Positions 1 to 64,000 of a stretch of 64,000 bases of DNA are shown piece by piece. The stretch covers positions 471,315-535,314 of the forward strand of contig CP055307.1 in assembly GCA_013374835.1 (NCBI GenBank), written 5' to 3'. Positions within the stretch are counted from its first letter, which is position 1, and every line of letters starts with the position of its first letter. Made by a program: the position numbers and the translations under genes. Source of the stretch: Candidatus Woesebacteria bacterium. GTDB lineage: Bacteria > Patescibacteriota > Microgenomatia > UBA8517. Under the pieces are notes generated by a model that saw nothing but the letters and a program-made list of their open reading frames with translations, was not told where the DNA came from and did not search any database.

Positions 1-129
1 AATATTGGAAGCATGGACAGCGCATTCGGGAAAAGCATTTCTTCTAGCCCGAAAAGCTCTGGCGGGTCCGGATTTGGCGGTGGTTCAGCAGGCGGCGGAT
101 TTGGCGGAGGGGGCGGGGGGAGCTGGTAA
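1..129 (+). CDS. 3' end of a CDS running in from the upstream window; C-terminal Gly/Ser-rich tail (..SGGSGFGGGSAGGGFGGGGGGSW*)
   Basis: Frame is open from the window edge to TAA at 127-129. The Gly-rich, low-complexity tail was translated by hand. Confidence 0.3.
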   Translation, partial: NIGSMDSAFGKSISSSPKSSGGSGFGGGSAGGGFGGGGGGSW

Positions 130-134
130 AAGCT

Positions 135-758
135 TCAGTTTAGCTCTGAAAGGTAGTTTTTGACTTTTAAGGAAATATCGTTTTTGATTTCATCCCAATT
201 TATGTTTGTTGTGTAATCTGGATCGGGGTCTTGATCCGCATTTTCAAAGTAAGTAAGGGATTTAAGGATATGAATTTTTTGGTAGGAAACTTGGTTAAAT
301 TTTTTATCGAAGCTTTTAAGAAGAGTTTTGAGGCGATATTTTTTAAGTATAAAGTAAAGGTCTGCAAAATCTTTTTTGGTTGAGCGGGATGAAATTGCCG
401 AAAGCTTCATGCAGGCTATATCTAGTATTGAGGCGAGTTTAATGCCTTCGTATTGAATAAGATTTTTAAGGATCGGATATTTATATTCGAGAAAGCTTGT
501 TTTTATATCCTTTATGATTACATCAAGAGTACCTTGTGCTTCTTGAGCTATTTTTGGAGAAAGCGGATCAAGACGCTGGATAAGAATATCCCTGTCTGGG
601 AATTTTTGAATAAAAAAGTCCAAGTCCGCCGATTTTCTATGTCCTATTTGCAGTGCAAGCGCGGTTCCTCCTGCCAGATAGAAAGTATTTACTATCGGGA
701 TTTTTTTGAGTTTATTTAAAACCTGTCTTGTTTGCGGATAAAGGGTTTGTTTATACAT
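135..758 (-). CDS. Nucleotidyltransferase of the AbiEii/AbiGii toxin family (type IV TA-like)
   Basis: 207-aa ORF. The N-terminal motif YLAGGTALALQIGHRKSADLDFF resembles the GGTAL...DxDF signature of AbiEii-type nucleotidyltransferases. It overlaps the upstream small gene by 43 nt. Confidence 0.5.
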   Translation of the reverse strand: MYKQTLYPQTRQVLNKLKKIPIVNTFYLAGGTALALQIGHRKSADLDFFIQKFPDRDILIQRLDPLSPKIAQEAQGTLDVIIKDIKTSFLEYKYPILKNLIQYEGIKLASILDIACMKLSAISSRSTKKDFADLYFILKKYRLKTLLKSFDKKFNQVSYQKIHILKSLTYFENADQDPDPDYTTNINWDEIKNDISLKVKNYLSELN

Positions 759-1006
759 AAAATTTCTTTTTTGGGAATATCAAAATATAGTGCGTAAAAA
801 TTTCCGGTTTTTGAAGATATTCTTTTGCTGTTTTTGAGAACATTTGTTATTTCCTCTTTTTTAAAATTTTTTATCAACCACTCTAATTCGTTCCAGTCTC
901 CGTATTCCAAAATCCTCTCTATTATAAAAGCGGAATCGAATTTAGTAAGATTGTCAGTGTTTACGTCCCAAAGGAATTTTTTGACGTTTTGAGGCAATGT
1001 GAGCAT
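716..1006 (-). CDS. Small protein upstream of, and overlapping, the AbiEii-like gene; putative cognate antitoxin
   Basis: 96-aa ORF that overlaps the AbiEii-like gene by 43 nt (translationally coupled) on the same strand. No recognisable domain. Confidence 0.3.
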   Translation of the reverse strand: MLTLPQNVKKFLWDVNTDNLTKFDSAFIIERILEYGDWNELEWLIKNFKKEEITNVLKNSKRISSKTGNFYALYFDIPKKEILCINKPFIRKQDRF

Positions 1007-1017
1007 TGTTTATTATA

Positions 1018-1671
1018 TCATTTTTCGAAGATAATTGAATTTGGTTTTGCTCCCAGTTTTTGAATTATGCTTTTAATGTCAGCAACCATTTGTTTTGGAC
1101 CACAGACGTAGAAATTCATATCCGGGTTGAAAAATTTTTTTATTTTCCCTTCGTTTATGCGACCAAAATCGTAGCCGTTTATTTTTTCTTTTGTGAGGGT
1201 GAGAGATAGATCACTTTCGTCAAAGAAGTTTCTTAATTCAGTTTCCATGATAATATCTTTTTTGGTTTTGTTTGAAAAGATAAGCTTATTGTCTTTGAGA
1301 TCATCTTTTTTATGAAGCATTTTGAAAATAGACAGAAAAGGAGTTATCCCTGCACCGCCTGCTATAAAAACGCCTTTTCCCTGGTAATTGATTGTGCCGA
1401 AAGGGGAGGAAAGGGTAAGATTATCACCCGGCTTTTTGAAAAGAAAGCTTTCCGTTAGGCCGCTGTGATTAGGGAATAGCTTTGGGGGGTAAGTTTTTAT
1501 TATAAATTCCAGCACCAGATCTTCGGGCTGGGAGATCATTGTAAAAGGGTGTCCCTCTATTTCTACGGCTTGGCCGGGCAGAAAGTCGAAATTACCCGGC
1601 TTACTGATGATTAAGCGGATTACGTTATGGGTAACTGGTTCTATAAGTAATATTTTTGAGTTAAAGTTCAC
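1018..1671 (-). CDS. FAD/NAD(P)-binding oxidoreductase, ferredoxin-NADP reductase-like
   Basis: 217 aa. The GVFIAGGAGITPFLSIFKMLHKKDD stretch looks like an FNR-type NAD(P)-binding Gly-rich motif, preceded by an FAD-binding beta-barrel-like region. Confidence 0.55.
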   Translation of the reverse strand: MNFNSKILLIEPVTHNVIRLIISKPGNFDFLPGQAVEIEGHPFTMISQPEDLVLEFIIKTYPPKLFPNHSGLTESFLFKKPGDNLTLSSPFGTINYQGKGVFIAGGAGITPFLSIFKMLHKKDDLKDNKLIFSNKTKKDIIMETELRNFFDESDLSLTLTKEKINGYDFGRINEGKIKKFFNPDMNFYVCGPKQMVADIKSIIQKLGAKPNSIIFEK

Positions 1672-1690
1672 AATTTATATGATACCATTT

Positions 1691-1740
1691 TTGTTTTTAC
1701 AAGTGTATGTAGATGCTATACTAAAAATAGGAGCTGCCTG
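1691..1740 (+). promoter_or_regulatory. Candidate sigma70-type promoter and SD for pilB
   Basis: TTTACA (1696-1701), a 15-nt spacer, then TATACT (1717-1722). AGGAG lies at 1729-1733, 7 nt before the ATG at 1741. Confidence 0.3.
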
Positions 1741-3423
1741 ATGAGATTTGCTAAAGAAGTTTATAAACAGATACTTGTTGATTCGGGGTATATTAATGCC
1801 GACGAATTTGAAGAATCGGTTAAAACTGCCGAGGATCTTGATAAAAATATAGAGGATGTACTTATTTTTAATGGTTTAATTTCTTCAGATGCTTTATCTA
1901 AACTTGTTTCCGAATATCTTAAAGTTCCTTATGTAAATCTTAAGAGGTTAGAAATACCGGATTCAATTCTTTCAGTTATTCCTGAAAAGATGGCCGTTAC
2001 TTACAACATGATTCCTTTTGCCAGGGAGGGTGACGTATTAAAGATTGCAATGGAAAATCCGGGAGATGCGGAGGCTATCGAGTTTGCAAAGCGGCATACT
2101 GGAGCAATAATTGCACCTTATTATTCAAATCATGAGGATATCAAAAGGGCTCTCGGGCAATATAAAAGAAATATTCGCGCGGAATTTAATAAGATTATAT
2201 CCGAGAGCGTGGAACTTGCCGGAGCCGAGAAGGATCTGATAAAGGCTGCTGAAAAACTCCCTATTATAAAAATTTTAGATACTATATTTGAATATGCTTT
2301 TGCTGAGCGTGCAAGCGATATCCATGTTGAAACCCAAGAGAAGGAGGTTTTTGTAAGGTTTAGGATTGACGGAAGGCTTGTTGATATTGTGAGGCTTCCA
2401 AGGGGGATTGAGGAGGCGTTGGTTGCAAGAATAAAGATTTTATCAAACCTTAAACTAGATGAAAGAAGAGTGCCGCAGGATGGAAGGTATAAGTTTAATA
2501 TTGGAAGCGAGCCTATTTCGCTTAGGATTTCGATTATTCCCGGTTTTTACGGAGAGAATGTTGTTATGAGAATTTTAAATGAATCTGCGCGTCCGTTGAG
2601 TTTTGAGGAGCTTGGGCTTGCTGGAAAGGGTCTTGAAATTATTAAAAATAATTTGAAACGGCCAAATGGAATGATATTAGTAACAGGTCCGACGGGGTCT
2701 GGTAAGACCACAACTTTGTATTCGGCATTGAATATTCTGAATACGATTGATGTAAAAATATGTACTATTGAGGATCCTATCGAATACGGAATTCCGCGTG
2801 TGACTCAAATACAGGTTAATCCTAAAACAGGGCTTACTTTTGCTACGGGTCTAAGATCTTTATTAAGGCATGATCCGGATATTATGATGGTGGGTGAGAT
2901 CAGGGATAAAGAAACTGCCGAGATAGCGATACATGCTGCGCTAACCGGTCATCTTGTGCTTTCTACTTTGCATACGAATGACGCTGCTGGTGCTATACCT
3001 AGGCTTTTGGATATGGGAGTTGAGGGGTATCTGGCCGCTTCTACTATTAATGTGGTGATTGCCCAAAGGCTTGTAAGGAAAATTTGTAGCTCATGTATCG
3101 AGCAGTGCACTCCGGATGCAGCGCTTTCCGAAAAGATAAGCAAGGATTTAAAGGTGGACCTATCGTCTCAGAAGTTTTATAGAGGAAAGGGGTGCGCCGT
3201 GTGTGGGAATAGCGGATTTTCCGGAAGGATCGGGATTTATGAGGTTTTACCAGTGACTTCTAATATTAGGAGTTTAATTACTAAGAATGTTTCAAGCGAT
3301 TTGATTTTAGAGCAGGCCAAAAAGGAGGGAATGGTTTCTATGATTCAGGACGGGCTTAACAAAGTGGCAGGCGGGATGACTACTATTCAGGAGGTTTTGC
3401 GCGCGGTAATGGAGACTCAATGA
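1741..3423 (+). CDS. pilB: Type IV pilus assembly ATPase PilB / GspE family
   Basis: 560 aa. N-terminal GspII-like domain, Walker A motif VTGPTGSGKTTTLYSAL, Asp and His boxes, and a C-terminal tetracysteine motif (CSSC...CAVCG). Confidence 0.9.
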   Translation: MRFAKEVYKQILVDSGYINADEFEESVKTAEDLDKNIEDVLIFNGLISSDALSKLVSEYLKVPYVNLKRLEIPDSILSVIPEKMAVTYNMIPFAREGDVLKIAMENPGDAEAIEFAKRHTGAIIAPYYSNHEDIKRALGQYKRNIRAEFNKIISESVELAGAEKDLIKAAEKLPIIKILDTIFEYAFAERASDIHVETQEKEVFVRFRIDGRLVDIVRLPRGIEEALVARIKILSNLKLDERRVPQDGRYKFNIGSEPISLRISIIPGFYGENVVMRILNESARPLSFEELGLAGKGLEIIKNNLKRPNGMILVTGPTGSGKTTTLYSALNILNTIDVKICTIEDPIEYGIPRVTQIQVNPKTGLTFATGLRSLLRHDPDIMMVGEIRDKETAEIAIHAALTGHLVLSTLHTNDAAGAIPRLLDMGVEGYLAASTINVVIAQRLVRKICSSCIEQCTPDAALSEKISKDLKVDLSSQKFYRGKGCAVCGNSGFSGRIGIYEVLPVTSNIRSLITKNVSSDLILEQAKKEGMVSMIQDGLNKVAGGMTTIQEVLRAVMETQ

Positions 3424-4640
3424 AAATTTTCAAATACAAGGCAAAAAACGCAGAAGGAAATGTAATCGAGGATACTATCCAGGCGGGTAGTCGAGAGGAA
3501 GCGGCGAGCGCGATCCGATCTCAAGGGCTTCAGGTTCTTACTGTGAAAAATCCGGACAAAATTGGCGGAAGCATGGTTTTTGGTGGTATTTCAGTTTCTG
3601 AAAAGAGTTCTTTTTGCAGATTCATGGCTACCATGCTTCGGTCAGGTATGTCTCTACCTGAGGCAGTGGATATTATACGCGAAGGATCAAAAAATAAAAG
3701 GTTTAATAAAATACTTTCGGATGTTTCTTTCCAGACACAGAAGGGTAAGAGCCTGTCTATGGTTTTATCCCAATATGAGAGGGATTTTGACCAGATTTTT
3801 TTAACCATGATTAAAGTAGGCGAGGAGTCTGGGACGCTTGATAAGGCCTTTGATTATTTGTCAAAGCAGCTTTCGGCAAGTCATGAATTAAAACAAAAGG
3901 TAACAGGATCTTTGATGTATCCTGCGGTAATAATTCTTGCAATGTTTGCCAACGGGCTTTTGATGATGCTTTTTGTACTGCCGAAGATATCTCAGGCTTT
4001 TTTGAAGCTTGAGGTCCCTTTACCGATTTACACAAAATGGCTTCTTATAGTAGGTGAGTTTTTTGGTAATAATGTGTTACTGGTTCTTGGTGTTTTCGGA
4101 GTGATTTTGGGCTTATTAGTTTTTCTTTTTATATTACAATCTACGCGAAACTTGATTATGAGGTTTATAACAAAACTTCCTATTGTGCGGGACATATCAA
4201 GACATATTGATGTAGCACGGTTTTCCAGGACGCTTTCTACACTTCTTCGGAGCGGTGTGCCGATACTTGAGGCTTTGGATGTTTCTGTCGGGACTTTGGG
4301 GCAGAGGTCTTTTAAGAGAGAGGCTAAAAAGTTCAGCGAAAGCGTTTCTAAGGGAGAGTCTTTATCTGATGTTCTTATAAAAAACAAAGATCTTTTTCCG
4401 CCTATAATGGTCCAGACAATAAAAGCAGGAGAGCAGTCGGGGAGCCTTGAGGATGTACTTGAAGAGCTAGCCGTTTTTTATGAAAAAGAGGTGGATTATA
4501 GTTTGAAGAGATTTACTTCCCTACTTGAGCCTGTTCTGATGCTTTTGATAGGCGCGGTTGTAGGAGTAATGGTGATTATGATGATTGCCCCGATTTATAG
4601 CATTATAGGTGGATTACAGTCTGCTATACAGCAGCCATGA
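3420..4640 (+). CDS. pilC: Type IV pilus platform protein PilC / GspF family
   Basis: 406 aa with two GspF-type repeats and 3 TM segments. Its start overlaps the pilB stop in an ATGA junction. Confidence 0.85.
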   Translation: MKIFKYKAKNAEGNVIEDTIQAGSREEAASAIRSQGLQVLTVKNPDKIGGSMVFGGISVSEKSSFCRFMATMLRSGMSLPEAVDIIREGSKNKRFNKILSDVSFQTQKGKSLSMVLSQYERDFDQIFLTMIKVGEESGTLDKAFDYLSKQLSASHELKQKVTGSLMYPAVIILAMFANGLLMMLFVLPKISQAFLKLEVPLPIYTKWLLIVGEFFGNNVLLVLGVFGVILGLLVFLFILQSTRNLIMRFITKLPIVRDISRHIDVARFSRTLSTLLRSGVPILEALDVSVGTLGQRSFKREAKKFSESVSKGESLSDVLIKNKDLFPPIMVQTIKAGEQSGSLEDVLEELAVFYEKEVDYSLKRFTSLLEPVLMLLIGAVVGVMVIMMIAPIYSIIGGLQSAIQQP

Positions 4641-5356
4641 AAATTTTAGAAGATAAGAAAAAGCTTTTATTAATTTTTGTTTTTTTATTGCTGGCTGTTG
4701 TTTTTTTTATTCTTCTTTTTAGAAGGTCTTCTCAAGACCAGACATCTAAGATTCAAAAAATTTTAATTAATAAAGACGGGCATGAGGTGGTGGTTTTACG
4801 AGATGGTAGTGTGTTAATAAATAGCTTAGACGGCTCGAAAAGCGAAGTATGGGACGAGGGGAAGACGGAAGCTTTTTTTGGATACTATGAGAAGCTTTAC
4901 TTGGGTAGCGAGGAATATGCGGTAGAGGAAAATGGGGATTATATTGTTTTTAATGATGGCAGGAAAATAAGCATTAAGGATGAAGATGAGCTATCGGATA
5001 TTATTATCGATACTGACGGGGATGGAAGAGGAGATGGTTATTTTGATGACAGAAGAGACGGCTCAGGTGGTGAGGGAGGTGGATACAATGGCGATGTAGA
5101 TGGGTGGTTTCCTATGCCTACACCTTCTTCCTATCCGACTTCAACTACCTCACCGACTTCCGGTGGAGGAGACAATGAATGCCTTTATTGGAGGCTGAGT
5201 TACTGCGTTCGGCCTAGGACTCCGACTCCATCTCCTGTAGCTACCAAAGTACCTAGTGTTGATTTGCCGCCAACTTGTACTGAATCGATTAACAGGAAAA
5301 CTGGAAGAACGGTTATTTCCAACGAACTTTGTGTAACCGACGAGGATGTTGAGTAG
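4637..5356 (+). CDS. Membrane-anchored protein with Asp/Gly-rich and Ser/Thr/Pro-rich low-complexity regions
   Basis: 239 aa. N-terminal TM helix (LLLIFVFLLLAVVFFILLF), a DGDGRGDG-type acidic repeat and a PT-rich linker. Translationally coupled to pilC. Confidence 0.45.
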   Translation: MKILEDKKKLLLIFVFLLLAVVFFILLFRRSSQDQTSKIQKILINKDGHEVVVLRDGSVLINSLDGSKSEVWDEGKTEAFFGYYEKLYLGSEEYAVEENGDYIVFNDGRKISIKDEDELSDIIIDTDGDGRGDGYFDDRRDGSGGEGGGYNGDVDGWFPMPTPSSYPTSTTSPTSGGGDNECLYWRLSYCVRPRTPTPSPVATKVPSVDLPPTCTESINRKTGRTVISNELCVTDEDVE

Positions 5357-5504
5357 TAGCCTCTTTTTAGGGAAATATTGGTATAAGTGTGGATTGATTT
5401 CAGAAGAGGATGAATGTTTTTGGTAATAATAAATTTTTAGCCAATCACCTTAGACATCATCTTGATTTATATTTATAAGAGGTGTAATTTTAAAAAAAGA
5501 AGTT

Positions 5505-5600
5505 GTGTTTAAGGAATCCGGTGAAAGTCCGGGGCTGTGCCGCAACCGTGAAAGACGGAAAACTAGCAACTTCATTAATCCCGAGCAGGATGGTGGTTAC
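5505..5600 (+). promoter_or_regulatory. Candidate cobalamin (B12) riboswitch aptamer
   Basis: AAGGAAUCC-GGUGAAAGUCC-GGGGCUGUGCCGCAACCGUGA fits the cobalamin-riboswitch core pattern GGUGnAAnUCC...CnGnCCCGCnACnGUnA with one mismatch. A degenerate B12-box-like GAGCAGGAUGGUGG overlaps the ATG at 5590. Confidence 0.4.
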
Positions 5601-6450
5601 TGAAAAAGAAATTAAAACTTGCTTAATAAATTGGCGGGATAAACCGCCTTCTCAAGTTGTTGAGGAGCTTTCTTCGCTTTCAGTTGAAAGTTTGGGTGCA
5701 CCTGATAATTATTATTTTTTACTTTGGAATGGGCGTTTTGTTTCTCCTGAGACAGGTGCTTTTGTTTACGAATCGATAGATAGGCATTCGTTTCTTGGAC
5801 AGAGAGAGTACAAGGCCTTTTTAGGCTTGGAGAATTGGGCTCAAAAAAGCACAAGGGGAGTGGCGGTATGGATTAGCCCTAAATTTGTGGGCAAGTATGA
5901 CGCTTCAAAAATTATCGTGAGCGAGATTGTATCAAAAAATGGGCAAAAGGCTATAGAAAATACTTCGATTTTATTGAATCTTAGCGATAGCGAGTGTTTG
6001 GAGGCAGCAAGGAGAATGGGGCTTTATCTTGAAGACGTTGAAAAATTGAGGGAGAGCATTATAGTTTTGCCATGCGACGGCTTGGCTTGGGTAGATATAG
6101 TTGAATCTGCCGTTGGAAAAAATAGTGAGCTTTTTGACGAGATTAGGAATAACTTACGTGGTAATAAAAATAGGTCTCTTTATTTAGCCAGAGGATATCA
6201 GCAAATGATTGAAATGGGAGTTGATCCAATGATTATTTATCAGCAAATGCAGAGAGATAGGTTTTTAGGAATGAGCGTGATAAGCTGTCCGGCCACTGTT
6301 TCGGAAACGATGCTTCGACAAAGTATAATCTTTGGAGAAAAGACACTTGAGTGTGACTGTCCTTATTGCGGGAAGCATGTTAATGCCAAAATTAGTATGG
6401 GCCAGATTCATTGCCCTAATTGTGGAAGATATGCTTCTTATCTTTGTTAA
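5590..6450 (+). CDS. Hypothetical protein with a C-terminal C4 zinc ribbon (CDCPYCG...CPNCG)
   Basis: The ORF track begins at a TTG at 5503, inside the riboswitch-like element. The in-frame ATG at 5590 (MVVTEKEIK) is the more plausible start. No domain recognised apart from the terminal zinc ribbon. Confidence 0.5.
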   Translation: MVVTEKEIKTCLINWRDKPPSQVVEELSSLSVESLGAPDNYYFLLWNGRFVSPETGAFVYESIDRHSFLGQREYKAFLGLENWAQKSTRGVAVWISPKFVGKYDASKIIVSEIVSKNGQKAIENTSILLNLSDSECLEAARRMGLYLEDVEKLRESIIVLPCDGLAWVDIVESAVGKNSELFDEIRNNLRGNKNRSLYLARGYQQMIEMGVDPMIIYQQMQRDRFLGMSVISCPATVSETMLRQSIIFGEKTLECDCPYCGKHVNAKISMGQIHCPNCGRYASYLC

Positions 6451-6451
6451 T

Positions 6452-7849
6452 TTAATCTTCTTGCCAGCTAATGAATTCTAGTTCCCCGGTGGTTGGGAAG
6501 TATGGCGGAGGTGCAAAAAGGAATCTTGAATCGTAGTTTATTGTCCTTGTTCTAAAACCGGATTCTAAAGGATTATTATAGTTCCAGTATGATTTGGAGT
6601 AGGAAATAAGCGCGCCATTTATTGTAAGGCTACTGCGTATTGCGTTTGGGTGGTTTCCGCACGACAACAGATAACCATGCCTTATCACCCTTCCTTTTTG
6701 GGCTATTATTGCTGCGTCTATTTGAAAATTATCGGGAAGATCGCGAACGAAATAGACATCATTTTGGGCAATTAACCCTAATGTGTTTGTGCCGTCGTAG
6801 GAATCGTAGACGATATTGTTTTTTATCCAGATGTTCATGTTTTGTGATGTTAACGGGAAAGCCGCTGCTACAACTGTAACCTTTCCCTTAACCGTTCCCT
6901 CGACCCAGAGATGGTCTTCTGCAAAAATAATAGGGGTTTCCGAAGTTTGATATGTTCCTATTAGATCCTCGTTTCTTATTAATTGGTATCTTCTTCTACA
7001 ACCTCCTTGCCCGTCTTGTCCGAGGCCTTCGCCCGGTGCGCTGTAGCCATAGATTGAGTTGGTGTTATTTACCCTATAAATTTCAACAGTCCCATTTTCT
7101 ATGAATACTAGGTGATATCCGGCTCTTCCCGAATTATCAAGATAAAGACCCACGTTTTGTGCCGCTTGGCGCATGTTTTGGAAGTCGAATGCGATGGAAT
7201 CAAAGTCCACGATTGGTACGGGGAATTCCCAAAGAGACTGGTCTCCTCCATTCCCCCAGACTCCAGGTTTCCAGACAGGTGGAAAGCAGCCTGTTTCGGA
7301 GCCGCAGCGATATTCGTCTTTTGCACTGGTTACGCGGCCTGTATTTGTCCCATCCATTCTTATCCCGTTATTGGAGTGGATGTCTCCGTTTACCGTTATT
7401 CCTTCTCCGTACCATACACTTGCGTTATTGAGGAAAACAAATTTGGCAAAAGAAGGTTTTCCGTACCGGGCTGTGATTGTGCGCTTTATTCCAGGTTTAT
7501 TGTAGCTAATTCCTGTTGATTTGATTGTTACGATTGAAGATCCGTCTTGTGGTGGGGTTATTTCAAGGCTGAATTCGCCAATTTCTTTGCCTTGGGGATC
7601 TTTATAAACGTGTATATATGGGCCTTTCTGTCCCGTGCCGTCCGTAAAGTCATCCGGTGCGTGTGCGAGATGCCACTTGTAATAGTTTATACCTGCTTCT
7701 GCTATATTTAGCGCCTCTTCGGATGCGACTCTTCTGTTTGAATATTCAAACTGGGTAGTTAAGAGTAAAAGAAGTCCGTATATTATTACAAGAAAAGAGC
7801 CGGTTATTACAAGAAGAGCCGGTGTTATAGTTCCTTTTTTTGTTTTCAT
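6452..7849 (-). CDS. PilX-like pilus-associated protein (minor pilin operon)
   Basis: 465 aa. N-terminal TM helix followed by NRRVASEEALNIAEAGI, which resembles the PilX N-terminal motif. Last gene of a three-gene minus-strand operon of prepilin-like proteins. Confidence 0.5.
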   Translation of the reverse strand: MKTKKGTITPALLVITGSFLVIIYGLLLLLTTQFEYSNRRVASEEALNIAEAGINYYKWHLAHAPDDFTDGTGQKGPYIHVYKDPQGKEIGEFSLEITPPQDGSSIVTIKSTGISYNKPGIKRTITARYGKPSFAKFVFLNNASVWYGEGITVNGDIHSNNGIRMDGTNTGRVTSAKDEYRCGSETGCFPPVWKPGVWGNGGDQSLWEFPVPIVDFDSIAFDFQNMRQAAQNVGLYLDNSGRAGYHLVFIENGTVEIYRVNNTNSIYGYSAPGEGLGQDGQGGCRRRYQLIRNEDLIGTYQTSETPIIFAEDHLWVEGTVKGKVTVVAAAFPLTSQNMNIWIKNNIVYDSYDGTNTLGLIAQNDVYFVRDLPDNFQIDAAIIAQKGRVIRHGYLLSCGNHPNAIRSSLTINGALISYSKSYWNYNNPLESGFRTRTINYDSRFLFAPPPYFPTTGELEFISWQED

Positions 7850-8460
7850 CTTATTGTTGTTAGCGTTCTTATCTGTGCTTGCGAGCTAATTACATAGTCG
7901 GTATCGGGTGAATTTTCTTTTGGGTTAACTCTTATATAGATTTGTACCAGCTTGATTTTATCTAGGTCTGCTGGCGTTGGCATGGGGTTTTCCTCTGTGT
8001 CCTCAGGCCAGTTCTGGTTGTAATAGAAAAAGGCAGGCATATCGTGGTTTCTTACATTATCAGATAAATTTATTGATTTTGCATCATTCGGATTATAAAT
8101 CGGAGGATTGCCGCTTGGTTTGATTGTTGTTTTAGTGAATGTGTTTCCGTTAAGCTCGTATGTTACTTTTTCAGCTTTGCCGTCTTTGTCGATATCCGAA
8201 TAGAAGGTTATTTTGTTGTTTTCGGCTGTTTCGATTGTGAACGCCCCGTTGTCTCCCTGTCTTGCAGTTCTTAGTTCTTTGACTAATTCGTTTGCTATAC
8301 GACTGGTTTCTTCGACTGAGATGGAGTTATTTATCAAAGTAAGTTGCCCTTTCCCTAGGATGTATTGAATACCCGTAATTCCTACGCCTAAAATGACTAT
8401 AAAGAGACCAACCATGGATACTTCAACCAGAGTAAAGCCTTTTTGTCTATTTGTTTTCAT
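7846..8460 (-). CDS. Prepilin-type N-terminal cleavage/methylation domain protein (pseudopilin/minor pilin)
   Basis: 204 aa. QKGFTLVEVSMVGLFIVILG is a class III signal peptide (G|FTLVE). Confidence 0.7.
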   Translation of the reverse strand: MKTNRQKGFTLVEVSMVGLFIVILGVGITGIQYILGKGQLTLINNSISVEETSRIANELVKELRTARQGDNGAFTIETAENNKITFYSDIDKDGKAEKVTYELNGNTFTKTTIKPSGNPPIYNPNDAKSINLSDNVRNHDMPAFFYYNQNWPEDTEENPMPTPADLDKIKLVQIYIRVNPKENSPDTDYVISSQAQIRTLTTIR

Positions 8461-9809
8461 TATTCGTTTATCAGAATTATTTTTTCGATTTTGTGATTTG
8501 ATACTGAAATCGTATTTGAATAATAGGTAAATCCTGATGCTGTTGCTTCGAGAATATAGTTTTTGTTTTCAAGATCGGGAAAATAAATTTGCCCAAAGTC
8601 GGGATCATCGCTTATTCCTGCCGATCCGCTTGCTTCTATTTGATCGTTTAATTTAAGCATTGCAGAGACCGAAGCTATGGGATTTGCTGCGCTGTCTTCA
8701 AAAATTGTTAAAAGACTAAAAGGGGTTGACGGATCTGCAAGTGATATAAACACTTCTTTTTGTGTATTTGGCTCGAGTTTGATTGGAAGGTGCGGGTTAC
8801 TTCCTGCAAACACCCTTATAGAGTCATTTGGAAGTGTGACATGATAGTTGTCCCATTCGAAATTTTGGATTTGAATTTTTCCAGTTGAATCGGATACTAC
8901 GTCTTGCTCATATTTATAAACAGGTATATCTTCCTCTGTTGTTCCTATTATTTTTTCTCCTCTTAAGTGGATTGTTTGGTTTGCTAAAGGTGCAAATTCA
9001 GATTCTCTTGTATCTACTGTGTAAATTGTAAGATTACTTAGGCGGTCAATGCTAAATGATATTTCTGTAAGCTCATTTTCTATTATGGTCAAATGCGGTT
9101 TTGACGGATTGGCTATTTCGGCTGTTGAGTAAGTTTTTTCGGTGCTAAAGCCATCTTTTGTAATTGTTATTTGATAGCATTCCGTACAAGCCGGTGCGCC
9201 GGGTAAGATGACTTTTCCATCAGAGCCTGTCATTAAGTTTAGATCTACAGCTGGGGATAGTGTCGGCGCATATATTTGTACATTGGTTTGTGGGACTGGG
9301 TTTGAGTTTGAATCAAAAACGAGGATTGAGATAGTGCCGCCGCCGGTTTCTGTTTCGATACCTTTGGGCGATAGGTCAGTAATTAAAGTAACGGTGTTTC
9401 CCTTTGAAGCGGCTATTCCTCCCCAAGAGACATCGATCCTTGCTCTCTTATAGTCGTTTGGGAGAATATCATTTGGAGCTAAGCCGTCAAAAGGATCGTC
9501 AATGTAAACGACAGAAGTTTTAATTGTATAGGTAAGGCCGTTTTCTATTATGGTTTTTATTTGGGGTAGAATGCCTTGCGGAATTCCACCTATTGTGCCT
9601 ACTTTATCAAAGGGCATGTTCCTAATTGTTTCTATTTCATAGTTGGCGATGTGCTGGGCATTGGTTCTCGCTCTTGTATAAGAGATTGTATCGTAGGCTG
9701 AGAATACAAGAGTTATTACCGCTTGGGAGAGAATGCTAAAGATGCCGAGGGTTATTATTATTCCTATAAGTATTTGGCCTTTTTGACAATTTTGAGGGCG
9801 GGGCTTCAT
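8460..9809 (-). CDS. Large minor-pilin-like protein with a prepilin-like N-terminus
   Basis: 449 aa. N-terminus KGQILIGIIITLGIFSIL is a hydrophobic, pilin-like helix. First gene of the minus-strand operon. Confidence 0.5.
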   Translation of the reverse strand: MKPRPQNCQKGQILIGIIITLGIFSILSQAVITLVFSAYDTISYTRARTNAQHIANYEIETIRNMPFDKVGTIGGIPQGILPQIKTIIENGLTYTIKTSVVYIDDPFDGLAPNDILPNDYKRARIDVSWGGIAASKGNTVTLITDLSPKGIETETGGGTISILVFDSNSNPVPQTNVQIYAPTLSPAVDLNLMTGSDGKVILPGAPACTECYQITITKDGFSTEKTYSTAEIANPSKPHLTIIENELTEISFSIDRLSNLTIYTVDTRESEFAPLANQTIHLRGEKIIGTTEEDIPVYKYEQDVVSDSTGKIQIQNFEWDNYHVTLPNDSIRVFAGSNPHLPIKLEPNTQKEVFISLADPSTPFSLLTIFEDSAANPIASVSAMLKLNDQIEASGSAGISDDPDFGQIYFPDLENKNYILEATASGFTYYSNTISVSNHKIEKIILINE

Positions 9810-9830
9810 AAATTTAGTATATCATTTATA

Positions 9831-11270
9831 ATGAAAGTACCTGCCATGTTTCGAAAAGAATTTGTATCCATAGAGTTCGGCTCTAAATATCTGAAAATTT
9901 TTAAGCTTGACAGTGGAAAAAAGAAGCCGGTAAAAATGGCTAAATATGAAATACCGGCTGGATACATTGTTAATTATCGAATCCAAAAACCAAATGAGCT
10001 TACTTTGATTCTTAAAAAGGCGTGGAAAGAGCAAAAAATTAAGGAAAAATCCGTAGGTATAGTTATTCCTGAATTTTCGACTTACACAAAGGTTTTAACG
10101 CTTCCTAGGCTTTCGAGAAGTGAGCTTGATGAAGCGATAAGGTGGCAATCCCAGGATTTTTTGCCTGTCGGGGGCTCTGTGATGATTATGGATTGGCAGA
10201 TTATAAATGAGGATAAGGACACTTTGGATTATCAAATACTTGTGGCGGCGATAGAAAAGAGCGTTCTTTCCTCGTATGTTGAAGTTGTGAGCAAGGCGGG
10301 ACTTTTGCCTTTGGTTGTTGAAACTCCTTCTCTTTCTTTAACTAGGATATCGGATGGAGATGATACGGGAAAGCTTGTTATTTATGTTTCGTCGGATGAA
10401 ACAATAATAGTATTAGCAGAGGGTAAAAAGATAGTAGCTTCTTCTGTGGCAAGCTCAACTTCTCAGAATGAGATAATTCAAAGCGCTTTGAGGGTGGTTA
10501 ACCACTACAAAGCCACCAAAATTACAAGGGTTGTTTTGGGGGGTGTTAACCTTTCTCAGGATTTTTTTAATAATGTTGCCAATTCGTTTAAAGTAAAAGT
10601 ATTTCCTTTGGAGTATAAGGGTGTTTCTTTGGATTCCGGGAAGTTTCAGGAATATGCAATTGCTCTTTCTTTGCAGCTTAAAAATCCCGAGCAGCCTTCT
10701 GATGAATATTCTATTAATTTATTACCTCCTGTATGGGAGAAGCACTATAGAAGCAGGCTTCAGAGCATTCAGTATTGGACGCTTTCTTTGATAATATCTA
10801 TTTTTATTTGGAGCTATTTTATATCGGTTGTCGGGGTTTATTTTGCACTTTCAATGAAAGCGGAAAGCTTAGGCTCATTACAGAATGTCGCTAAGACAGG
10901 TGAAGCAGAGGCTGTATTTACTAACATAAAAGATATAAACAATATTATTACAAAAGTATCTTTAATAGGCGATAAGACAAAGCAGCCTCAGGAATTGATA
11001 AACAAAATTGAATCGAGGAAAGTTGGTGGAATAAGTATAAATTATTATGATATTAATTTTGATAAAAGCGTGGTGAGTGTCCGGGGTAGAGCGTCTGATC
11101 GGGGTGCGCTTTTGGCCTTTAAGCAGTCTTTGGAGGAGGATGCTGATTTTTCAGAGATTGACTTGCCGGTTAGTAGTTTGGTAAATCAAACTGATATTGA
11201 ATTTGATCTTTCTTTTGGGTATTTACCAATGAAGGAGAAAGAAAGTCAGAAAATAAAGCTTGATATTTGA
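9831..11270 (+). CDS. pilM: Type IV pilus assembly PilM-PilN fusion protein
   Basis: The ATG at 9831 (MKVPAMFRKE) is the likely true start. The track ORF at 9723 would overlap the divergent upstream gene. The N-terminal ~340 aa look like the actin-like PilM. A TM helix near residue 350 (YWTLSLIISIFIWSYFISVVGVYF) and a periplasmic tail are PilN-like. Confidence 0.65.
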   Translation: MKVPAMFRKEFVSIEFGSKYLKIFKLDSGKKKPVKMAKYEIPAGYIVNYRIQKPNELTLILKKAWKEQKIKEKSVGIVIPEFSTYTKVLTLPRLSRSELDEAIRWQSQDFLPVGGSVMIMDWQIINEDKDTLDYQILVAAIEKSVLSSYVEVVSKAGLLPLVVETPSLSLTRISDGDDTGKLVIYVSSDETIIVLAEGKKIVASSVASSTSQNEIIQSALRVVNHYKATKITRVVLGGVNLSQDFFNNVANSFKVKVFPLEYKGVSLDSGKFQEYAIALSLQLKNPEQPSDEYSINLLPPVWEKHYRSRLQSIQYWTLSLIISIFIWSYFISVVGVYFALSMKAESLGSLQNVAKTGEAEAVFTNIKDINNIITKVSLIGDKTKQPQELINKIESRKVGGISINYYDINFDKSVVSVRGRASDRGALLAFKQSLEEDADFSEIDLPVSSLVNQTDIEFDLSFGYLPMKEKESQKIKLDI

Positions 11271-11884
11271 TTGTTATGGATAAGAAAACAAACCAGCTCG
11301 TGAGCCCTCAAGCTCAGTCCGTGCCGATAAAAAAACCGGAAGTGCTTGATATCCCGGTGGCGAGCAAGCATAGAGAAAAAAAGCTTTATATTAAAGTTTT
11401 TGCTTTAAATATTGTGAACGCTATTTTGATAGTTTTAATCTCTGTGTTTTTGAGTAGGCTTTCTGTTAAAGCGGAGGAGGTAAAGGAGCTTCGGCATAAA
11501 GTGCTTCTTTCGCAGGAGAGTTCTGAGGTATCTTTTTCAAAGGCGGAGATTGAAAAAAATCGTGAGAAAATTTCAAAAATTAAGTCGCTTTTTGCAAATG
11601 AACAAAAAATACTTGATCTTTATGCCGAGATGGATGTATTAAAAAATGAGGGTGTTGTTACTGACTTTCGTTTGCTAAATGACAAGCCTGTTACTGATTT
11701 GGGGGCTAAGGCTTTGCCGATTTTTATTGGATTTAGAGGTGATGTAGAGCGGATAAGCTCGGCGATTAATAAGATCTATTTAATGTCTTATTTAATCAGG
11801 CCGGTCAGATTTGAATTGACTAAAAACACCGAAAGCGGGGAGATTGAGGTTTCATACGGAGCGATGCTATATGTTTCGGAATAA
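11267..11884 (+). CDS. PilO-like pilus assembly protein
   Basis: 205 aa with a single TM helix, a coiled-coil region and a periplasmic domain. Translationally coupled to pilMN. Confidence 0.4.
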   Translation: MIVMDKKTNQLVSPQAQSVPIKKPEVLDIPVASKHREKKLYIKVFALNIVNAILIVLISVFLSRLSVKAEEVKELRHKVLLSQESSEVSFSKAEIEKNREKISKIKSLFANEQKILDLYAEMDVLKNEGVVTDFRLLNDKPVTDLGAKALPIFIGFRGDVERISSAINKIYLMSYLIRPVRFELTKNTESGEIEVSYGAMLYVSE

Positions 11885-12110
11885 ATTAAGGTTAACCAGG
11901 TTTTATGTGTATTTGCTTATTGTAATGGCTACTTTGGCTATTGTAGCAATTTTTGTGCTGAGAAGTATTTTTAATGCTGTTGAGACTGCTACAAAGATAG
12001 ACCAGGATTTTTTGGAGAATTTTTCGCCCAGACTTGATATGGCCGGATTGGATAAAGTTTATGAGAAGAATTTTAATAAGCAGCCGATAGGTCTTGACTT
12101 GGCTGAATAG
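11844..12110 (+). CDS. Small single-TM protein (possible PilP-like or accessory protein)
   Basis: 88-aa ORF; TM helix LLIVMATLAIVAIFVL. Confidence 0.3.
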   Translation: MRFHTERCYMFRNKLRLTRFYVYLLIVMATLAIVAIFVLRSIFNAVETATKIDQDFLENFSPRLDMAGLDKVYEKNFNKQPIGLDLAE

Positions 12111-12163
12111 ATATGTGTACAAATAATATATAGGGTAAGCAAAGGAGGTGAGATTATTAGATT

Positions 12164-12664
12164 ATGGATAGAACACTTAAAAAGGGTTTTACGCTTATCG
12201 AGCTTTTGGTAGTAATCGGTATTATAGGCATTTTGGCTGCAATTGTATTGGTGGCTGTAAATCCGGGACGACAGTTTGCCCAGGCTAGAAATACCACAAG
12301 ACAGTCTGATTTGATTCAAGTTACAAATGCTGTTTATCAGTTTGCTGCTGAGCATAATGGAAATTTGCCTGGAACTAGTTTTGATCCTAATACAGGAGCA
12401 CCTAATTTTCCGACAACTGCAACTTGTATAGGAAATGCAGCAACATGTTTTGATTTAGCAAACGCTGGAGCTGATGAGGATGGAGATGGTGTGGTGGATG
12501 ATGGAACCACTATTGTTCCTACTTATATCGCACAATTGCCTGAAGACCCTCAGTCAGGTAATGCGCCGACAAATACAGGTTATGAGATATTTACGACAAA
12601 CAGTCGTGTAACGGCAAACGCGCCAGGTGCAGAATTGGATGAAACAATATCGGTTACTAGGTAA
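12164..12664 (+). CDS. pilA: Type IV major pilin (PilA-like)
   Basis: KKGFTLIELLVVIGIIGILAAIVLVA is a canonical prepilin leader plus the conserved N-terminal helix with E5. Strong SD AAAGGAGGTGA at 12139-12150. Confidence 0.85.
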   Translation: MDRTLKKGFTLIELLVVIGIIGILAAIVLVAVNPGRQFAQARNTTRQSDLIQVTNAVYQFAAEHNGNLPGTSFDPNTGAPNFPTTATCIGNAATCFDLANAGADEDGDGVVDDGTTIVPTYIAQLPEDPQSGNAPTNTGYEIFTTNSRVTANAPGAELDETISVTR

Positions 12665-12666
12665 GG

Positions 12667-12720
12667 AAAAAGAGAAGTACCTGCCCCAATGTGAGTAAGG
12701 ACTTCTCTTTTTTATTTGTT
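12667..12720 (+). terminator. Rho-independent terminator after pilA
   Basis: aaaagagaagt (12668-12678) pairs with acttctctttt (12701-12711), leaving a 22-nt loop, and is followed by TTTTTATTTGTTTTT. Confidence 0.6.
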
Positions 12721-12756
12721 TTTATAGGGCGATTTTGTTGTAGAATTATAAATTAG

Positions 12757-13593
12757 ATGCAGCGTATAAGAAAAATAGTTTTTTTCTTAGCAAACGAGTT
12801 TGTTTATAATGGCCATCTTCAGTCTATAAGTGCGTCAAGTGTCGTGTATTTTTCTTATATTTTTATTTTTCAACAATCAGTTAATTACGATATTCTTTTT
12901 GTGATTTATCTTCTTTTTGAATCGATATTTCTTTTTGATAGATTTAAGGACATAGAGATAGATAAATCTACAAATATGGAGAGATTTAGACATATAAGTA
13001 GATATCGAGAAAAGACGAATATAATATTAATTAGTTTTCTTTTTTTGCTTTTTTCAATACTTATTATTAAAAATAATTTTTGGTTTACTATTTATATAGC
13101 TGGAGTTATTATATTGGGTTTTTTGTATCCGGTTTATTTTAAGAAAGTTACTTCTAAAATTTATTTCTTCAAGAATTTTTATGTATCCAGCGTATATGCT
13201 ACCCTCGCTTTTGTTCCTGCTATTTTTGTGGGTGATTTCAACGAGCATAGCGTTTTTGTTTTTTCGCTTTATGTTTTTTATGAAATGTTTTTTTCTCAGA
13301 TGTGTTTGGATTTTAAGGACATTAAGACAGATGAAGAGCGGTCACTAAAAACTCTTCCCATTGTTTTTGGTAAGAAAAATGCTTTATATTTCCTTTTTTT
13401 GTTAGTTTATTTGTCTCCTATTTTTATTTATTTCGCAGATGATTCAATTGTGATGACTAAACTGGTAATTAGTATGGTTGTAACAAATATAATGATTTTG
13501 GTAATGGTTAAGAAAAATATTTTATATGGATATTTTCTGGCTGCAGGAAAATTTATTTTATGGTATTTAGTGGCTTTGGCGTTAAATATTTAA
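12757..13593 (+). CDS. UbiA-family prenyltransferase
   Basis: 278 aa, polytopic. Two Asp-rich motifs, FDRFKDIEIDK and DFKDIKTDEERSLKTLPIVFG, match the UbiA signature DxxDxxxD...TLP..G. Confidence 0.5.
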   Translation: MQRIRKIVFFLANEFVYNGHLQSISASSVVYFSYIFIFQQSVNYDILFVIYLLFESIFLFDRFKDIEIDKSTNMERFRHISRYREKTNIILISFLFLLFSILIIKNNFWFTIYIAGVIILGFLYPVYFKKVTSKIYFFKNFYVSSVYATLAFVPAIFVGDFNEHSVFVFSLYVFYEMFFSQMCLDFKDIKTDEERSLKTLPIVFGKKNALYFLFLLVYLSPIFIYFADDSIVMTKLVISMVVTNIMILVMVKKNILYGYFLAAGKFILWYLVALALNI

Positions 13594-13594
13594 T

Positions 13595-15196
13595 ATGAAT
13601 AATATTTCGACTTTGAATATTAGAGATTTGTCAATTTTTAATTATATAGCAATAACAATTATTAATTTTATTGTATTTATTTTGTTGGTTACAGTCTTTT
13701 TGCACGGTAGATTTAAAGATAAAAAGAGCAAAACATTCGTTCTTATGAGTTTTTTTATGCTTGCTTGGGTGGATTTTGCTTTTTTGGCAAGAATTTTTGG
13801 GTTTTATCAAAATATTTCTTTAATTTTTTTGAGGATTGCCTGGATTGCCACACCCCCTTTGTTTTTTAGCACTTACTTAATATCCATTTTGATGGTTGAA
13901 AAAGATCGTGCGTATAAATATTTGACGCTAATTTTATTAATTATAACTTCCGTTTTAAGCTTTTTGACGGCTTTTACGGATTTAATTATTAGCGGTGTTA
14001 AATTTAAGGACGGGACGCTCGATATAATCTATGGGTATGGTTTTTTTCCCTTTTTGTTTCTTATTTTGGGGATTATGGTTTCTACGGTTGTGCCCATTCT
14101 TCGATCTCATATTAACAAAAGAACTAGATATTTTTTAGTGGGAGTTATTGTTTTTTATTTAGCGAATAGTGTTTTTAATATTGGATTACCGGTATTTAAA
14201 GGGTTTACAAGCTATTATTACTTAGGTGATTATTCTACTAGTATACTTCTTGGGTTTACGGCATATTCAATAATAAGACATAAATTATTTGATATTAAAG
14301 TCATTGGAGTTGAGGTTCTTACTGTTTTGATTTGGGCTGTTCTTTTGTCTGAGATATTTGTTGCTAAAGATTTTAATGAATTGCTGATAGATTTTGTTTT
14401 ATTGATTTTGACAGTAATATTTGGTTTTTTCTTAATAAGGAATGTTTTAAGAGAAGTTGAACAAAAGAAAGAGCTTGAGGGGTTGAATCGGAAACTTAAA
14501 GAGCTGGACCAGGTTAAGAATGAGTTTATTTCTGTTGCCGCGCATGAGCTTCGAGCGCCTTTGACTGCTGTTAAGGGATACTTGTCTATGATATTGGATG
14601 GGGATGCGGGTACGATAACAGCTCAAACAAGGGATTTTTTGCAGGATATTCAGCTTTCTACAGAGCGGATGATACGGCTTGTTAGTAATATGCTTGATGT
14701 GGGAAGGATTGAGGAAGGAAGGATCGCTTATAATCTTGAGGATGTTAATTTGACTGAAATAGTTAATACGGCTTACAGCGAGTTTAAACTGGAAGCAGAG
14801 AGAAAGAATCTTAAGTTTACGTTAGATATCCAAAGTAATGTGCGGGACCGTGTACATGTCGATCGTGATAGGCTTCATGAGGTGGTTGTTAATTTTCTAA
14901 GTAATGCTACTAAATATACAGAGACGGGTGGGATTACTATGAAACTATTTAATAAAGGTTTGAAAATCGTGAGGCTTGAGGTTATTGATACTGGAATGGG
15001 TATATCAAAGGAGGAACAAAAAAAACTTTTTAGGAAGTTTTATAGAGTTAAATCAAAAGTTGGTAAGACAATAGGCAGTGGACTGGGGCTTTATATCTCA
15101 AAGCTTTTAATTGAGAAGTTTGAGGGGAATATTGGTGTGGATTCTGAGCCTGGGAAGGGAAGTAATTTTTGGTTTGAACTGCCAGTTTCTTCTTGA
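13595..15196 (+). CDS. Sensor histidine kinase with a multi-TM N-terminal sensor domain
   Basis: 533 aa with about 7 N-terminal TM helices. H-box HELRAPLTAVKGY and HATPase_c N/G boxes (NAtKYT, DtGmGI, GsGLGL). Confidence 0.85.
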   Translation: MNNISTLNIRDLSIFNYIAITIINFIVFILLVTVFLHGRFKDKKSKTFVLMSFFMLAWVDFAFLARIFGFYQNISLIFLRIAWIATPPLFFSTYLISILMVEKDRAYKYLTLILLIITSVLSFLTAFTDLIISGVKFKDGTLDIIYGYGFFPFLFLILGIMVSTVVPILRSHINKRTRYFLVGVIVFYLANSVFNIGLPVFKGFTSYYYLGDYSTSILLGFTAYSIIRHKLFDIKVIGVEVLTVLIWAVLLSEIFVAKDFNELLIDFVLLILTVIFGFFLIRNVLREVEQKKELEGLNRKLKELDQVKNEFISVAAHELRAPLTAVKGYLSMILDGDAGTITAQTRDFLQDIQLSTERMIRLVSNMLDVGRIEEGRIAYNLEDVNLTEIVNTAYSEFKLEAERKNLKFTLDIQSNVRDRVHVDRDRLHEVVVNFLSNATKYTETGGITMKLFNKGLKIVRLEVIDTGMGISKEEQKKLFRKFYRVKSKVGKTIGSGLGLYISKLLIEKFEGNIGVDSEPGKGSNFWFELPVSS

Positions 15197-15480
15197 CTTC
15201 TTCTTCTGCTAATCTACTCCCCAAAGCGTGCAAAGAACGCTTTGCACTTTGAAACGGCTTGGGTTTTTAGGCCAAAACTTCAAAGGCCAATTTTCTAGCC
15301 TCATGCCTATCTAAGTCGGCTGGCTCCCAAAAGCGGGAGAAAAACAAGCCAAAAACCAAAAAAGGCCACTGAGTTAGAAAAAGCCTAAGAAGTAATGCCC
15401 CAAAAACCCCAAGGAAGCTCTCATTCTCCGCCCAATCTTGGGCAACCAGCTGGAAGGAATCCAGAAAGCAGGAGGGTCTG
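15193..15480 (+). repeat. Repeat B copy 1: conserved GC-rich ~290-bp leader element
   Basis: About 80-85% identical to 18331-18629 and 20159-20465. It begins TTGACT-(CTT)3CTG-CTAATCT and contains the palindrome GTGCAAAGaacgCTTTGCAC and the CTCCCaaaagcGGGAG hairpin. It ends in AGGAGG, 5 nt upstream of the small-ORF start. Confidence 0.8.
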
Positions 15481-15744
15481 ATGGGAGACAAAGATCCTCG
15501 AGACGAAACTCCTAAGGGATGGGAATGGCGTTTTGGTGGACCACCTCGAGATATGGCTCCTGGCCAGTACATGGAGCGAGCAGGTTCACTTGGGGGTGGA
15601 ATAGTAGTAGAGTACACTTCCGTCCCAACGCCAGATGGTGAAATGCTCATCCAGAAAACCTCCGAAATGCGTAACGGTCGTCCGATTGAAGCCGGACACG
15701 CTACTCGCCACGGTGGGAAGTGGTTTGACCGTTATCCGGAGTAA
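15481..15744 (+). CDS. Small GC-rich protein s1 (87 aa)
   Basis: Perfect SD AGGAGG, 5 nt, ATG. Gly/Pro-rich. Weak motif similarity to the s2 and 16301 ORFs. Confidence 0.4.
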   Translation: MGDKDPRDETPKGWEWRFGGPPRDMAPGQYMERAGSLGGGIVVEYTSVPTPDGEMLIQKTSEMRNGRPIEAGHATRHGGKWFDRYPE

Positions 15745-15781
15745 CAGGGGTTTCCAAAACTGAATAGTAGCCTATATTATA

Positions 15782-15859
15782 AAAGGGAATTGCTGCATTG
15801 TGCAGTTATCATGTTGGCTACCATGAGAAGATTCTACTATCTCAATTCCCTTTTTCTTT
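15782..15859 (+). terminator. Terminator-like long hairpin after s1
   Basis: aagggaattg (15782-15791) pairs with caattccctt (15843-15852) and is followed by TTTCTTT. The loop contains an inner hairpin ctgcattgtgcag. Confidence 0.35.
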
Positions 15860-15865
15860 AACACA

Positions 15866-16258
15866 ATGTGCAAAAGCAAAGAACAAACTTTAGCCAATCA
15901 ATTCATTTTAAAAGGGCTAAAAACACCGCTAGATCCAAAAAGATACTGGGCGCCTTTAGAAGATTCTGTGCTAATGTTGCTTGACGATTTCTTTAATAAA
16001 AAGATTGACACAAAAACAACAGGGAAGATAGGGAAGATTTTATATGAATTTCAATACTTTACATATGAACTTTATTGTGTAGATCCAGAACTTTTTAAGG
16101 TATTAGACTATCTAGTCGTTTTATATAATCCATCTGTCTTAAGGACTAAGGCTAAAAATAGTGTGAAGATTAGGCAAGCAGTAAAATTGCTTAAAAATTA
16201 TTACGAAAGCAAAAAATCGCGCGTTGATTTTTTGAGAGTTTATTTTAGTAAACAGTAA
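15866..16258 (+). CDS. Hypothetical protein, ~130-aa paralog family (member 1)
   Basis: 130 aa. Its C-terminal pattern (..YF.YEL....P......YI..) resembles that of the 16580 and 21788 ORFs. Confidence 0.45.
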   Translation: MCKSKEQTLANQFILKGLKTPLDPKRYWAPLEDSVLMLLDDFFNKKIDTKTTGKIGKILYEFQYFTYELYCVDPELFKVLDYLVVLYNPSVLRTKAKNSVKIRQAVKLLKNYYESKKSRVDFLRVYFSKQ

Positions 16259-16300
16259 AACAACCAAAGTGCTTTACTCTTTCTCATCCTTATTTAAGCA

Positions 16301-16474
16301 ATGCCTGACATTGGAGCAAGTACCCACTTTGATGAGGGAAAAGGTGGATCCGATCACCAAACTGTTTATGGTGATGGATGGCACCGCTCTTGGGACATCG
16401 ACCGAGACAACAACGTCACCCGCGATCACATCACAATCCATTGGGATAGTGGCAACCAAGTCCTGAAGGACTAG
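16301..16474 (+). CDS. Possible small GC-rich ORF (57 aa), a candidate fourth member of the s1/s2 small-protein family
   Basis: Hand translation gives MPDIGASTHFDEGKGGSDHQTVYGDGWHRSWDIDRDNNVTRDHITIHWDSGNQVLKD. It shares GW.(W/R)..(F/W)...RD and TR.H...W(F)D motifs with s1. All three frames are open here, so the coding call is uncertain. Confidence 0.2.
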   Translation: MPDIGASTHFDEGKGGSDHQTVYGDGWHRSWDIDRDNNVTRDHITIHWDSGNQVLKD

Positions 16475-16493
16475 CGCACTTTCCCTTTACCAA

Positions 16494-16552
16494 GGAAGGG
16501 TGCCTTTTGAGGTCACCAATGTGTGAGGATTAACCCACCCTTCCTTTTTTTA
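16494..16552 (+). terminator. Rho-independent terminator with a long loop
   Basis: GGAAGGGTG (16494-16502) pairs with CACCCTTCC (16536-16544) and is followed by TTTTTTTATTT. Confidence 0.45.
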
Positions 16553-16579
16553 TTTATAATATCAGTATTAATTAAATAC

Positions 16580-16912
16580 ATGGATTTTGAAGATTTATTT
16601 AATAAATACCTTGCAAATCAGCTTAAAAGAAAGATGACTGAACATGATGCAAGAGAGATATTTGAAAAAGCTGCAAAGGATTATTTTTCAAAAAAAATTA
16701 GTCTTGACTTTCTCATAGGCATAGCCACACAACTTTATTTTGAGCTTCTGAAGCCGTCTGATTATACAGGAGGGGTATTTCATAATTTAATTGAAAAAAC
16801 TGCGGATTTAGATTTTTATATTGAGGAATCTAAAAAGGGAGATAAAGAAGCAAAGAGGTACATCAAAGAATACTTTTCTGAATTAAGAGAATATATAAGT
16901 AAAGCCTCATAA
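16580..16912 (+). CDS. Hypothetical protein, ~130-aa paralog family (member 2)
   Basis: The ATG at 16580 (MDFEDLF) is preferred over the track GTG at 16523, which lies inside the terminator. Similar to 21788-22186 (DLDFYIEESKKGDKEAKRYIKEYFSELREYI vs SASDFVFFLQKNDSESKKRTKAIIKELKSYYI). Confidence 0.45.
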   Translation: MDFEDLFNKYLANQLKRKMTEHDAREIFEKAAKDYFSKKISLDFLIGIATQLYFELLKPSDYTGGVFHNLIEKTADLDFYIEESKKGDKEAKRYIKEYFSELREYISKAS

Positions 16913-16964
16913 TTCCTTGTAATTTGAATTTGTATTAACACTTGTTTTTCATCCAACTAAATAT

Positions 16965-17031
16965 AAACTCTGGGTGGAGAAAGAGTGGGTCCCCAGTCCT
17001 AGCAAATACCAATAGGTATTACTCTTTCTCC
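16965..17031 (+). repeat. Repeat A copy 1: conserved structured hairpin element
   Basis: About 90% identical to 18879-18944. An 11-bp stem GGAGAAAGAGT/ACTCTTTCTCC encloses a conserved ~35-nt loop with an inner AATACCaataGGTATT hairpin and a CUGGG...CCCAG pairing. Confidence 0.7.
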
Positions 17032-17064
17032 ATATTTGTCTTTGAAGTAAAATTAAAAGTCAAG

Positions 17065-18288
17065 ATGCTTTCTGATAATTTGAAAAATTTACATCAAGAA
17101 TATCTATTGTATTACAAAGAAAATGGCATTAAGCTTCTCCCCCATGAATTGCAAAAGAGAATTGCTTATACAGCAAAAATTGCAAGAGAAAACTACAAAA
17201 GATTAAAGCATCCTATTACTACCTCTTTAGAAAATTATATAGAAATTTGTGTCCATTTTAGTCTTTCACTAGATTTAGCGACAAGATCAGTTGAAACTGT
17301 TAATTTAACCAATCCGCCTTTTAACTTCCGTGCTGCGGCAGCATATTTTCTTGAGTTACCTTACGAGCTGCACCAGAGGATTGAAAAAGATCTATTCAAT
17401 ATTCACCCTGAAAAACGCGAAGAATTTTGGAAAGATCTTAATTTAAATATACCCAAGATAGAAAAGAAATTCATCGCTATGATTGAGGAAAGAAAACGCT
17501 TTGCACAAAGTAAAGGTTATGAGTCCCAGATTGATTTATCTTTCAAGAAATCTAAAATTCCACAATCAGTTCTAAATCGTTTTGTTGTAAATCAGGATAA
17601 ATTAATTAACTTTTGCAATCAAAATCTACCAAAGATCGGAAACAAACCAGATTGGTTTTATTCAAACTTCAGTAAAACTTGTTTTTTGTGCATGATACAA
17701 CCATTTCCCTTTAGCTCTCTAGAAAGTGTATTCGAAAAAGCGACGTTTATTCATCCAATTCTACAAAAGTATAATGAAAAAATAACTATTAAGCCTTCGG
17801 GAAGTTCGCACACCACGTATAAGGAAGGAACTGATAGCTTTGAGGTATATATTGAAAATGACCAAAACCTCCGTCATCAGATTGTTGATCTCGTCCACGA
17901 GTTGGGACATGTAATAAATAATCTTGAAGACCTAAACAAAAACAAGAATCCTTTCTTAAAAGGAAGATTCTTGGCTGAAAAAGAGGCTAATGAGATTGAA
18001 ATTGATTTTTATAAAAAGACATCAAGACTTCTTTATCAAGCTTCCTTTGGATGGATTCTTTGGTTGTTTAGAAGGACATTATTCGAGATAGAATTACACA
18101 AAAATCCACGACAAAACCTAAGCAAACTTTATGCCGATACTTATAACAAGTGTTTTAAAGGGGCAAATCAAAAATCAAACCCCACATACTTTATAGATAC
18201 TTATATCTCCCTGAGACCTTTTTCAACCCTACCCCATACGCTGGCATATTCTGAAGTAGTTACTAAACTAATAGAGAAGAAAAAGTAG
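17065..18288 (+). CDS. M3-like (oligoendopeptidase F-like) zinc metallopeptidase paralog 1, shortened
   Basis: HELGHVIN is an HExxH motif, with a Glu (AEKEANE) downstream. The PepF-like segment ERKRFAQSKGYESQIDLSF is present. ATG at 17065 preferred over the TTG at 16942, which reads through repeat A. About 30-35% identical to the 18975 paralog. Confidence 0.5.
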   Translation: MLSDNLKNLHQEYLLYYKENGIKLLPHELQKRIAYTAKIARENYKRLKHPITTSLENYIEICVHFSLSLDLATRSVETVNLTNPPFNFRAAAAYFLELPYELHQRIEKDLFNIHPEKREEFWKDLNLNIPKIEKKFIAMIEERKRFAQSKGYESQIDLSFKKSKIPQSVLNRFVVNQDKLINFCNQNLPKIGNKPDWFYSNFSKTCFLCMIQPFPFSSLESVFEKATFIHPILQKYNEKITIKPSGSSHTTYKEGTDSFEVYIENDQNLRHQIVDLVHELGHVINNLEDLNKNKNPFLKGRFLAEKEANEIEIDFYKKTSRLLYQASFGWILWLFRRTLFEIELHKNPRQNLSKLYADTYNKCFKGANQKSNPTYFIDTYISLRPFSTLPHTLAYSEVVTKLIEKKK

Positions 18289-18330
18289 TTGGAAATAAGT
18301 TTCTATGATTTGCTTTTTTCTGATTACAAC

Positions 18331-18629
18331 TTGACTTCTTCTTCTTCTGATAATCTACTCCCCAAAGCGTGCAAAAAACGTCTTGCACATTCACAGGCTT
18401 GGGTTTGAGGCTCAACTTCTAGGGAATCTTTTCTAACTTCACACCCTCAAAAACGGCTAACTCCCAAAAGCGGGAGGAAAAAACTAGCCAAATCTAAATG
18501 TGGTCAATGAGGTTAGAAAAAACCTGAAGAGGAAGAGCCAAAAAAAACCAAGGAAGCTCTCTTTTCCGCCCAATCCCGGGCAGCCCACTGGCGGGTTGCC
18601 AGATGAAATCTGAGAAAGGAGAGTCCCTA
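18331..18629 (+). repeat. Repeat B copy 2
   Basis: TTGACT-(CTT)4CTG-ATAATCT... Same conserved hairpins as copy 1. Ends with AAGGAGAG 7 nt before the ATG at 18630. Confidence 0.8.
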
Positions 18630-18857
18630 ATGGGCGATCCCGGAAGACTCATTCGGGCTAGTGATGTAAATCAAATCCCACCTGGTGCAATGGTGGTGGG
18701 AAGCTACATCATGTTCCCCGACGCCGAGGGTGGTCTGCACCCCACGCCACAAGAGCGCGTCTCGTCAGATATCCGACGGGAAAGCAATACGCGAACTATT
18801 ACTGGCGGAAACTGTGGCCAAGACCCCTCTTTGGTACCTAACGTATCAAAAAAGTGA
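18630..18857 (+). CDS. Small GC-rich protein s2 (75 aa from the SD-proximal ATG)
   Basis: Begins MGD like s1. VVGSYIMFPDAEGG resembles VVEYTSVPTPDGE in s1. Confidence 0.4.
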   Translation: MGDPGRLIRASDVNQIPPGAMVVGSYIMFPDAEGGLHPTPQERVSSDIRRESNTRTITGGNCGQDPSLVPNVSKK

Positions 18858-18878
18858 GTCTGGCCATGACAACTAAAT

Positions 18879-18944
18879 AAATTCTGGGAGGAGAAAGAGT
18901 GGGTCCCAGCCCTAGCAAATACCAATAGGTATTACTCTTTCTCC
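18879..18944 (+). repeat. Repeat A copy 2 (also serves as a terminator-like hairpin after s2)
   Basis: Same stem and loop as copy 1, followed by TTTTAAGTT. Confidence 0.7.
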
Positions 18945-18974
18945 TTTTAAGTTCCAAAATAGTAAAATAAGAAA

Positions 18975-20162
18975 GTGTACACCTACTTAAAAATCTACAG
19001 GGAAAGAGGACTCAATCCTGACATCAAATCGTTAATCAAACTTATATCTAGACAATCAAAACTTGCAAAAGATCAATACCAAAAACTAAGCACTCCCAAA
19101 ACAATGTCGGAAGGTCTTTATGTTCATGCTTGGGTAAGGAATGCTGTTATTCATGATATTTATGAAAATATAAAAATCATAAGACCAGAGCATGAATATA
19201 AAGCCTCAATAGACTTCTATTTAGCATTTCCTAACTCACTTCGTAAAAAGCTTAGAAAAGACATAAACAGTGCTACATTAGATCAAAGAGCAAAAGTGTG
19301 GAATAAATATAAGCTAGATTTTAAAAAAATAGAGAAAACATTCATAGCACTTACAATTCAAAGAAACACATGGGCTAAACAAAAAGGTTTTAAAAACTTT
19401 CTTGAAGAAAAGCTAAAACACTACAAAATACCAAGAAAAGATTATGAATTATTCAAGGCTCAAACCAACAATCTAATTAAATATTGTAATAGTCAACTGC
19501 CCAAAATAAAACTGCCATCAATTGTATTAACAGAATTTACCAAGCCTTGTTATCTTTGTCTTTCAACTAACTTTCCATTTACCAATCTTGAAGAAACAAT
19601 TAATTTTGTCTTTGGTGAATACGAAATTCTCCAGAAATTCAAAAAAAAGATAAAAATTAAATTCACTGATTATTCAGAAATGAGTTATAACGTTCAGGAC
19701 GATTCTTTTGAAATTAGTATAGAAAAAGATACTAACCTCCGTCACCAATCCCTAGCAATAATCCATGAACTAATCCATGTCGTAAATCACATTGAAAGTT
19801 ATAAAAGGGGATTCTTACCTTCCGAGAAAGGAAATTATTTTCAAGAAAAAGAAACACTAAAAAAAGAGATTCCGCTACTTAAAAAGATATCACCAGTTTT
19901 TTATAAATCCATCTTTAGTGAATTTCTTAAAGTCTTCCAACAAGTACTATTTGAAATAGAACTCTATAACAATCCTAATCAGAATTTAAGCAAGCTTTAT
20001 GCGGATGTTTACAACCTTTGCTATCCTCAGGCAAACCAAAAGCAAAATAGATCATTTATTCTGAATAAAGACATAGTAGAGCAACCCCTCTCAATCCTCC
20101 CCAACGCCATAGCCCAATCCATAGTCATCAAAAAATATTTGAAGCTGAACACATCCTCTTGA
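18975..20162 (+). CDS. M3-like zinc metallopeptidase paralog 2, shortened
   Basis: HELIHVVN is an HExxH motif. NPNQNLSKLYADVYN is conserved with paralog 1. A KQKGFKNFLEE segment is also present. Confidence 0.5.
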   Translation: MYTYLKIYRERGLNPDIKSLIKLISRQSKLAKDQYQKLSTPKTMSEGLYVHAWVRNAVIHDIYENIKIIRPEHEYKASIDFYLAFPNSLRKKLRKDINSATLDQRAKVWNKYKLDFKKIEKTFIALTIQRNTWAKQKGFKNFLEEKLKHYKIPRKDYELFKAQTNNLIKYCNSQLPKIKLPSIVLTEFTKPCYLCLSTNFPFTNLEETINFVFGEYEILQKFKKKIKIKFTDYSEMSYNVQDDSFEISIEKDTNLRHQSLAIIHELIHVVNHIESYKRGFLPSEKGNYFQEKETLKKEIPLLKKISPVFYKSIFSEFLKVFQQVLFEIELYNNPNQNLSKLYADVYNLCYPQANQKQNRSFILNKDIVEQPLSILPNAIAQSIVIKKYLKLNTSS

Positions 20163-20465
20163 CTTCTTCTTCTTCTTCTTCTGCTAACCTTGCTCCCAAA
20201 GCGTGCAAAGGACGCTTTGCACTTTGAAACGGCTTGGGTTTTTAGGCCAAAGCTTGGAGGTTTGTTTCTATCCCCATACCATCTATGATGAGCCGACTCC
20301 CAAAAGCGGGAGTAAAAACAGGCCAAACGCAAAAACGGTCACTGGGTAGAAAAAGCTAAAGAAACAAAGCCAAAAAACTCCAAGGAGGCTCTCATTCTCC
20401 GCCCAATCCCGGGCAACCAGCTGGAAGGAATCCGGTAAAGGGAGACAAAAAGACAGGAGGTTTCT
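20159..20465 (+). repeat. Repeat B copy 3
   Basis: TTGACT-(CTT)5CTG-CTAACCT, giving an optimal 17-nt spacer. Ends AGGAGG, 5 nt, then GTG. Confidence 0.8.
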
Positions 20466-20657
20466 GTGAATAACAGCAAGGGAAGCGGCGGAAAAGCAGG
20501 CAGTACTTCCATAACAGTAAAGCTGCCCATGGATCTGTCTCTCATAAAGGAACTTAACCAACAGTTCACTGTGGAAGAGGCTGCCAAGCAAACAAGCACC
20601 ACAAAACAGGAAGCAAAAGAAGCCTGGAAAGCCGCAAAGGAAGATAGTAGCAACTAG
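20466..20657 (+). CDS. Small protein s3 (63 aa, GTG start), Lys/Ala/Glu-rich and unrelated to s1/s2
   Basis: Perfect SD spacing. Contains a helical KEAWKAAKE-type C-terminal region. Confidence 0.35.
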   Translation: MNNSKGSGGKAGSTSITVKLPMDLSLIKELNQQFTVEEAAKQTSTTKQEAKEAWKAAKEDSSN

Positions 20658-20695
20658 GTTTCTGAACATTAGAGCTTCCTAATATCTCAACTCAT

Positions 20696-20760
20696 GGAAT
20701 GTCGGATTCCATAGCAGTCATAATAAGATATGCTAAGAGTCCGACATTCCAAATCATCTT
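20696..20760 (+). terminator. Long hairpin after s3
   Basis: GGAATGTCGGATTC (20696-20709) pairs with GAGTCCGACATTCC (20737-20750), a 14-bp stem with one G-U pair. The downstream U-tract is weak. Confidence 0.3.
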
Positions 20761-20785
20761 TCAAAAAATATATAATTAACCCAAT

Positions 20786-21118
20786 ATGAAACAAGCTACA
20801 ACTTTAAGTAAACAAGAAGAAGACAGACTGGTAGAAATTATAAGACTTGGACAAGAAAGTAACGCCACAGAAAAACAAAAGAAAGATTCTCTCAAAGCGA
20901 TGGAAAAACTGTTAATCTACTTACAACCATTGGTAGCAAACATTGCCTTAAAATACGCAGCAGGAACTATCCATCATGATGAACTAATTCGAATCGGAAA
21001 TATTGGAGTAAGAAAAGCAATACTTAAATATAATCCCAATAGAAACTTTAAGTTTTCGACTTACGCTTCGTGGTATATTAGAGCAGAAATTCACAAGAAA
21101 TTGGGTCTTCCTCTATAA
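20786..21118 (+). CDS. Truncated sigma-70 family protein (regions 1.2 through 2.3 only)
   Basis: LVANIALKYAAGTIHHDELIRIGNIGVRKAILKYNPNRNFKFSTYASWYIRAEI matches sigma70 region 2 (..FSTYATWWIRQAI..). The ORF stops after region 2.3, so regions 2.4, 3 and 4 are absent. Confidence 0.5.
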   Translation: MKQATTLSKQEEDRLVEIIRLGQESNATEKQKKDSLKAMEKLLIYLQPLVANIALKYAAGTIHHDELIRIGNIGVRKAILKYNPNRNFKFSTYASWYIRAEIHKKLGLPL

Positions 21119-21158
21119 TCTAGTTTTAAATTTCTCTGTTATCCATAATTGAATAAAT

Positions 21159-21641
21159 ATGGACGTTAAGCTTAAAAAATTATTTTATGAAGACAAGATC
21201 CTTCGTGTTTTAGGTCCTGAATGGAAAAGAGTAAAACGGTTTATAGGTGATGAGGAAGTTGAGGTAAGAAATAGTTTTTTCTTAGAGACAAAAGATGGGA
21301 TTAAAATTGAGTTTTTTATCTTATCCCCAGAAACATACCAAGAATGTTATTCGGTTAAAATAGAACAATATGTTCGCAGAAAAAGTAAAGAAAGTGGTGG
21401 TTACTACAGCGAAGTATCAACTATTCATTTTCAAGAAATAACAACTGTGAAGTATTTTTATAAATTGGGAATGATAGCAATGATTAGCAAGCAGAAGGAT
21501 TATTTTTCCGACCTCTGGTTATACAAAAGCGGAGCAGTCAGAATATCGGTTGCGCACCCCATATCCTTTTACAACAAACAAGACTTATGGACATATGATA
21601 TGGCCAACCGCGAAGGCGAAGAGGTTTTTACATTAGAATAA
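21159..21641 (+). CDS. Hypothetical protein
   Basis: 160-aa ORF with no recognised domain. Confidence 0.4.
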   Translation: MDVKLKKLFYEDKILRVLGPEWKRVKRFIGDEEVEVRNSFFLETKDGIKIEFFILSPETYQECYSVKIEQYVRRKSKESGGYYSEVSTIHFQEITTVKYFYKLGMIAMISKQKDYFSDLWLYKSGAVRISVAHPISFYNKQDLWTYDMANREGEEVFTLE

Positions 21642-21787
21642 CCCACTTTCTTGTCTATATTATATTAATGTTTTACTTTGTAAAGCTAAAAAAGATTAAT
21701 TCTCAAAATAGGTATAAACATATTCAAACACAAGACTACTAAGGAAGACCAAAAGACGATTACCTTTAAATAAAATATAATTATTTT

Positions 21788-22186
21788 ATGAGAGCTAAAA
21801 GAAAAACTAAAAGCAAATCTGGCTTTGAGAGATATGATTATGTCTTTTCAGGAATTAAACTATCAGAACCTCTTTCTATTAAACAAATTAAGTCAATTTT
21901 TTTGATATTACTTCATGATTATTTTCAAAATGAAATAGATGAATTTTTTCTAGAATCTTTAGCAGGTGATTTGTATTTTAACCTATCTGAATCACCAAAC
22001 TATATACAGGCAAAAGACCCTGAACTAAGTCTGGCTCTTGATAGCGCATCAGATTTTGTTTTCTTTCTTCAGAAGAATGATTCTGAAAGCAAGAAAAGAA
22101 CTAAAGCAATAATTAAGGAATTAAAAAGCTATTATATTAAAAATCGCAATGAAATAGAGCATTATTCTCATGATTCCAGTGATTGA
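21788..22186 (+). CDS. Hypothetical protein, ~130-aa paralog family (member 3)
   Basis: Similar to the 16580 and 15866 proteins. Confidence 0.45.
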   Translation: MRAKRKTKSKSGFERYDYVFSGIKLSEPLSIKQIKSIFLILLHDYFQNEIDEFFLESLAGDLYFNLSESPNYIQAKDPELSLALDSASDFVFFLQKNDSESKKRTKAIIKELKSYYIKNRNEIEHYSHDSSD

Positions 22187-22299
22187 TTTTGATTCCATTA
22201 ATGGGGGGATTTAGGAAAGCAGATTATGATTTTTTGCTCTTGCACAGCCTGTGTTGCTATCAAAACGATGAGTTGGGCAATAAGTATTACAACCTAAGA

Positions 22300-22959
22300 C
22301 TAGAGATAATCTCTCCATTTATTATCCTGAATTATCTCTGGAATAGATTTTTTTTGTTTTACCAACCACGCTCGTAATTTTTGTTGGGCAGGATACCCCT
22401 TTTCTTCTGGATTAGTGAATACAGTTAAAGCTTCTTTAAGTGATTCAAATTTTTCTTTTCCCAACTCCTTTTTTAGATTCCCAAAATAATAATAAAACAT
22501 AAAATGATTAAGTTCATGAGTTAGAATTTGAAGCTGTCTTTCAGGAATTGCCCCTCCAAAAACCATAATCCATTTCTTTTCAAAATTGTAAGGACAAATT
22601 GGCAGAGAAGAAAGATATATTTTGATTTGTTTGAATGGGATCTTGCGCCCATATATTTTTTGTAGTCTATTTTCTATTTGGGAACCGTTTTTCACCCATG
22701 CCGATTTCAGCTCTTGAGCAACAACTGAATATTTTGCCTTTCTACTCTCTAAATTCTGGGAAAGGAAATCTTTAATTATATTTCTTGCTTGTTTTTCGCT
22801 TTTACTATTTTTAAGATCAATCCTAACCCTCTCCGGGAGAGCGCTAAAAAATTTATCTTGAAGATTGTCCCTTCCATGTTTGTACCACACAAACTTATAA
22901 ACAGATCTTAAATAATTCCATACATCAAGATCCAACGAATAACTTACTTTTATATCCAT
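22300..22959 (-). CDS. Hypothetical HExxH protein (possible zinc metallohydrolase)
   Basis: 219 aa; HExxH motif ILTHELNHFMF. Confidence 0.4.
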   Translation of the reverse strand: MDIKVSYSLDLDVWNYLRSVYKFVWYKHGRDNLQDKFFSALPERVRIDLKNSKSEKQARNIIKDFLSQNLESRKAKYSVVAQELKSAWVKNGSQIENRLQKIYGRKIPFKQIKIYLSSLPICPYNFEKKWIMVFGGAIPERQLQILTHELNHFMFYYYFGNLKKELGKEKFESLKEALTVFTNPEEKGYPAQQKLRAWLVKQKKSIPEIIQDNKWRDYL

Positions 22960-23307
22960 AAATGTATAAGCTTTATTTTAGCTTTCAGTTACAACTAGGT
23001 TTGGTTTAAAATCTGGATCTGGTGCCCTTCACAAATGTCAAAGCAATCTCCAGAGTCAAAGCGACTACAGTCGCTTGCATCACAATTCTGCCATCTTGTA
23101 TAAATTATACTCTAAAAATTAACAAGCTTGTGATGGATATAATGATTATATCGCGAACATCTAACTGTTTGTTTTAGATATTAAATCTATAGTTTTTAAA
23201 ATAAAGGCAAGCTGATACAAAAATTCAGAGGGTTAGAAAAAGCCAGAGAAACAAATCCTTAGAAAAAAATTAAATTACTATTTTTTGGTTTTATGGTATT
23301 ATAGGAT

Positions 23308-25212
23308 GTGATTATGAAAGAAAATCTTAGAAATACCGTAAAAATTTTTTCAGGAGGTATGCTCCTTCTTTCTTCAACACTTGGACCTATTTCTGAAAAA
23401 AACCAAAAAAATCCCCAAAAGCCATATTCAAATTTACCAAAACCATACACCCAAAGCATAGGTTTAGTAGGTGATTTTCAAATGGGAGATGTATTTATTC
23501 CAGACTTTGAAACAAAAGAAAATCAAATTCAAAAAGAATTTCTTCCTGAAATACCATCAATCAGCCTTGAGGATGAAGAATCAAGACTTGTCTCAGAGAT
23601 AGTAACAAGGAAAGCTCCAGACACCCTGATGGCAGTATCTCTTGATCCGGAAAAGATGGAAAAACTTCAAAATATCACCAATCCAGATCTTTCCCAAAGT
23701 TTTGAAAGAGTTCTTTTTTTGCAGGAAGAAGCAAAAAACTGGGGTGGAGAACTGTCCATAAAGCTTCTTACCCAAACAAACAAAGATTCTGAAATCAAAA
23801 AAGTTTCAGTTGTACTTGAAGCACAAAATGATTTTACTTGGAATGAAGTAGAATATAAAAGTGGTGGAGTAATATTTTATGGAAGTGAAGGAGACCTTCA
23901 TTGGATTAATCCAGCGGAGGAAGGATCAAAAATAGTCATTGCAAAATTAGACGATACACTCAAGGAGGATCTACTAAAAGCTCTGACAAGATGTGGATAC
24001 ATAAATGAAAACAGATCCTTTGAATTCCCAGCCAATGGATCACTCATCCCTGTGGAGGTAGACAAAGATGGAAACATATCACAAATAATTACTAAGGAAG
24101 CTGCATACTTTCTTACACTCAGAACCTTCTCACAAGGAGCAAATGTAAATCTAAGGGAAGAGCCAAATACCACCTCTCAAATCTTGGGACAGATAAATAA
24201 AGAAGTTGTGATCCCCAACCCTGAGGGAATACCTGATAATTTAGACCTTTTTGGGGCAATTATAAATGAAGATGAAATGATAGAGGTGTCAAACGAAGGT
24301 TATACATGGATCCTTGTAGAAACCCCCACACCAGAAGGTCAGGTAGAATACGCCTGGGTTGCTTACTCCCTGCCTCAGGTAAAAGGTATCCCCTTAAAAC
24401 AAGTAGCAGTAGGACCAAATATTGATAGCTTTGACCATTTTAGGGAGTCTGAGGAAATATTTTTAGGCTATTCAAATGAAATATTTGGAAGCAACGGAGA
24501 ATATCTTGGAAGACCTTGGCAGGGGGAATATGCTGTAACTCCAGATACAAAGGTGTATTATTCTGGAGTTGATCCTCATGTGATTTCAGGAAGTATAGTG
24601 GTAGGTGGTGAACAATATCGTATTTATTCAGATGGGTATCATGATGGAATATACGCAACAGAATATCCACAACACAAATATTTTATTGTTCATCCAAATG
24701 GGACTTTTGTAGGTTTTTTGGGAGAGAGGATAGTAACAAACCTTTCCCTTACAAATCCTGAAACAGGAGCTGTTGTTGATGGAATAAATATTGATAGACT
24801 GGAGGTAATAGATATTATGATGCTAGTTAAGCAAAATGGAAAGGATTATAAGATTGCATTTTCTATCCCTAAGGAAATAATGTTTGCAGACTTTTCAGGG
24901 GGCAGATTTGATGTTGTGCGCGATACTCAAACTTTCGTCTTGCCTAGACTAATTCCTGGTATCAAAGTCTCTGCTAGTGTTCTATTTTATCTTAATTCTT
25001 GGGAGGAGTTTGTAAAGCAAATTTTACACAACATTGAAGGTATTAGTGAATGGACAGGGATATATGAGGTGGTTAGAATTGATCTTGCGACCTTAGAATA
25101 CCAAAATAGATATAGAGATGCTGGTTTGAATTTAAGTAAAGGTGTACTTGAAAATGACAAGATTTATGATATTGGTATCACTCCTACTTTGAGTTTTACT
25201 TCACGGAACTAG
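23308..25212 (+). CDS. Large secreted protein with an SH3b-like domain
   Basis: Signal-peptide-like N-terminus (LLLSSTLGPIS). The segment ANVNLREEPNTTSQILGQINKEVVIPNPEG...GYTWILVETPTPEGQVEYAWVAYSL looks like a bacterial SH3 domain. Confidence 0.5.
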   Translation: MIMKENLRNTVKIFSGGMLLLSSTLGPISEKNQKNPQKPYSNLPKPYTQSIGLVGDFQMGDVFIPDFETKENQIQKEFLPEIPSISLEDEESRLVSEIVTRKAPDTLMAVSLDPEKMEKLQNITNPDLSQSFERVLFLQEEAKNWGGELSIKLLTQTNKDSEIKKVSVVLEAQNDFTWNEVEYKSGGVIFYGSEGDLHWINPAEEGSKIVIAKLDDTLKEDLLKALTRCGYINENRSFEFPANGSLIPVEVDKDGNISQIITKEAAYFLTLRTFSQGANVNLREEPNTTSQILGQINKEVVIPNPEGIPDNLDLFGAIINEDEMIEVSNEGYTWILVETPTPEGQVEYAWVAYSLPQVKGIPLKQVAVGPNIDSFDHFRESEEIFLGYSNEIFGSNGEYLGRPWQGEYAVTPDTKVYYSGVDPHVISGSIVVGGEQYRIYSDGYHDGIYATEYPQHKYFIVHPNGTFVGFLGERIVTNLSLTNPETGAVVDGINIDRLEVIDIMMLVKQNGKDYKIAFSIPKEIMFADFSGGRFDVVRDTQTFVLPRLIPGIKVSASVLFYLNSWEEFVKQILHNIEGISEWTGIYEVVRIDLATLEYQNRYRDAGLNLSKGVLENDKIYDIGITPTLSFTSRN

Positions 25213-25253
25213 AGTGCTTGAGTCAGCTTCAGACTCTATGTTAAAGTGAATTA

Positions 25254-25601
25254 TTGGCGAGTGTTGGTATGAAAAAGATACTTGTTGCTGCTGTAGCTCT
25301 TATTTTTATTATGGTTTTTGTTTTTTTATTTGTGTTACTTGAGTATCAGAGTAGGAAGCTTGTTTTTCCAAGCGTTTATTACAAGGGAGAAAAAATGATT
25401 TATGGATTGGTTTTTAATAATACTTTGGGTAGAAGCGTATTTACAGGGGTAGTTAGTGGTTTTAGTTTGAATAAGGATCAAGCAGAGTTAACTCTGGCAA
25501 GTACTAAAGATTCAAGAACAAAAATTTTTTTTGACCCAAGTTCCACAATGGTTACTCTAAATACCAACGAGAGGCAAAGCGAATTTTTGTGGAGAATTTA
25601 A
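25254..25601 (+). CDS. Small membrane-anchored protein; its 3' end abuts or merges with the transposase remnant
   Basis: 115 aa. TM helix ILVAAVALIFIMVFVFLFVLL. Confidence 0.35.
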   Translation: MASVGMKKILVAAVALIFIMVFVFLFVLLEYQSRKLVFPSVYYKGEKMIYGLVFNNTLGRSVFTGVVSGFSLNKDQAELTLASTKDSRTKIFFDPSSTMVTLNTNERQSEFLWRI

Positions 25602-25847
25602 CCAGTATCTGGAAAAAATAGGAATCAACCATGAATTTATATATCCAAGATCACCCAAAATCAACGGTTACATTGAAAGATTCAACCGAACCTTCAAAGG
25701 GAATTCCTCTACAAGCATGAACTTGATATTCAAGAGGAAAAGTTCAGCGAGAAACTTACCAAATATCTAATCTGGTACAATACCAAAAGACCACATCAAT
25801 CTTTGAAAATGAAGCCACCAGTAGCATACATGCAGGAGTTTATTTGA
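25586..25847 (+). pseudogene. DDE transposase (rve integrase core, IS481/IS3-like) C-terminal remnant, frameshifted
   Basis: Hand translation gives ..GEFNQYLEKIGINHEFIYPRSPKINGYIERFNRTFKG, then a -1/+1 shift near 25703 (ggGAATTCCT), then EFLYKHELDIQEEKFSEKLTKYLIWYNTKRPHQSLKMKPPVAYMQEFI*. This is the classic P.SP..NG..ER.NRT.K...Y...RPH..L region. There is no N-terminal part, DDE core or inverted repeats. Confidence 0.6.
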
Positions 25848-25879
25848 TTTTCCGAAAAGTATGCGTCCTATACAAAAGA

Positions 25880-25907
25880 TTGCAAAATAAATATAATTTG
25901 GTATAAT
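25880..25907 (+). promoter_or_regulatory. Strong sigma70-like promoter upstream of the 25926 gene
   Basis: TTGCAA (25880-25885), a 16-nt spacer, then an extended -10 TGgTATAAT (25899-25907). Confidence 0.4.
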
Positions 25908-25925
25908 AGGACAGGATTTTGAAAT

Positions 25926-26594
25926 ATGGGAAAAGGATTGGAAAGGTTAAGAGAGTCAGTAACATTGGCAGTAGCAGGAGCAACTATCTCTCATGCTCCC
26001 CAAGCCCTAGCTTTACCCCAAAATCCAAATGAAAGAGGTATAGACAGTGGTCACATTCTTGATATTGGAATACCCCAAGATCCTTTTGAAATAGCAGGTA
26101 TTGTAATAAATGAAAATCCAGTTTCTCCTGAAAGGCAAAAAAGAATTTTGGATTTTACTATTAAGAATTTCATTCGAACTTTAGCTAGTATGAACTATTC
26201 AGGTTTTTCTCTGGAGATTGAGATTACTGACTTATATGGAGGAAAGCATCCTTTTTATTGTAGGCCAGAATATGAAGCTTGTCTTTGGTATCCTCCCCAA
26301 AATGAAGAAGGGGATGAGATGATGTACTCTGGCGCGGGAGATATTCCCCTAGAAAATCTAGATGTATATATTGGTACAGGTTCTGTAATCAGGCTTTTTC
26401 CTTACCCCGAAAAACCAGAAAAGCATATAAGGATCAATAAGGAAGAATTTGAGGGTGTTCTTAAGAATGTCTTTGGAAATATCGAACTCAATCTTCAAGA
26501 CGAAGGGTCTCTTGAAGGGGGATATCTTAAGGAAGGGGCTGAGTTTGTGGTTAATAACCCATATATTTTTCCACTTCCATATTTATCAGCTTAA
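25926..26594 (+). CDS. Hypothetical secreted protein
   Basis: 222 aa with a signal-peptide-like N-terminus. Confidence 0.45.
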   Translation: MGKGLERLRESVTLAVAGATISHAPQALALPQNPNERGIDSGHILDIGIPQDPFEIAGIVINENPVSPERQKRILDFTIKNFIRTLASMNYSGFSLEIEITDLYGGKHPFYCRPEYEACLWYPPQNEEGDEMMYSGAGDIPLENLDVYIGTGSVIRLFPYPEKPEKHIRINKEEFEGVLKNVFGNIELNLQDEGSLEGGYLKEGAEFVVNNPYIFPLPYLSA

Positions 26595-26659
26595 TTAAAT
26601 CCAGTTAGTTTATGTCTATCTAGTACATTAGTATCTGAGTATCTGGACTATGTTACAAT

Positions 26660-27160
26660 TTGTTTAATAAACCCGCCATGAAAAACGTTTTCTTAGAGAG
26701 AATAGTTCTTCTTCTTATAATAGCTACGGTTATATTCTTTATCCCTTTATTGTTTATCAATCTTAGATATTCTCGACTTCAAAATAAACACCTTTCTATA
26801 TCAAAAGGTACTTCTTCTTTGGCCGATTGGGCAAACAAAACTGCGACTGAATATCCTTATTATTCAATAGATAAATCTGGGACTTTTCTAAATCCTAACG
26901 ATGCAAGTAACCTTATCATTGCAGGCAAGATAAATAATATTGAAAAAAATAGATTAGAGATCAAAACCTTTTATGGTCTGTTTTTAGTTAATTTGAATTC
27001 GAATACCAAATATTTTTCCTGGAATAAAAAGCTTGGTATAAGCAGTACAAAAGAAAAAACTGTTGACGATTTCCAGGTGGGTACCCAAGTTTATGTCCGT
27101 TGTACAACTGATGGAGACAATTTAATTGCTCTAGATGTTCAAGAAATCCTGAATGAATAA
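26660..27160 (+). CDS. Hypothetical membrane-anchored protein
   Basis: 166 aa with an N-terminal TM helix. Confidence 0.45.
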   Translation: MFNKPAMKNVFLERIVLLLIIATVIFFIPLLFINLRYSRLQNKHLSISKGTSSLADWANKTATEYPYYSIDKSGTFLNPNDASNLIIAGKINNIEKNRLEIKTFYGLFLVNLNSNTKYFSWNKKLGISSTKEKTVDDFQVGTQVYVRCTTDGDNLIALDVQEILNE

Positions 27161-28256
27161 AATACAGATCAATATACTTAGTCTGTTCGTGATCCTAACA
27201 ACATTTACTTACTTATTTTTTCTATTGGCAAACTATAAACCCATAATTGCCCAGTGTGCCCAAGATTGTCAGGGTCACTTTGATCCTACAGGATCTCAAT
27301 GTCCGGAAGATCTTTTCAAATGTGTGCGAGAGAACATAAGTGGATACTGTGGCATAATAGGGGGTGGATGCAATTGTCTCGTTCCCATAAATTGTGCGCC
27401 AATTTGTGCAATCTCCTCATGCGGCGACATTGATTATGTACAGGTACCAGCTCCAGCTTCTTGTTGTGGAGTTACCCCTTCTCCCCCTCCATCTCCCACT
27501 CCAACCACTGCTCCAGGTGGAAGTGGTGGCTGTGGCTCTTGTAGTAGCTGTGGTCATCCCACTTCAGAATGTGTCCTCTGGGAAGGAAATTGTGTATGGG
27601 ATCCAGCAAGGTGTGCACCCAGTGGAGGTGGTTCAGCCCCTCAGTGGTGTCTTTTGGGAAGAGTTGAAAGTGGAACATTTGACATCTCAACAGCATACTT
27701 CAGAAGAGGGATTCTCCCTGATTGTAGTAGAATAAAAGTTAATAACTGCTACCTTCAAGTTAATCCTCCAGAAGCAGATTTTAAAGTTCTCTGGACAGTT
27801 AATGATACAAATGTAGTAAGGATTAGAAATGCTCCCTGGGGTGGACCAATAATAAATCCTTCAACAAGCGGGCCTTACTATTATATGTATTTCAGACCAG
27901 TATCAGCAGGACAAACAAGAATATATGCAAGAGGCTTGGTAAATGGAGTAGAGCGCTGCCATTCAAGTGCATTAATTACAATAACAGATTCATCTGAAAC
28001 GCCACTGCCAACACCTTCTCCCACACCCAGTCCCACACCACCCCCTTCTCCAAGTTGCAGCATTTCTCTTAACCCAAGCTCACTAACAAGAAATATTGGC
28101 CAGAGTGCTACTTTAAATGCTTCAATAAGCGTTAGAAACGGATCAGTTTCTTTTGTTTCTTTTTCCTCCAGCAACAGCTCAATAGCAAATGTGGTTTCAC
28201 CTGATTTTTCCTTTCCTTTTAATACCGAATTACCGCCATTTCCCCAGGAACTGTAA
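27153..28256 (+). CDS. Surface protein, N-terminal part: Cys-rich domain, Pro/Ser/Thr linkers and a Big_2-like domain. Interrupted by a frameshift.
   Basis: N-terminal TM/signal, a Cys-rich module, PSPTPT linkers, then SLNPSSLTRNIGQSATLNASISV..SSSNSSIANVVSP, a Big_2-like pattern that breaks off before the expected ..TAISPGTVTIT. Confidence 0.5.
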   Translation: MNKIQINILSLFVILTTFTYLFFLLANYKPIIAQCAQDCQGHFDPTGSQCPEDLFKCVRENISGYCGIIGGGCNCLVPINCAPICAISSCGDIDYVQVPAPASCCGVTPSPPPSPTPTTAPGGSGGCGSCSSCGHPTSECVLWEGNCVWDPARCAPSGGGSAPQWCLLGRVESGTFDISTAYFRRGILPDCSRIKVNNCYLQVNPPEADFKVLWTVNDTNVVRIRNAPWGGPIINPSTSGPYYYMYFRPVSAGQTRIYARGLVNGVERCHSSALITITDSSETPLPTPSPTPSPTPPPSPSCSISLNPSSLTRNIGQSATLNASISVRNGSVSFVSFSSSNSSIANVVSPDFSFPFNTELPPFPQEL

Positions 28257-29311
28257 CAATAACAGGAACAGTATATGTTAATGGCAGTCCAACCTGCTCA
28301 GATACAGCATCCTTTACTGTTTCAGCCCCAAGCTGTACTCTTAACCTTCTTCCAGATCCTTTAAATATGGTTATAGGTGAACAAAGGGAAATAGCAGCCA
28401 TAGCAAACGGAACAAACGGCACTGTCTCAGAAGTAAGATTTAGAATTGAAAACCCATCCTTAGCTAGTGCTACATCCCCTGATACATCCCAGCCTTTTAG
28501 ATCAGACATAACAGCCCTTTCAATAGGAAACACAAGAATAATAGGGGAGGGGGTTATGTATGGAGTAGTCCGCTGTCAGGATACATCAACCCTAAACATA
28601 CAAGCCCCAGACCCATGGATACAAGCAAAAGAAGGAGATGTAATATCAGGCACAGGGGATCTTGACTCACCCATACCGCCAACATGTACACCCCCAGCTT
28701 GCAACCCAGTGTTCATTCTAACTGGTTCTGGGGGTACACCAGGTGTTGGTATCTATGGAGGAAGAAGAGCAGACTTCTCAGCACAGGCAGATTCAAGGGG
28801 GATTGTCTCAGAAACCCTCTGGCTTGCAAATTCAATTTCAAATATAAAAACAGACTATTCCTACCGTCTTTTCCAAACATTGATTCCAACCCGCATTTTA
28901 GTAACCTCCATAAGCAGTTCAGCCATCTCAAACCTCTCTGGAGCAAGATCAGACGCTGAAGGATACGAATGGTACAGAAGAAATGGAAACTTAACAATAA
29001 ACGGAAACATAACAATATCAGGTGGAAGAAAGGTAGTCCTTATGGTAGAGGGGAATCTAACAATAGCAGGAAGGATAACTCTGGCAAATCCTTCCCAAGA
29101 CTTTTTTATGGCAATAGTAGGTGGAAATACCACAGTAATCCCATCAGTAACAAGCCCAGCAAATGAATATGCTCTTGAGGGGGTTTTCTACACCCAGGGT
29201 GAATTTGAAACAGCCTCTTCCTACCCAAATCCTGATTCACCTCTTAAAATACACGGATCTGTATACGCCCAGAGTGTTTCACTTAAAGGGATCTTAGAGA
29301 GGGAAATGTAA
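28223..29311 (+). CDS. Surface protein, C-terminal part (continues the 27153 gene in the -1 frame): a further Big_2-like domain and a beta-rich C-terminal domain
   Basis: The -1 frame is open from 28223 and reads YRITAISPGTVTITGTVYVNGSPTCSD..., which is exactly the missing end of the Big_2 domain. A second Big_2-like repeat follows (NLLPDPLNMVIGEQREIAAIANGTNGTVSEV..). Confidence 0.5.
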   Translation, partial: YRITAISPGTVTITGTVYVNGSPTCSDTASFTVSAPSCTLNLLPDPLNMVIGEQREIAAIANGTNGTVSEVRFRIENPSLASATSPDTSQPFRSDITALSIGNTRIIGEGVMYGVVRCQDTSTLNIQAPDPWIQAKEGDVISGTGDLDSPIPPTCTPPACNPVFILTGSGGTPGVGIYGGRRADFSAQADSRGIVSETLWLANSISNIKTDYSYRLFQTLIPTRILVTSISSSAISNLSGARSDAEGYEWYRRNGNLTINGNITISGGRKVVLMVEGNLTIAGRITLANPSQDFFMAIVGGNTTVIPSVTSPANEYALEGVFYTQGEFETASSYPNPDSPLKIHGSVYAQSVSLKGILEREM

Positions 29312-29430
29312 ATACCCCTGCAGAATCCTTCACATATTCACCTGAAATACTCTGGAATTACCCCAGAACCTTAAACAAAAAGAAAATTAGATGGAAAGAA
29401 GTGGCGCCATAGTGTAATATTTAAGTAAAC

Positions 29431-29943
29431 ATGGATTTTCATTTTTGGTATGACGAATCCGGTAAAAGCAGAAGCCTTCAAAGATTTGTACCTTTAGATT
29501 TTATTAAAAAGTTTTTACCTGTTTTTGTTTTGTTCTTTTTTCTTCCTTTTTTGGTGATGCTTGTTATGAGGCCGTCGGAGTTTAGATTTATCGGTAGAGC
29601 AGACCAGAATGATGAATTAAGGGTGTGGCTTGAACCTTCTACTGTTGTAATGGAAAGTGGTGATAGTACTACTTTGAAGGTGGTTGCTTCGTTTGAGCAT
29701 GAGTCTCGAGTAATTCCTGCTTTAACATACAAAGTAGTGCCTGTTGGATTTTTGAAGTCCGACAAAATGGATTTTAGATATCAAAAGCCGTTTAGAGGGC
29801 AGGTGACTCTTAGCGAGGTGGTGATTACGGGATTGCAGACCGGAGATTATGAAGTAAGTATGCCTAAAGAGAGTATTGAGGTGGAAAATTATAATTACCC
29901 TTTGGAAATAGTTACTTCTTCTTCCAGAATTATAGTAAAGTAA
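29431..29943 (+). CDS. Hypothetical membrane protein
   Basis: 170 aa with an N-terminal TM helix. Confidence 0.4.
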   Translation: MDFHFWYDESGKSRSLQRFVPLDFIKKFLPVFVLFFFLPFLVMLVMRPSEFRFIGRADQNDELRVWLEPSTVVMESGDSTTLKVVASFEHESRVIPALTYKVVPVGFLKSDKMDFRYQKPFRGQVTLSEVVITGLQTGDYEVSMPKESIEVENYNYPLEIVTSSSRIIVK

Positions 29944-29947
29944 ATAT

Positions 29948-30379
29948 ATGAAGGGTTTTACACTTGTTGAGATGCTAATAGTAGTTGCTATTATTGGAAT
30001 TTTTATGATTCCACTTCTTATTACATACAGATCTTCACAAAACAACCAGAAGTTGAGGGTAGTTGCCGAGGAATTTGCAGACCAGGTTAGAACTGTTCAT
30101 ATTTATGCAAGAGACGCTAAAGATAAAAAATCATGGGGAATTAAGCTTTCAGACAATGGTTATTCTTTGCTTTCGGGCAGGGCCGATTCTTACAAAGTAG
30201 ATAAATCTTTTAGTCTTGGCAAAAATATTGAATTTGAAAAAGATCAACTTGTGTGGTTTGAGATCGGTACGGGACAGACAGACCGAGATTATGAGGTGGT
30301 TATTGTCGATACGCGCGGAAAGAAAATTGCGGTAAAGATAAGTAAAAACGGTATTGTTGAAGTGGGGGATTTGGAATGA
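29948..30379 (+). CDS. Prepilin-type pseudopilin (GspH/FimT-like minor pilin)
   Basis: MKGFTLVEMLIVVAIIGIFMIP is a class III signal. Confidence 0.65.
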   Translation: MKGFTLVEMLIVVAIIGIFMIPLLITYRSSQNNQKLRVVAEEFADQVRTVHIYARDAKDKKSWGIKLSDNGYSLLSGRADSYKVDKSFSLGKNIEFEKDQLVWFEIGTGQTDRDYEVVIVDTRGKKIAVKISKNGIVEVGDLE

Positions 30380-30858
30380 GGAAGAGTGGATATCTGATTA
30401 TTGAGATACTTATTTCTATAGTAATTTTTATGACGGTTGTAGTAGCGATATTTTCAAATATCGCTACTGTTATGGTTAGGACGAAAAGATCTGGTCTTAC
30501 ATTTGAGGCGGGTCTTTTGCTTCAAGAGGAGATTGAAGCAACTTATAACATTTTTCTTCGGGATTGGACTGTTTATCCTGATGGAGAATATTATCCTGCG
30601 ATTAATACCTCGCTTGGCGAGTGGACTTTGCTTGATGGAATAGAGAACAATGTGAGAACAAGGTACAGCAGAAAAGTTGAGATTGAGACTGTTTGCAGAA
30701 GACCACAGTCACATCCTGATTCCGGAAAGATAGTTGATTGTATTGCCGGTGAGGTGGATTTAAACAGCAAGCTTATCCGCGGTGTGGTTGAGTGGGTTGA
30801 AAAAGGAGAAAATAAAAAGGTTGAGACAGAGATTTTGCTTGTAAGGACAAATATATGA
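30376..30858 (+). CDS. Minor pilin, PilV-like
   Basis: Pilin-like N-terminus SGYLIIEILISIVIFMTVVVAIF. Confidence 0.5.
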   Translation: MRKSGYLIIEILISIVIFMTVVVAIFSNIATVMVRTKRSGLTFEAGLLLQEEIEATYNIFLRDWTVYPDGEYYPAINTSLGEWTLLDGIENNVRTRYSRKVEIETVCRRPQSHPDSGKIVDCIAGEVDLNSKLIRGVVEWVEKGENKKVETEILLVRTNI

Positions 30859-31307
30859 ATGAAAAAGGTTTAACAATAGTTGAAATGATTATCGGTATGA
30901 CGATTTCTGTAATTATTCTTATGATTTCGACAAGTATGATGGTAAATATTTTTTACAAAGACACTAAAAGCAAGCAATCCGAGATACTTTCTCAGGTTAA
31001 AAATGACTTGCAGTCCGAGATAACTGTGGGCGTTAGATGGGCGGAGACTTTGTCTTTTTCGGATAATGAGCTTGTCGTTGACAACAGTATTTATAGACTT
31101 AACGATGGGGTGATTGAAAAAAACGGGGAGGCGATTACACCGTCATCTGTTTATATTGAGGAGTTTGAAATTGATGATTTTTCCACTACGCTGCAACAAA
31201 AAAGCCTGAGAGTTAATATAGCTATGAGACACAGGGATTTTTCTTCCGTATCGGATAGTTTGGAAGTAGTTGTTTCGCAAAGAAAGATGGAAATAGAAGA
31301 GCAATGA
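30855..31307 (+). CDS. Minor pilin, PilW-like
   Basis: Pilin-like N-terminus KGLTIVEMIIGMTISVIILMI. Confidence 0.5.
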   Translation: MNEKGLTIVEMIIGMTISVIILMISTSMMVNIFYKDTKSKQSEILSQVKNDLQSEITVGVRWAETLSFSDNELVVDNSIYRLNDGVIEKNGEAITPSSVYIEEFEIDDFSTTLQQKSLRVNIAMRHRDFSSVSDSLEVVVSQRKMEIEEQ

Positions 31308-32476
31308 TAAATAAAGGAGCGGTTACTCTTATATACATGGCTTTGGTTACTTTGATATCGGTGTTAATCCTTACCGTGGGTTATTCGAGGTTTATGCTTT
31401 CTTTGAGAAGAAGCGAAGCTTTTGCCGATACTATAGAGACATCTTATAGGGCAGAGAGCGAGATTAATAATCTTTTAGCCCAGCTGGTTGGTGGGTATTT
31501 AACTGAGGCGAATTTTCCAATAAGCGAATCAATGGCTTTTGGAGATACTAGGGTTGAGATCGAAGCAAGGATTGAAGATAACTCTCAAATAATCGATGTG
31601 ACTGCCTCCAGATTTTTCGCAGTAAATAAGATTAGGGCCGTAAGGGTGGCGTATGGTTCGGGTTTTTTTAATGATGCAGAGATCATTATTGCTCTTGATT
31701 GTACCGGAAGTATGGGTAATTCTTCAGGTTCTTCTGAAGGAACATCTCGGTTGCAGGAGCAGACAAAGGCGGTTCTTGGCTTTATTGATAACTTAGCTGT
31801 TAGTGATTATGCTGGAAATGTGAGAATGGGAGTTGCTGTTTTCGGCCGAAACTCGAATTGGCTTAGGAGTGTCTCTGGACAACAAGTTAGGCCTGACGCG
31901 GGCATGACTGTCGCTGAGGTGAGGCAGGCTGTATACAGTGGTTTTACTTATCCTTCGGGAAGTGGAAATCTGGCAAGAAGCAGGAGCCAAAGCATTTGTG
32001 ACGAACTGGTGGAGGACTATACAAATATTGGCGCTGGATTTAATATTATGAATAATTATTTTGAAAATAATCCTCCTCCAAGTGGTAATGCTAAACGGGT
32101 AGAGATATTAATAAGCGACGGCGAGCCTAATACTTATATTAGGGAGAGTGTCTGCCTTAACAGGCCAACATGTGTTCCTTGTTCAGGAAACTCTTTTCCC
32201 TTGGATTATTTAAAGTGTACGTTAGCAGATCAGAATACAGAGTGGACTGGCGGGAGGACGGGCATGAGAAATCCCTTGGTTGATTCTTATGTAGTGACTG
32301 TGTTGCATAACCCTCCGGCCGCTGTTGTTTCTGCGATACAAACTTATTCGACAGAATATTACAATGCAATATATGCTTATCAGTTAAGTGAAATACTGGA
32401 TAGAATTTTTGAAAGTATATCAACAAGTTTTGCCCGGACAACAATATCTAGGATAATACCCATTTCTGAGGAGTAG
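31304..32476 (+). CDS. PilX-like N-terminus fused to a vWA domain (putative pilus tip or adhesin protein)
   Basis: N-terminal hydrophobic helix followed by the PilX-like SRFMLSLRRSEAFADTIETSYRAESEI. The MIDAS-like IIIALDCTGSMGNSSG (DxTxS) is a vWA motif. Confidence 0.55.
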   Translation: MINKGAVTLIYMALVTLISVLILTVGYSRFMLSLRRSEAFADTIETSYRAESEINNLLAQLVGGYLTEANFPISESMAFGDTRVEIEARIEDNSQIIDVTASRFFAVNKIRAVRVAYGSGFFNDAEIIIALDCTGSMGNSSGSSEGTSRLQEQTKAVLGFIDNLAVSDYAGNVRMGVAVFGRNSNWLRSVSGQQVRPDAGMTVAEVRQAVYSGFTYPSGSGNLARSRSQSICDELVEDYTNIGAGFNIMNNYFENNPPPSGNAKRVEILISDGEPNTYIRESVCLNRPTCVPCSGNSFPLDYLKCTLADQNTEWTGGRTGMRNPLVDSYVVTVLHNPPAAVVSAIQTYSTEYYNAIYAYQLSEILDRIFESISTSFARTTISRIIPISEE

Positions 32477-32509
32477 ACAAAGAAGTGAAAACTTATTATA
32501 TTTAAACCT

Positions 32510-32893
32510 ATGCTACAGCGAGACTCGGGTGCTAAAACCATCTTGATAGTTGAGGATGATCCCTTGTTGATTAAGATGTATAAAACAAAGTTTGTATCAG
32601 AGGGTTATAACGTGTTTACCGCTTTTGATGGGGAGATGGGCCTATCTTTGGCGCTTGAAAAAAGACCTGATTTGATAATACTTGATGTGATGATGCCAAA
32701 GCTTTCGGGGATTGATATGCTTAAAAAGCTTAAGAGCGATGCATACGGAATAAATGTTCCGGTAATTATTCTTTCAAATCTTTCTCAGGAAGAGGAGGCA
32801 AAAAAGGCGTTTGAGTATGGAGCTAAAGAATATCTTGTAAAGGCTAATTTTACACCCGGACAGGTATTTGAAAAAGTTAAACAATATATATGA
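32510..32893 (+). CDS. Single-domain response regulator (CheY-like receiver)
   Basis: ILIVEDDPLLIKMY...DLIILDVMMPKLSGIDMLKKLK; the phospho-acceptor Asp and the conserved Lys are present. Confidence 0.8.
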   Translation: MLQRDSGAKTILIVEDDPLLIKMYKTKFVSEGYNVFTAFDGEMGLSLALEKRPDLIILDVMMPKLSGIDMLKKLKSDAYGINVPVIILSNLSQEEEAKKAFEYGAKEYLVKANFTPGQVFEKVKQYI

Positions 32894-33825
32894 AACCTGC
32901 CTTGTTGTTAAATAGTTTAAGCCATTTTTTGATACCACAGAGCTCGAATAATAATAAAGCTCGGGCACTTCATTTACCTTATTTAACTATTTTTTTGTTG
33001 GTTATTCTTTGGATACAGAGTTTTATTAGTTTTAGCTCTACTTCTAAGATTGGGATATTGGGATATGCATCTCAAATATCGCCTGATGAGGTGGTTAGGC
33101 TTGCAAACGAGAAGAGGGTTAGCGAGGGGCTTAGTCCCCTAAGACAAGATTCTTTACTTTCTCAAGCTGCTTTGGCTAAGGGGACGGATATGCTTAATCG
33201 TGATTATTGGTCGCATGTGGCGCCGGATGGGACCGAGCCTTGGGTCTTTTTTGCCAAAGTGGGGTATGAATATAAATATGCCGGAGAAAATCTGGCGCGT
33301 GATTTTTCGAATCCAAAGGATGCGGTTGATGCATGGATTGCCTCTCCGACACACCGGGCAAATATACTCTCGCCTAAATATAACGATATTGGCGTAGCTG
33401 TTGTTGAGGGTGAACTTGACGGAGTTAACACTACTATTATTGTTCAACTTTTTGGTACAAAGATGGGAGATGTCGCTCCGGTTGTACCTGTTGCCGCTGC
33501 AAGTAGCGATGAGCTTGTGAGTTCGGCTTTAGCTCAAGAGTCGGGTGATGAATTGGTAATGGCTAATCTTCCTGAGGACGTTTCTTATGTAGCTTCTTTT
33601 AGCGAAGATATTAGCAAGAATGGTTTTAAAATAAATCCACATAGTCTTACAAAATACGTATCGCTGATTGTAGTTTCAATAGTTTTTGTTGCGTTGGTTG
33701 TCGATGCGGCGGCGGTTTCTATGAAAGGCATACAAAGGGTGTCCGGAAGGCCTTTTGCACACATTTCTTTTATTGGTATGGTGATTGCTATTATAATTAT
33801 TGCTAAGGCGGGTGAAATTTTCTAG
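32890..33825 (+). CDS. CAP/SCP/PR-1 domain protein with a C-terminal membrane anchor
   Basis: YWSHVAPDG...YAGENLARDFSNPKDAVDAWIASPTHRANILSPKYNDIGVAVVEG is the CAP-domain signature. There is a TM helix near the C-terminus. Confidence 0.65.
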   Translation: MKPALLLNSLSHFLIPQSSNNNKARALHLPYLTIFLLVILWIQSFISFSSTSKIGILGYASQISPDEVVRLANEKRVSEGLSPLRQDSLLSQAALAKGTDMLNRDYWSHVAPDGTEPWVFFAKVGYEYKYAGENLARDFSNPKDAVDAWIASPTHRANILSPKYNDIGVAVVEGELDGVNTTIIVQLFGTKMGDVAPVVPVAAASSDELVSSALAQESGDELVMANLPEDVSYVASFSEDISKNGFKINPHSLTKYVSLIVVSIVFVALVVDAAAVSMKGIQRVSGRPFAHISFIGMVIAIIIIAKAGEIF

Positions 33826-33828
33826 ACA

Positions 33829-34101
33829 ATGAGTACCAGATCCAAAAAATTCGCAAGACATCTTCCTCATTATTTGCCGCTATTGGGTATTTTTACTGCA
33901 GGGGCATTAGCTTTTTTTGTTTTTTCTTATGATAAACAGTTTCAGGCGGGGGTCGTTTTGTCTGTTGCTATATCACATTTTGTTTGGGGAGTTGTACACC
34001 ATCACATTCATGGAGATTTGTCCATGGAAGTAGTTCTTGAATATTTGGCCATTTCGCTTCTTGGGCTTTCAGTAATCCTTTCGTTAATTTTTAGATCATG
34101 A
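33829..34101 (+). CDS. Small membrane protein
   Basis: 90 aa with 2-3 TM helices and a HHHIHGD His cluster. Confidence 0.3.
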   Translation: MSTRSKKFARHLPHYLPLLGIFTAGALAFFVFSYDKQFQAGVVLSVAISHFVWGVVHHHIHGDLSMEVVLEYLAISLLGLSVILSLIFRS

Positions 34102-34117
34102 CGGTGGTATAATCAGT

Positions 34118-34615
34118 TTGTTTATGAAAAAAAAGCGGTATATGAGTCCATCTGAGGGTGTGGTTACTACCAAAGGTATGATTGATAGTATATCCAGATT
34201 TATTAAAGAGGAGCCATCGAGTTTTTATAGACTTGTGATTGGAACAGATTCGCAAACAAGAAAGATTAACGGGCATAGCGAGTGTGACTATGTAACCGCA
34301 ATTGTGATACATAGGCTTGGGAGGGGGGCTAAATATTTTTGGAGGAAGGAGAAGGATAAACCTTCAGTCTTACGGCAAAAAATTTATTTTGAGACCATGA
34401 GATCGCTTGATACTGCACATGAAATAGTTCCTCAAATTCGTGAGATGGTTTCTCCTTCCACTTATGATCTTGAGATACATATTGACGTTGGATCTCTTGG
34501 GCCAACGCGAGAAATGATACGCGAAGTGGTGGGGATAGTCACCGGTAATGGCTTTGTTGCAAAAACTAAGCCCGAAAGTTGGGCGGCAAGCAGTGTTGCA
34601 GATAAACATACATGA
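34118..34615 (+). CDS. YkuK/DUF458-like RNase H-fold protein (tentative)
   Basis: 165 aa. LVIGTDSQ...YVTAIVIHRLGRGAKYF resembles the YkuK family. Confidence 0.3.
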   Translation: MFMKKKRYMSPSEGVVTTKGMIDSISRFIKEEPSSFYRLVIGTDSQTRKINGHSECDYVTAIVIHRLGRGAKYFWRKEKDKPSVLRQKIYFETMRSLDTAHEIVPQIREMVSPSTYDLEIHIDVGSLGPTREMIREVVGIVTGNGFVAKTKPESWAASSVADKHT

Positions 34616-35331
34616 AAGGAGTAGTGCTGGCTGGAGGTAAGGGAACAAGGCTGTATCCGCTTACCTATGCGACAAATAAACACCTGCTTCCTGTTTATAA
34701 TATGCCTATGGTGTTTTATTCTATTAATACCTTGGTTAAGGCAGGGATAAAAGAAATTCTTATTGTAACGGGCGGTCCCCATGCAGGGCATTTTATTAGG
34801 GTTTTGAAAAATGGAAATGAGTTAGGAATAGATAATTTATCTTATGCTTATCAGGAGAATGAAGATGGGATTTGTGGAGCGTTGAAGCTTGCTGAAGACT
34901 TTTCAGGTGGTAAGAGCTTGTGTGTCATTTTGGGAGATAACTGTACTGATGCTGATATTGGTAGAGAAGTGGCCAAGTTTAGAGCTGGTGCAAAGATATT
35001 TTTGAAGGAAGTTCCTGACCCGAAGCGATTTGGAGTGCCAAGGTTTGATAAAAAGGGACATATTGTTGAGATAGTTGAAAAACCTAAAAAGCCGGCAAGT
35101 AAATATGCTGTGACGGGGCTTTATTTTTATGATAATACGGTTTTTGATAAAATAAGAAAGCTAAAGCCTTCAAAAAGAGGAGAACTTGAAGTGACAGATT
35201 TGAATAACTTGTATATTAAGGAAGGGCGTCTTGATTGGGCAGAACTTTCTGGTTTTTGGAGAGATGCTGGTACTTTTGATACTTTATTTGAGGTCAATAA
35301 ATATTGGGCGGAGAAGGGTGGTTTGTCATGA
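34612..35331 (+). CDS. rmlA: Sugar-phosphate nucleotidyltransferase, glucose-1-phosphate thymidylyltransferase-like (short form)
   Basis: MKGVVLAGGKGTRLYPLT is the G-X-G-T-R-L nucleotidyltransferase motif. It sits immediately upstream of rmlBCD. Confidence 0.6.
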   Translation: MKGVVLAGGKGTRLYPLTYATNKHLLPVYNMPMVFYSINTLVKAGIKEILIVTGGPHAGHFIRVLKNGNELGIDNLSYAYQENEDGICGALKLAEDFSGGKSLCVILGDNCTDADIGREVAKFRAGAKIFLKEVPDPKRFGVPRFDKKGHIVEIVEKPKKPASKYAVTGLYFYDNTVFDKIRKLKPSKRGELEVTDLNNLYIKEGRLDWAELSGFWRDAGTFDTLFEVNKYWAEKGGLS

Positions 35332-36335
35332 AATTGTTGGTGACAGGCGGCGCTGGTTTTATAGGGTGTAACTTTATACGTTATTGGCTTAAGAATTATC
35401 CAAAAGATAAGATAGTTAATCTTGATAAGTTAACTTACGCAGGTCATTTATCATCGACTTTGGATTTTAAAGATAATAAAAATTATAGGTTTATAAAAGC
35501 TTCAATAACAAACACGAGGTTGGTTGATAGAATAATGCGAGATGTGGATATTGTTATTCATTTTGCAGCCGAGAGCCACGTAGATAGATCAATTATAGGA
35601 CCCACTCTTTTTATTAAAACAAATATTTTAGGGACACAGGTCCTTTTGGACGCTGCTTTGAAAAATAAAATTAAAAGGTTTCATTATATTGGTACTGATG
35701 AGGTTTTTGGTTCTTTGCAGCTTGGTTCTGATAAAAAATTTGATGAAGAGACCAATTATGATCCAAGAAGCCCTTATTCTGCATCAAAGGCTGCGGCTGA
35801 TCATCTTGTAAGAGCTTATTTCCATACTTATGGGTTGCCTATAACAATAACCAACTGTTCAAATAATTACGGGCCATTTCAGGATCCTGAGAAATTTATA
35901 CCCAGGATGATTACAAATCTAATTGATGGAATGGACTTGCCTATTTATGGTGATGGATTGAGTGTTCGCGATTGGCTTTATGTTGAGGATCATGTGCGTG
36001 CAATTGAAAGTGTAATTATGGGTGGAAGATTGGGTGAAACTTATTTAATTGGAGGGATGACGCGGGATATTAGCAATCTTGATGTGGCAAGAAAACTTGC
36101 CAGTATTTTTGGAAAGAAAAATAGCGTGATTAAGTTTGTTAAGGATAGGGCTGGGCACGACAGAAGGTATGCTGTCGACTGGAGTAAGATCAAAAATGAG
36201 CTTGGTTTCCGACCAAGATACGACTTTGATGTATGGCTTGAAAAAACAGTCGATTGGTATAGGGAAAATGAGTGGTGGTGGAGAAGCCTTAAGTCGCGAG
36301 CTGAAAATCTCTATCGAAAAACCAATCAATATTAG
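35328..36335 (+). CDS. rmlB: dTDP-glucose 4,6-dehydratase
   Basis: MKLLVTGGAGFIGCNF Rossmann motif, YIGTDEVFG, and YSASKAAADHL (YxxxK). The ATG at 35328 overlaps the rmlA stop in an ATGA junction. Confidence 0.85.
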   Translation: MKLLVTGGAGFIGCNFIRYWLKNYPKDKIVNLDKLTYAGHLSSTLDFKDNKNYRFIKASITNTRLVDRIMRDVDIVIHFAAESHVDRSIIGPTLFIKTNILGTQVLLDAALKNKIKRFHYIGTDEVFGSLQLGSDKKFDEETNYDPRSPYSASKAAADHLVRAYFHTYGLPITITNCSNNYGPFQDPEKFIPRMITNLIDGMDLPIYGDGLSVRDWLYVEDHVRAIESVIMGGRLGETYLIGGMTRDISNLDVARKLASIFGKKNSVIKFVKDRAGHDRRYAVDWSKIKNELGFRPRYDFDVWLEKTVDWYRENEWWWRSLKSRAENLYRKTNQY

Positions 36336-36337
36336 AT

Positions 36338-36964
36338 ATGAGTGATTATAGTGAAGTTGTTGTGGTTAACGAAATGGAAGTTGGTTGGGAGCCGTTTATA
36401 GTTGAACAATCTATAAAAGGGCTTTTTCTTATCAGAAGACCGTTTTATAAGGATAACCGTGGAAGTTTTCAGGAGATAGTAAGAATTCCTGATTTGGAAA
36501 AAAAGGTTGGTCGCGAGATAAATTTTCAGCAAAGTCAACTTTCTATTTCAAGGCCGGGGGTAATTAGGGGAATACATGTTGAGCCTCAAGACAAATTGGT
36601 AACACCGTTAACAGGGCATATGTATTCGGTGGTGGTTGATGTTCGCCCCAATTCTTCTACGTTTAAAAAATGGATGATGTTTAGATTTGATAATACTTCT
36701 TCTGAAATTTCCAAAACAAGCCTATTTATTTCGAAGGGGTTAGGCAATTCCATATGTGTGCCATATGAATCTCCTCAAGAGGTGCTTTATTATTATTCGG
36801 TTACCGAGGTTTATAATCCTGCGACTGCTGGTCGTGGAATACGTTATGATGATACTGAGCTTAATATTCCTTGGCCTATAAAAAATCCAATAATTTCCAA
36901 AGATAGAGATACTTCTTTGCCTTCTTTCTCTGAATTTATTGAAAGATATGGTGAAGATATCTGA
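36338..36964 (+). CDS. rmlC: dTDP-4-dehydrorhamnose 3,5-epimerase-like cupin
   Basis: GSFQEIV...RGIHVEPQDKLVTPLTGHMYSVVVDVR resembles the RmlC core. Confidence 0.65.
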   Translation: MSDYSEVVVVNEMEVGWEPFIVEQSIKGLFLIRRPFYKDNRGSFQEIVRIPDLEKKVGREINFQQSQLSISRPGVIRGIHVEPQDKLVTPLTGHMYSVVVDVRPNSSTFKKWMMFRFDNTSSEISKTSLFISKGLGNSICVPYESPQEVLYYYSVTEVYNPATAGRGIRYDDTELNIPWPIKNPIISKDRDTSLPSFSEFIERYGEDI

Positions 36965-37847
36965 CGATACTGTTTTGGTGACTGGTGCTTCGGGGATGGT
37001 TGGGAGCAGATTTGTTGAGCTTTACGGGGGAGATAATTTTTTGATGCCTTCAAGCCGTGAGTTTGACATAACTGATAAAGAAAAGGTCAGAAGATTTTTA
37101 AAAGACAAAAAACCTACTGCTATAGTGAATTTTGCGGCTTATACAAATGTAGGAAATGCCGAGGAGCAAAGAAACGATAGAACAAGCGGTTGTTATCGGA
37201 TTAATGTGCTGGGAGTTGAAAACATTATAGATTCTATCGATCCAGAAATGATGCATTTTGTACAAATCTCTACAGACATGGTTTTTTCCGGAAGAATGGA
37301 AAAACCAGGTCCTTATAACGAGAGTGATCTAGCTGAGAAAGAATCTGTTAAACTCACGTGGTATGGATTTACTAAAGCAGAGGCAGAAAGAATTGTTTTG
37401 TCCAATCTAGGTAAAAGAGCCTCAATTGTTAGAATTATTTATCCAGTAAGAGCTAAATATAAAAACAAACTTGATTATCTTAGAGGACCTTTGAAAAAAT
37501 ATCGGGAGGGAAGGTTGTATCCTTTGTTTAGCGATCAACAAATCTCTATAACTTTTATAGATGAGTTATCTAATGCGTTAGCAAATATTGTTGCTAATAG
37601 ACGAGGCGGGGTGTTTCATGTCTGTTCTTCTGACACTACGACACCTTATGAACTAATAAGTAAGTTTATCTCTCGGGTTGAAGGAAGAAAAATAGAGCTT
37701 GATTACTCCCCCATGGGGGAGTTGGAAGGCAGATACCCCCGCTATGGTGGTCTTGAGTCCAAAAAAACCCAAGAGGTTTTGGGCATAAGATTTAGGAGCA
37801 CAGACGAAATAATAGAGGAGCTTATTTTGCAAGGTGTTTCGGTTTAG
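36939..37847 (+). CDS. rmlD: dTDP-4-dehydrorhamnose reductase-like
   Basis: VLVTGASGMVGSRF Rossmann motif and ISTDMVFSG, which resembles the RmlD STDYVFDG motif. Confidence 0.6.
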   Translation: MKDMVKISDDTVLVTGASGMVGSRFVELYGGDNFLMPSSREFDITDKEKVRRFLKDKKPTAIVNFAAYTNVGNAEEQRNDRTSGCYRINVLGVENIIDSIDPEMMHFVQISTDMVFSGRMEKPGPYNESDLAEKESVKLTWYGFTKAEAERIVLSNLGKRASIVRIIYPVRAKYKNKLDYLRGPLKKYREGRLYPLFSDQQISITFIDELSNALANIVANRRGGVFHVCSSDTTTPYELISKFISRVEGRKIELDYSPMGELEGRYPRYGGLESKKTQEVLGIRFRSTDEIIEELILQGVSV

Positions 37848-38502
37848 AGTTTTCTTTCTTCCATTTTTCTATTTCAGCGTGGTTGCCGGAGAGTAGGACT
37901 TCCGGGATCATCCAGCCTTTGTAGCTTTGGGGTCTTGTGTATTGGGGGTATTCAAAATGTTTAATGTCTAATGGCCGATTGTTTATTGAGAATGATTCTT
38001 CTCTTAGTGATTCCGGGTCAATTACTCCCGGAATGAGGCGGGTGACCGCATCGGTTAACACCATTGCGGGTAGCTCGCCTCCTGTTAGTATATAATCTCC
38101 GATTGAAATAACTTCATCTACTAAATGTTCATGCACTCTATGGTCAACTCCCTCATAGTGGCCTGCTATCAATATCAGGTGCTTTGTCTTTGAGAGTTTT
38201 TGGGCTAATTTTTGGTTAAATGTTTTTCCGACGGCATCGAGGAGTATGGTTTTTGGTTTATGGCTTTTAGCTTTTAATTTGAGCTCATGAAGAGCAGTGT
38301 CGATTACGTCCACTTTAAGGATCATACCCGCGCCTCCTCCGAATGGCCTGTCATCAACTGTTTTATGCTTATCCTTTGCCCAGTTTCTGAGATTGTGGAT
38401 ATTTATTTTAATTAAATTTTTTTCTTGAGCCCTTTTTATAATTGACTCTTCAAAAGGTCCTTTGAACATATTTGGGAAAAGAGTGATTATGTCTATTTTC
38501 AT
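37822..38502 (-). CDS. trmD: tRNA (guanine37-N1)-methyltransferase
   Basis: MKIDIITLFPNMF..PFGGGAGM..LILIAGHYEGVDHRV..GDYILTGGELPAMVL are canonical TrmD motifs. Confidence 0.9.
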   Translation of the reverse strand: MKIDIITLFPNMFKGPFEESIIKRAQEKNLIKINIHNLRNWAKDKHKTVDDRPFGGGAGMILKVDVIDTALHELKLKAKSHKPKTILLDAVGKTFNQKLAQKLSKTKHLILIAGHYEGVDHRVHEHLVDEVISIGDYILTGGELPAMVLTDAVTRLIPGVIDPESLREESFSINNRPLDIKHFEYPQYTRPQSYKGWMIPEVLLSGNHAEIEKWKKENSKPKHLAK

Positions 38503-38539
38503 GTAACTTATAATACTAAAAATAGTTATACTAAGAAAG

Positions 38540-39322
38540 ATGGATCCAAGGAAATATTTTATGCGTTATATTAGGACAGCTCCTTTCTCGCATGCAGTTT
38601 GGAGGGGAATGGAGGCCGGAATATTTGCTGAGTTTGAGAAATTTGTAAAAGGTGACATCCTTGATATAGGTTGTGGTTTTGGTGAATTCGCTGGTATTGT
38701 GTTTAATAATATGGTTGAGGTGGGGATTGATATAAACAAGAAAGATTTAGTTAAAGCAGCTTCTGGAAAAAGTTATAAAAATCTTATTTTGGCTGATGCC
38801 AGAAAGCTTCCTTTTGATGACAATAGTTTTGATTGTGTTGTTTCAATAAGCACTTTAGAGCACATAAAAAAAGTTGATAAAGTGATAGAAGAAGTAGAAA
38901 GGGTGCTTAAAAAGGGCGGCATATTTATATTTAGCGTGCCTACTAATGTTTTGAATAAGCATTTGTTTTTTCCAAGCTTTTTAAGAAAAATTGGTTTAGG
39001 AGAGTTGTCGAATCTATATGTGAAAGTTTTTCATTGGGCTTTTAATCATGAGAATATTTATAGTAAAGAAAAGTGGATGAATAAAATTTTTTCCGGATTT
39101 AAGGTTTTGGACTATCGCGGTACTATAAATATTAATCAAATCAGAATTTTTGAGTTATTTCTTCCTTTGGCGCTTTTAACACAATTTAATCGGAAAATTT
39201 TTGGAAAGAGACTTCTTTTCTCGTTTAAACTTCGGGAAATGATATTTGAGAAAATATTTTCTATTTCTTTGAAGGGTAATTTAACCGATGCGAATGTAAT
39301 TATCTTAGCGACTAAAAAATGA
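38540..39322 (+). CDS. Class I SAM-dependent methyltransferase
   Basis: ILDIGCGFGEF is motif I; an acidic motif II is present. Confidence 0.7.
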   Translation: MDPRKYFMRYIRTAPFSHAVWRGMEAGIFAEFEKFVKGDILDIGCGFGEFAGIVFNNMVEVGIDINKKDLVKAASGKSYKNLILADARKLPFDDNSFDCVVSISTLEHIKKVDKVIEEVERVLKKGGIFIFSVPTNVLNKHLFFPSFLRKIGLGELSNLYVKVFHWAFNHENIYSKEKWMNKIFSGFKVLDYRGTININQIRIFELFLPLALLTQFNRKIFGKRLLFSFKLREMIFEKIFSISLKGNLTDANVIILATKK

Positions 39323-40158
39323 AAGTTTCAAAGTGCAGGATTTGCGGGTCTGATAATTTAGCTTTAGTTTATAGCAATCAAAAATATAAAATATTTAAAT
39401 GCTTATTGTGTGGTTTTGGGGTTTTAATGCCTTATCTGAAAATAAAAAAGGCGCATTTGATTTACCAAGAGAATTATTTTTTGGACAAGAAGGAAAACTA
39501 TTATCTTTCGGACGCTAAGCGTAAATACAGCAAAGCGAAGAAATATTTTCGCAAGGGAGGGAAGGTGCTAGATTACGGATGCGGGCTTGGTGACTTTATA
39601 GGAGAATGTAAGAGAAGAGATAAAAGCTTAAGTCTTTTTGGATTTGATATTTCTAGATATGCATCTGTCATTACCTCAAAGAATTATAACGTTGAAGTAA
39701 AAACAGGTATTTTATCAAAGAATTTATATAGACAATCATTTTTTGATACTATCGTTTCCTTTGATGTTATTGAGCATGTACCCAATTTTGAAGACTTGTT
39801 AGTCAAATTCAACTTCTGGTTAAAAGAAGGTGGTTATTTGCTACTTACTACACCCAATATTGAAAACTGGGATGCGAAAATCTTAGGTAGGTGGTGGTAT
39901 GGTTATTCGAAAATTCCAGAGCATATTAATTATTTTTCAAAAAAGTCTTTAAGGATGCTTCTTGAGAGAAATGGCTTCGAAGTGCTCGAAATAAAAACTT
40001 GGGGTTTTACTAGAAGTCTAGATTTTTATTTATTTAAAGTTTTCGGGATGTTTAGTCTCTCAAAAATAGGCTTGAGCAATATTGGCAAGATCAATATTTT
40101 TTTGCCTATGGTAGACGTCTTTGTGGCAGCAAAAAAAATTGGAGACAAAAATGAGTGA
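39319..40158 (+). CDS. Class I SAM-dependent methyltransferase with an N-terminal zinc ribbon
   Basis: CRICGS...CLLCGF followed by VLDYGCGLGDF. Confidence 0.7.
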   Translation: MKVSKCRICGSDNLALVYSNQKYKIFKCLLCGFGVLMPYLKIKKAHLIYQENYFLDKKENYYLSDAKRKYSKAKKYFRKGGKVLDYGCGLGDFIGECKRRDKSLSLFGFDISRYASVITSKNYNVEVKTGILSKNLYRQSFFDTIVSFDVIEHVPNFEDLLVKFNFWLKEGGYLLLTTPNIENWDAKILGRWWYGYSKIPEHINYFSKKSLRMLLERNGFEVLEIKTWGFTRSLDFYLFKVFGMFSLSKIGLSNIGKINIFLPMVDVFVAAKKIGDKNE

Positions 40159-41758
40159 AAGAATTTATTGGATTTTTTTTGTATTTTTGGTTGTTTTGTT
40201 CGTTTTCAATCTCTTTATAAATATTTCACATCCACTTTTATGGAATGATGAAGGTGAGACAGTAATGTTTGGGGAGAGGATACTCACTTATGGTTATCCT
40301 AAAGTAAACGACGGAAAAAATATTTTGAATTTAACCGAGGTCCCCGATAAAAATGTTGGAGTGAAAGAGGGTGTAGATGCATGGATACATCTAGGATGGC
40401 TTCAGTATTATGTTTCTGCTTTAGGCGTATTTGTCGCTAGTTTTTTTGACGATCCTTACTTGAAGACTGCTTTTTTAAGGATGCCTTTTGCGTTTTTTGG
40501 TCTTTTGGGTGTTTTTATAAATATTTTACTTATTTTTTTGCTTCCTATTGGAAGGAGGAGTAAACTTTTTGTGTCCTCGTTTTTTATTTTTATTGAGTTG
40601 TTAAGCGTATTTCTTGTTTTACATTTACGTGAGGCTAGACACTATTCACTGACTTACTTTTTGTCGTCTTTAGCCTTTTTTATATATGTGAGGTATAGGT
40701 TTTTTGGAAAAAACAAAAAAACTTATTTTTTAATTTTGCCTTTTGTGTTGGTTTTTCTTTTCAACTCTTTCTTTCCTGTTTTTATAACAGTTAATTTTTA
40801 TTTTTTAATTTACGAGTTTTTTATGTTTTTAATTAGAAAAAACACGATGAAATCTTTTATTCCGCTTATTTTATCGATTATCTTAGTTATTCCATTTTTA
40901 TTTTTTTATGAGGTTTTTTACATTTCGAGCGAGGTTGCGAGGTATTTCGGTAATTCATTTTTTATTTACTTAAAAAATATTATGTTTATATTTGAGTTTT
41001 TATTTAGGGAGGAGTTTTTAATCCTGCTTTTTGTTGTAAAGATTTTTATTTTTTTTCTTGCGGCTGATGATTTTTGGTGGTTCTACAAAAAAAATAAATT
41101 ATTTCAAATTTCATTTTTTTTGACTGGTTATTTTTTGTTTTTTTTATTGGTAATTGCAAAGATGCCTTACCAGTTTGAGAGATATTTGGTATCTTTACAA
41201 CCCATCATTGCGATGACTATCGTTTTGGATTTTTTGATTCTTTATAGAGCCATCTCCAAAAAAGGCGGCACGTTAAAACATTTCTTGTTATTTGTTTTTC
41301 CCCTTTTTTTAATCTGCAATATATTTAAAGTAGGTAATTTAACTGGTAGGATTTATGAATTGACCCACGAATATCAAGGTCCGGTTGATTATATTGTTTC
41401 ATATATAAAAGATAAGTACGAGAATACAGATAATCTTGTAATAGCAACGAATTATGAAGAGCATGTATTGATGTACTACCTTGGAAGTCGTGTAATTGTG
41501 GGATATGTAGGGAATAATATTGAGAAGGATTCATTGGAAAAGCCTGATATTGTGATTCCAAGAAGAGGTAGACCAAATTACAAAAAGGTGCTTTATGATT
41601 TTTTAAATAAGTGGGACTATGAAGAAGTAAAACTTCCAGTATATGACTATTCCTACAATAATATACCCGAGCTTACACTTTTTTACCCACATCTATTTAA
41701 GACAAAGCTTCCAGAATCTAGAGACGATTATCTTACTTTTTATATACTTAAAGAATGA
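40151..41758 (+). CDS. Polytopic membrane protein (GT-C-like, putative glycosyltransferase)
   Basis: About 12 TM helices; located in the glycosylation locus. Confidence 0.45.
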   Translation: MSERIYWIFFVFLVVLFVFNLFINISHPLLWNDEGETVMFGERILTYGYPKVNDGKNILNLTEVPDKNVGVKEGVDAWIHLGWLQYYVSALGVFVASFFDDPYLKTAFLRMPFAFFGLLGVFINILLIFLLPIGRRSKLFVSSFFIFIELLSVFLVLHLREARHYSLTYFLSSLAFFIYVRYRFFGKNKKTYFLILPFVLVFLFNSFFPVFITVNFYFLIYEFFMFLIRKNTMKSFIPLILSIILVIPFLFFYEVFYISSEVARYFGNSFFIYLKNIMFIFEFLFREEFLILLFVVKIFIFFLAADDFWWFYKKNKLFQISFFLTGYFLFFLLVIAKMPYQFERYLVSLQPIIAMTIVLDFLILYRAISKKGGTLKHFLLFVFPLFLICNIFKVGNLTGRIYELTHEYQGPVDYIVSYIKDKYENTDNLVIATNYEEHVLMYYLGSRVIVGYVGNNIEKDSLEKPDIVIPRRGRPNYKKVLYDFLNKWDYEEVKLPVYDYSYNNIPELTLFYPHLFKTKLPESRDDYLTFYILKE

Positions 41759-43284
41759 TTGGAGAATTAAAGAGGATAAGATCAAGAGAATGGTTTTTAA
41801 TAATTTTTTCTTTTTGTCTTTTATTTGCTTTTAGATATAACAGCTTTAACTCACCATTTGAAAGAGATGAGGGAGAGTATGCATATTCCGCGTGGATTTT
41901 GAAAAATGGCGGTACTTTGTATAAAGATGCCTTTTTACAAAAGCCGCCCATGGTTGTTTATACTTATTTGGCTGCTCAGATGATATTTGGTGACAATGTT
42001 TGGGCGCCGCGATTAATTGCTTTTATTTTTTTAATATTAACACAGGTCACTATCGGATTGATCGCTTTGAGGATTTATGGGGGAGGTTCTGCCGCTATTT
42101 CTATGATTGTTTTTTCCATACTGTCCAATTTTCCACCACTAATGCCCTTTGCTGCGAATACCGAGATTTTTATGATTCTTCCCATAAGCCTTATTCTTTA
42201 TTTTTATGTTTTATATAAGGATGGACTAAATATTTTTTATTTTGTAATAGCTGGCTCGTTATCTGCAGCCGGTATATTTTATAAGCCTATTTGTATCGGA
42301 GCGATTTTGTTTATAGTTTTTTACTGGTTATATGAGATTTATAAAAAGGATCGCCGGCTATTGGATATTTTTGAACCCGCTTTCTTTTTTTGGTTTTCTT
42401 TTATTTTGGCTAGTATTGTTATTTTACTTCCTTTGATAAAAAGCGGGGCGTTTCCGTATTTTTGGAAGCAAGTTGTTTATTATAACTCTTTGTACGCAAA
42501 AGCCTATGGATTTGGGTTGTCAAACTTTTTTATACAGTTAAAGCCTTTTATAAAATATCAATGGGCGGGATTATCCTTGATCTTTATTTCATTTTTTATT
42601 CCTTGGCCTAAAAGAAGCTATTTTCTGTTTTTAGTATTTATAAGTTTATTAACTATTTATCAGTCTCCAATAGGTCATTATTATTTGATTTTGACGCCCT
42701 TTTTGGCCATAGTAATTTCTAAGGCAATTGATGAGATTTCGGAAAAATTTGAGATTAATTATATTTATTTGGGAAGCATATATGTGCTTTTTTCTATATT
42801 ACCTTTTCGTGAACAGTTTTTTATGACACCCAGTGAAATAAATACTTGGGTTTACGGCACAGCAAATCCTTTTATTGAAGCATATGAAATTAGAAAAAAG
42901 ATAATTGAAAATTCAAATCCCGAAGACAAAATCCTTATTGCTGGATCTGAACCAGAGATTCTTTATTATTCTAAAAGAATGAGCGCAAGCAGATTTGTTA
43001 TTGTTTATCCTCTAATAATTGACACAAAAGAGGCAGAAAATTATAGGGAAGAGTTTATATCTGAAATTGAAAGAAAACCAAAGCTTATAGTCTATTCGAA
43101 CATGGATCACAGCGGATTTATCGGGGATGCTGATCTTGACGATGTGCGAAGCTTGGTCAATGATTTAATAGAGAAAGACTACGATTTTGTCGGCGGTTAT
43201 TATTGGCAGAATGGTAAACTTCGCTGGATAAGTGAAGACGTTGAAAGGCGATATTTGAGCCTCGTTTTGTATAAAAGAAAATGA
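41755..43284 (+). CDS. GT-C fold glycosyltransferase (ArnT/PMT-like)
   Basis: Polytopic. The FERDEGEYAYSAW acidic first-loop motif resembles the DE motif of GT39/GT83. Confidence 0.5.
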   Translation: MIGELKRIRSREWFLIIFSFCLLFAFRYNSFNSPFERDEGEYAYSAWILKNGGTLYKDAFLQKPPMVVYTYLAAQMIFGDNVWAPRLIAFIFLILTQVTIGLIALRIYGGGSAAISMIVFSILSNFPPLMPFAANTEIFMILPISLILYFYVLYKDGLNIFYFVIAGSLSAAGIFYKPICIGAILFIVFYWLYEIYKKDRRLLDIFEPAFFFWFSFILASIVILLPLIKSGAFPYFWKQVVYYNSLYAKAYGFGLSNFFIQLKPFIKYQWAGLSLIFISFFIPWPKRSYFLFLVFISLLTIYQSPIGHYYLILTPFLAIVISKAIDEISEKFEINYIYLGSIYVLFSILPFREQFFMTPSEINTWVYGTANPFIEAYEIRKKIIENSNPEDKILIAGSEPEILYYSKRMSASRFVIVYPLIIDTKEAENYREEFISEIERKPKLIVYSNMDHSGFIGDADLDDVRSLVNDLIEKDYDFVGGYYWQNGKLRWISEDVERRYLSLVLYKRK

Positions 43285-44906
43285 ATAATTTTAAGCTATC
43301 CAATTTAAATGTAGCATTAATCATTTTTTCACTGGGATTCGCAGTTTATTTTCAAACTCTTTTTTTTGGATTTACTTATTTAGATGACAATGTACTTATC
43401 CTTGATAACTTATTTTTTCTTAAGAATTTGGGAAATATTTTTAATGCTTTTAAGCTGGAAGTGTTTCATATACTTCACTCATCAGCAGCTTATTATCGCC
43501 CAATTTTGACGATTTCGTTTATTCTGGATGCACAGCTGTCGGGGGAGAGTGCTTTTTTTTATCATCTTACTAACGTTTTTATCCATTTAGTTGCCAGTTT
43601 CGGAGTTTTTTTGTTTTTTACGAGCATAGGGTATAAGAGAGTTTTATCATTTTCGGCAGGAATTTTATTTCTTGTTCATCCAGTTCTTGTACAGGCCGTT
43701 GCCTGGATACCGGGGAGGAATGATTCTTTGCTGTCTTTATTTGTTATTTATTCTTTTTATTTTTTGATTCGGTATATAAAAGAGAGTAAAAGTAGATTTT
43801 TGATTTTATATTTTCTTTTTTATTTTTTTGCTATTTTTACAAAAGAATCGGCTGTGCTTTTTCCTTTCGCAGCAGTTTTTTACTTAATAATTTTAAAAAA
43901 GGAGAAAGTTATTTCGGATAATATTTTCAAAATTTTTTTGGGTACTTTTTTTATATTCTTGGTTTGGATTTATTTGAGATCCGCTGCATTAGTGAACCCA
44001 GTCCGCTATGATTTGGCAACCTCTTTGTTTGCTATTTTTGAAAACAAGCTTGCTATTTTTCTTTATATTGGTAAAATTTTTTTGCCAATTAATTTAACCA
44101 CCCTCCCCGTACTTTCGGATTCTAATTTACTGATTGGGCTGTTTACTACCTCTATTTTTTTAGCAATAAGCCTTTACTTTGGTAGAAAAAGTTTGGGAAC
44201 GGTTTTTTTTGGTTATTTTTGGTTTCTTCTTTTTTTGTTGCCGTCGTTTATAAGGCCTAACACTGAGTACGTCTCTGATTTTATAGAGCATCGTGTTTAT
44301 CTTCCTATTATTGGTATTTTTTGGATTTTGCTTGAGGTTTATAGATTAAATGAGAAGAAAATATCCCCGAAAGTTATAAAGGTGGTTTTATATATTGTGA
44401 TGATTTTTTTTATTGCCATTACGATTGTTCATTCGAGAAATTACATAAACGGCATTACTTTTTGGGAAAAAGCAGCTTTGGATTCTCCAAGCCATCCTTT
44501 GGCTCATAAAAATTTGGGTGCAATGTATTACCTTAATAACGATTTAGAAAAGGCCGAGAAATCATTTTTAAGAGCTCTGGAAGTTTATGAGTATGAAAAG
44601 ATGGTTCACAATAATCTAGCGCTTATTTATATGAAAAGAGGGGAGACTGAAAAAGCGGCATTAGAGTTTGAGCGTGAGCTTGAAATAAACCCTTATTATG
44701 ACAATGCTTATTATAATTACGGCAATTTGTATTATTCAAAGGGGGAGCGGGAAAGGGCGTTTGAAATGTGGTCGCGCGCTCTTAAGATTAACCCTGATCA
44801 TACGGGGGCTTTAAGAAATATATTTGGCTATTATACAGAAAATGGGGATTATGAGAAAGCGAAGTATTATTATAATGAACTTATTAAACGCGGTGTGAAA
44901 CCATAA
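43281..44906 (+). CDS. GT-C-like membrane domain fused to C-terminal TPR repeats (TMTC-like)
   Basis: N-terminal polytopic region (LDDNVLILDN loop) and C-terminal TPR repeats (AHKNLGAMYY..,NNLALIYMKRGE..,YNYGNLYYSKGE..). Confidence 0.55.
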   Translation: MNNFKLSNLNVALIIFSLGFAVYFQTLFFGFTYLDDNVLILDNLFFLKNLGNIFNAFKLEVFHILHSSAAYYRPILTISFILDAQLSGESAFFYHLTNVFIHLVASFGVFLFFTSIGYKRVLSFSAGILFLVHPVLVQAVAWIPGRNDSLLSLFVIYSFYFLIRYIKESKSRFLILYFLFYFFAIFTKESAVLFPFAAVFYLIILKKEKVISDNIFKIFLGTFFIFLVWIYLRSAALVNPVRYDLATSLFAIFENKLAIFLYIGKIFLPINLTTLPVLSDSNLLIGLFTTSIFLAISLYFGRKSLGTVFFGYFWFLLFLLPSFIRPNTEYVSDFIEHRVYLPIIGIFWILLEVYRLNEKKISPKVIKVVLYIVMIFFIAITIVHSRNYINGITFWEKAALDSPSHPLAHKNLGAMYYLNNDLEKAEKSFLRALEVYEYEKMVHNNLALIYMKRGETEKAALEFERELEINPYYDNAYYNYGNLYYSKGERERAFEMWSRALKINPDHTGALRNIFGYYTENGDYEKAKYYYNELIKRGVKP

Positions 44907-44930
44907 TGAAAATTGTGATAAACTAGTTTT

Positions 44931-45500
44931 ATGTTTAAAGAATTGAAAGAAAATTATTTTCTTAGACTTTTATGGATTTTCTCGAGACCTTATCATCTTT
45001 TTGAAGATTTAAGGGGAGATTTGGGAATTCGCCAGAGCGTGCTATTTTTTGTATTTGTTTCTGTCTTGAGTTTTTTGTTGTCGATTTTTGATATTTTGAT
45101 CATAAGACCAATTCTTTCTTATTACGTTCCTCAAATTTACCCCGAGTTTGAACTAGGCCTTAGTTGGTTTATGTTGCCTTCTTATTTGATAGCCAGTATT
45201 ATTTTATTTGTTAGTCTTTTTTTGTATTCAGGGATTTTATACTTAATTTTTAAGCTTTACAAGAGAGGTGAAGATTATTCTTTGGCCTTAAAAATATTTG
45301 TTTATTCACAGACCCCTTTTATTCTTTTTAGATTTATTCCTAATATAAATATTGTAACGATAATTTATTCCTTTGTGCTCCAGATATTGGCGGTTAAAAA
45401 GTTTATGAAGGTTAGTCTGAGAAAATCTCTTCTCATCAATTTTTCATATCTGGCTTTGGTTGCTGCTTTTATATTGTTGAATATTTATATAGATATATAA
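44931..45500 (+). CDS. Small polytopic membrane protein (Yip1-like)
   Basis: 189 aa with 5 TM helices. Confidence 0.35.
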   Translation: MFKELKENYFLRLLWIFSRPYHLFEDLRGDLGIRQSVLFFVFVSVLSFLLSIFDILIIRPILSYYVPQIYPEFELGLSWFMLPSYLIASIILFVSLFLYSGILYLIFKLYKRGEDYSLALKIFVYSQTPFILFRFIPNINIVTIIYSFVLQILAVKKFMKVSLRKSLLINFSYLALVAAFILLNIYIDI

Positions 45501-45512
45501 AAAAATCATTAA

Positions 45513-46640
45513 ATGGAAAAAATTGTAATTATAATGCCAACATATAATGAGTCTGAGAATATTGGACCAATGATTCACGAACTTTTTGAAAAGGAATTCC
45601 CAAGGATTAAGAATGCCTCAATGCATTTATTGGTTGTTGACGATAATTCGCCTGACGGGACGGGAGAGATTGTGAAGGAGGCGTCAAAGAAATATAAAAA
45701 TCTCCATTTGCTTTCGGGACAAAAGCAGGGTCTTGGAATGGCTTATGTGAGAGGTATGAAATATGCGATGAAAAAGCTTTCAGCAGACGCTGTTATTGAG
45801 ATGGACGCAGATTTTCAACACCCGCCAAAATTTGTAAAACCCATGGTTGAAGCTTATTTAAATGGAGCAGACTACGTCATTGGATCGCGCTATATTCCTG
45901 GCGGATCTGTACCTAAGGAGTGGGCAATACATAGAAGAGCTATAAGCTATTTGGGTAATTTATTTATACGTTTTGTGCTTTTGAAGCCAAGATTGCACGA
46001 CCTTACAACGGGTTTTAGGCTGACTAAAGTAAAGGGTGTCTTGGATAAGATTGAGCTTGATAATTTAATGGAATTGAAGCGTTTTGCCTATAAGGTAGAT
46101 TTGCTTTATCAATCTGTTAAGAATGCTAAGAAAGTAAAGGAAGTACCTCTACAATTTGCTCCAAGAACAAAAGAGGCGTCAAAATTCAGCATGAAAGAGA
46201 TGGTTTCTACTTTTAAGGTAGCGATTATTCTTGGTATTAAGGATAAAATCAGATTTTTAAAATTCGCAACCGTTGGTTTTGTGGGTTTTGTTGTCAATTT
46301 TTTGTTTTTGCGTGTATTTAGATCGATAGGACTCGGCGAAGTATTTGTTTGGTTAATGGCAACAGAGATGGCGATAATCAGTAATTATACTTTTAACAAT
46401 ATATGGACTTTTAAGGAGGCGAAGATATCGGGATTTGTTACAACTGCTAAGAAGTTTTTGCAGTTCAACCTGACTTCTGCCGGGGCACTTATTATTCAAT
46501 CAGTATTTGGTCCTTTAGGAGTAAGGGTAGTTGGTGAGAGATATGATTATCTAGTTCTTGCTTTTGTAGTTGCTTTCATGGTGCTTCCTTACAATTATTT
46601 TATGTATAATGTATTTATTTGGAAGACATGGAAGCCATAA
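45513..46640 (+). CDS. GT2 polyprenol-phosphate glycosyltransferase (Dpm1-like) fused to a GtrA-like membrane domain
   Basis: IIMPTYNESENI and VVDDNSPDGT are GT2 motifs. The C-terminal ~120 aa carry 4 TM helices in a GtrA-like arrangement. Confidence 0.75.
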   Translation: MEKIVIIMPTYNESENIGPMIHELFEKEFPRIKNASMHLLVVDDNSPDGTGEIVKEASKKYKNLHLLSGQKQGLGMAYVRGMKYAMKKLSADAVIEMDADFQHPPKFVKPMVEAYLNGADYVIGSRYIPGGSVPKEWAIHRRAISYLGNLFIRFVLLKPRLHDLTTGFRLTKVKGVLDKIELDNLMELKRFAYKVDLLYQSVKNAKKVKEVPLQFAPRTKEASKFSMKEMVSTFKVAIILGIKDKIRFLKFATVGFVGFVVNFLFLRVFRSIGLGEVFVWLMATEMAIISNYTFNNIWTFKEAKISGFVTTAKKFLQFNLTSAGALIIQSVFGPLGVRVVGERYDYLVLAFVVAFMVLPYNYFMYNVFIWKTWKP

Positions 46641-47491
46641 GTCCCAGAGAACGGGAAATGGCCTTTTATGAAAGTGTGGTTGGAGAGTATTTAAGATACG
46701 GATCTGTTGACGAGGTTTTTAAAAGGCATAATTGGGATTTGCCCATTTCATACCCCGGTTTCCACAAGCTTCTTGATTCTTGGGGGGTGGTAAAATCAGT
46801 TGGGCCTAATAATTCCATGGGAGAAGCGATTGCTTTTCTTGAAATGCTTTCCCGCGAGAAAATTCCTTTAGAAAGACTCTATAAAAGCCTTCCACCAAGT
46901 TTTCAAACTTCAATAGCTACTATGTATCGGATTCTTGATTGTGTTAAACGTGGGGTTGCTAGAAGATATGCAACTTGTCTTGTTGTTACTCCATTTGACG
47001 ATCCAGATCAGATATTGGTAGCGCAAGATGTTTCTACTCCTCGATTTGAGTTTGGTAAGTTTTATGGCGCCTTAACCCTCCCAATGACTTTTTCTAAAAA
47101 GAACGAGTCTTATGAACGCTCAATTACTCGAGTGCTGCAGCAGGAGGTTTTTTCTCTGGATGTTGTTAAGAAAAATTTTTCCTATGAAAAAGTTCATCAA
47201 GGTGTTGAACTTTTTTGTAGATTCAGTTTGATTGATTTGAGCGTTTCTGTTTATTCTGTTAAACTCTCTCGTGAGTATTCCGATTTATCAGGATTTAGCA
47301 GTTTTAAGCTAAAAGATTTTAACTTTATGACTTCCAAAAATATCTTGGAGCAAAAGCATTTGTTTCGTGCGGGAGTAGCAGAAGTTGTGTCTGTTTATAA
47401 AGATATATTAGAGGATGTGGTTGAGGAATTTTCGTATCCTATTAATGCGATTTCACAATTAAATCAGGATCTTGCTTTAGCCTTTTTTTGA
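46619..47491 (+). CDS. Hypothetical cytoplasmic protein
   Basis: 290-aa ORF with no recognised domain. Confidence 0.45.
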   Translation: MEDMEAISPREREMAFYESVVGEYLRYGSVDEVFKRHNWDLPISYPGFHKLLDSWGVVKSVGPNNSMGEAIAFLEMLSREKIPLERLYKSLPPSFQTSIATMYRILDCVKRGVARRYATCLVVTPFDDPDQILVAQDVSTPRFEFGKFYGALTLPMTFSKKNESYERSITRVLQQEVFSLDVVKKNFSYEKVHQGVELFCRFSLIDLSVSVYSVKLSREYSDLSGFSSFKLKDFNFMTSKNILEQKHLFRAGVAEVVSVYKDILEDVVEEFSYPINAISQLNQDLALAFF

Positions 47492-47752
47492 ACTAAATTC
47501 ATACCTACCAAACGGTGTGAAATAAGTAGTGATTTCAATTTCTCCTGGATTTTCGCGTGTTTCTGTTCTTACATATTTAGCGACAAGTATATTAACTCTA
47601 GATGTGTGTTTGCCGCAGGTACTTGGTGCAATCCCCCCTCCGTGTCCGTTAATGACAACTTCGGCGTTTTTGTTTTCGAAGCCAAATTTTTCTTGTGGAC
47701 TTCTTTTATCTCTTTCTGACATTAATTTATTATATTTTCGTAATATTTTCAA
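47477..47752 (-). CDS. Small hypothetical protein
   Basis: 91 aa, located downstream of a membrane protein gene on the minus strand. Confidence 0.3.
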   Translation of the reverse strand: MKILRKYNKLMSERDKRSPQEKFGFENKNAEVVINGHGGGIAPSTCGKHTSRVNILVAKYVRTETRENPGEIEITTYFTPFGRYEFSSKKG

Positions 47753-47757
47753 AAACT

Positions 47758-48912
47758 CTACAAATATGGAGTCCAGTCGGGGATAGGCATGGCATTATTG
47801 GATATAAATGCAAGGGCAAAAAGGTATATTGGGATCATTACAAGAAAGAGGGCAATCTTAAATTCCTTTTTGCTTAGAGTATCGGTAAATGCCAGTATAA
47901 GAAAGGGGAAAATCGGTGAGGCATATCTCATAATATCCCTGTGGGATACGAAGAATATTGAAAAAAGAAAGACACCTGTAAACAATGCTAAAACTTTTTC
48001 TTTTTTTGTGAGTTTTATTACCCCCATTATTGAAATAACATAAAGGAATATGATTTCTTCAAGCCAGTGAGTGTTTACCCACGGAGCTTTATAATTGAAC
48101 ACTTGAAATGGCGGGAAGAAGAGATGTATGTTATCTCCCGAATTAAAATAGGCAAAAAAATTGTTAAGAGTTTTTTTGTAGAGTACAAAAATTACTAAAA
48201 GCGATATCGGTATTAGAAAAATATATAGGATGTGTAGGTTTATTTTTTTAAACCATTTTTCTAGGTGAGAAGTTGCAAATTTTTGGAATTCTTTTAGAAA
48301 TAGGTAAAGAAAATATGCTATAAAAAGCAGTATCCCTGGGGATTTTGTTGCTTGTGCCGCTGCGCCCCAGAGGCCAGCTTTGAGATATTTTTCTTTTCTG
48401 AAGTTGTAAATAGATGCAATTATACTTGCGACAAAAAGAGGTTCTGGGGAACCAACAGACTTTAGTATTAGCCATCTTGCCGGAAAAACAGAAAAAACGA
48501 AAGTAAGCCAAATTGCATTTGCTTCTGAATTAGTATCGGATACTAATTTGTAAAAAAAGTATGTTGCTACAACGGATGAGATAAGTGTTACTACAAGCAT
48601 TGAATAAGGATAACCTAAGATGAACGAGAAGGCTTTAATTAACATGGGAAAAAGCGGGAAGTGTGCTGCGAAATATTCGGTAGGAACAGGAACGGAAAAA
48701 GTATTTTTGATGATTTCCGGGTTATAAAAGCTTTTTGCAACTATAATATATAAAGGTCCGTCGTAGTTTGCGACAACAGTTGCCATACCCTCTTTTGGTA
48801 ACGGAACACTCCAGAAGCTTTCAAGTCTCAAGAAAAACGGCAGCCAGATTAGAAGGCTTGGGATTATTGAAAACGCAATAATTGGCAAGAAATTTATTAT
48901 TTTTTTCCTCAT
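47758..48912 (-). CDS. Polytopic membrane protein (GT-C-like)
   Basis: 384 aa with about 11 TM helices. Confidence 0.45.
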   Translation of the reverse strand: MRKKIINFLPIIAFSIIPSLLIWLPFFLRLESFWSVPLPKEGMATVVANYDGPLYIIVAKSFYNPEIIKNTFSVPVPTEYFAAHFPLFPMLIKAFSFILGYPYSMLVVTLISSVVATYFFYKLVSDTNSEANAIWLTFVFSVFPARWLILKSVGSPEPLFVASIIASIYNFRKEKYLKAGLWGAAAQATKSPGILLFIAYFLYLFLKEFQKFATSHLEKWFKKINLHILYIFLIPISLLVIFVLYKKTLNNFFAYFNSGDNIHLFFPPFQVFNYKAPWVNTHWLEEIIFLYVISIMGVIKLTKKEKVLALFTGVFLFSIFFVSHRDIMRYASPIFPFLILAFTDTLSKKEFKIALFLVMIPIYLFALAFISNNAMPIPDWTPYL

Positions 48913-48980
48913 TTAGCTTGATGATATAATTTTTAACCTTTGTATATCAAGAGTGATATATGGAAACAAGTTAATTTATT

Positions 48981-49727
48981 GTGGTAGACTTTGATTGTAT
49001 GAGTGGGAATATTTCAGAACTTTCAGTATTTTTTCCTGCTTATAATGAAGAAACAAATATTAAAAAGACAGTGCTTAATGCGAAGAAGGTTCTTGAAAAC
49101 ATAGGCATATCGAGGTGGGAAATAATTGTAGTCAATGACGGTAGCAGTGATAAAACAGGTGAAATTGCTGTTAAATTAAGAAAAAAAGATAAGAGAATAA
49201 GGGTAATTAACCATTCTTCAAACCGTGGATATGGTGCGGCTCTAAAAAGCGGGCTTTATAATTCCAGATATAATTGGATCGCTTTTACTGATTCAGACGG
49301 ACAGTTTGATTTTTCGGAGATAAGTAATTTTCTTGGTAAGCAAAAGGAAACTGGTGCTGATATCGTAGTTGGCTATTATAAAAAAAGGCGGGTTAAAAAA
49401 AGCATTATTTTAACTTCAAAGATTTGGGAAGCTTTTATTTATGTCCTTTTTGGATTAAAAGTGCGGGATATTGATTGTGGGTTTAAGCTTTTGTCAAAAA
49501 ATGTAGTTAACAGGATTGATCATTTGGAGAGTGAAAGGGGTGCTTTTATTTCGAGCGAATTGCTTTTGAAGGCCAAAAATGCCGGGTTTAAAATAGTTGA
49601 GTTACCGGTTAATCATTATCCAAGAGCAGGTGGAGAGGCAACTGGTCGTAAGCTAAACGTTATAATCCAAAGTTTTATTGACTTGTTTAAGCTTCGGGTA
49701 AAATTGATTAGGGGCAGGAGCGTTTAA
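48981..49727 (+). CDS. GT2 glycosyltransferase (Dpm1-like)
   Basis: VFFPAYNEETNI and VVNDGSSDKT. The ATG at 48999 is a possible alternative start. Confidence 0.75.
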   Translation: MVDFDCMSGNISELSVFFPAYNEETNIKKTVLNAKKVLENIGISRWEIIVVNDGSSDKTGEIAVKLRKKDKRIRVINHSSNRGYGAALKSGLYNSRYNWIAFTDSDGQFDFSEISNFLGKQKETGADIVVGYYKKRRVKKSIILTSKIWEAFIYVLFGLKVRDIDCGFKLLSKNVVNRIDHLESERGAFISSELLLKAKNAGFKIVELPVNHYPRAGGEATGRKLNVIIQSFIDLFKLRVKLIRGRSV

Positions 49728-51265
49728 TGAAAAAGATAAAAGATTTTTATAACCAAAACAAATTGGAATTTATTCTGCTTATTTTGATTTTGTTAATCGG
49801 TGCTTTTTTTCGGCTCTATCGCATAGGTGAATATATGACCTTTTTGGGAGATGAAGGCCGAGACGCGATTATTGTGAGAAGGCTTTTAACTGAGTTTGAT
49901 TTGATACTTATAGGTCCTGGCACTTCAATAGGTAATATGTATTTGGGACCTCTTTATTACTATTTAATTGCGCCATCTCTTTTTATCTTTAATTTTTCTC
50001 CTATTGGACCCTCCATTTTTATTGCTTTGATCGGAGTATTGACTATTTTTCTGGTTTGGTATGTGGGGCGGGATTGGTTTGGTGCAAGAGCCGGACTTAT
50101 TGCATCTTTTTTATACTCCATTTCTCCCACTGTGATTATTTATTCTCGGTCCTCTTGGAATCCAAATATTATGCCTTTTTTTTCTCTTTTTGGCGTTTAT
50201 TCGATTTGGAAAGTTTGGAAGGATAGAAGTTATTCTTGGCTTTTGGCGCTATCTGTTTCGGTTTCTTTTTGTCTTCAGTCGCATTATTTAGCTCTTCTCT
50301 TGGTTCCTTTTTTTGCAATAATTTGGTTTCTGGCGTTGTGGGAGACAAGGTGGGCTGGAGGGACGAGGCGATTGTTAATTTATAGTTTCTGGTCTTTTTT
50401 ACTTTTTCTGTTTTTGATGTCTCCTCTTTTAATTTTTGACATAAGGCATGGTTGGATTAACTTTAATGCGATGAAGACTTTTTTCAGCGTAAGGCAGACT
50501 ACTGTTTCGGCGAGGCCGTGGACTGCTATACCTAATATGCTTCCTATTTGGGAAGAGTTTGTTACCCGGATTTTAGCAGGTCGTAATGAGATTCTGGGGA
50601 GGTGGGTGTCACTTTCGTTTCTTGGTGTATTGCTTTGGATTGTCGGAAAAACAAAGCTTTCAATTCTTAGGCGTGAGTATTGGGCCTATTGCATAATAGC
50701 TATTTGGATTGGAATTTCCCTTGTGGGTTTTGGCGTATATAAGCAAGAAATTTATGACCATTATTACGGGATAATTTTCACGTCTCCTTTTCTTCTTGCC
50801 GGGGGTATGCTGGATCAGCTTATTGATAACCATAAAATAAGGGGGACTTGGATAACTGCTTTTGGTCTTTTGTTTTTAATTTATTTTAATTTAATAGAAA
50901 ATCCGTTAAGATATCCTCCCAATAGGCAGCTTCAGAGGACTGTTGAGGTTGCGAGAAGTATCGAAAAGGAGGCGGGCAACATGCCTTTTAATCTGGCTGT
51001 TATCGCAGAGAGAAATTATGAAGATGCCTATCAGTATTTTTTGGAGAAATGGGATAGCAGAGTGGTTGAAATAGATCCTTTAAATTCTCAAAAAACGATA
51101 ATGAATCAGCTTTTTGTGGTTTGTGAGATGCCTAGAGAAAAATGCGATCCTACTCATAACCCAAAAGCGGAAGTCGCTAATTTCGGCTGGAGTAGGATTG
51201 AAAAGTTTTGGGAAATAGGGGGAGTAACAATATTTAAGCTTGTCCATACAGAAGGAGGAGAATGA
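49727..51265 (+). CDS. GT-C fold glycosyltransferase (ArnT-like), paralog group 1
   Basis: FLGDEGRDAIIV first-loop motif, about 12 TM helices, and a C-terminal soluble domain. Confidence 0.55.
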   Translation: MKKIKDFYNQNKLEFILLILILLIGAFFRLYRIGEYMTFLGDEGRDAIIVRRLLTEFDLILIGPGTSIGNMYLGPLYYYLIAPSLFIFNFSPIGPSIFIALIGVLTIFLVWYVGRDWFGARAGLIASFLYSISPTVIIYSRSSWNPNIMPFFSLFGVYSIWKVWKDRSYSWLLALSVSVSFCLQSHYLALLLVPFFAIIWFLALWETRWAGGTRRLLIYSFWSFLLFLFLMSPLLIFDIRHGWINFNAMKTFFSVRQTTVSARPWTAIPNMLPIWEEFVTRILAGRNEILGRWVSLSFLGVLLWIVGKTKLSILRREYWAYCIIAIWIGISLVGFGVYKQEIYDHYYGIIFTSPFLLAGGMLDQLIDNHKIRGTWITAFGLLFLIYFNLIENPLRYPPNRQLQRTVEVARSIEKEAGNMPFNLAVIAERNYEDAYQYFLEKWDSRVVEIDPLNSQKTIMNQLFVVCEMPREKCDPTHNPKAEVANFGWSRIEKFWEIGGVTIFKLVHTEGGE

Positions 51266-52272
51266 ATTATCCCGAAAGCTTAGAGATATTAAAAAGGATT
51301 AAGGGGGCGAGGAGTATTTTACTTAATTGTCATCATAATCCAGATGCTGATAGTGTGGGGAGTTCGTTGGGTCTTGCTTATGGACTTATTGAAATGGGGA
51401 AGAGTATCAAAGTAATTTGTCCAAGCAGTGTTCCCAAAAGGTTTGATTTTCTTACTAAAAAAATGCCTATAGATGTTGTTGATTTCTCAAGTTTTGATTA
51501 CTCTTGCTATGATTTGTTTATTACTCTTGATTCATCAAGCTGGAATAGAGTCAGTGGCGGCACGGGTATAAAAAAAGCAGATATTTTTATGATTTGTATA
51601 GATCACCATAAGACTAACCAAAAGTATGCAGATATCAATCTGGTGGCTCCGGATATTTCCTCGACAAGCGAGCTTTTGTACCAATTATACCTAGATTGGG
51701 GTATAGATATTTTTAAACTTGAAAATGCGCGGGAAATTGCAACGTGCCTTTTTACAGGGATACTTGGCGATACAGGAGGCCTTCGCTACGCAGAAGCTAA
51801 CGAGAAAACTTATGAAATAGCTTCTACTTTGATGAAAGTAGCTTCTAAGGACGAGATTGTTTTTAATCTTTTTCAAAGATATGAACTTAACACTATTTAT
51901 TATTGGGCTTATATTCTTTCCAAAATACGGTTTAATGAGAAGGGAAAATTTGTTTATGCCTTTATTAATAAAGAGGAGTATCAAAAATATGGGAAAATTG
52001 AGGGTGCAAAAGGTGAGCTTGCCGATATTTTTTTCTCAAGTATTGAGGGATCTGAATTTGGTTTAATTGTCGTTGAGGAGGGCGAGGGAAATGTGGTTTT
52101 GAGTTTGAGATCAAGAAGTGGATTTGATGTATCTGAAATTGCCTCACGTCTTGGAGGAGGGGGGCATCGTTGGGCCGCGGCCGGCAGAATTGTGGGCATG
52201 AGTTTTGAAGAGTCAAAAACAAAAATTTTTAATACTATTTACGAAATTTATGGTAAATATCAAAAAAAATAA
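51262..52272 (+). CDS. nrnA: DHH-DHHA1 phosphoesterase (NrnA-like nanoRNase/pAp phosphatase)
   Basis: LLNCHHNPDADSVGS, ICIDHHKTN (DHH), and a C-terminal GGGH motif (GGGGHRWAAAG). Confidence 0.7.
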   Translation: MNYPESLEILKRIKGARSILLNCHHNPDADSVGSSLGLAYGLIEMGKSIKVICPSSVPKRFDFLTKKMPIDVVDFSSFDYSCYDLFITLDSSSWNRVSGGTGIKKADIFMICIDHHKTNQKYADINLVAPDISSTSELLYQLYLDWGIDIFKLENAREIATCLFTGILGDTGGLRYAEANEKTYEIASTLMKVASKDEIVFNLFQRYELNTIYYWAYILSKIRFNEKGKFVYAFINKEEYQKYGKIEGAKGELADIFFSSIEGSEFGLIVVEEGEGNVVLSLRSRSGFDVSEIASRLGGGGHRWAAAGRIVGMSFEESKTKIFNTIYEIYGKYQKK

Positions 52273-53764
52273 TCTTAGCGCGTTTTTAGTTTTTTTTATA
52301 TTAATTGTTGGTTTTTTTTTGAGGATCTACAGAGTAAGCGATGTGCTTGGTTTTTATTACGACCAAGGGCGTGATGCTTTGGTTATCTGGGATTTCTTAT
52401 ATGAAGGCAAGCTTTTTTTAATAGGACCTACGACAGGGATTGCGGGGATATTTAGAGGACCGTTTTATTATTATTTGATTGCACCTTTTTATTTTCTGGG
52501 CGGAGGAGATCCGATATGGCCTGCAATTTTTTTGGCGTTGCTTTCTGTTGCTTCCTTTTTGATTCTTTTTTATTTAGCTTCTCTTTCTCAAGGTAAGACG
52601 ACTGGAATTTTTGCCATATTGATTGCATCCTTTTCTTTTTATATAGTTATGGCTTCAAGATGGCTTTCTAATCCTACGCCCATGCTTTTTTTGAGCATGT
52701 GTTTGGTGTGGCTAATGTATTTGATTATTATGGGACGGAGTAAAGCGTGGGTCGGAGTTGCCTTTGTTTTGGGATTATCCCTTTTTCATTTTGGCTCAAG
52801 TGGGGAAGTTTTTTATTTTCCTGCCGTTGGACTTTTTGCTATTTGGCAGAGGAAAAAATTCCCTGATATGAAAATTTTTTTGATCTCTTTTTTTGCTTTT
52901 TTTGCGTCTTTTGCACCTTTGATTTTATTTGATATAAAGCACGACGGAATTTTGAGAAACAATATTTATAAATTTTTTGTAGAAGAGAAAAGTTTTCGAG
53001 GGCTAACAAGGTATATTTTTGAGACGAGAAGTAGGTTTTTGTTTGATGCTTTTTTTAATAAAATTTTTCATTGGAGGAGAGATTATGAGAATTTATCCAT
53101 AGTAGTAATAATTTTATATTTTTTTCTCAATCTTAAAGATTTTTGGAAGAATCTGATGCTGCGAATCTGTATAATTTTGCTCTCCTTTGCTGTTGTTGGA
53201 TTTTACTTTTTTCAGGGAAATTATGGAAACGTGTATGATTATTATTTAACCGGATACTATTTGATTTTTATATTACTTTTTTCTTTTGTGATTGGGCATA
53301 TTTGGGAAAAAAGCATTCCCGGTAAGGCTTTTGTTTTGGTATTCTTTTATTTGTTTTTTGTGAATAACGTGCCTGTTATATGGTCTAAGATTAATGATCA
53401 AGTTGACGGACCACAAAGTGTTGCTTTAAAAAATGAGATGCGGGCCGTGTCTTGGGTTTATAAAGACTCGGCATTAAGAAATGATGGAAAATTTAATTTA
53501 GATGTCTATGTGCCTCCGGTAATACCGTATGCATATGATTATTTATTTAGGTGGTGTCCGAAATCAAGCCGGTGTGTAGGGGATGATAGAATTGGAGTTC
53601 TAATTAAGGAGCGTACAAACTTGCTCTACACCATTTATGAGGTTGATCCTCCTCATCCCGAGAGACTTGAGGCTTGGCTTGAAAGGCAGGAATCGGTGGG
53701 TGTGGTAGAGGAAGAGGTGAGATTTGGAGGTATAACAGTTCAAAGGCGTACTCGTTACAATTAA
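52250..53764 (+). CDS. GT-C fold glycosyltransferase (ArnT-like), paralog group 1
   Basis: YYDQGRDALVI motif; similar to the 49727 and 53766 proteins. ATG at 52250 chosen to reduce overlap with nrnA. Confidence 0.5.
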   Translation: MVNIKKNNLSAFLVFFILIVGFFLRIYRVSDVLGFYYDQGRDALVIWDFLYEGKLFLIGPTTGIAGIFRGPFYYYLIAPFYFLGGGDPIWPAIFLALLSVASFLILFYLASLSQGKTTGIFAILIASFSFYIVMASRWLSNPTPMLFLSMCLVWLMYLIIMGRSKAWVGVAFVLGLSLFHFGSSGEVFYFPAVGLFAIWQRKKFPDMKIFLISFFAFFASFAPLILFDIKHDGILRNNIYKFFVEEKSFRGLTRYIFETRSRFLFDAFFNKIFHWRRDYENLSIVVIILYFFLNLKDFWKNLMLRICIILLSFAVVGFYFFQGNYGNVYDYYLTGYYLIFILLFSFVIGHIWEKSIPGKAFVLVFFYLFFVNNVPVIWSKINDQVDGPQSVALKNEMRAVSWVYKDSALRNDGKFNLDVYVPPVIPYAYDYLFRWCPKSSRCVGDDRIGVLIKERTNLLYTIYEVDPPHPERLEAWLERQESVGVVEEEVRFGGITVQRRTRYN

Positions 53765-53765
53765 A

Positions 53766-55253
53766 ATGTATAAATACAAAATTCAAAACACTAAAAATAT
53801 TTTTTTGATTATTATTTTGTTTTTTGGTTTAATGCTTCGTTTTTTTCGGGCGGAGGAACTTTTTATGTACGGGCATGACCAGGATTTGGCATCCTGGATT
53901 ATTATGGATGTTTTGAATAATAAACATATAAGACTTATCGGGCAAGAGACATCCGTCCAGGGAATATTTATTGGTCCCCTGTTTTATTATCTACTTATTC
54001 CTTTTTATATCATTTTTGGTATGGATCCATTTGGAGGGGTTTTTTTAGTTTCTTTTTTATCTTTTTTGGGAATTTTAAGCATTTACTACGTTTTTTCAAG
54101 AATTGCAGGACGAGGGTCGGGGATTTTGGGCGCTTTGATTTACGCTTTTTCGAATTATATAATCCTGGCAGACCGTGAGGTCGTGCCTACTATGCCTGTT
54201 TTTTTATGGAGTAGCTGGTATTTGTATTCTTTGTGGCTTTTATATAAGAGCAATTACAAACTAGGCTTGCTTCTGCTCGGTGTTTTGATTGGATTGGTTT
54301 GGCACATAAATTTAGGTCTTTTTGTGCTGTTGCCTCTGCCTATTTTTTCTTATTTTTTTAGTCCTAGAAGAAAAAGAATTAATATTATTGATCTGGTTGG
54401 TTTTTTTTCAGGTTTTGCCGTTTTAATGTCCCCCTATTTTGTTTTTGAAATAAGGCACGGCTTTATTCAGACAAAGGTTCTTATAGCTTCGCTTATTTCC
54501 AAGAATTCTTCAAATTTTATTGCCAAGCTTGATCGAGTATTATTGCTAGTTTATACAAACGCCTCTCGTCTTATATCAGGAGATTTAAACTTTATTCATC
54601 CTAGATATTATTTTTTTGCCATATGTTTAATTTTAGTTTATTTGTTTGTAAAAAAAGTTTTTTCAAGGAGGTTTTTATCAATTATTATTATGTGGCAAGT
54701 TCTGTATATTGCCTTTTTTTCTTTGAATTCAATTATAGTATCTGAATATTATCTTAATGGTATGATCGTTCCTTGGATATTTATCCTTTCTGTTTTTGTT
54801 TCTTATTTGGTGGAAAAAAGAGGATTAGTTGCTTTATTTGTTTATTTAGCGGTTTTATTGTTTATAACAATCAACTTTTATAAGTTTTTTAGTATTGATT
54901 TGAATAGGAGTGGATATTTATACAAAAAAGCTCTAGTTTCTTTTATAAGGAAGGATTCTAAAAGCCATAGTTACCCATGTATTTCAGTTTCTTATATAAC
55001 AAAGCCGGGCTATGAGCTAGGGTATCGCTATTTATTTGTTTTGGAAAATATGCATGTTAATCGGCCTGAGTCAGGGGCTCCGGTTTATACCATAGTTTTT
55101 CCACACAACATGGTATCCCGGATTGATATGAGTTTCGGGGCCTTGGGGTTGGTCCTTCCCGATTACGATAAATACAAAAAGAGTGATGTGCTCAAGAGCT
55201 GTTCGGGTGCGAATTCCAATTTGACGGATCCTATGTTTGGATTTACTAATTAA
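53766..55253 (+). CDS. GT-C fold glycosyltransferase (ArnT-like), paralog group 1
   Basis: YGHDQDLASWII motif; polytopic. Confidence 0.5.
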   Translation: MYKYKIQNTKNIFLIIILFFGLMLRFFRAEELFMYGHDQDLASWIIMDVLNNKHIRLIGQETSVQGIFIGPLFYYLLIPFYIIFGMDPFGGVFLVSFLSFLGILSIYYVFSRIAGRGSGILGALIYAFSNYIILADREVVPTMPVFLWSSWYLYSLWLLYKSNYKLGLLLLGVLIGLVWHINLGLFVLLPLPIFSYFFSPRRKRINIIDLVGFFSGFAVLMSPYFVFEIRHGFIQTKVLIASLISKNSSNFIAKLDRVLLLVYTNASRLISGDLNFIHPRYYFFAICLILVYLFVKKVFSRRFLSIIIMWQVLYIAFFSLNSIIVSEYYLNGMIVPWIFILSVFVSYLVEKRGLVALFVYLAVLLFITINFYKFFSIDLNRSGYLYKKALVSFIRKDSKSHSYPCISVSYITKPGYELGYRYLFVLENMHVNRPESGAPVYTIVFPHNMVSRIDMSFGALGLVLPDYDKYKKSDVLKSCSGANSNLTDPMFGFTN

Positions 55254-55283
55254 ACAATTATGATATATAGTGACTAGTACTTA

Positions 55284-56045
55284 ATGATGAAAAATATTTA
55301 TTTATCCGTTGTTATCCCGGCTTACAATGAGTCGAAGAATATAAAAAACGGCGTGTTATCTCAAGTTTATAAATATCTTTCAAAGCAGACTTATCCTTGG
55401 GAGGTTTTGATTGTTGATGACGCTTCGAGTGATGATACGGTTTTTTTGGTTGAGAAATTTATTAAAGATAAAAAGGGCTTTAGGCTTTTACGAGAGCCGC
55501 ACCGTGGCAAGGGTGGTACTGTAATCGCCGGCGTTTTAGCCTCAAGGGGTGAGTATGTTCTTTTTACAGATATGGATCAGGCAACTCCTTTGTCCGAGGT
55601 CGAAAAATTTTTCCCAAAATTTAGTAAAGGATATGATGTAGTTATCGGATCCAGGAAAGGGAGAGAAGGGGCGCCTTTTGTTAGAAAGATGATGGCCTAT
55701 GGATTTCAAATATTAAGAACGGTTGTTTTGAAATTGCCTTATAAAGATACGCAGTGCGGTTTTAAGGCTTTTAGAAAGGATGCTGCCTGCCGGATATTTG
55801 AAAGAATGCGGGTGTTTAGAAAAGGAAGCAGCCTAAAAGGTGCTTCGGTAACTGCGGGGTTTGATCTTGAGATGCTTTATATAGCCAGAAAAATTGGACT
55901 TCAGGTTGCCGAAGTAGCTGTTAATTGGAAACATAAGGAATCCAAAAGGGTGAATCCGATTAAGGATTCATTTGAGGGTTTTAGGGATCTTTTAAGGGTA
56001 AGAATGAATGCTTTTTTGGGTAAATATAAGGATTATTTGGATTAA
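55284..56045 (+). CDS. GT2 glycosyltransferase (Dpm1-like)
   Basis: LSVVIPAYNESKNI and VDDASSDDT. Confidence 0.75.
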   Translation: MMKNIYLSVVIPAYNESKNIKNGVLSQVYKYLSKQTYPWEVLIVDDASSDDTVFLVEKFIKDKKGFRLLREPHRGKGGTVIAGVLASRGEYVLFTDMDQATPLSEVEKFFPKFSKGYDVVIGSRKGREGAPFVRKMMAYGFQILRTVVLKLPYKDTQCGFKAFRKDAACRIFERMRVFRKGSSLKGASVTAGFDLEMLYIARKIGLQVAEVAVNWKHKESKRVNPIKDSFEGFRDLLRVRMNAFLGKYKDYLD

Positions 56046-56259
56046 AATGGCGAGACTTACTTATCAACAGCTGATTGATAAGCATATAAAGATTCTTAAT
56101 AGTTTGCGGACAAAATTAGGTTTTTTGGCTTCGAAGTGATGACACTGTCTGAATTGGTTCAAAAAAGAGCGGTATTAAAAGATGAATGAAAGAACTAAGG
56201 GGCTTAAAAAGTCTTCTTTGTGAGAAAATTTTTTTGGTTTGCGCTACAATTTATAGTAT

Positions 56260-57792
56260 ATGAGATTCTTGAGAATGCATTTTTTCTCCTTTTTTTGTTT
56301 TTTAGTAATTATTTTTTCTGGATTTATTTTGCGGCTTATTAATCTTACTTTATTGCCTGTTTTTGCAGATGAGGCGATTTATATTAGGTGGTCACAAGTA
56401 ATGTCTGCTGAGCCTACTTTGCGGTTTTTACCGCTTTCAGACGGAAAACAGCCTCTTTTTATGTGGGTTTTAATGTTTTTAGTTAATAGAATTTCAGATC
56501 CTTTATTTGCTGGTAGAATAATTTCCGTTTTTTCAGGTATTGCAAGCTTAGTTGGAATATGTTTGATAAGTTATGTTTTGTTTAGATCCAAAGCGGTTTC
56601 TTTGGCGTCTGGCTTGCTCGTTTCAGTGTCCCCTTATTTTGTTTTTTTTGACAGAATGGCTCTGGTTGATTCGATGCTTACAATGTGGTTTATCTGGACT
56701 TTTGTGTTTGGCATATTAACCGTTAAAACACGAAGGCTTGATATGGCAATATTTAGTGGGTTTTGTCTCGGTTTTGCTTCGTTGACAAAATCGTCGGCGA
56801 TTTTTGCAGCTTTATTGTTGCCAAGTACGCTGATACTTGGTAGTTATTCAAAAAAGAGAAAGATCATGTTTTATGAATTTTTATACATTATGTTTTTGCT
56901 CGCCTTTTCTTATTTGGTTGCAGTTTCTATGTATAATATCCAGCGGTTGGGTCCAAATTTTCATCTTCTTTCTTCAAGGACAGCTGATTATGTTTTTCCG
57001 ATAAGTCATTTGTGGGAAAATCCCTTAGATCCTTTTAAGCCTCATATTTATCAGTCTTTTGAGTGGATTTTCATGATGGGGCCGTGGGGTATGTTTTTAC
57101 TTACCGCATATAGCCTTTTATTTATTAATAGAAAAAATTCAAGAGAAAAAGTATTTCTTCTTTTTTGGTTTTTAATACCTTTAATTATCCAGGCAATGTA
57201 TGCAAAAGTTTTTACGGCTCGATATTTGCTTTTTGTAATTCCACCTTTTTTTGTATTAGGGGGAAGCGCATTTTTGGATTTTAATAAGAAAAGTTTGCTG
57301 CCCAAAACTTTGATTGGGGTGATGCTGTTTTTTTTGTTTCAGGCTTTGAGTTTTGATTACAAGCTTTTAACCAATCCTTCAGTTGCTAATCTACCAAGAA
57401 GCGAGAGGTCCGGATATCTTGAGGAATGGACGGCAGGTACCGGGATTAAGGATGTCGCGGAATATATAAAAAAAGTAAGCACAGAAAACCCTGATGTCCA
57501 GATTGTAGTAGGAACAGAAGGGTATTTTGGAACGCTTCCTGATGGATTATTGATGTACCTTCAGGGTACCCCCAGAGTCGTTACGATCGGGGTTGGGCTA
57601 AATATTAAGGAAGTACCAGAGCCTTTGGTTGAATCCCGTGCTTTCGGGAATAAAACTTATCTGGTGGTTAATGACTCGAGGCTTAAAATTATTGATCCCG
57701 AGTCTCATGGATTAAAGCTTATCGAAAGTTTTGAAAAAGCCCAAAAGCCCGATGGCGGGCAAGAACGTTTGCTGTTTTTTGAGCTGATATGA
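56260..57792 (+). CDS. GT-C fold glycosyltransferase (ArnT-like)
   Basis: FADEAIYIRWSQ motif, about 12 TM helices, and a C-terminal soluble domain. Confidence 0.55.
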   Translation: MRFLRMHFFSFFCFLVIIFSGFILRLINLTLLPVFADEAIYIRWSQVMSAEPTLRFLPLSDGKQPLFMWVLMFLVNRISDPLFAGRIISVFSGIASLVGICLISYVLFRSKAVSLASGLLVSVSPYFVFFDRMALVDSMLTMWFIWTFVFGILTVKTRRLDMAIFSGFCLGFASLTKSSAIFAALLLPSTLILGSYSKKRKIMFYEFLYIMFLLAFSYLVAVSMYNIQRLGPNFHLLSSRTADYVFPISHLWENPLDPFKPHIYQSFEWIFMMGPWGMFLLTAYSLLFINRKNSREKVFLLFWFLIPLIIQAMYAKVFTARYLLFVIPPFFVLGGSAFLDFNKKSLLPKTLIGVMLFFLFQALSFDYKLLTNPSVANLPRSERSGYLEEWTAGTGIKDVAEYIKKVSTENPDVQIVVGTEGYFGTLPDGLLMYLQGTPRVVTIGVGLNIKEVPEPLVESRAFGNKTYLVVNDSRLKIIDPESHGLKLIESFEKAQKPDGGQERLLFFELI

Positions 57793-59042
57793 GATTTTTA
57801 AAAGAAAACTGGTTCAAATGGCTTCTGATTGGTTTAGCCTTAAGGCTTGTTTTAATGCCGATTACGGCTCATCCTGATCTTTGGGGGCATTCATTTACTG
57901 CTTATTTTTTTACAAATTTTAAGGTACTTAATCCTTATGAGCATTTAATGTCTTTGTCTTCGGACCATCCTTTGGTAGTAAACTTTGGTGTTTCGGATAT
58001 TTTTATTTATCCTCCTTTAACATATTTTACTTTGGGAATTTTTAGATTTTTGGTAAGCCCGTTATTGGATAGCCAATTTGTACCATGGCTTATGGAAAAT
58101 GTGGGGGAGTATTATTTGTATCACGGCGTGCATTGGCAGGTTTTTTGGTTTAAGTTTCCATATTTAATAGTAGATTTTTTAGCTGCGTTTTATTTTTGTC
58201 GATTGTTTGACAATAAAAAGAGCCGAGAACAGGCATTTATTTTGTGGATGATTAATCCTTTGACGATTTATTCTACTTTTATGATGGGGCAAATTGATAT
58301 TTTACCTACTTTTTTTGTGATTATCGCACTTTTTTTTGCGAAAAGGAAAAAATACGCCGAGTCTCTTTTGGCTCTTGGAGTTGGTGGTTCTTATAAAATG
58401 TTTCCGCTCTTATTGGTTCCTCTTTTTGCTTTTTTGTTCGGAAAAAGCTTTTGGGAAAGATGTAAATATTTGTTTTACGGATTCCTTCCTTTTGCGGCTT
58501 TTAGCATACCTTATGTCGGATCGAGGGCCTTTCGGCAGATGGTGCTTTTTACGCCCAAAAGCCAGAAGATGCTTTTTATGAGGTTTAACGTTTCGGGAGC
58601 AGAGGCTGTTTTGCCATTTGTTTTTCTCTTGTTTGTAATCTATTTTTATTCTTATTATCAGGCAAGGCGAAATATGCTCGTGCCTTTGTCAACAACGATT
58701 ACTCTTTTAATTTTCAGTTTAACTCATTATCATCCTCAGTGGTTTTTATGGGCAACTCCCTTTTTGTTTTGGGTGTTAGTTAAAGAAAATTTTCGGCCTT
58801 GGTTATTGGTCGCAACGCTTTTTGTTTGCTGGACGGTTCTTTTATTCTTTTTTGAACCGTCTTTGTCTTGGGGTCTTTTTGGAATTCTGGACCCATCACT
58901 ATTAAAAACCGCTTCTTTGGCTGATATCTTGGTAAAATATGTGGATGTATTTCAGTTTAAAAGTATAGTAAGGAGCGTGTTTGCCGGTGCTTCTTTATAT
59001 TTATCTTTTTCTATGATTAAAAATGAGAAAGAAAAAAAATAA
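57789..59042 (+). CDS. Polytopic membrane protein (GT-C-like)
   Basis: 417 aa with about 11 TM helices. Confidence 0.45.
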   Translation: MRFLKENWFKWLLIGLALRLVLMPITAHPDLWGHSFTAYFFTNFKVLNPYEHLMSLSSDHPLVVNFGVSDIFIYPPLTYFTLGIFRFLVSPLLDSQFVPWLMENVGEYYLYHGVHWQVFWFKFPYLIVDFLAAFYFCRLFDNKKSREQAFILWMINPLTIYSTFMMGQIDILPTFFVIIALFFAKRKKYAESLLALGVGGSYKMFPLLLVPLFAFLFGKSFWERCKYLFYGFLPFAAFSIPYVGSRAFRQMVLFTPKSQKMLFMRFNVSGAEAVLPFVFLLFVIYFYSYYQARRNMLVPLSTTITLLIFSLTHYHPQWFLWATPFLFWVLVKENFRPWLLVATLFVCWTVLLFFFEPSLSWGLFGILDPSLLKTASLADILVKYVDVFQFKSIVRSVFAGASLYLSFSMIKNEKEKK

Positions 59043-60687
59043 TTTTGACATAGTAAGACTTATTCTTCTTTTCTTTTTGATAGTCCCAACTTTTCGTTGG
59101 CTTTTGAGACCCGGTTATTTTAGTATGCATGATGATATGCAGGCGATGAGAGTTCTTCAGTTGGGTAAGTGCATTGAGGATTTGCAGATTCCCTGCCGTT
59201 GGGTGCCTGATATGGGGTATGGTTATGGATATCCTCAATTTAATTATTACGGACCTTTGCCGTACTATTTAATGTATTTTGTTTCTTTGTCAAACTTTGG
59301 GGTTTTAGAGAGTGTTAAAGCGGGATTTGTGCTCAGCATAATAGTTGGAGCTTTTGGAATGTATCTTTGGGGGCGAAAACTTTGGGGAAGCTATGGGGGT
59401 TTTATTTCTTCGATTGTTTATGCTTATTTGCCTTATAAGGCTTTAGATATTTACGTCAGGGGAGCGATGTCTGAGTCTTGGGCATTTTCAATTCTGCCTT
59501 TTGTTTTTTGGTCGATCGAGCTATGTTTCTCACGAAACAAACATGCAGTGATTTATCTTTCCCTATCCTTCTCTGCTCTTTTGATGTCGCACAATATTAC
59601 TACAATGATTGCTATGCCTTTTATTGTTTTATGGGTTTTAATTCGTTTCTTAACTATAAAAGGAAACGATCGACTTCAATTTGTAAAAAATTTATTTATT
59701 GGATTTTTTTTGGGATTTTTAACATCCTCTTTTTATCTGATTCCCGCTTTTTTGGAGAAGAAATATGTGCATGTTGAGACTTTAACTTACGGATACTTTG
59801 ATTATCGAAGACACTTTGTAGGTTTGTTTCAGCTTCTTTTTTCAAGCTTTTGGGGATATGGTTCTTCGGAGATCGGGCCTTATGACGAGCTTAATTTAAG
59901 CATTGGATTGGTCCCTCTTATTTTGCCTATTTTGGGACTTTTGGGGCATTTTTTGGTGAAAAAAAACCGAAAATTTTATTTGTTTCTTACTCTTTTTCTT
60001 TTTGGTTGGGCTAGTTTGTTTTTAATACACCCCAGATCCGTTTTTATTTGGAACAGTCTTCCTCTTTTAAAATATGTTCAATTTCCTTGGCGTTTCTTGG
60101 CTCTTTCCGGCTTATTTTTAAGTGCGTGCTCTGGTTTTTTTACTTATTTAATTGTAAAAGCAAAATTTCGGACAGTTCTGCTTATAACCGGGATAATTGT
60201 GTTTTTATATTCAAGTTATTTTCAACCGAAAGACATGTTTATTATTAGTGATAATGAAAAATTTTCAGGTGAACTTTGGGAGAAGCAAAGAACGATAAGT
60301 ATTTTTGACTATTTACCTAAGTCTGCTCAGTTTCCGCCGGGCGAGGCGGCTTCGGATAAACCTATCCTCATTGACGGAGATATTGATATTTTATCTTATT
60401 TTAAAGGAAGCAATTGGTATAGGTGGAAAATAAGTGTTAGCCGTGAAAGCGTTATGAAACTACCAATTATCTATTTTCCAAACTGGTCCGTTTGGATAGA
60501 CGGGAGTGTTTCCTCTTTTTCATACGATAATCCTTTAGGTCTTATAACGATTCGGGTACCACCTGGTAAGCATGAGATATATGCAAAACTTTTGGATACC
60601 AATATCAGGAAGGTGTCAAATTATATGTCATTTTTAGGATTGATACTAATTTCTTATTTATTGTATAAAATTAAGACCGATGATTAA
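59023..60687 (+). CDS. Polytopic membrane protein, paralog group 2 (member 1)
   Basis: YFSMHDDMQAMRVLQ..IPCRWVPDMGYGYG..FNYYGPLPYY...YVRGAMSE, shared with the next two genes. Confidence 0.5.
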   Translation: MRKKKNNFDIVRLILLFFLIVPTFRWLLRPGYFSMHDDMQAMRVLQLGKCIEDLQIPCRWVPDMGYGYGYPQFNYYGPLPYYLMYFVSLSNFGVLESVKAGFVLSIIVGAFGMYLWGRKLWGSYGGFISSIVYAYLPYKALDIYVRGAMSESWAFSILPFVFWSIELCFSRNKHAVIYLSLSFSALLMSHNITTMIAMPFIVLWVLIRFLTIKGNDRLQFVKNLFIGFFLGFLTSSFYLIPAFLEKKYVHVETLTYGYFDYRRHFVGLFQLLFSSFWGYGSSEIGPYDELNLSIGLVPLILPILGLLGHFLVKKNRKFYLFLTLFLFGWASLFLIHPRSVFIWNSLPLLKYVQFPWRFLALSGLFLSACSGFFTYLIVKAKFRTVLLITGIIVFLYSSYFQPKDMFIISDNEKFSGELWEKQRTISIFDYLPKSAQFPPGEAASDKPILIDGDIDILSYFKGSNWYRWKISVSRESVMKLPIIYFPNWSVWIDGSVSSFSYDNPLGLITIRVPPGKHEIYAKLLDTNIRKVSNYMSFLGLILISYLLYKIKTDD

Positions 60688-62362
60688 GAAAATATCTATA
60701 TTTATAATTATAATTTTGTCGTTGCCGACTTTTTATTATCTAACCAGGCCTGGATATTTTAGTATGCACGACGACCTTCAGATTATGAGGATTTATGAGC
60801 TTGAGAGATGTTTTAATGACGGTCAGGTTCCTTGCCGCTGGTCACCCGATATGACTTTTGGTTACGGACAAGCGATGTTTAATTTTTATAGTGTGCTTCC
60901 TTATTATTTTGGTTTTTTTATAAAAAGTATATTTGCAATAAGTATTGTTGATACGGTAAAAATACTTTTTCTTTTATCATTGGTGATTGGAAGTATTGGA
61001 ATGTTTCTTCTTTCTTCTGAGTTTTGGGGAGTTTTGATTGGTATCTTATCCTCTATATTTTATGCTTATGCTCCATATAGGGCTTTGAATGTTTATGTAA
61101 GAGGCGCATTGGCCGAATCATTCGCCCTTGCTTTTTACCCTTTTGTTTGGTACTCGCTTTATAAATTGATAGAAAAGAAGCAATTTAAATGGATGGCTTT
61201 ATCATCCATTTTTTTAGCGTTTCTTTTTATGACACACAATATCTCGACTATGATTTTTTTTTCTTTTAGCGTTTTATGGATTATTTTTTGGATAATTAAA
61301 TTTAGAAAGGTTTCGGCTTTACAGGATCTATTTTTGTCGGGCGTATTGGGTTTGGGTATGGCATCTTTTTTTCTGGTGCCTGCTTTTTTTGAAAGAAGTC
61401 TTATAAAGGATGATCTTTTTACTCGAGATTATTTTGAATTTCATGCACATTTTGTGTCATTAAGACAGCTTTTTTGGGATAGAGAATGGGGTTTTGGCCC
61501 TTCGATATTCGGAGACCGCGATGATTTGTCTTTTCAAGTGGGGATGGTTCACGCTGCCAGCTTGTTTTTAGGCGGAACAGTTTTTATTATTAGGTTTTTG
61601 TTTTTGAAAAAGCATGATTATAAGGACTATTTGTTTGCTGTCTTGGGAGCTTCTTCCGTTATTGCTCTTTTTATGGCACATTCGAGATCCACATCTTTGT
61701 GGTTTTTGATACCGATTCTTTCTTATGTGCAGTTTCCATGGAGGTTTATTGGTATTTGTGTTTTTTTAATTTCTTTGTCTGCTGGTTATCTTTTTCAAAG
61801 ATTGGGCGTATTTAGATATTTTTTTATTTTTTTGGTCGGGGTGGCTTTAGTTTTTTTTAATTATTCTTATTTTAAGCCGGAGCACTTGTTTTATTCCGAG
61901 ACCGATGAAACAAAACTTTCAGGAGAACTTTTTGATATTCAAAGAAAGGCGGCTCCATTGGACTATTTGCCTGTTACGGTTGACAGAGCGCCAGAAGAAT
62001 TAGCTCCTGAAAAACCTTTTTTTGAATCAGGTTTTGGTGACATAAGAAATTTTGTTTATCGAACCAATTATTTTTTCTTTGATGCGGAAGTTTATGAGAA
62101 AGGAAGAATTTTGGTACCAATTATTTATTTTCCTAGGTGGGTAATATTAGTAAATGACAACCTTTATGAGTTTGAAATTCAAAAAGATAACGGACTTATT
62201 GCCCTAAATCTTGAAAAGGGCAAATATATTGTGAGGGGACGCTTTGAAAATACGCCAATAAGAGATTTTGCTAACGGCCTAAGTATAATTTCTTTTACAG
62301 TTTTATTTTTTTTGTACATTGCTTATATTAATAAAAATAAAGTGTTATGGTACAAAGATTAA
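60680..62362 (+). CDS. Polytopic membrane protein, paralog group 2 (member 2)
   Basis: YFSMHDDLQIMRIYE..VPCRWSPDMTFGYG..YVRGALAE. Confidence 0.5.
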   Translation: MIKKISIFIIIILSLPTFYYLTRPGYFSMHDDLQIMRIYELERCFNDGQVPCRWSPDMTFGYGQAMFNFYSVLPYYFGFFIKSIFAISIVDTVKILFLLSLVIGSIGMFLLSSEFWGVLIGILSSIFYAYAPYRALNVYVRGALAESFALAFYPFVWYSLYKLIEKKQFKWMALSSIFLAFLFMTHNISTMIFFSFSVLWIIFWIIKFRKVSALQDLFLSGVLGLGMASFFLVPAFFERSLIKDDLFTRDYFEFHAHFVSLRQLFWDREWGFGPSIFGDRDDLSFQVGMVHAASLFLGGTVFIIRFLFLKKHDYKDYLFAVLGASSVIALFMAHSRSTSLWFLIPILSYVQFPWRFIGICVFLISLSAGYLFQRLGVFRYFFIFLVGVALVFFNYSYFKPEHLFYSETDETKLSGELFDIQRKAAPLDYLPVTVDRAPEELAPEKPFFESGFGDIRNFVYRTNYFFFDAEVYEKGRILVPIIYFPRWVILVNDNLYEFEIQKDNGLIALNLEKGKYIVRGRFENTPIRDFANGLSIISFTVLFFLYIAYINKNKVLWYKD

Positions 62363-63978
62363 TTTTTTTTGTTTTTTTAATTTTTTTGTTGCCGGCTGTG
62401 CTTCCACTTGTTAAATCTGGTTTTTATGAGCCCCATGATCTTCATCATTTAGCAGATATTTATGAGATGTATAGGGCAATAGAATCTCGGCAGATTCCAC
62501 CGAGATGGGGTCCTGATTTTATGTATGGAAGCGGGTATCCTTTATTTAATTTTTATTATCTAACCCCATTTTATTTGGGTGCTTTGTTTTACTTTATCTT
62601 TGGGAGTTTGACTCTTAGTTTTAAGATGGTGTTGTTGGTGAGTGCTGCTAGCGGATTTGTTTTTATGTTTTTATTTCTTCGAGAGTTTTTTGATCGCTAC
62701 TCTTCTTTTGCTGGATCCGTGCTTTTTTTGTACACCCCGTATCGGGCGGTTCAGATTTACGTAAGAGGCGCTATGGGAGAAGCGCTTGCTCTTTCTTTTT
62801 TTCCTTTGGTCTTGTTTTTTTTGGTTAAGCTTTATAAGGAGAAAAGCCACAGATATTTAGTTTTCTCAGCCTTTTCAATAGCAGTTCTTATATTAACGCA
62901 TAACTATTTTTGGGTACTTGCTTTTCCACTTTCCGTTTTGATGCTTTTTTGTATGGGTGTCCGGTTTGGTGATTTAAAAAGGTATGTAATTAGTTTTGTT
63001 TTTGCTATTGGTCTTTGTTTTTATTGGATTATTCCTGCCTTGGTTGAACAGAGATATGTAGGCAGTAAAACTCCGTTTTTATTAGTTGATCATTTTCCTT
63101 TTATCAAGCAGCTTATTTTACCGAGCTGGGGGTATGGAAGCTCGGTTTGGGGAGAGGGAGATGAGATATCTTTTCAGATTGGAATTCTTAACCTTTTAAT
63201 TATCGTTTTAGTATGTTTGTTTGCGGCTTTTAACTTTAGAAGATTGTTGAGAGATAAATATAGATATTTTTGGTTTTTAATGCCTTTAACTTTTTTTGTT
63301 TTGGTGTTTTTTATGAACATAAGATCTTACCCTATTTGGCAGATTATTCCTTTTTTTGATTTTATTCAATTTCCATGGAGGTTACTTATGTTTACAACGT
63401 TTGTTACATCTTTTTTGACGGCTCTTTTGATTAATGGGTTAAAAAGAGGAGCTTTTTTTGCTGTTTTATTATCTATTGCTGCGATTATAATTAATTATTC
63501 TTATTTTAAGCCTAGCAAGGTTGTTTATAAAAATGATGAAGTTTATTTGGAGCGTTTTTTTGAGAGCAAAGATTATAGCGAGGATTATTTGCTTTTGCCT
63601 ATTTGGAGTGAATCGCGTCCCAAACCATTTGATAGAAAGTACGGTATCGAAAAAGGGAGTGTGACAAAGGCTATAAATAAAAACAATCTTGAGTGGTATT
63701 TTGTTTATCAGTCTCCTAGTGATACTAGTCTTGAGTTTAGAAGTCTTTATTTCCCAGGATGGGGTGCGAAAGTTGATGGAGTTGAAATCCCTATACGGCC
63801 GACTGAGATTTACGGGCAGATTAGTGTTGAAGTGCCTGCTGGTGAGCATAGGATTGACTTTTTTTGGAGTGAGAATGCTATTAGATTGGTTTCTGATTTG
63901 ATAAGTGTATTTTCGATAATCGTTTTAGTATTTATAGTCGTTAAAAAGCCGAGATGGTGGATTTTGGGTTTGTCTTGA
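62347..63978 (+). CDS. Polytopic membrane protein, paralog group 2 (member 3)
   Basis: FYEPHDLHHLADIYE..IPPRWGPDFMYGSG..YVRGAMGE. Confidence 0.5.
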   Translation: MVQRLIFFVFLIFLLPAVLPLVKSGFYEPHDLHHLADIYEMYRAIESRQIPPRWGPDFMYGSGYPLFNFYYLTPFYLGALFYFIFGSLTLSFKMVLLVSAASGFVFMFLFLREFFDRYSSFAGSVLFLYTPYRAVQIYVRGAMGEALALSFFPLVLFFLVKLYKEKSHRYLVFSAFSIAVLILTHNYFWVLAFPLSVLMLFCMGVRFGDLKRYVISFVFAIGLCFYWIIPALVEQRYVGSKTPFLLVDHFPFIKQLILPSWGYGSSVWGEGDEISFQIGILNLLIIVLVCLFAAFNFRRLLRDKYRYFWFLMPLTFFVLVFFMNIRSYPIWQIIPFFDFIQFPWRLLMFTTFVTSFLTALLINGLKRGAFFAVLLSIAAIIINYSYFKPSKVVYKNDEVYLERFFESKDYSEDYLLLPIWSESRPKPFDRKYGIEKGSVTKAINKNNLEWYFVYQSPSDTSLEFRSLYFPGWGAKVDGVEIPIRPTEIYGQISVEVPAGEHRIDFFWSENAIRLVSDLISVFSIIVLVFIVVKKPRWWILGLS

Positions 63979-64000
63979 TAATCCTAAATGCAGTGCTTTG

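Follow-up and report, generated by a model that had tools for sequence, protein, structure and literature searches.

A class-II cobalamin riboswitch aptamer upstream of an unannotated protein family apparently restricted to CPR bacteria

Here we asked whether the RNA preceding a gene embedded among type IV pilus genes is a cobalamin riboswitch, as a reading made from the letters of the DNA (the sequence-only reading) had proposed, and what a protein placed under such control would do in its host. The gene lies in a stretch of 64,000 nucleotides from a Candidatus Woesebacteria bacterium, called the window throughout, which has 36 % G+C and also holds an AbiEii toxin gene, a long array of GT-C-type membrane glycosyltransferases and many open reading frames (ORFs) without a Pfam match. 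Riboswitch regulons are a reliable route to missing vitamin transporters and salvage enzymes, and bacteria of the candidate phyla radiation (CPR) presumably rely on partner organisms for their cofactors. To our knowledge it is not known how these bacteria process the corrinoids that they acquire, and no paper linking cobalamin riboswitches with CPR or Patescibacteria was found in the literature searched. We consider it highly probable that positions 5499-5590 form a functional class-II cobalamin riboswitch controlling the translation of 5590/5593-6450, the product of which may take part in the intracellular acquisition or processing of corrinoids.

Identity and conservation of the leader RNA

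A cmscan of the whole window yielded one Rfam match over its gathering score, RF01689 (AdoCbl-II), on the plus strand at 5500-5572, spanning the full model (positions 1-81). At 38.7 bits (E = 1.2e-5 for 64 kb) the score lies little above the gathering threshold of 36.5, and the leaders homologous to that of the window reach 36.5-43.5 bits with the same model. A 34-nt pattern taken from the aptamer core was found at one place in the window, and 100 shuffled sequences gave no match to it. The stretch 5499-5573 (Table 1) is a class-II cobalamin riboswitch aptamer: it reaches the gathering score of a curated covariance model, its helices P1, P4 and P6 are backed by compensatory changes in related leaders, P5 is invariant, and the peripheral extension of P6 is absent, as the class expects. 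The sequence-only reading was right in calling a cobalamin riboswitch, in quoting a core sequence that is present at 5511-5554 and in looking for a score over the gathering threshold, which is reached for RF01689. The two families that it had named, RF00174 and RF01482, are relatives of RF01689 in clan CL00101 that score lower on this aptamer, the best model of the clan being the one for class II, without P6 extension. Its expectation that the flanks fold into P1, P3 and P6 was borne out for P1 and P6, where there is covariation, and failed for the canonical P3 of RF01689 (consensus gGuGG / CCaCc), the pairs of which are marked as non-canonical in the Rfam alignment. The GUUU/AAAC pairing predicted in the A/U-rich stretch found there is a possible substitute for P3, but it is invariant, 93.9 % paired and without covariation among 33 leaders, so that this helix is only putative. 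The lack of a canonical P3 is a lineage-specific deviation that leaves the score above threshold, and the RNA adds a new member, specific to its lineage, to a riboswitch class that is well known.

Table 1. Positions in the window of the features of the leader RNA and of the gene that follows it
Feature	Positions	Strand	Basis or remark
Putative promoter: TTGATT (5462-5467), 17-nt spacer, TG-TAATTT (5485-5490)	5462-5490	+	Read by eye
Aptamer, P1 to P1	5499-5573	+	RF01689 match; covariation in related leaders
P1	5499-5505 with 5567-5573	+	95.9 % paired; 3/6 pairs change on both sides
GUUU/AAAC, possibly in place of G+C-rich P3	5507-5510 with 5560-5563	+	MFE fold
P4 hairpin, UCCGG / CCGGG	5517-5521 with 5529-5533	+	Conserved loop UGAAAGU
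P5 (UG/CA)	5536-5537 with 5543-5544	+	Invariant in leaders
L5, UGCCG, aptamer half of kissing loop	5538-5542	+	
P6 hairpin, CCG / CGG, short loop	5546-5548 with 5556-5558	+	100 % paired
J1/13 linker, AUUAA	5574-5578	+	Sequence and length (about 5-12 nt) vary among aligned leaders
P13 stem, UCC / GGA	5579-5581 with 5588-5590	+	12-nt regulatory hairpin 5579-5590
L13, CGAGCA	5582-5587	+	Loop of regulatory hairpin
ORF, 286 aa (285 aa from GTG 5593)	5590-6450	+	Cluster representatives; start alignment with L001
S232-C233-P234 motif	6283-6291	+	C233 invariant in alignment
C-terminal zinc ribbon	6352-6447	+	Four invariant cysteines; profile match to eL43/L37Ae ribbons

Related leaders were gathered in three independent ways, namely through the protein, with a DNA pattern of the cobalamin core in GTDB genomes and with the 5' half of the aptamer in JGI metagenomes. 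After alignment of 33 distinct leaders (leader position 1 being window position 5500), pairs were counted for the full structure with L5-L13 entered as a pseudoknot. Standard pairs occupied 97.5 % of the cells, against 34-51 % when the partners were slid by 1-3 columns; 11 pairs showed double-sided changes, and the observed covariation score was reached by 0 of 500 shuffles. The covarying pairs included four in P4 (4/5 of its pairs, with 95.8 % of cells paired), three in P1 and one in P6 (U-A in 24 sequences and C-G in 9). The P6 of the window has a stem of 3-4 bp and a loop of 5-7 nt, and some relatives carry insertions in this loop. P13 was paired in all leaders, as UCC/GGA, as UCU/AGA (7 sequences) or as UUC/GAA (3 sequences).

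This conservation bears on whether the match could have arisen by chance or be a decayed relic, the stretch being simply the 5' part of an ORF that opens with TTG at 5503. Such an explanation would draw on the nearness of the bit score to the threshold and on the gene callers having run P0002 and P0154 through the same region, but the leader RNA is kept across proteins of only 25-49 % identity with its helices covarying and its loops invariant, and in relatives promoters lie directly upstream of P1. Moreover, the insertions in P6 and J1/13 vary in length, so that the reading frame across the aptamer is not preserved. Leader conservation, alignment and covariation refute the chance or relic explanation, which we regard as barely credible. 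The 5503 ORF from which the sequence-only reading had started is an artefact, its frame running straight through the aptamer, and the two database gene calls (both 309 aa) are over-extended in the same way.

The kissing loop joins L5 and L13 in the register CG(A)GCA x UGCCG, with A5584 left unpaired. Its five pairs are formed in 33/33 leaders, and the sole variable loop position is the nucleotide assigned as bulged. Since the one covarying pair (G-C in 30 leaders, A-U in 2, G.U in 1) is thin evidence, the register was tested on 115 unrelated cobalamin riboswitches from many phyla with L5 of the form N1N2CCG, taken with no selection on the downstream sequence. For each frequent type of L5 the commonest downstream variant was CG-N-G-comp(N2)-comp(N1), the counts being 26/28 for CC with GG, 24/28 for UG with CA, 21/28 for AC with GU and 17/21 for UC with GA. 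In line with this, published work on cobalamin riboswitches reports one or more unpaired nucleotides in every kissing loop, contacts of cobalamin with the L5-L13 complex that stabilise it, and sequestration of the ribosome binding site upon docking (Polaski 2016, PMC5028336). The trait of clan CL00101, an L5-L13 kissing loop with at least one unpaired nucleotide and P13 at the ribosome binding site, is found in the window. Three other candidate pairings were dropped: L5 with the coding-region hairpin GGCGGGAUAAACCGCC (5633-5648) and L5 with GUGG at the start codon, neither of which is kept in L001, and the alternative hairpin GAGCAGG / CUUGCUU of the MFE fold, which L010 does not keep.

Comparison with the env8HyCbl, AdoCbl-variant and class-II riboswitches (RF01689; Johnson et al. 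2012; Polaski et al. 2016, PMC5028336) shows how far the RNA departs from its class. Shared with env8HyCbl and class II are a compact aptamer without P6 peripheral extension, the core elements L4 (GUGAAAnUC), GCUG and GCAAC, a P13 hairpin a few nucleotides past P1 with a kissing loop broken by an unpaired nucleotide, and, by analogy, control of translation initiation. Unlike these riboswitches, in which P3 is GUGG/CCAC, the window has an invariant A/U-rich stretch in its place; its kissing loop holds one bulged nucleotide (CG-N-GCA) where theirs has two unpaired purines and an A.G pair; and its Shine-Dalgarno-like GGA belongs to the 3' strand of P13, a stem of 3 bp, and not to the loop. With E. 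coli btuB and the other class-I riboswitches (RF00174, RF01482) the RNA has in common the clan and the same logic of the L5-L13 kissing loop. The P6 extension of class-I cobalamin riboswitches recognises the adenosyl group; the aptamer of the window, best with RF01689, is without it, whereas some relatives (L163, L005 and the second riboswitch of L147) have insertions in P6 and fit best to RF00174/RF01482.

Start codon and predicted control of translation

The element GAGCAGGAUGG (5584-5594) had been taken in the sequence-only reading for a degenerate B12 box at the start codon. The element is real and conserved, yet it is no B12 box and belongs to the L13/P13 regulatory hairpin, lying 3' of P1, covarying with 5579-5581 and pairing with L5. 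The B12 box of Vitreschak and Nahvi reportedly lies within the aptamer core, away from the start codon. The hairpin overlaps the start codon, the last base of P13 being the A of ATG 5590, and the conserved start is probably GTG 5593 rather than ATG 5590, because in the alignment it is GTG 5593 that falls on the start codon ATG of L001, the closest relative. The promoter-like site ends 8 nt ahead of P1 and was not listed by a consensus scan for promoters, and near-consensus sites occupy the same position in relatives (TTGACA-17-GATAAT in L010 and TTGACT-16-TAATAT in L005). The next gene, at 6452-7849 on the minus strand, is convergent. Given the putative promoter and this convergent neighbour, the unit would consist of a promoter, the riboswitch and one gene.

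By analogy with env8HyCbl and btuB, the RNA most likely binds its ligand and switches expression off. A corrinoid would be bound by the aptamer, where P1, P4, P5 and P6 meet round the junction, and would stabilise the kissing of L5 with the hairpin loop; the L5-L13 lock would then keep the 3-bp P13 closed over the GGA and the start-codon region. As the GGA of the 3' strand of P13 may act as a Shine-Dalgarno-like element abutting the start codon, the complex would block access of the ribosome, and the protein would be made only under scarcity of B12. The translational control put forward in the sequence-only reading is most likely correct in view of a P13 hairpin that overlaps the start codon with GGA in its 3' strand. 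The spacing between GGA and the start codon in the window is only 0-2 nt, and in some relatives GGA is replaced by AGA or GAA, which suggests that occlusion of the start region may outweigh the masking of a classical Shine-Dalgarno sequence. The length of the linker, variable among the leaders, tunes regulation by cobalamin riboswitches (Polaski 2016, PMC5028336).

The regulated protein family

A word-indexed search with the protein of the window returned the protein itself and one relative of 86 % identity, and such searches yielded 2-5 members in all; an exhaustive HMMER search revealed a wider family, with at least 232 cluster representatives (50 % identity) at E <= 0.001 and 156 at E <= 1e-10. 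Most members have 270-300 aa and are matched across their full length. The genomes that carry them are labelled Shapirobacteria and Patescibacteria group. The source of the window is a CPR bacterium, probably of the Microgenomates, in agreement with the CPR-like organism of the sequence-only reading. The family is apparently restricted to CPR. In 60 aligned sequences E33, K107, R154, C233 and the ribbon cysteines C257, C260, C275 and C278 are invariant, S29, D39, E73, W94, S96, P97, G227, S232 and G271 are nearly so, and no histidine is invariant; among the 11 closest members, at least 90 % keep C286. Neither a signal peptide nor a transmembrane segment or prepilin motif was found by sequence analysis, and the protein is predicted to be soluble and cytoplasmic.

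The claim that the product has no known domain save a C-terminal C4 zinc ribbon agrees with our searches, as no Pfam or NCBIfam domain was found in the 286-aa protein and the cysteines are invariant. Profile searches of PDB, Pfam, NCBIfam, PHROGs and PADLOC returned the zinc ribbon only, the family profile matching eL43 zinc ribbons of the PDB over about the 35 last residues (E = 7e-5). Two CxxC knuckles with the CxxC...CxxC spacing of the eL43/L37Ae ribbons are present, and the structural model places beta strands at 252-283. The ribbon makes up only about 12 % of the protein, and for its other 250 residues no relative could be detected in Pfam, NCBIfam, PHROGs, PADLOC, PDB or BFVD. The AlphaFold2 model made with the family alignment is confident (pLDDT 90.1, pTM 0.81) and, together with the invariant residues, speaks for a real, folded protein. 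It begins with an alpha/beta N-domain that ends near residue 160, followed by a helical domain (166-222), the SCP loop and the zinc ribbon; Foldseek returned no structural relative at E < 0.03 in PDB or BFVD. No significant match to a known family of B12 binding, transport or processing was obtained with curated models and solved structures, and the longer members show no informative domain fusions.

The ribbon raises the possibility that the protein is a regulator or nucleic-acid binder, with a ligand-sensing alpha/beta domain, that resets the programme of the cell when B12 becomes limiting. Similar ribbons occur in ribosomal protein eL43 and in other proteins that bind nucleic acids, the net charge of the last 45 residues is slightly positive, and the N-domain gives weak hints of PAS and Bet v 1/START-like ligand-binding folds. 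However, these hints do not come near significance (E >= 0.04, TM < 0.3), the family as a whole is acidic (median pI 5.6), and no helix-turn-helix or known DNA-binding domain was found in the domain and profile searches, making a regulator of this kind quite unlikely.

Pairing of the riboswitch with the family and the role of the protein

A cobalamin riboswitch was observed directly upstream of the gene in 10/10 family members chosen by protein alone (the window, P0002, P0003, P0128, which has 25 % identity, P0152, P0153, P0016, P0020, P0042 and P0110). The contig of P0110 is cut within the aptamer. The reverse test started from 27 metagenome loci for which the 5' half of the aptamer had been the sole criterion of choice and which had enough downstream DNA: 20 were followed by the family, 4 by divergent relatives (L132/L151, with an hhalign probability of 96.5 %, and L140/L162, which share the C-terminal module) and 3 by a DUF4430 gene and then a gene for a DUF6580 membrane protein. 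The pairing of riboswitch and gene is ancient and obligatory. In Saccharibacteria, related riboswitches precede proteins of 377-515 aa with C-terminal cysteine clusters, and the alignment of one type of these proteins to the N-terminal core of the family (hhalign probability 77 %) suggests a wider CPR superfamily.

The sequence-only reading had pointed to the unusual position of the gene in a pilus locus. The position itself is as described, with PilB and PilC upstream and PilM downstream in the window, but it carries no functional meaning, since relatives occur in at least four other neighbourhoods: VIT1/PrsW beside a glycolysis cluster (L002), glutaredoxin/ArsR-type genes (L005), Fic and T4SS genes (L007, L163), MFS/NAGPA genes (L165) and Cpn10 (L166). 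As the riboswitch is kept in all these surroundings, the pilus location is incidental. That the riboswitch ties the type IV pilus to B12, with the protein as a pilus component, would suit the gene order in the window, L001 and L010, where the gene has PilB/PilC on one side and pilin-like genes on the other; we nevertheless consider this very improbable, because most members lie outside pilus loci with the riboswitch kept, the protein shows no signal peptide, transmembrane segment or prepilin motif, and the convergent downstream gene leaves nothing else to be co-transcribed with the 286-aa gene. Across 32 family loci no conserved B12-related operon partner was found. The only synteny among these loci is that of lineage, with a divergent gap-pgk-rpiB-tpi cluster.

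The DUF4430-DUF6580 pairs are the only other kind of target seen for the riboswitch subtype of the window. DUF4430 is the C-terminal domain of transcobalamins (PMC4350170), which makes the pair of a transcobalamin-like binder and a membrane protein a plausible B12 uptake system. Because these pairs (L134, L154, L147) share riboswitch subtype and lineages with the family, both would belong to one regulon, although the family is unrelated to them in sequence and predicted to be soluble and cytoplasmic, and their own role in uptake is itself putative. In L147 the family gene directly follows the pair. We dropped the view of this locus as a single operon on finding a second riboswitch before its family gene, so that L147 demonstrates clustering and leaves co-transcription unproven.

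Membership of this regulon suggests that the protein acts intracellularly in acquiring or processing scavenged corrinoids, the reading that we favour and hold tentatively. Two considerations argue for it: the regulon of the subtype is made up of uptake-like genes and the family only, and the organisms that carry it are genome-reduced, with no B12-synthesis genes seen in any locus examined. The uptake or salvage component named in the sequence-only reading remains a plausible candidate role, with indirect support.

Alternatively, the protein could be a B12-independent substitute for a B12-dependent activity, switched on when B12 is gone, as metE stands in for metH and nrdDG/nrdAB for nrdJ. B12-independent isozymes are classic targets of cobalamin riboswitches (Rodionov et al. 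2003, cited in PMC10409787); the family gene is mostly monocistronic and outside transport operons, and invariant charged residues, a cysteine and a zinc site fit an enzyme. Against this, the protein has no similarity to MetE, RNRs or any enzyme family and, with 286 aa, is small next to known substitutes, few B12-dependent reactions that could be replaced occur in CPR genomes, and apart from the family the subtype has only uptake-like targets. We rate a substitute enzyme as unlikely, although less so than a regulator.

Going beyond the handling of scavenged corrinoids as such, the family and its larger relatives in Saccharibacteria and other CPR might constitute a previously unrecognised class of intracellular corrinoid-handling proteins with a new fold, a possibility that we put forward with still more reserve. 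Were it true, the proteins could, for example, act as chaperones of corrinoids, remove their alkyl groups or reduce them, or add a fourth type to the known adenosyltransferases. As a riboswitch the RNA is ordinary, and the novelty rests in its cargo: a well-understood sensor points to an unannotated, apparently CPR-specific family, presumably under strict B12 control. The compact lineage-specific riboswitch, of about 92 nt with aptamer and platform, may serve as a B12 sensor. The protein, being small, easily expressed and, as predicted, soluble, offers a concrete candidate for the use of corrinoids in CPR, and, if the corrinoid-handling class is real, would provide the step by which CPR bacteria, auxotrophic for B12 and reduced in genome, make use of the corrinoids that they scavenge from their hosts.

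Surroundings of the riboswitch unit and other genes in the window

Comparison of the window at 5357-5460 with the corresponding stretch of the sister contig L001 (9379-9936) showed that the latter carries a gene for a 185-aa protein between the gene for the 240-aa protein and the riboswitch. About 430 nt of this gene are gone from the window, where a degraded 3' remnant is left, and two more small deletions distinguish the window from L001 in this stretch. The four genes flanking the riboswitch unit (see table) are essentially without Pfam matches, and their order is kept in L001 and in L010, a second related pilus locus. These flanking genes may be lineage-specific components of the pilus.

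Features of the window and of the related locus L147
Feature	Position	Strand	Remark
AbiEii-type nucleotidyltransferase toxin gene	135-758	minus	
96-aa ORF	716-1006	minus	overlaps the toxin gene
Flanking gene	4637-5356		
Flanking gene	6452-7849		
Flanking gene	7846-8460		weak prepilin-like N-terminus
Flanking gene	8460-9809		CarboxypepD_reg domain
About ten consecutive genes, 420-560 aa	about 40100-63980	+	paralogous membrane glycosyltransferases
Two L147 cobalamin riboswitches	1561-1633 and 445-588 (original coordinates)	minus	

The overlapping genes of the minus-strand region 135-1006 have the appearance of a type IV toxin-antitoxin pair adjoining the pilus locus, and DUF6922 is present in the L001 equivalent of the 96-aa ORF. 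At the other end of the window, the glycosyltransferase genes constitute a large tandem paralog array, whose members are of the GT-C types PMT_2, GT87 or PTPS_related, one of them with TPR repeats.

Cobalamin riboswitches in other lineages and the labels of their loci

Cobalamin riboswitches were also found in Saccharibacteria MAGs (L031, L039, L069, L076, L089, L108, L113 and L123), upstream of proteins of 377-515 aa that are without a Pfam domain and carry C-terminal cysteine clusters. P13, the regulatory hairpin stem, reads CUCC/GGAG, CUUC/GAAG or CUUC/GGAG in these Saccharibacteria leaders. After P13, the L039 leader has a G+C-rich hairpin and a run of U residues, an arrangement that suggests control by transcription termination instead of at translation.

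Riboswitches of the cobalamin class are rare in archaea. A MAG labelled Candidatus Micrarchaeota archaeon (DPANN; L087) carries a cobalamin riboswitch core at 1491-1524 directly 5' of an ORF (1569-2132) that encodes a DUF6580 membrane protein. This core may be genuine, may have been acquired laterally or may reflect misbinning of the contig. Three loci with a CPR-type family gene and riboswitch (L013, L065 and L068) lie in bins labelled 'uncultured Gammaproteobacteria bacterium', labels that are probably wrong. Another family member, P0128 (L002 6001-6819), bears the JGI name 'aromatic ring-cleaving dioxygenase', for which Pfam, PHROGs and PADLOC gave no support.

Variation of the leaders within one gene family

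An extra conserved hairpin of 25-45 nt (CCUGAGUG...GAAGG) lies in J1/13, the linker between P1 and P13, of three leaders (L136, L147 and L148). L147 further contains, one after the other on a single contig, two cobalamin riboswitches that differ in subtype, the first upstream of the B12-uptake-like gene pair DUF4430-DUF6580 and the second, RF01482-like at 39.6 bits (below the gathering score of 50), upstream of a family gene.

The aptamers of L005, L013, L065, L137, L148 and L163 are otherwise identical but have a P6 loop enlarged by inserted hairpins 15-100 nt long, and the best-scoring model for L163 and L005 was the class-I model RF00174 (34.4 and 31.3 bits, respectively). Taking the P6 insertions together with these best-scoring models, we therefore conclude that class-I-like and class-II-like forms interconvert among the leaders of one gene family.

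Follow-up and report, generated by a model that had tools for sequence, protein, structure and literature searches.

The window, by which we mean the whole 64-kb stretch of DNA analysed, carries three copies of a non-coding leader of ~290-307 nt, and we favour, with a probability of roughly 55%, the reading that each copy joins a promoter to a structured 5' leader, that gene conversion keeps the copies alike, and that the module provides one regulatory input for unrelated small hydrophilic proteins. Because a related genome uses the leader likewise, it is apparently a shared control element that has not been catalogued.

The initial annotation had placed the three copies from the sequence alone, and nhmmer with a three-copy profile confirmed all of them (E 9e-95, 2e-92 and 2e-90; Table 1), as did an independent repeat search of the window. 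There was no fourth copy in the 64 kb, where the next-best nhmmer match had an E of 0.019. Pairwise identity over the core was 71-79%, lower than the 80-85% first claimed. Copies 1 and 3 do begin, as described, on the stop codon of a large gene, with the TGA inside TTGACT, but copy 2 starts 43 nt past the peptidase-1 stop codon. The leaders are indeed GC-rich in an AT-rich genome (46-47%, and 47-54% in the small ORFs, compared with 30-33% in neighbouring genes and 36% in the window). They are non-coding, because every copy has 2-5 stops in each of the three frames and the copies differ from each other by 1-2-nt indels. The description of a non-coding module directly 5' of mutually non-homologous small ORFs, each bearing a Shine-Dalgarno (SD) site, was supported.

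Table 1. Features of the leader locus. Leader copies were placed by profile search with hairpin and feature mapping; -10 boxes are predicted.
Feature	Position	Strand	Remarks
Leader copy 1	15193-15480	+
TTGACT, copy 1	15193-15198	+	overlaps histidine-kinase stop; then (CTT)3
Extended -10, copy 1	15207-15215	+	TGCTAATCT
H1, copy 1	15228-15247	+
H2, copy 1	15318-15350	+	inner CTCCC-AAAAGC-GGGAG 15324-15339
SD-like, copy 1	15410-15417	+	CAAGGAAG
CU-rich segment, copy 1	15418-15429	+
H3, copy 1	15430-15443	+
H4, copy 1	15450-15464	+
SD, copy 1	15470-15475	+	AGGAGG
s1	15481-15744	+	87 aa, hydrophilic, Gly/Pro/Arg-rich, 53% GC
Long hairpin, then TTTTTCTTT	15781-15854	+	terminator-like, closes s1 unit
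Helical partner	15866-16258	+	130 aa, AT-rich; paralog of 16580-16912 and 21788-22186
Family-B small protein	16301-16474	+	57 aa, YGDGWHRSWD
Hairpin and T-run	16492-16545		after family-B gene
Helical partner	16580-16912	+	110 aa
T element copy 1	16968-17038	+	27 nt upstream of peptidase-1 start
Peptidase paralog 1	17065-18288	+	407 aa, neurolysin-like M3/M32 fold
Leader copy 2	18331-18629	+
TTGACT, copy 2	18331-18336	+	then (CTT)4
Extended -10, copy 2	18348-18356	+	TGATAATCT
H1, copy 2	from 18369	+
SD, copy 2		+	AAGGAG
s2	18630-18857	+	75 aa, family A, GGNCGQDP
T element copy 2	18882-18952	+	23 nt upstream of peptidase-2 start
Peptidase paralog 2	18975-20162	+	395 aa
Leader copy 3	20159-20465	+
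TTGACT, copy 3	20159-20164	+	overlaps peptidase-2 stop; then (CTT)6
Extended -10, copy 3	20182-20190	+	TGCTAACCT
H1, copy 3	from 20203	+
SD, copy 3		+	AGGAGG
s3	20466-20657	+	63 aa, GTG start
Long hairpin	20695-20751		after s3

A sequence fitting an extended -10 box, TGnTA[A/G][T/C]CT, is present in all six leader copies from the two genomes, and its end lies exactly 12 nt 5' of hairpin H1 in all three window copies. TTGACT is conserved, yet its distance to the -10 hexamer varies (11, 14 or 20 nt), which our best model leaves unexplained. The arms of H1, GTGCAAAG-N4-CTTTGCAC, form a perfect 8-bp inverted repeat, and this hairpin, CTCCC-AAAAGC-GGGAG and GCCC-loop-GGGC are all present as first reported. 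Four local hairpins are conserved in six of six copies. The CTTGGG/CCCGGG difference, originally taken for a compensatory change, is a loop-proximal difference; the real compensatory changes are in H4, just 5' of the SD, where one pair occurs in three distinct Watson-Crick versions (CUGGA/UCCAG, CUGGC/GCCAG and CUGGUA/UACCAG) around a wholly different loop. Each copy does end in a perfect SD, with spacings of 5, 8 and 5 nt rather than 5-7 nt (AGGAGG-5 nt-ATG for s1, AAGGAG-8 nt-ATG for s2, AGGAGG-5 nt-GTG for s3). Folding predictions leave the SD largely base-paired in all six copies (P unpaired 0.01-0.33); its predicted partner, which varies between copies, is the 5' CUU tract or the CU-rich segment, at duplex energies of -7 to -16 kcal/mol. 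An SD-like AAGGARG is found in four copies and missing from two. A terminator-like long hairpin follows each small ORF. Among purine and pyrimidine low-complexity runs, SD pairing with CU-rich tracts easily arises by chance.

The RNAalifold analysis that had been proposed was run on the six copies and found hairpins with compensatory changes: 92% of cells were paired, versus 39-60% in slid controls, and 11 pairs were changed on both sides, versus 1-3. This covariation is suggestive only, because the six copies (five distinct sequences) come from two related genomes and carry little statistical power; the cautions that the tool itself attaches to related sequences hold here. Copy 1 folded better than its shuffles (z = -3.8), and its minus strand did nearly as well (z = -3.5); in the central helices G-U departures are about as frequent as A-C ones, so the strand cannot be told from structure alone. 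H1 has 8-bp arms and a 4-nt loop in one genome and 7-bp arms and a 5-nt loop in the other.

The small proteins behind the leader are part of an uncharacterised Microgenomates gene set. Its family A has an invariant Cys-x-Gln and is paired with a peptidase of the M3/M32 oligopeptidase fold, and its family B is paired with a ~125-aa helical protein. The coding status of s2 is supported by its ortholog on a related metagenome contig, L029 (55% amino acid identity; codon positions 65/71/35%). s1 matched no database family and may be distantly related to family B; the weak similarity of s1 to s2 that had been noted was not supported (BLASTP E 0.22). For s3 we found no homolog. The window's family-B gene has no leader of its own. 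AlphaFold gave the 110-aa helical partner a six-helix fold (pLDDT 89), for which there was no specific structural match. Pfam, NCBIfam, PADLOC and PHROGs were all negative, giving no evidence for the toxin, signalling or peptide-maturation role initially put forward.

L029 contains three further leader copies (E ~1e-85), so the leader recurs 5' of small ORFs in another genome, as the initial annotation had thought worth checking, with a different assortment of ORFs. In both genomes it ends at an SD before a small ORF, and the families behind the copies differ; the claim that the leaders are far more conserved than their ORFs was misleading, since these are different families and not fast-diverging copies. 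Leader identity is 71-100% within a genome, a figure inflated by gene conversion, and 64-68% between genomes, with invariant blocks of 11-16 nt. Two L029 copies, m1 and m2, are 100% identical over ~310 nt with sharp ends, which argues for gene conversion of exactly the leader module. The leader evolves in concert, and it both recurs and is conserved in the L029 genome. Because orthologous s2 and peptidase-2 DNA is only 57-61% identical (third positions 35-44%), the leader appears from these comparisons to be under purifying selection between the two genomes. Profile and covariance-model searches of 20 other related loci yielded no leader homolog, and the sequence family was confined to the two genomes across all collections searched.

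A Blackburnbacteria genome (L019) has a four-copy leader of its own 5' of family-A and family-B ORFs. This leader is unrelated in sequence to the window's and alike in layout: TGATATACT, a 5' hairpin, GGAAGGAGGTGAT (a perfect anti-16S SD-like sequence), a CU-rich tract, hairpins and an SD. Other Microgenomates loci have long hairpin-rich leaders with TTGACA-N17-TATAAT promoters upstream and family-A genes downstream.

From this anatomy we infer that each copy holds a promoter and a transcript start, and that the leader acts as RNA, occluding the SD and stabilising the mRNA. Each copy would be a self-contained expression module 5' of a small hydrophilic protein gene. The extended -10 box would be part of the promoter, and transcription would start a few nt 5' of H1, making H1 a 5'-terminal stem-loop, a structure of the type that shields mRNAs against decay. 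Next would come an A/C-rich body holding H2 (CUCCC-AAAAGC-GGGAG) and H3 (GCCC-AAUCYY-GGGC) with their invariant stems and near-invariant loops, and after it, in order, the SD-like AAGGARG, the CU-rich segment able to pair with the true SD, H4 and the SD. The leader would determine how stable the mRNA is and, by occluding the SD, would gate its translation, and the invariant hairpin loops of the leader would be likely contacts for a factor, whether protein, ligand or temperature. The small proteins are probably abundant; the long hairpin and U-run after each small ORF would close the unit, and the downstream partner gene would therefore probably be expressed at a lower level. As gene conversion keeps the copies alike within a genome, family A, family B, s1 and s3 would share one input.

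We consider it unlikely that the leader instead acts as DNA, as a promoter region whose palindromes, especially H1, are operators for a dimeric regulator (s3, a nearby sigma-like fragment and the upstream two-component system are candidates), with RNA structure incidental. The perfect H1 repeat begins 12 nt past the -10 box, where repressors classically bind, folding is equally good on both strands, and short direct repeats resembling binding sites, CCACCTCTAAGGTGTCTAGA, stand in front of the Blackburnbacteria leaders. As read by eye from the sequence, the N-terminal pattern of s3, ITVKLPMDLSLIKELNQ, resembles ribbon-helix-helix repressors, although neither Pfam nor PDB gave a match for s3. 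However, the ~300 conserved nt are far beyond what an operator needs, the one-base change in H1 spacing between genomes would be tolerated by a hairpin and poorly by a dimer site, and the pairing of H4 survives in three base-pair versions while its loop changes altogether.

Slightly less probable again is that the leader is a by-product, neutral or selfish: recombination would have copied and homogenised a promoter fragment or small repeat that supplies only promoter and SD. Putative mobile promoters, highly similar 5' regions spread by recombination before non-homologous genes of one genome, are already known (Matus-Garcia et al. 2012, PMC3488235); the present leaders likewise stand, highly similar and in one L029 pair identical, before non-homologous genes, cluster by genome and are limited to two genomes in the collections searched. 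A bare promoter and SD would need ~60 nt, whereas the unit copied here is ~300 nt, is always tied to small hydrophilic proteins of one gene neighbourhood, and keeps its between-genome identity and invariant blocks under apparent purifying selection despite 53-55% identical orthologous proteins and saturated silent sites. Terminal inverted repeats, target duplications and a transposase were all absent, the leader matched no known repeat (a match of that kind would have counted against it in the view of the initial annotation) and nothing in plasmid, phage or viral collections, and an unrelated sequence of like layout is iterated in Blackburnbacteria.

A free-standing ncRNA gene, small or larger and possibly on the minus strand, that neighbours the small ORFs by chance would suit the GC-rich composition and the significant folding of both strands, but it is improbable: there is no terminator between leader and SD, in every copy homology stops precisely at the SD, the minus strand showed no promoter-like site, and the Rfam check suggested at the outset gave no match (Rfam 15). 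That the region codes for a leader peptide joined N-terminally to variable cores, or for a small upstream ORF, is barely credible, as GTG-initiated ORFs of 17-48 aa do start within H1 but the stops and indels described above, an upstream frame broken in copy 2, and the small ORFs' own SD and start codon all oppose it.

Taken as a promoter and structured 5' leader, the element can be set beside known 5' stabilisers and leader controls, such as ompA stem-loops, the cryIIIA STAB-SD of Bacillus thuringiensis and the long 5' UTRs common to cspA paralogs (PMC4113751, PMC3997798). It shares with them a long leader 5' of a gene with a probably abundant product, a predicted hairpin near the 5' end and a terminator hairpin closing a short mRNA, along with an SD-like sequence far 5' of the start, in four of six copies of the window's family and in the Blackburnbacteria leader. 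Unlike these leaders, to which it has no sequence relation, it serves non-homologous genes, and its far greater length, four conserved hairpins and invariant loops suggest a specific partner rather than simple protection. As with riboswitch-like or protein-binding leaders that occur several times per genome, such as T-box and ribosomal-protein leaders, a conserved structured leader is iterated before several transcription units with a common input, and the CU-rich strand able to hide the SD is a candidate expression platform. In contrast to those classes, it is absent from Rfam, occurs in two genomes with weak covariation, and precedes genes that share no known pathway.

The "M3-like" label first given to the two peptidases holds at the fold level (AlphaFold pLDDT 91.6). 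Foldseek's top matches were M32 carboxypeptidase, PepF, Pz-peptidase, ACE and neurolysin, the best structures being 1k9x, 2h1n and 3ahm (E 4e-4 to 8e-4, TM ~0.5); there was no Pfam M3/M32 match, the sole match being a sub-threshold M78 (E 8e-4). Peptidase 1, whose gene has no SD, carries HExxH, a further Glu 26 residues after the Glu of that motif, and three invariant Cys, and peptidase 2 is 53% identical in amino acids to its L029 ortholog. With the M3/M32/M2 neurolysin-fold oligopeptidases (PepF, Pz-peptidase, Pyrococcus carboxypeptidase, ACE) the paralogs share HExxH followed by a Glu that serves as third zinc ligand, a lack of evident signal peptide in the sequence and, in the predicted models, an all-helical two-lobe fold. 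They differ in length (~400 aa versus 500-680), in the three invariant Cys, and in always accompanying a 52-84-aa Cys-x-Gln protein and a pseudoknotted RNA element 5'. This RNA-like T element, of ~70 nt, stands 5' of each peptidase gene and in copy 1 would form P1 (GGAGAAAGAGT/ACTCTTTCTCC), P2 (GGG/CCC) and P3 (AATACC/GGTATT), with its 5' flank pairing with the P2 loop as a pseudoknot. Its covariation is strong, and it is a separate RNA structure, better supported than that of the leader.

The initial annotation read the three repeats in front of the small ORFs s1, s2, and s3 as a structured leader shared by a set of variable small-protein genes, and this is broadly right: they are best described as copies of a promoter and structured-leader module through which small-protein genes unrelated to one another would receive the same regulatory input. 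A profile of the three leader copies (nhmmer, 64-kb window) recovered copy 3 at E 9e-95, copy 1 at E 2e-92, and copy 2 at E 2e-90, with no further copy in the window (next best match, E 0.019), and repeat finding returned the same three blocks. The copies are real and lie where they had been placed; their core pairwise identity (71-79%) is a little below the earlier estimate. TTGACT stands at the head of copies 1 and 3, where it overlaps the TGA stop codons of the histidine kinase and peptidase 2, respectively; copy 2 starts 43 nt past the peptidase-1 stop codon, and all three end in AGGAGG or AAGGAG, 5-8 nt ahead of an ATG or GTG. Perfect Shine-Dalgarno (SD) sites precede every small ORF, and none is recognizable at the two peptidase starts. 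The leaders (46-47% GC) and small ORFs (47-54%) differ in composition from the flanking genes (30-33%) and the window (36%). The leaders are non-coding: stops interrupt every frame of each one (2-5 per frame), and indels of 1-2 nt separate the copies. The weak similarity claimed for s1 and s2 was not detectable (E 0.22).

Coordinates of the leaders, T elements, and neighboring features in the window and in related loci
Feature	Sequence	Coordinates	Strand	Remark
Leader copies 1, 2, 3 (w1, w2, w3)	window	15193-15480, 18331-18629, 20159-20465		before s1, s2, s3
Small ORFs s1, s2, s3	window	15481-15744, 18630-18857, 20466-20657		87, 75, 63 aa
Peptidases 1, 2	window	17065-18288, 18975-20162
CTT tracts, TTGACT to -10 box	window	15197-15208, 18335-18349, 20163-20183		3, 4, 6 units
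Long hairpin and U-run	window	15781-15854, 16492-16545, 20695-20751		after small ORFs
T elements	window	16968-17038, 18882-18952	+	23-27 nt before peptidase starts
T elements	L029	10050-10120, 13699-13769	-
T element	L036	5698-5766
T element	L037	2873-2942
T element	L019	9908-9982
Blackburnbacteria leader copies	L019	6568-6835, 7736-8032, 9391-9687, 11484-11721
CCACCTCTAAGGTGTCTAGA sites	L019	5357-5393, 5430-5486, 8450-8475, 11328-11380, 12562-12599, 13612-13646, 14945-15000
Sigma-70 gene	L019	5444-6055
Adjoining families A and B	L043	4051-4598		46%-GC genome
110-aa ORF, sigma-70 region 2	window	20786-21118
Third helical-partner paralog	window	21788-22186
219-aa ORF with HELNH	window	22300-22959	-
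AdoCbl-II riboswitch	window	5500-5572	+	38.7 bits

We scanned GTDB representative genomes and metagenomes with a pattern of two leader motifs, and viral contigs with one 16-nt leader motif. The two-motif pattern found the JGI metagenome contig L029 (38% GC), which carries three full leaders (m1-m3) on the minus strand at E ~1e-85; two of the three pattern matches, L030 and L031, were rejected as chance, GTDB representative genomes gave no match, and viral contigs gave only chance 16-mer matches. In minus-strand order, the L029 units consist of a leader, a 68-aa ORF, and a peptidase; a leader, an 80-aa ORF, and a helical protein; a leader, a 73-aa ortholog of s2 (55% aa identity), and an ortholog of peptidase 2 (53% aa); and a 70-aa ORF without a leader, followed by a helical protein. 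Compared with the gene order of the window, one leader therefore precedes differing mixes of small ORFs in two genomes. Among related loci with a peptidase or family-A gene (~20), neither 3-copy and then 6-copy nhmmer profiles nor a covariance model of the leader 3' half found a leader homolog.

Leader identity between the two genomes is 64-68%, and blocks of 11-16 nt are invariant; orthologous coding DNA is 57-61% identical, with third codon positions at 35-44%, near saturation. Since the leader outscores the orthologous coding DNA, the comparison points to purifying selection on it. Within genomes, leader identity runs from 71 to 100%: m1 and m2 are the same over ~310 nt, from 17 nt upstream of TTGAC to ~20 nt ahead of the start codon, and behind them stand a family-A ORF in one case and a family-B ORF in the other, a pattern that argues for gene conversion of exactly the leader module. 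One main rival reading is that the leader is neutral promoter reuse. We favor a module that selection preserves from genome to genome and that gene conversion keeps alike inside each.

An extended -10 motif, TGnTA[A/G][T/C]CT, is present in all six leader copies. It ends exactly 12 nt before the first hairpin (H1) in the three window copies, and the putative transcript start there is placed from this motif only. The distance from TTGACT to the hexamer varies (11, 14, or 20 nt) because the number of CTT units between them does; it is never 17 nt, and TTGACT is therefore not a well-spaced -35. The L029 leaders carry 4, 4, and 3 CTT units. Nothing pointed to phase variation through this tract, as L017, assembled independently from the same population, has equal unit numbers. 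The sole leader difference between the window and L017 is a C/T in the H1 loop (window 15238; L017 239). No minus-strand promoter was found. Downstream of the small ORFs there is either a long hairpin with a U-run or a T element, the ~70-nt RNA-like element before the peptidase genes.

Four local hairpins are retained in all leader copies: H1, GUGCAAA(G)-loop-(C)UUUGCAC; H2, GGCU..CUCCC-AAAAGC-GGGAG..AGCC; H3, GCCC-AAUCYY-GGGC; and H4, directly ahead of the SD, whose variants (CUGGA/UCCAG, CUGGC/GCCAG, and CUGGUA/UACCAG) form a true compensatory series. The compensatory change earlier proposed for the GCCC hairpin was not borne out, as the difference sits on the loop side. In the RNAalifold consensus of five distinct sequences from two genomes, 92% of cells were paired versus 39-60% with slid partners, and there were 11 two-sided pair changes versus 1-3 in controls; we regard these values as suggestive rather than proof. 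The other main rival reading is that the leader acts as a DNA-level operator. Copy 1 folds better than its shuffles on both strands (z = -3.8 on one, -3.5 on the other), so the orientation of the leader rests on the SD and ORF context; counts of G-U versus A-C were uninformative for the strand call outside the closing helix. Folding predictions leave the SD mostly paired in 6/6 copies (P unpaired 0.01-0.33), either with the 5' CUU tract or with a CU-rich segment immediately ahead of H3 (predicted duplex -7 to -16 kcal/mol). Purine and pyrimidine runs pair readily, and we therefore grade SD occlusion as plausible rather than shown. For the leader as an RNA, the steps we propose are that the 5' hairpin would stabilize the transcript, that the SD would be occluded within the leader, and that a trans factor may act on it.

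The leader was compared with several known classes. Putative mobile promoters are highly similar upstream regions before non-homologous genes in one genome (PMC3488235), which matches our finding of leaders 71-79% alike in the window, and up to 100% alike in L029, before unrelated ORFs. Compared with STAB-SD elements and 5' stabilizers, four of the six leaders (w1, w2, w3, and m3, not m1 or m2) have a far-upstream SD-like sequence, AAGGAAG or AAGGAGG, ~60-80 nt before the start, and the Blackburnbacteria leaders described below have GGAAGGAGGTGAT. For riboswitches in general, the leader offers four conserved hairpins and the two-sided pair changes given above, from five distinct sequences of two genomes, and its SD pairing is a thermodynamic prediction. 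Type I toxin-antitoxin systems combine a small hydrophobic toxin ORF with an overlapping antisense RNA; unlike the Ldr/Rdl and Ibs/Sib repeats, the units here encode small hydrophilic proteins with a high content of Gly, Asp, Arg, and Pro, and no minus-strand promoter was found. A MITE or insertion sequence is contradicted by leader ends (CTTCTT... versus ...AGGAGG) that are not DNA-level inverted repeats, and by the lack of a transposase nearby, of further window copies, and of matches in plasmid and phage blastn searches or among viral contigs. At the gathering threshold, an Rfam 15 scan of the window returned only AdoCbl-II; an E-value scan of 15100-21200 gave sub-threshold chance matches only, none of them in leaders or T elements, a scan of 12 related loci gave nothing, and no tRNA or tmRNA was found. 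We conclude that the kind of leader is already known (a cis-acting 5' leader, a reused promoter), and that the family itself is new and uncatalogued and its deployment unusual.

Candidatus Blackburnbacteria (L019 and L034) have a different ~300-nt leader, in four copies within ~5 kb, and behind each copy lies a small ORF, rich in D, R, and G, that belongs to family A or family B. In order, the leader carries an extended -10, TGATATACT; a 5' hairpin whose variants are compensatory; the GGAAGGAGGTGAT already mentioned, a perfect anti-16S sequence ~190 nt before the start; a CU-rich tract; a hairpin ending in UUGGGCAGG, then AACUGG (window counterpart UUGGGCAACCAGCUGG); and the SD. This layout parallels that of the window leader. 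Long leaders also lie behind canonical TTGACA-N17-TATAAT promoters in L021, L024, L040, L041, and L049; a 3' module (two hairpins, YUAACAACCC, and SD) is common to those of L024, L040, and L041 and to the Blackburnbacteria leaders, and the L049 leader resembles that of L024 by eye. Neither nhmmer nor the covariance model linked the window-type leader to these leaders, and homology among them is possible but unproven. A short motif, CCACCTCTAAGGTGTCTAGA, recurs many times near the small-ORF units of Blackburnbacteria, frequently in direct repetition, and looks like a protein-binding site.

The case for an RNA is stronger for the T element than for the 290-nt leader. It is ~85% identical between the window and L029, and proteins are 53-55% identical between the same genomes. 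It comprises an 11-bp helix, P1 (GGAGAAARRGU/ACYYUUUCUCC), P2 (GGG/CCC), a short hairpin, P3, and a pseudoknot joining the 6-nt 5' flank to the P2 loop, which varies by locus (CUGGGA/UCCCAG, CUGGCA/UGCCAG, CCGACA/UGUCGG, CUAGU/ACUAG, UGAA/UUCA, and UGGG/CCCA). Seven T-element sequences, drawn from five genomes, had 92% of cells paired versus 54-58% in slid controls, with eight two-sided pair changes, including five of the six pseudoknot pairs; this covariation is enough to justify a family-level description. The covariance model also picked up copies, less strong ones, immediately before the peptidase in L021, L022, L035, L040, L039, and L038, and in L038 a stronger match on the opposite strand. 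P1 is followed by a U-rich tail before window peptidase 2 (w_pep2), before an L029 peptidase (m_pep1), and in L037 and L019, with weaker tails elsewhere; a consensus scan for intrinsic terminators did not call the element, its loop being too large. It is a well-supported candidate for a new pseudoknotted RNA motif, absent from Rfam, and the reading we prefer is that it serves the peptidase gene as a structured attenuator or leader.

Peptidase 1 has nine homologs, one of them from Candidatus Blackburnbacteria (Microgenomates lineage, CPR). H278, E279, H282, and E305 are invariant in 11 peptidase sequences, as are the three Cys, placing a Glu 26 residues past the HExxH Glu. The model (pLDDT 91.6) matched 1k9x, 2h1n, and 3ahm best in the PDB (E 4e-4 to 8e-4, TMq 0.49-0.53), and the closest structures were M32 carboxypeptidase, PepF, Pz-peptidase, ACE, and neurolysin, which share a closed-channel oligopeptidase fold. 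Against Pfam and NCBIfam there was no M3 or M32 match, only Peptidase_M78 below cutoff. The label "M3-like" thus holds at the level of the fold: the HExxH, the downstream Glu, and the fold are shared with M3/M32 (clan MA, neurolysin fold), whereas the family models are unmatched.

Family A, which includes s2, comprises 32 clusters in 5.8 billion proteins, none annotated; its members (52-84 aa) share a GGCxQ motif whose Cys and Gln are invariant, and in the related loci its gene usually lies directly upstream of a peptidase homolog. Family B, which includes a 57-aa ORF and perhaps s1, has the motif GDGWHxSWD and pairs with a ~125-aa six-helix protein (~106 representative clusters; model pLDDT 89, no informative structural neighbor). 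In L043 a family-B-like gene comes directly after a family-A gene, with no peptidase nearby, an adjacency that suggests a functional link between the two families. No relatives of s3 were detectable; its N-terminal pattern ITVKLPMDLSLIKELNQ is reminiscent of ribbon-helix-helix proteins, an assignment we rejected as it had no Pfam or PDB sequence support. Pfam, NCBIfam, PADLOC, and PHROGs gave nothing above threshold for the small ORFs, helical partners, or peptidases, and no defense-system or phage signature was found at the locus.

To our knowledge, there is next to no information on how genes are regulated in the candidate phyla radiation (CPR), ultra-small uncultured bacteria that include the Microgenomates. 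The locus supplies two uncatalogued RNA elements for CPR regulation and a conserved unnamed gene set, in which an oligopeptidase goes with small Cys-x-Gln proteins and a helical partner with small GDGWH proteins. Its leader, common to unrelated small proteins and homogenized by gene conversion, clearly exemplifies regulatory wiring in which promoters and leaders are reused. A fuller reading, to which we give roughly one chance in five, is that the leader and T element are two undescribed regulatory RNAs of a Microgenomates-specific system, in which abundant small disordered proteins (family A with its invariant Cys-x-Gln, family B with GDGWHxSWD) would be made on a shared signal and processed or bound by the dedicated M3/M32-fold oligopeptidase and helical partner; the invariant hairpin loops of the leader would do the sensing, with the T element as a ligand- or protein-responsive attenuator of the peptidase. 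Should the small proteins turn out to be abundant factors for stress, the surface, or host interaction, the RNAs would be practical handles on their control.

Directly after the third unit lies a 110-aa ORF that matches only sigma-70 region 2 (E 4e-11); it represents a truncated sigma factor or, alternatively, a fragment standing on its own. A sigma-70 gene is also found near the Blackburnbacteria locus. Farther on, a 219-aa ORF with HELNH, which may encode another small metallopeptidase, adjoins the third helical-partner paralog. The flanks of L021, L024, L027, L029, and L043 often contain HEPN/nucleotidyltransferase pairs, PemK, DUF3800, or restriction-modification genes near the modules, and the peptidase and small-ORF neighborhoods resemble variable or defense-type islands. 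The AdoCbl-II element, a cobalamin riboswitch above the Rfam gathering threshold, overlaps an ORF start at 5503.

Follow-up and report, generated by a model that had tools for sequence, protein, structure and literature searches.

The 64 kb window (the whole stretch of DNA analysed here) contains three tandem cassettes, each headed by a pure CTT tract that lies between a -35-like hexamer and an extended -10-like element. The sequence comparisons favour reading the tract as a microsatellite that lies within a promoter spacer and changes on evolutionary timescales. In our preferred explanation, to which we give about an even chance, it forms part of a TGn-type promoter module of a duplicated cassette, where it would act as a slow tuning element and not as a demonstrated fast switch. 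The putative module, TTGACT-T(CTT)n-1-CTG-N-TA-NNN-T, would head each of the tandemly duplicated cassettes, and the tract would set the distance from the -10-like element to the conserved TTGACT (spacer = 3n+2), with slippage presumably having altered the repeat number between paralogues, strains and species.

Organisation of the cassettes and their repeat tracts

In cassette 1 the -35-like hexamer TTGACT (15193..15198; this and all features described below are on the plus strand) contains the TGA stop codon of an upstream histidine-kinase ORF (13595-15196). It runs into a (CTT)3 tract (15197..15205; spacer 11 nt) that is followed by the TGn extended -10-like element CTGC-TAATCT (15206..15215), the skeleton of which, TG-N-TA-NNN-T, is common to all ten loci compared. 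The corresponding elements of cassette 2 are TTGACT (18331..18336), a (CTT)4 tract (18335..18346; spacer 14 nt) and the TGn extended -10-like CTGA-TAATCT (18347..18356), which also includes GATAAT. Cassette 3 combines a TTGACT (20159..20164) containing the TGA stop codon of a 395-aa HExxH ORF (18975-20162) with a (CTT)6 tract (20163..20180; spacer 20 nt) and the TGn extended -10-like CTGC-TAACCT (20181..20190).

The succession of TTGACT, a pure CTT tract, CTG and TAATCT or TAACCT, as described in the original prediction, was recovered at all three heads, with one base separating CTG from TAATCT (copies 1 and 2) or TAACCT (copy 3), and the unit numbers and spacers given for copies 1 and 2 agreed with our recount. 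The three copies indeed carry three repeat lengths. However, copy 3 had been read as (CTT)5 ending at 20187, with an “optimal” spacer of 17 nt that made it the only canonical copy, whereas it actually has six units and its motif ends at 20190; the spacers therefore measure 11, 14 and 20 nt and none of the three is canonical. The predicted overlap of TTGACT with the upstream stop codon holds for copies 1 and 3 but not for copy 2, in which the hexamer is intergenic, its TGA is out of frame and the upstream ORF already stops at 18288, 43 nt before TTGACT.

The CTT tracts are not chance occurrences; the base composition leads to expectations of 0.37 (n=3), 0.0066 (n=4) and 2e-6 (n=6) tracts per strand. 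As to whether similar CTT tracts are common elsewhere in the 64 kb window, only three other (CTT)3 runs were detected (26708, 26811 and 29915), all located within long ORFs and devoid of the flanking motif, and no further trinucleotide repeat of at least four units was found. TRF reported a single period-3 array in the window (20163-20182).

Several coding interpretations of the tracts were rejected. In the frame of an upstream ORF of the type TTG-ACT-(TCT)n (Met-Thr-Ser(n)...), five copies contain ...PKACK.R..., but a Shine-Dalgarno sequence is missing, the start reads TGG in L025:7349, and 1-nt indels break the frame in L022a, L022b and L005. A poly-Leu extension through recoding or read-through of the TGA would be in frame in copies 1 and 3 only, and neither in copy 2 nor in the L022 copies, while the minus-strand ORFs over the tracts yield EEE, KKKK and RRRRRR, and hence three different frames.

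Downstream of the module each cassette has a structured 5’ leader (about 265 nt) and encodes a small protein; most cassettes also encode a HExxH protein of about 400 aa. Leader 1 (15216..15480) is GC-rich and structured, about 265 nt long, ends with a GGAGG Shine-Dalgarno sequence and has a fold z-score of -3.8; leaders 2 (18357..18629) and 3 (20191..20465) have z-scores of -4.1 and -1.4, respectively, and covariation was seen on alignment A4 for leader 1. The small ORFs encode an orphan protein of 87 aa (15481..15744), a 75-aa protein from a conserved family of small proteins (‘GGLHPTPQE...GGCGQDP’; 18630..18857) and a 63-aa protein with a GTG start following AGGAGG (20466..20657). A known RNA family could be dismissed for the leaders since Rfam 15 gave no match at the gathering threshold, nor at E<=5. 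For the HExxH family no match was obtained among solved structures, and the Pfam matches were weak and sub-threshold.

The complementarity between the two ends of the leader region offers an explanation at the RNA level, which we consider very unlikely. If the tract were transcribed, for instance because the upstream gene is read through or because an overlooked start lies further upstream, its CUU-rich strand would serve as an anti-Shine-Dalgarno sequence that pairs with the purine-rich AGAAAGGAGG about 280 nt downstream, thereby closing off the leader and hiding the ribosome-binding site. Consistent with this, RNAalifold paired the last CUU units with the Shine-Dalgarno region in an alignment of eight sequences (93.8% of cells paired), and when each of the three copies was folded on its own, the minimum-free-energy structure likewise joined the tract to the leader’s 3’ end. 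However, the anti-Shine-Dalgarno helix lacks covariation support and its score was reached in 229 of 500 shuffles, and a shift of the pairing partner by 1-3 columns keeps 58-80% of the cells paired, which points to a generic pyrimidine-purine complementarity. With three sequences the tract was paired to an internal AAGAAG instead. Furthermore, the n=0 copy L025:7349 keeps the full leader and its Shine-Dalgarno sequence, the module also heads unrelated short leaders, the sigma-70 scan revealed no promoter upstream of the tract, and the conservation of TTGACT would be left unexplained. For the preferred explanation, the pairing of the tract with the Shine-Dalgarno region would be a counter-argument if read-through transcripts include the tract.

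Promoter-like signals at the heads and in homologous cassettes

Canonical promoters occupy the corresponding position in homologous cassettes of three other Microgenomates-like genomes (L027, L033 and L034), which supports the assumption, made in the original prediction, that each leader is headed by a promoter. These cassettes carry TTGACA-17-TATATT, TTGACA-18-TACAAT and TTGACA-16-TGaTATATT, respectively, each matching the consensus at 11 of 12 positions and ending 261, 265 and 286 nt before the small ORF. In addition, L030 has TGGTATAAT about 276 nt ahead of its small ORF. The -10-like hexamers of the window end 266, 274 and 279 nt ahead of the small-ORF starts of copies 1, 2 and 3. In the more distant relatives L028, L030, L033 and L034 the leaders are similar in length but could not be aligned.

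In a sigma-70 scan (spacer of 16-18 nt, at least four of six matches per hexamer), none of the three heads was recognised as a promoter and no alternative one was detected nearby, and the -10-like hexamers match TATAAT at just three of six positions. All ten loci keep CTG-N-TA-NNN-T, that is a TG one base before the hexamer together with A(-11) and T(-7), which is the sequence expected of an extended -10 sigma-70 promoter. From this skeleton we infer that transcription may start a few bases downstream of the -10-like element, at the conserved CCAAAGCG which opens the leader, so that the CTT tract would lie outside the cassette’s own transcript. With 11 occurrences in the window against 13.3 expected, the pattern TGNTAWAAT shows no enrichment that would mark extended -10 promoters as typical of the host genome. 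Promoters of the sigma-54 and ECF types as well as integron attC sites were set aside on inspection, given that neither a GG-N10-GC spacing nor AAC/CGT-type elements were seen and that no integron integrase is encoded nearby.

At spacers of 11, 14 and 20 nt TTGACT appears unable to act as a classical -35 element. Being mis-spaced, it would leave the three promoters probably weak and either TGn-dependent or in need of a factor reading the TTGACT/CTT region. If the -35 element is unusable at these distances, something else has to explain why TTGACT is perfectly conserved and the repeat pure; candidates are a protein that binds here, recurrent passage of the tract through n=5, and gene conversion. 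The CTT-bearing copies are 100% identical over the 16-19 aligned columns of the head, compared with 59-82% identity of the leader bodies, and no substitution was encountered in the 36 CTT units read from nine copies.

The first of these candidates can be extended to a quite unlikely, though specific, scenario in which a dedicated protein (an activator, a repressor or an alternative sigma factor) would recognise the polypyrimidine/polypurine repeat and bind to TTGACT-(CTT)n, and n would set its affinity or phasing. The strictly pure tract and the flanks that are strictly conserved regardless of n fit such a protein, as does the likewise repeat-independent conservation of the vlhA promoter flanks in Mycoplasma gallisepticum (PMC6258824). 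The weak -10 hexamers suggest a need for activation, and sigma-related genes are located nearby, namely an ORF comprising sigma region 2 only (20786-21118) in the vicinity of the window’s cassettes and a gene for an ECF-type sigma factor close to the cassette of L028. However, no candidate DNA-binding protein consistently co-occurs with the cassettes, n ranges from 0 to 6 here as opposed to mostly 6-12 in vlhA, and the n=0 copy retains an intact leader and ORF. An extended -10 promoter, as preferred by us, would tolerate this range of spacers.

Distribution and stability of the repeat number

Across ten loci of four lineages, n amounts to 3, 4 and 6 in the window, 3 in L005, 4, 4, 3 and 4 in the four tandem cassettes of L022, and 5 and 0 in L025. 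The 17-nt spacer that corresponds to n=5 occurs at only one of the ten loci (L025:6256), and n differs between paralogues and between strains. At the site orthologous to copy 3 a related strain has three units instead of six, with about 95% identity downstream of the tract, which indicates that the tract is labile on evolutionary timescales. The TTGACTT(CTT)nCTG-N-TA module is not confined to the long leader, as it also heads two unrelated short leaders (L022:5624 and L025:6256); its occurrence with three types of leader likewise favours the promoter reading. In the n=0 copy L025:7349 the leader, Shine-Dalgarno sequence and ORF are complete and intact despite the missing tract. A scan of viral contigs and a first genome scan for further copies yielded no matches, and the hairpin pattern gave chance matches only in the metagenome and genome collections.

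At the consensus level n is unchanged between the window and the independent contig L003 (copies 1 and 2), between the window and contigs L001 and L002 (copy 3), across L022, L023 and L024, and across L005-L008, one contig of the latter type recurring in 15 samples. Altogether, about 11 comparisons among independent assemblies of the same populations revealed no length difference, with the reservation that a consensus hides minority variants. Since n is fixed at the consensus level in every population sampled, the tract would represent a tuning element that evolves slowly and has a putative influence on expression, rather than a proven high-frequency switch.

The original prediction had proposed phase variation instead, with TTGACT as the -35 element, TAAYCT as the -10 element and slippage changing the length of the spacer. 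With the recounted tracts, such a model has 3-bp steps (11, 14, 17 or 20 nt) of which n=5 alone would be ON, switching would be stochastic and reversible, and all three cassettes of the window would now be OFF. We regard this as unlikely. It would account for the precise placement of the tract between the conserved -35-like and -10-like elements, for the 17-nt spacer reached with n=5 in L025:6256 and for the variation of n among paralogues and between strains of about 95% identity (6 versus 3). Regular passage of lineages through n=5 would likewise lead one to expect pure repeats and a TTGACT conserved at an unusable spacing, and the multigene family with an own trinucleotide repeat for each member resembles vlhA of M. 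gallisepticum (PMC6258824). However, a spacer of 16-18 nt is absent from all three window copies and present at one of the ten loci, a change from n=3 to n=5 takes two slippage steps, the assemblies of the same population agree in length at the consensus level, and the encoded proteins bear no sign of surface antigens. Moreover, tracts with n=3-4 (9-12 bp) fall below the usual hypermutable lengths (PMC6321876, PMC2651432), and the claim of an ON state for copy 3 falls because it rested on the miscounted unit. Taken together, these consensus-level data so far lend no support to phase variation.

Published surveys give some orientation on tract length. The cut-off of PhasomeIt is at least five units for tetra- and pentanucleotide repeats, and trinucleotide repeats are excluded (PMC6321876); measured against this value, which was set for longer repeat units, copies 1 and 2 (n=3 and 4) are below and copy 3 (n=6) is above the cut-off. 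In Haemophilus influenzae, those trinucleotide tracts that lie within ORFs, 15 out of 18, had at most four units and displayed no phase-like variation (PMC2651432).

In its broadest form, which we likewise think improbable, the switching idea would make the cassettes contingency loci of a CPR bacterium, operated by slipped-strand switching or by a protein that counts the repeat, in which a single repeat number (n=5, 17 nt) would permit strong transcription and a changing subset of the small-protein/HExxH-protein cassettes would be expressed in each cell. The switch, if real, would be one of few examples with a trinucleotide unit within the -35/-10 spacer. We know of no description of SSR-based phase variation in CPR/Patescibacteria, nor did we find a paper on it in the literature searched. 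Gene regulation in these bacteria has hardly been studied because they are uncultured.

Irrespective of the mode of action, the locus offers a well-delimited candidate promoter module which recurs in several lineages, possesses a built-in length-variable element and fronts an undescribed structured leader RNA as well as an uncharacterised pair of a small and a HExxH protein. Should n control expression, SSR-based stochastic or tunable control would extend from host-associated pathogens to environmental ultra-small bacteria. Should it have no such role, the locus would illustrate the persistence of a microsatellite in a promoter which relies on its extended -10 element.

Comparison with known systems

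Extended -10 (TGn) promoters recognised by sigma-70 can function without a correctly spaced -35 element, and this independence would explain why spacers of 2-20 nt are tolerated. The heads described here resemble such promoters in the TG that precedes the hexamer by one base and in the hexamer positions T(-12), A(-11) and T(-7). They differ from them in that the hexamers match TATAAT at three of six positions and that the -35-like TTGACT is still conserved at distances at which it would be non-functional.

A second point of reference are the promoter-spacer SSRs responsible for transcriptional phase variation, among them the poly-C tract of opc in Neisseria meningitidis. Further members are the (TA)n repeat of hifA/hifB in H. 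influenzae (PMC2651432) and the poly-G tract of porA in N. meningitidis (PMC3639595). As this class requires, the repeat lies within the candidate -35/-10 spacer at all three heads, and here as there a pure repeat determines the spacer length through n. However, the repeats of hif, porA and opc are mono- or dinucleotides of hypermutable length that shift the spacer by 1-2 bp around the optimum and vary within a strain, whereas the unit found here measures 3 bp, the tracts 9-18 bp and the spacers 11, 14 and 20 nt, and no variation within a population was seen at the consensus level.

The closest analogue is the (GAA)n repeat of the vlhA (pMGA) genes of M. gallisepticum. In both cases a tandem multigene family of a genome-reduced bacterium carries a pure trinucleotide repeat of the same class in front of each member (CTT corresponding to AAG/GAA on the opposite strand), with flanks that are highly conserved whatever the value of n, and n varies both between paralogues and, for orthologues, between strains (PMC6258824). 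The vlhA repeats lie outside the promoter, which is not of the sigma-70 type, at a distance of about 40 nt upstream of the start site, and mostly number 6-12, with 12 being linked to the highest expression (PMC6258824). An activator has been proposed to recognise (GAA)12 at these promoters. The cassettes of the window thus share with vlhA the family organisation, in which each member has its own repeat and conserved flanks, but not the long repeat upstream of the core promoter at about -40. In contrast to vlhA, the tract with its 0-6 units is placed between the -35-like and the extended -10-like element, and the products, as far as their sequences tell, are small cytoplasmic-looking proteins and HExxH proteins instead of surface lipoproteins.

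CTT tracts at the heads of the leaders

At the heads of all three tandem cassettes of the window (15193, 18331 and 20159) TTGACT is followed by an unbroken CTT tract, CTG, one base and a -10-like hexamer, as described in the original prediction. According to an exact count, copy 1 (TTGACT at 15193) carries (CTT)3 at 15197-15205 with a spacer of 11 nt to TAATCT and copy 2 (TTGACT at 18331) carries (CTT)4 at 18335-18346 with a spacer of 14 nt to TAATCT, both as predicted. In copy 3 (TTGACT at 20159) the five units and optimal 17-nt spacer reported initially turned out to be a miscount of six units (20163-20180) and 20 nt to TAACCT, and none of the three window copies has a canonical -35/-10 spacing of 16-18 nt. 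The assumed overlap of TTGACT with the upstream stop codon was found in copies 1 and 3 and is absent from copy 2.

The tracts at the cassette heads are not due to chance. Base composition predicts 0.0066 tracts per strand for four CTT units (n=4) and 2e-6 for n=6, while no trinucleotide repeat elsewhere in the 64 kb window has n>=4 and TRF detected a single period-3 array, namely the tract of copy 3. The three further (CTT)3 runs of the window all lie within long ORFs without the flanking motif. A short upstream ORF across the module, TGA read-through and antisense ORFs over the tracts were ruled out based on frame and start codon.

The assignment of the leader heads as promoters, as originally proposed, is supported by the comparison with relatives. 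A sigma-70 promoter scan called none at any of the three window heads. Three more distant relatives (contigs L027, L033 and L034) possess a sigma-70 promoter matching 11 of 12 consensus positions 5' of the homologous cassette (TTGACA-17-TATATT, TTGACA-18-TACAAT and TTGACA-16-TGaTATATT), the distance from the -10 end to the small-ORF start being 261, 265 and 286 nt, respectively. In the window the distances from the ends of the hexamers are 266, 274 and 279 nt, and in a further relative (L030) TGGTATAAT was detected approximately 276 nt upstream. Conservation among the copies starts about 3 bases 5' of TTGACT, sequences farther upstream being unrelated. Furthermore, the TTGACTT(CTT)nCTG-N-TA module precedes two unrelated short leaders (L022:5624, from another population, and L025:6256, from a further relative) and thus behaves as a separable 5' unit. 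On contig L025, which stops about 110 nt past the HExxH gene, the end of a rve_3 integrase/transposase gene (5188-6309) overlaps the n=5 module at 6256.

The leader RNA and the genes of the cassettes

Behind each tract lies a conserved, GC-rich leader of approximately 265-275 nt (15216-15480, 18357-18629 and 20191-20465), whose 3' end leads via a strong Shine-Dalgarno sequence into a small ORF of 87, 75 and 63 aa in copies 1, 2 and 3, respectively. No Rfam family matches the three window leaders, and pattern scans of public collections revealed no homologous leader. An nhmmer profile search identified full leaders in L022 (117-415, 2359-2655 and 3762-4046), L025 (7363-7631) and L027 (7367-7626) as well as fragments in the related-strain contigs L005-L008, the homologous leaders being located on contigs coding for homologues of the HExxH protein. 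Compared with shuffled sequence, copies 1 and 2 fold clearly better (z-scores -3.8 and -4.1) and copy 3 has a z-score of -1.4. The consensus structure of an eight-sequence alignment shows compensatory changes in 17 of 52 pairs, a value reached by none of 500 shuffles and far above that of slid controls, which indicates that the leader is a structured RNA. This undescribed RNA of about 265 nt, which is GC-rich within an AT-rich genome and in every case followed by a small ORF preceded by a strong Shine-Dalgarno sequence, may be of greater interest at this locus than the CTT tracts. RNAalifold also predicted a helix in which the tract would serve as anti-Shine-Dalgarno strand. However, this helix lacks covariation support, persists when the partner is slid, as any pyrimidine-purine pairing would, and the n=0 copy has its leader despite lacking the tract.

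The product of the small ORF 5' of the HExxH gene is a member of a conserved family with the motif GGLHPTPQE...GGCGQDP, which indicates that the cassettes are real transcription units. A protein of this family (68-83 aa) followed by one of about 400 aa with an invariant HExxH and a downstream E forms a recurring gene pair (window 18630-18857 and 18975-20162, also 17062-18288; also in L022, L025, L027, L030, L033 and L034). Solved structures yielded no match to the larger protein, and its Pfam matches were all weak and below threshold, Peptidase_M78 being the most frequent. The host is a low-GC member of the candidate phyla radiation, and for the neighbouring 395-aa protein one homologue carries the annotation Candidatus Blackburnbacteria. 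Between small ORFs and HExxH genes a second conserved element (16966-17031 and 18886-18944; 98% identical over a 40-nt core) looks like a terminator or attenuator, with an 11-bp stem GGAGAAAGAGT/ACTCTTTCTCC around AATACCAATAGGTATT followed by a T-rich run.

Directly 3' of cassette 3 a 110-aa ORF (20786-21118) comprises sigma-70 region 2 alone (Pfam E=3.6e-11); with more than 90% identity retained in the related strain (L005), it could encode either a small sigma-like protein or a sigma factor that has been truncated. A YGDGWH(I/R)SW motif is shared by a further family of small GC-rich ORFs (window 16301-16474; L022:2656-2898 and 5738-5951), one member of which lies behind the CTT module via a short leader. 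An AdoCbl-II (cobalamin) riboswitch aptamer was detected at 5500-5572 (38.7 bits, E=1.2e-5, above the Rfam gathering threshold). In the region 15000-23000 the GC content is 0.42-0.44 in leader and small-ORF stretches versus about 0.30-0.35, and the GC skew is near-zero or negative versus about +0.2 in the remaining window, which may reflect an island of different history or the C-rich, A-rich make-up of the leaders.

Repeat number among lineages and comparison with known systems

The repeat number is 3, 4 and 6 in the window, 3 in the L005 strain, 4, 4, 3 and 4 in L022 and 5 and 0 in L025, whose n=0 copy has TGGACT in place of TTGACT. Since the spacer equals 3n+2, it measures 17 nt at only one of ten loci. 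Among all CTT-bearing copies the head shows 100% identity from TTGA to CTG, compared with 59-82% in the leader bodies, and none of the 36 CTT units read contains a substitution. All ten loci retain CTG-N-TA-NNN-T, a TGn extended -10 skeleton that includes the critical A(-11) and T(-7), but their hexamers agree with TATAAT at just three of six positions. The TGn may compensate for an uncontactable -35; its absence from the L027 and L033 promoters, which are canonical, would fit this assumption, but L034 combines TGn with a 16-nt spacer. The best explanation, to which we assign roughly even chances, would be that the cassette promoter depends on TGn and that the (CTT)n microsatellite in its spacer changes in length over evolutionary time.

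The original prediction regarded the leader heads as candidate phase-variable promoters, and the variation of n between paralogues speaks for a labile tract. The comparison of orthologous loci proposed at that time indeed revealed a difference, the copy-3 locus having n=6 in the window and n=3 in a strain that shares about 95% identity with it 3' of the tract. Rapid switching, however, is disfavoured: with n=5 as the functional state this number would be expected to be common, but it was found once, and three or four units fall short of the tract lengths usually considered hypermutable (PMC6321876, PMC2651432). Furthermore, n is identical at each locus across all independent assemblies of one population (window and L003 for copies 1 and 2; window, L001 and L002 for copy 3; L022, L023 and L024; L005-L008, where one contig recurs in 15 samples), although assemblies as consensus sequences would hide minority length variants. 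Phase variation is thus unproven and the evidence leans against it. Since a purely passive model accounts neither for the purity of the tracts nor for a perfect TTGACT at distances where it is non-functional, both such a switch and the possible reading of the repeat number by a protein still have to be considered.

At the cassette-3 locus of the related strain (L005:9500-9900, also L006-L008), which adjoins a seryl-tRNA synthetase gene, the last ~100 nt of the HExxH gene and the first ~85 nt of the leader, fused into the small ORF, are left, indicating that cassettes are gained, lost and degraded among close relatives.

The closest analogue to the CTT tract is the (GAA)n repeat in the vlhA promoters of M. 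gallisepticum, likewise a multigene family arranged in tandem, in which the flanks are conserved and the repeat number is paralogue-specific (PMC6258824). In contrast, the vlhA repeat is located at about -40 and mostly comprises 6-12 units, and promoter type and gene products also differ. Classical promoter-spacer repeats (hif, porA) share the position of the CTT tract, but are longer, mono- or dinucleotide and variable within strains.
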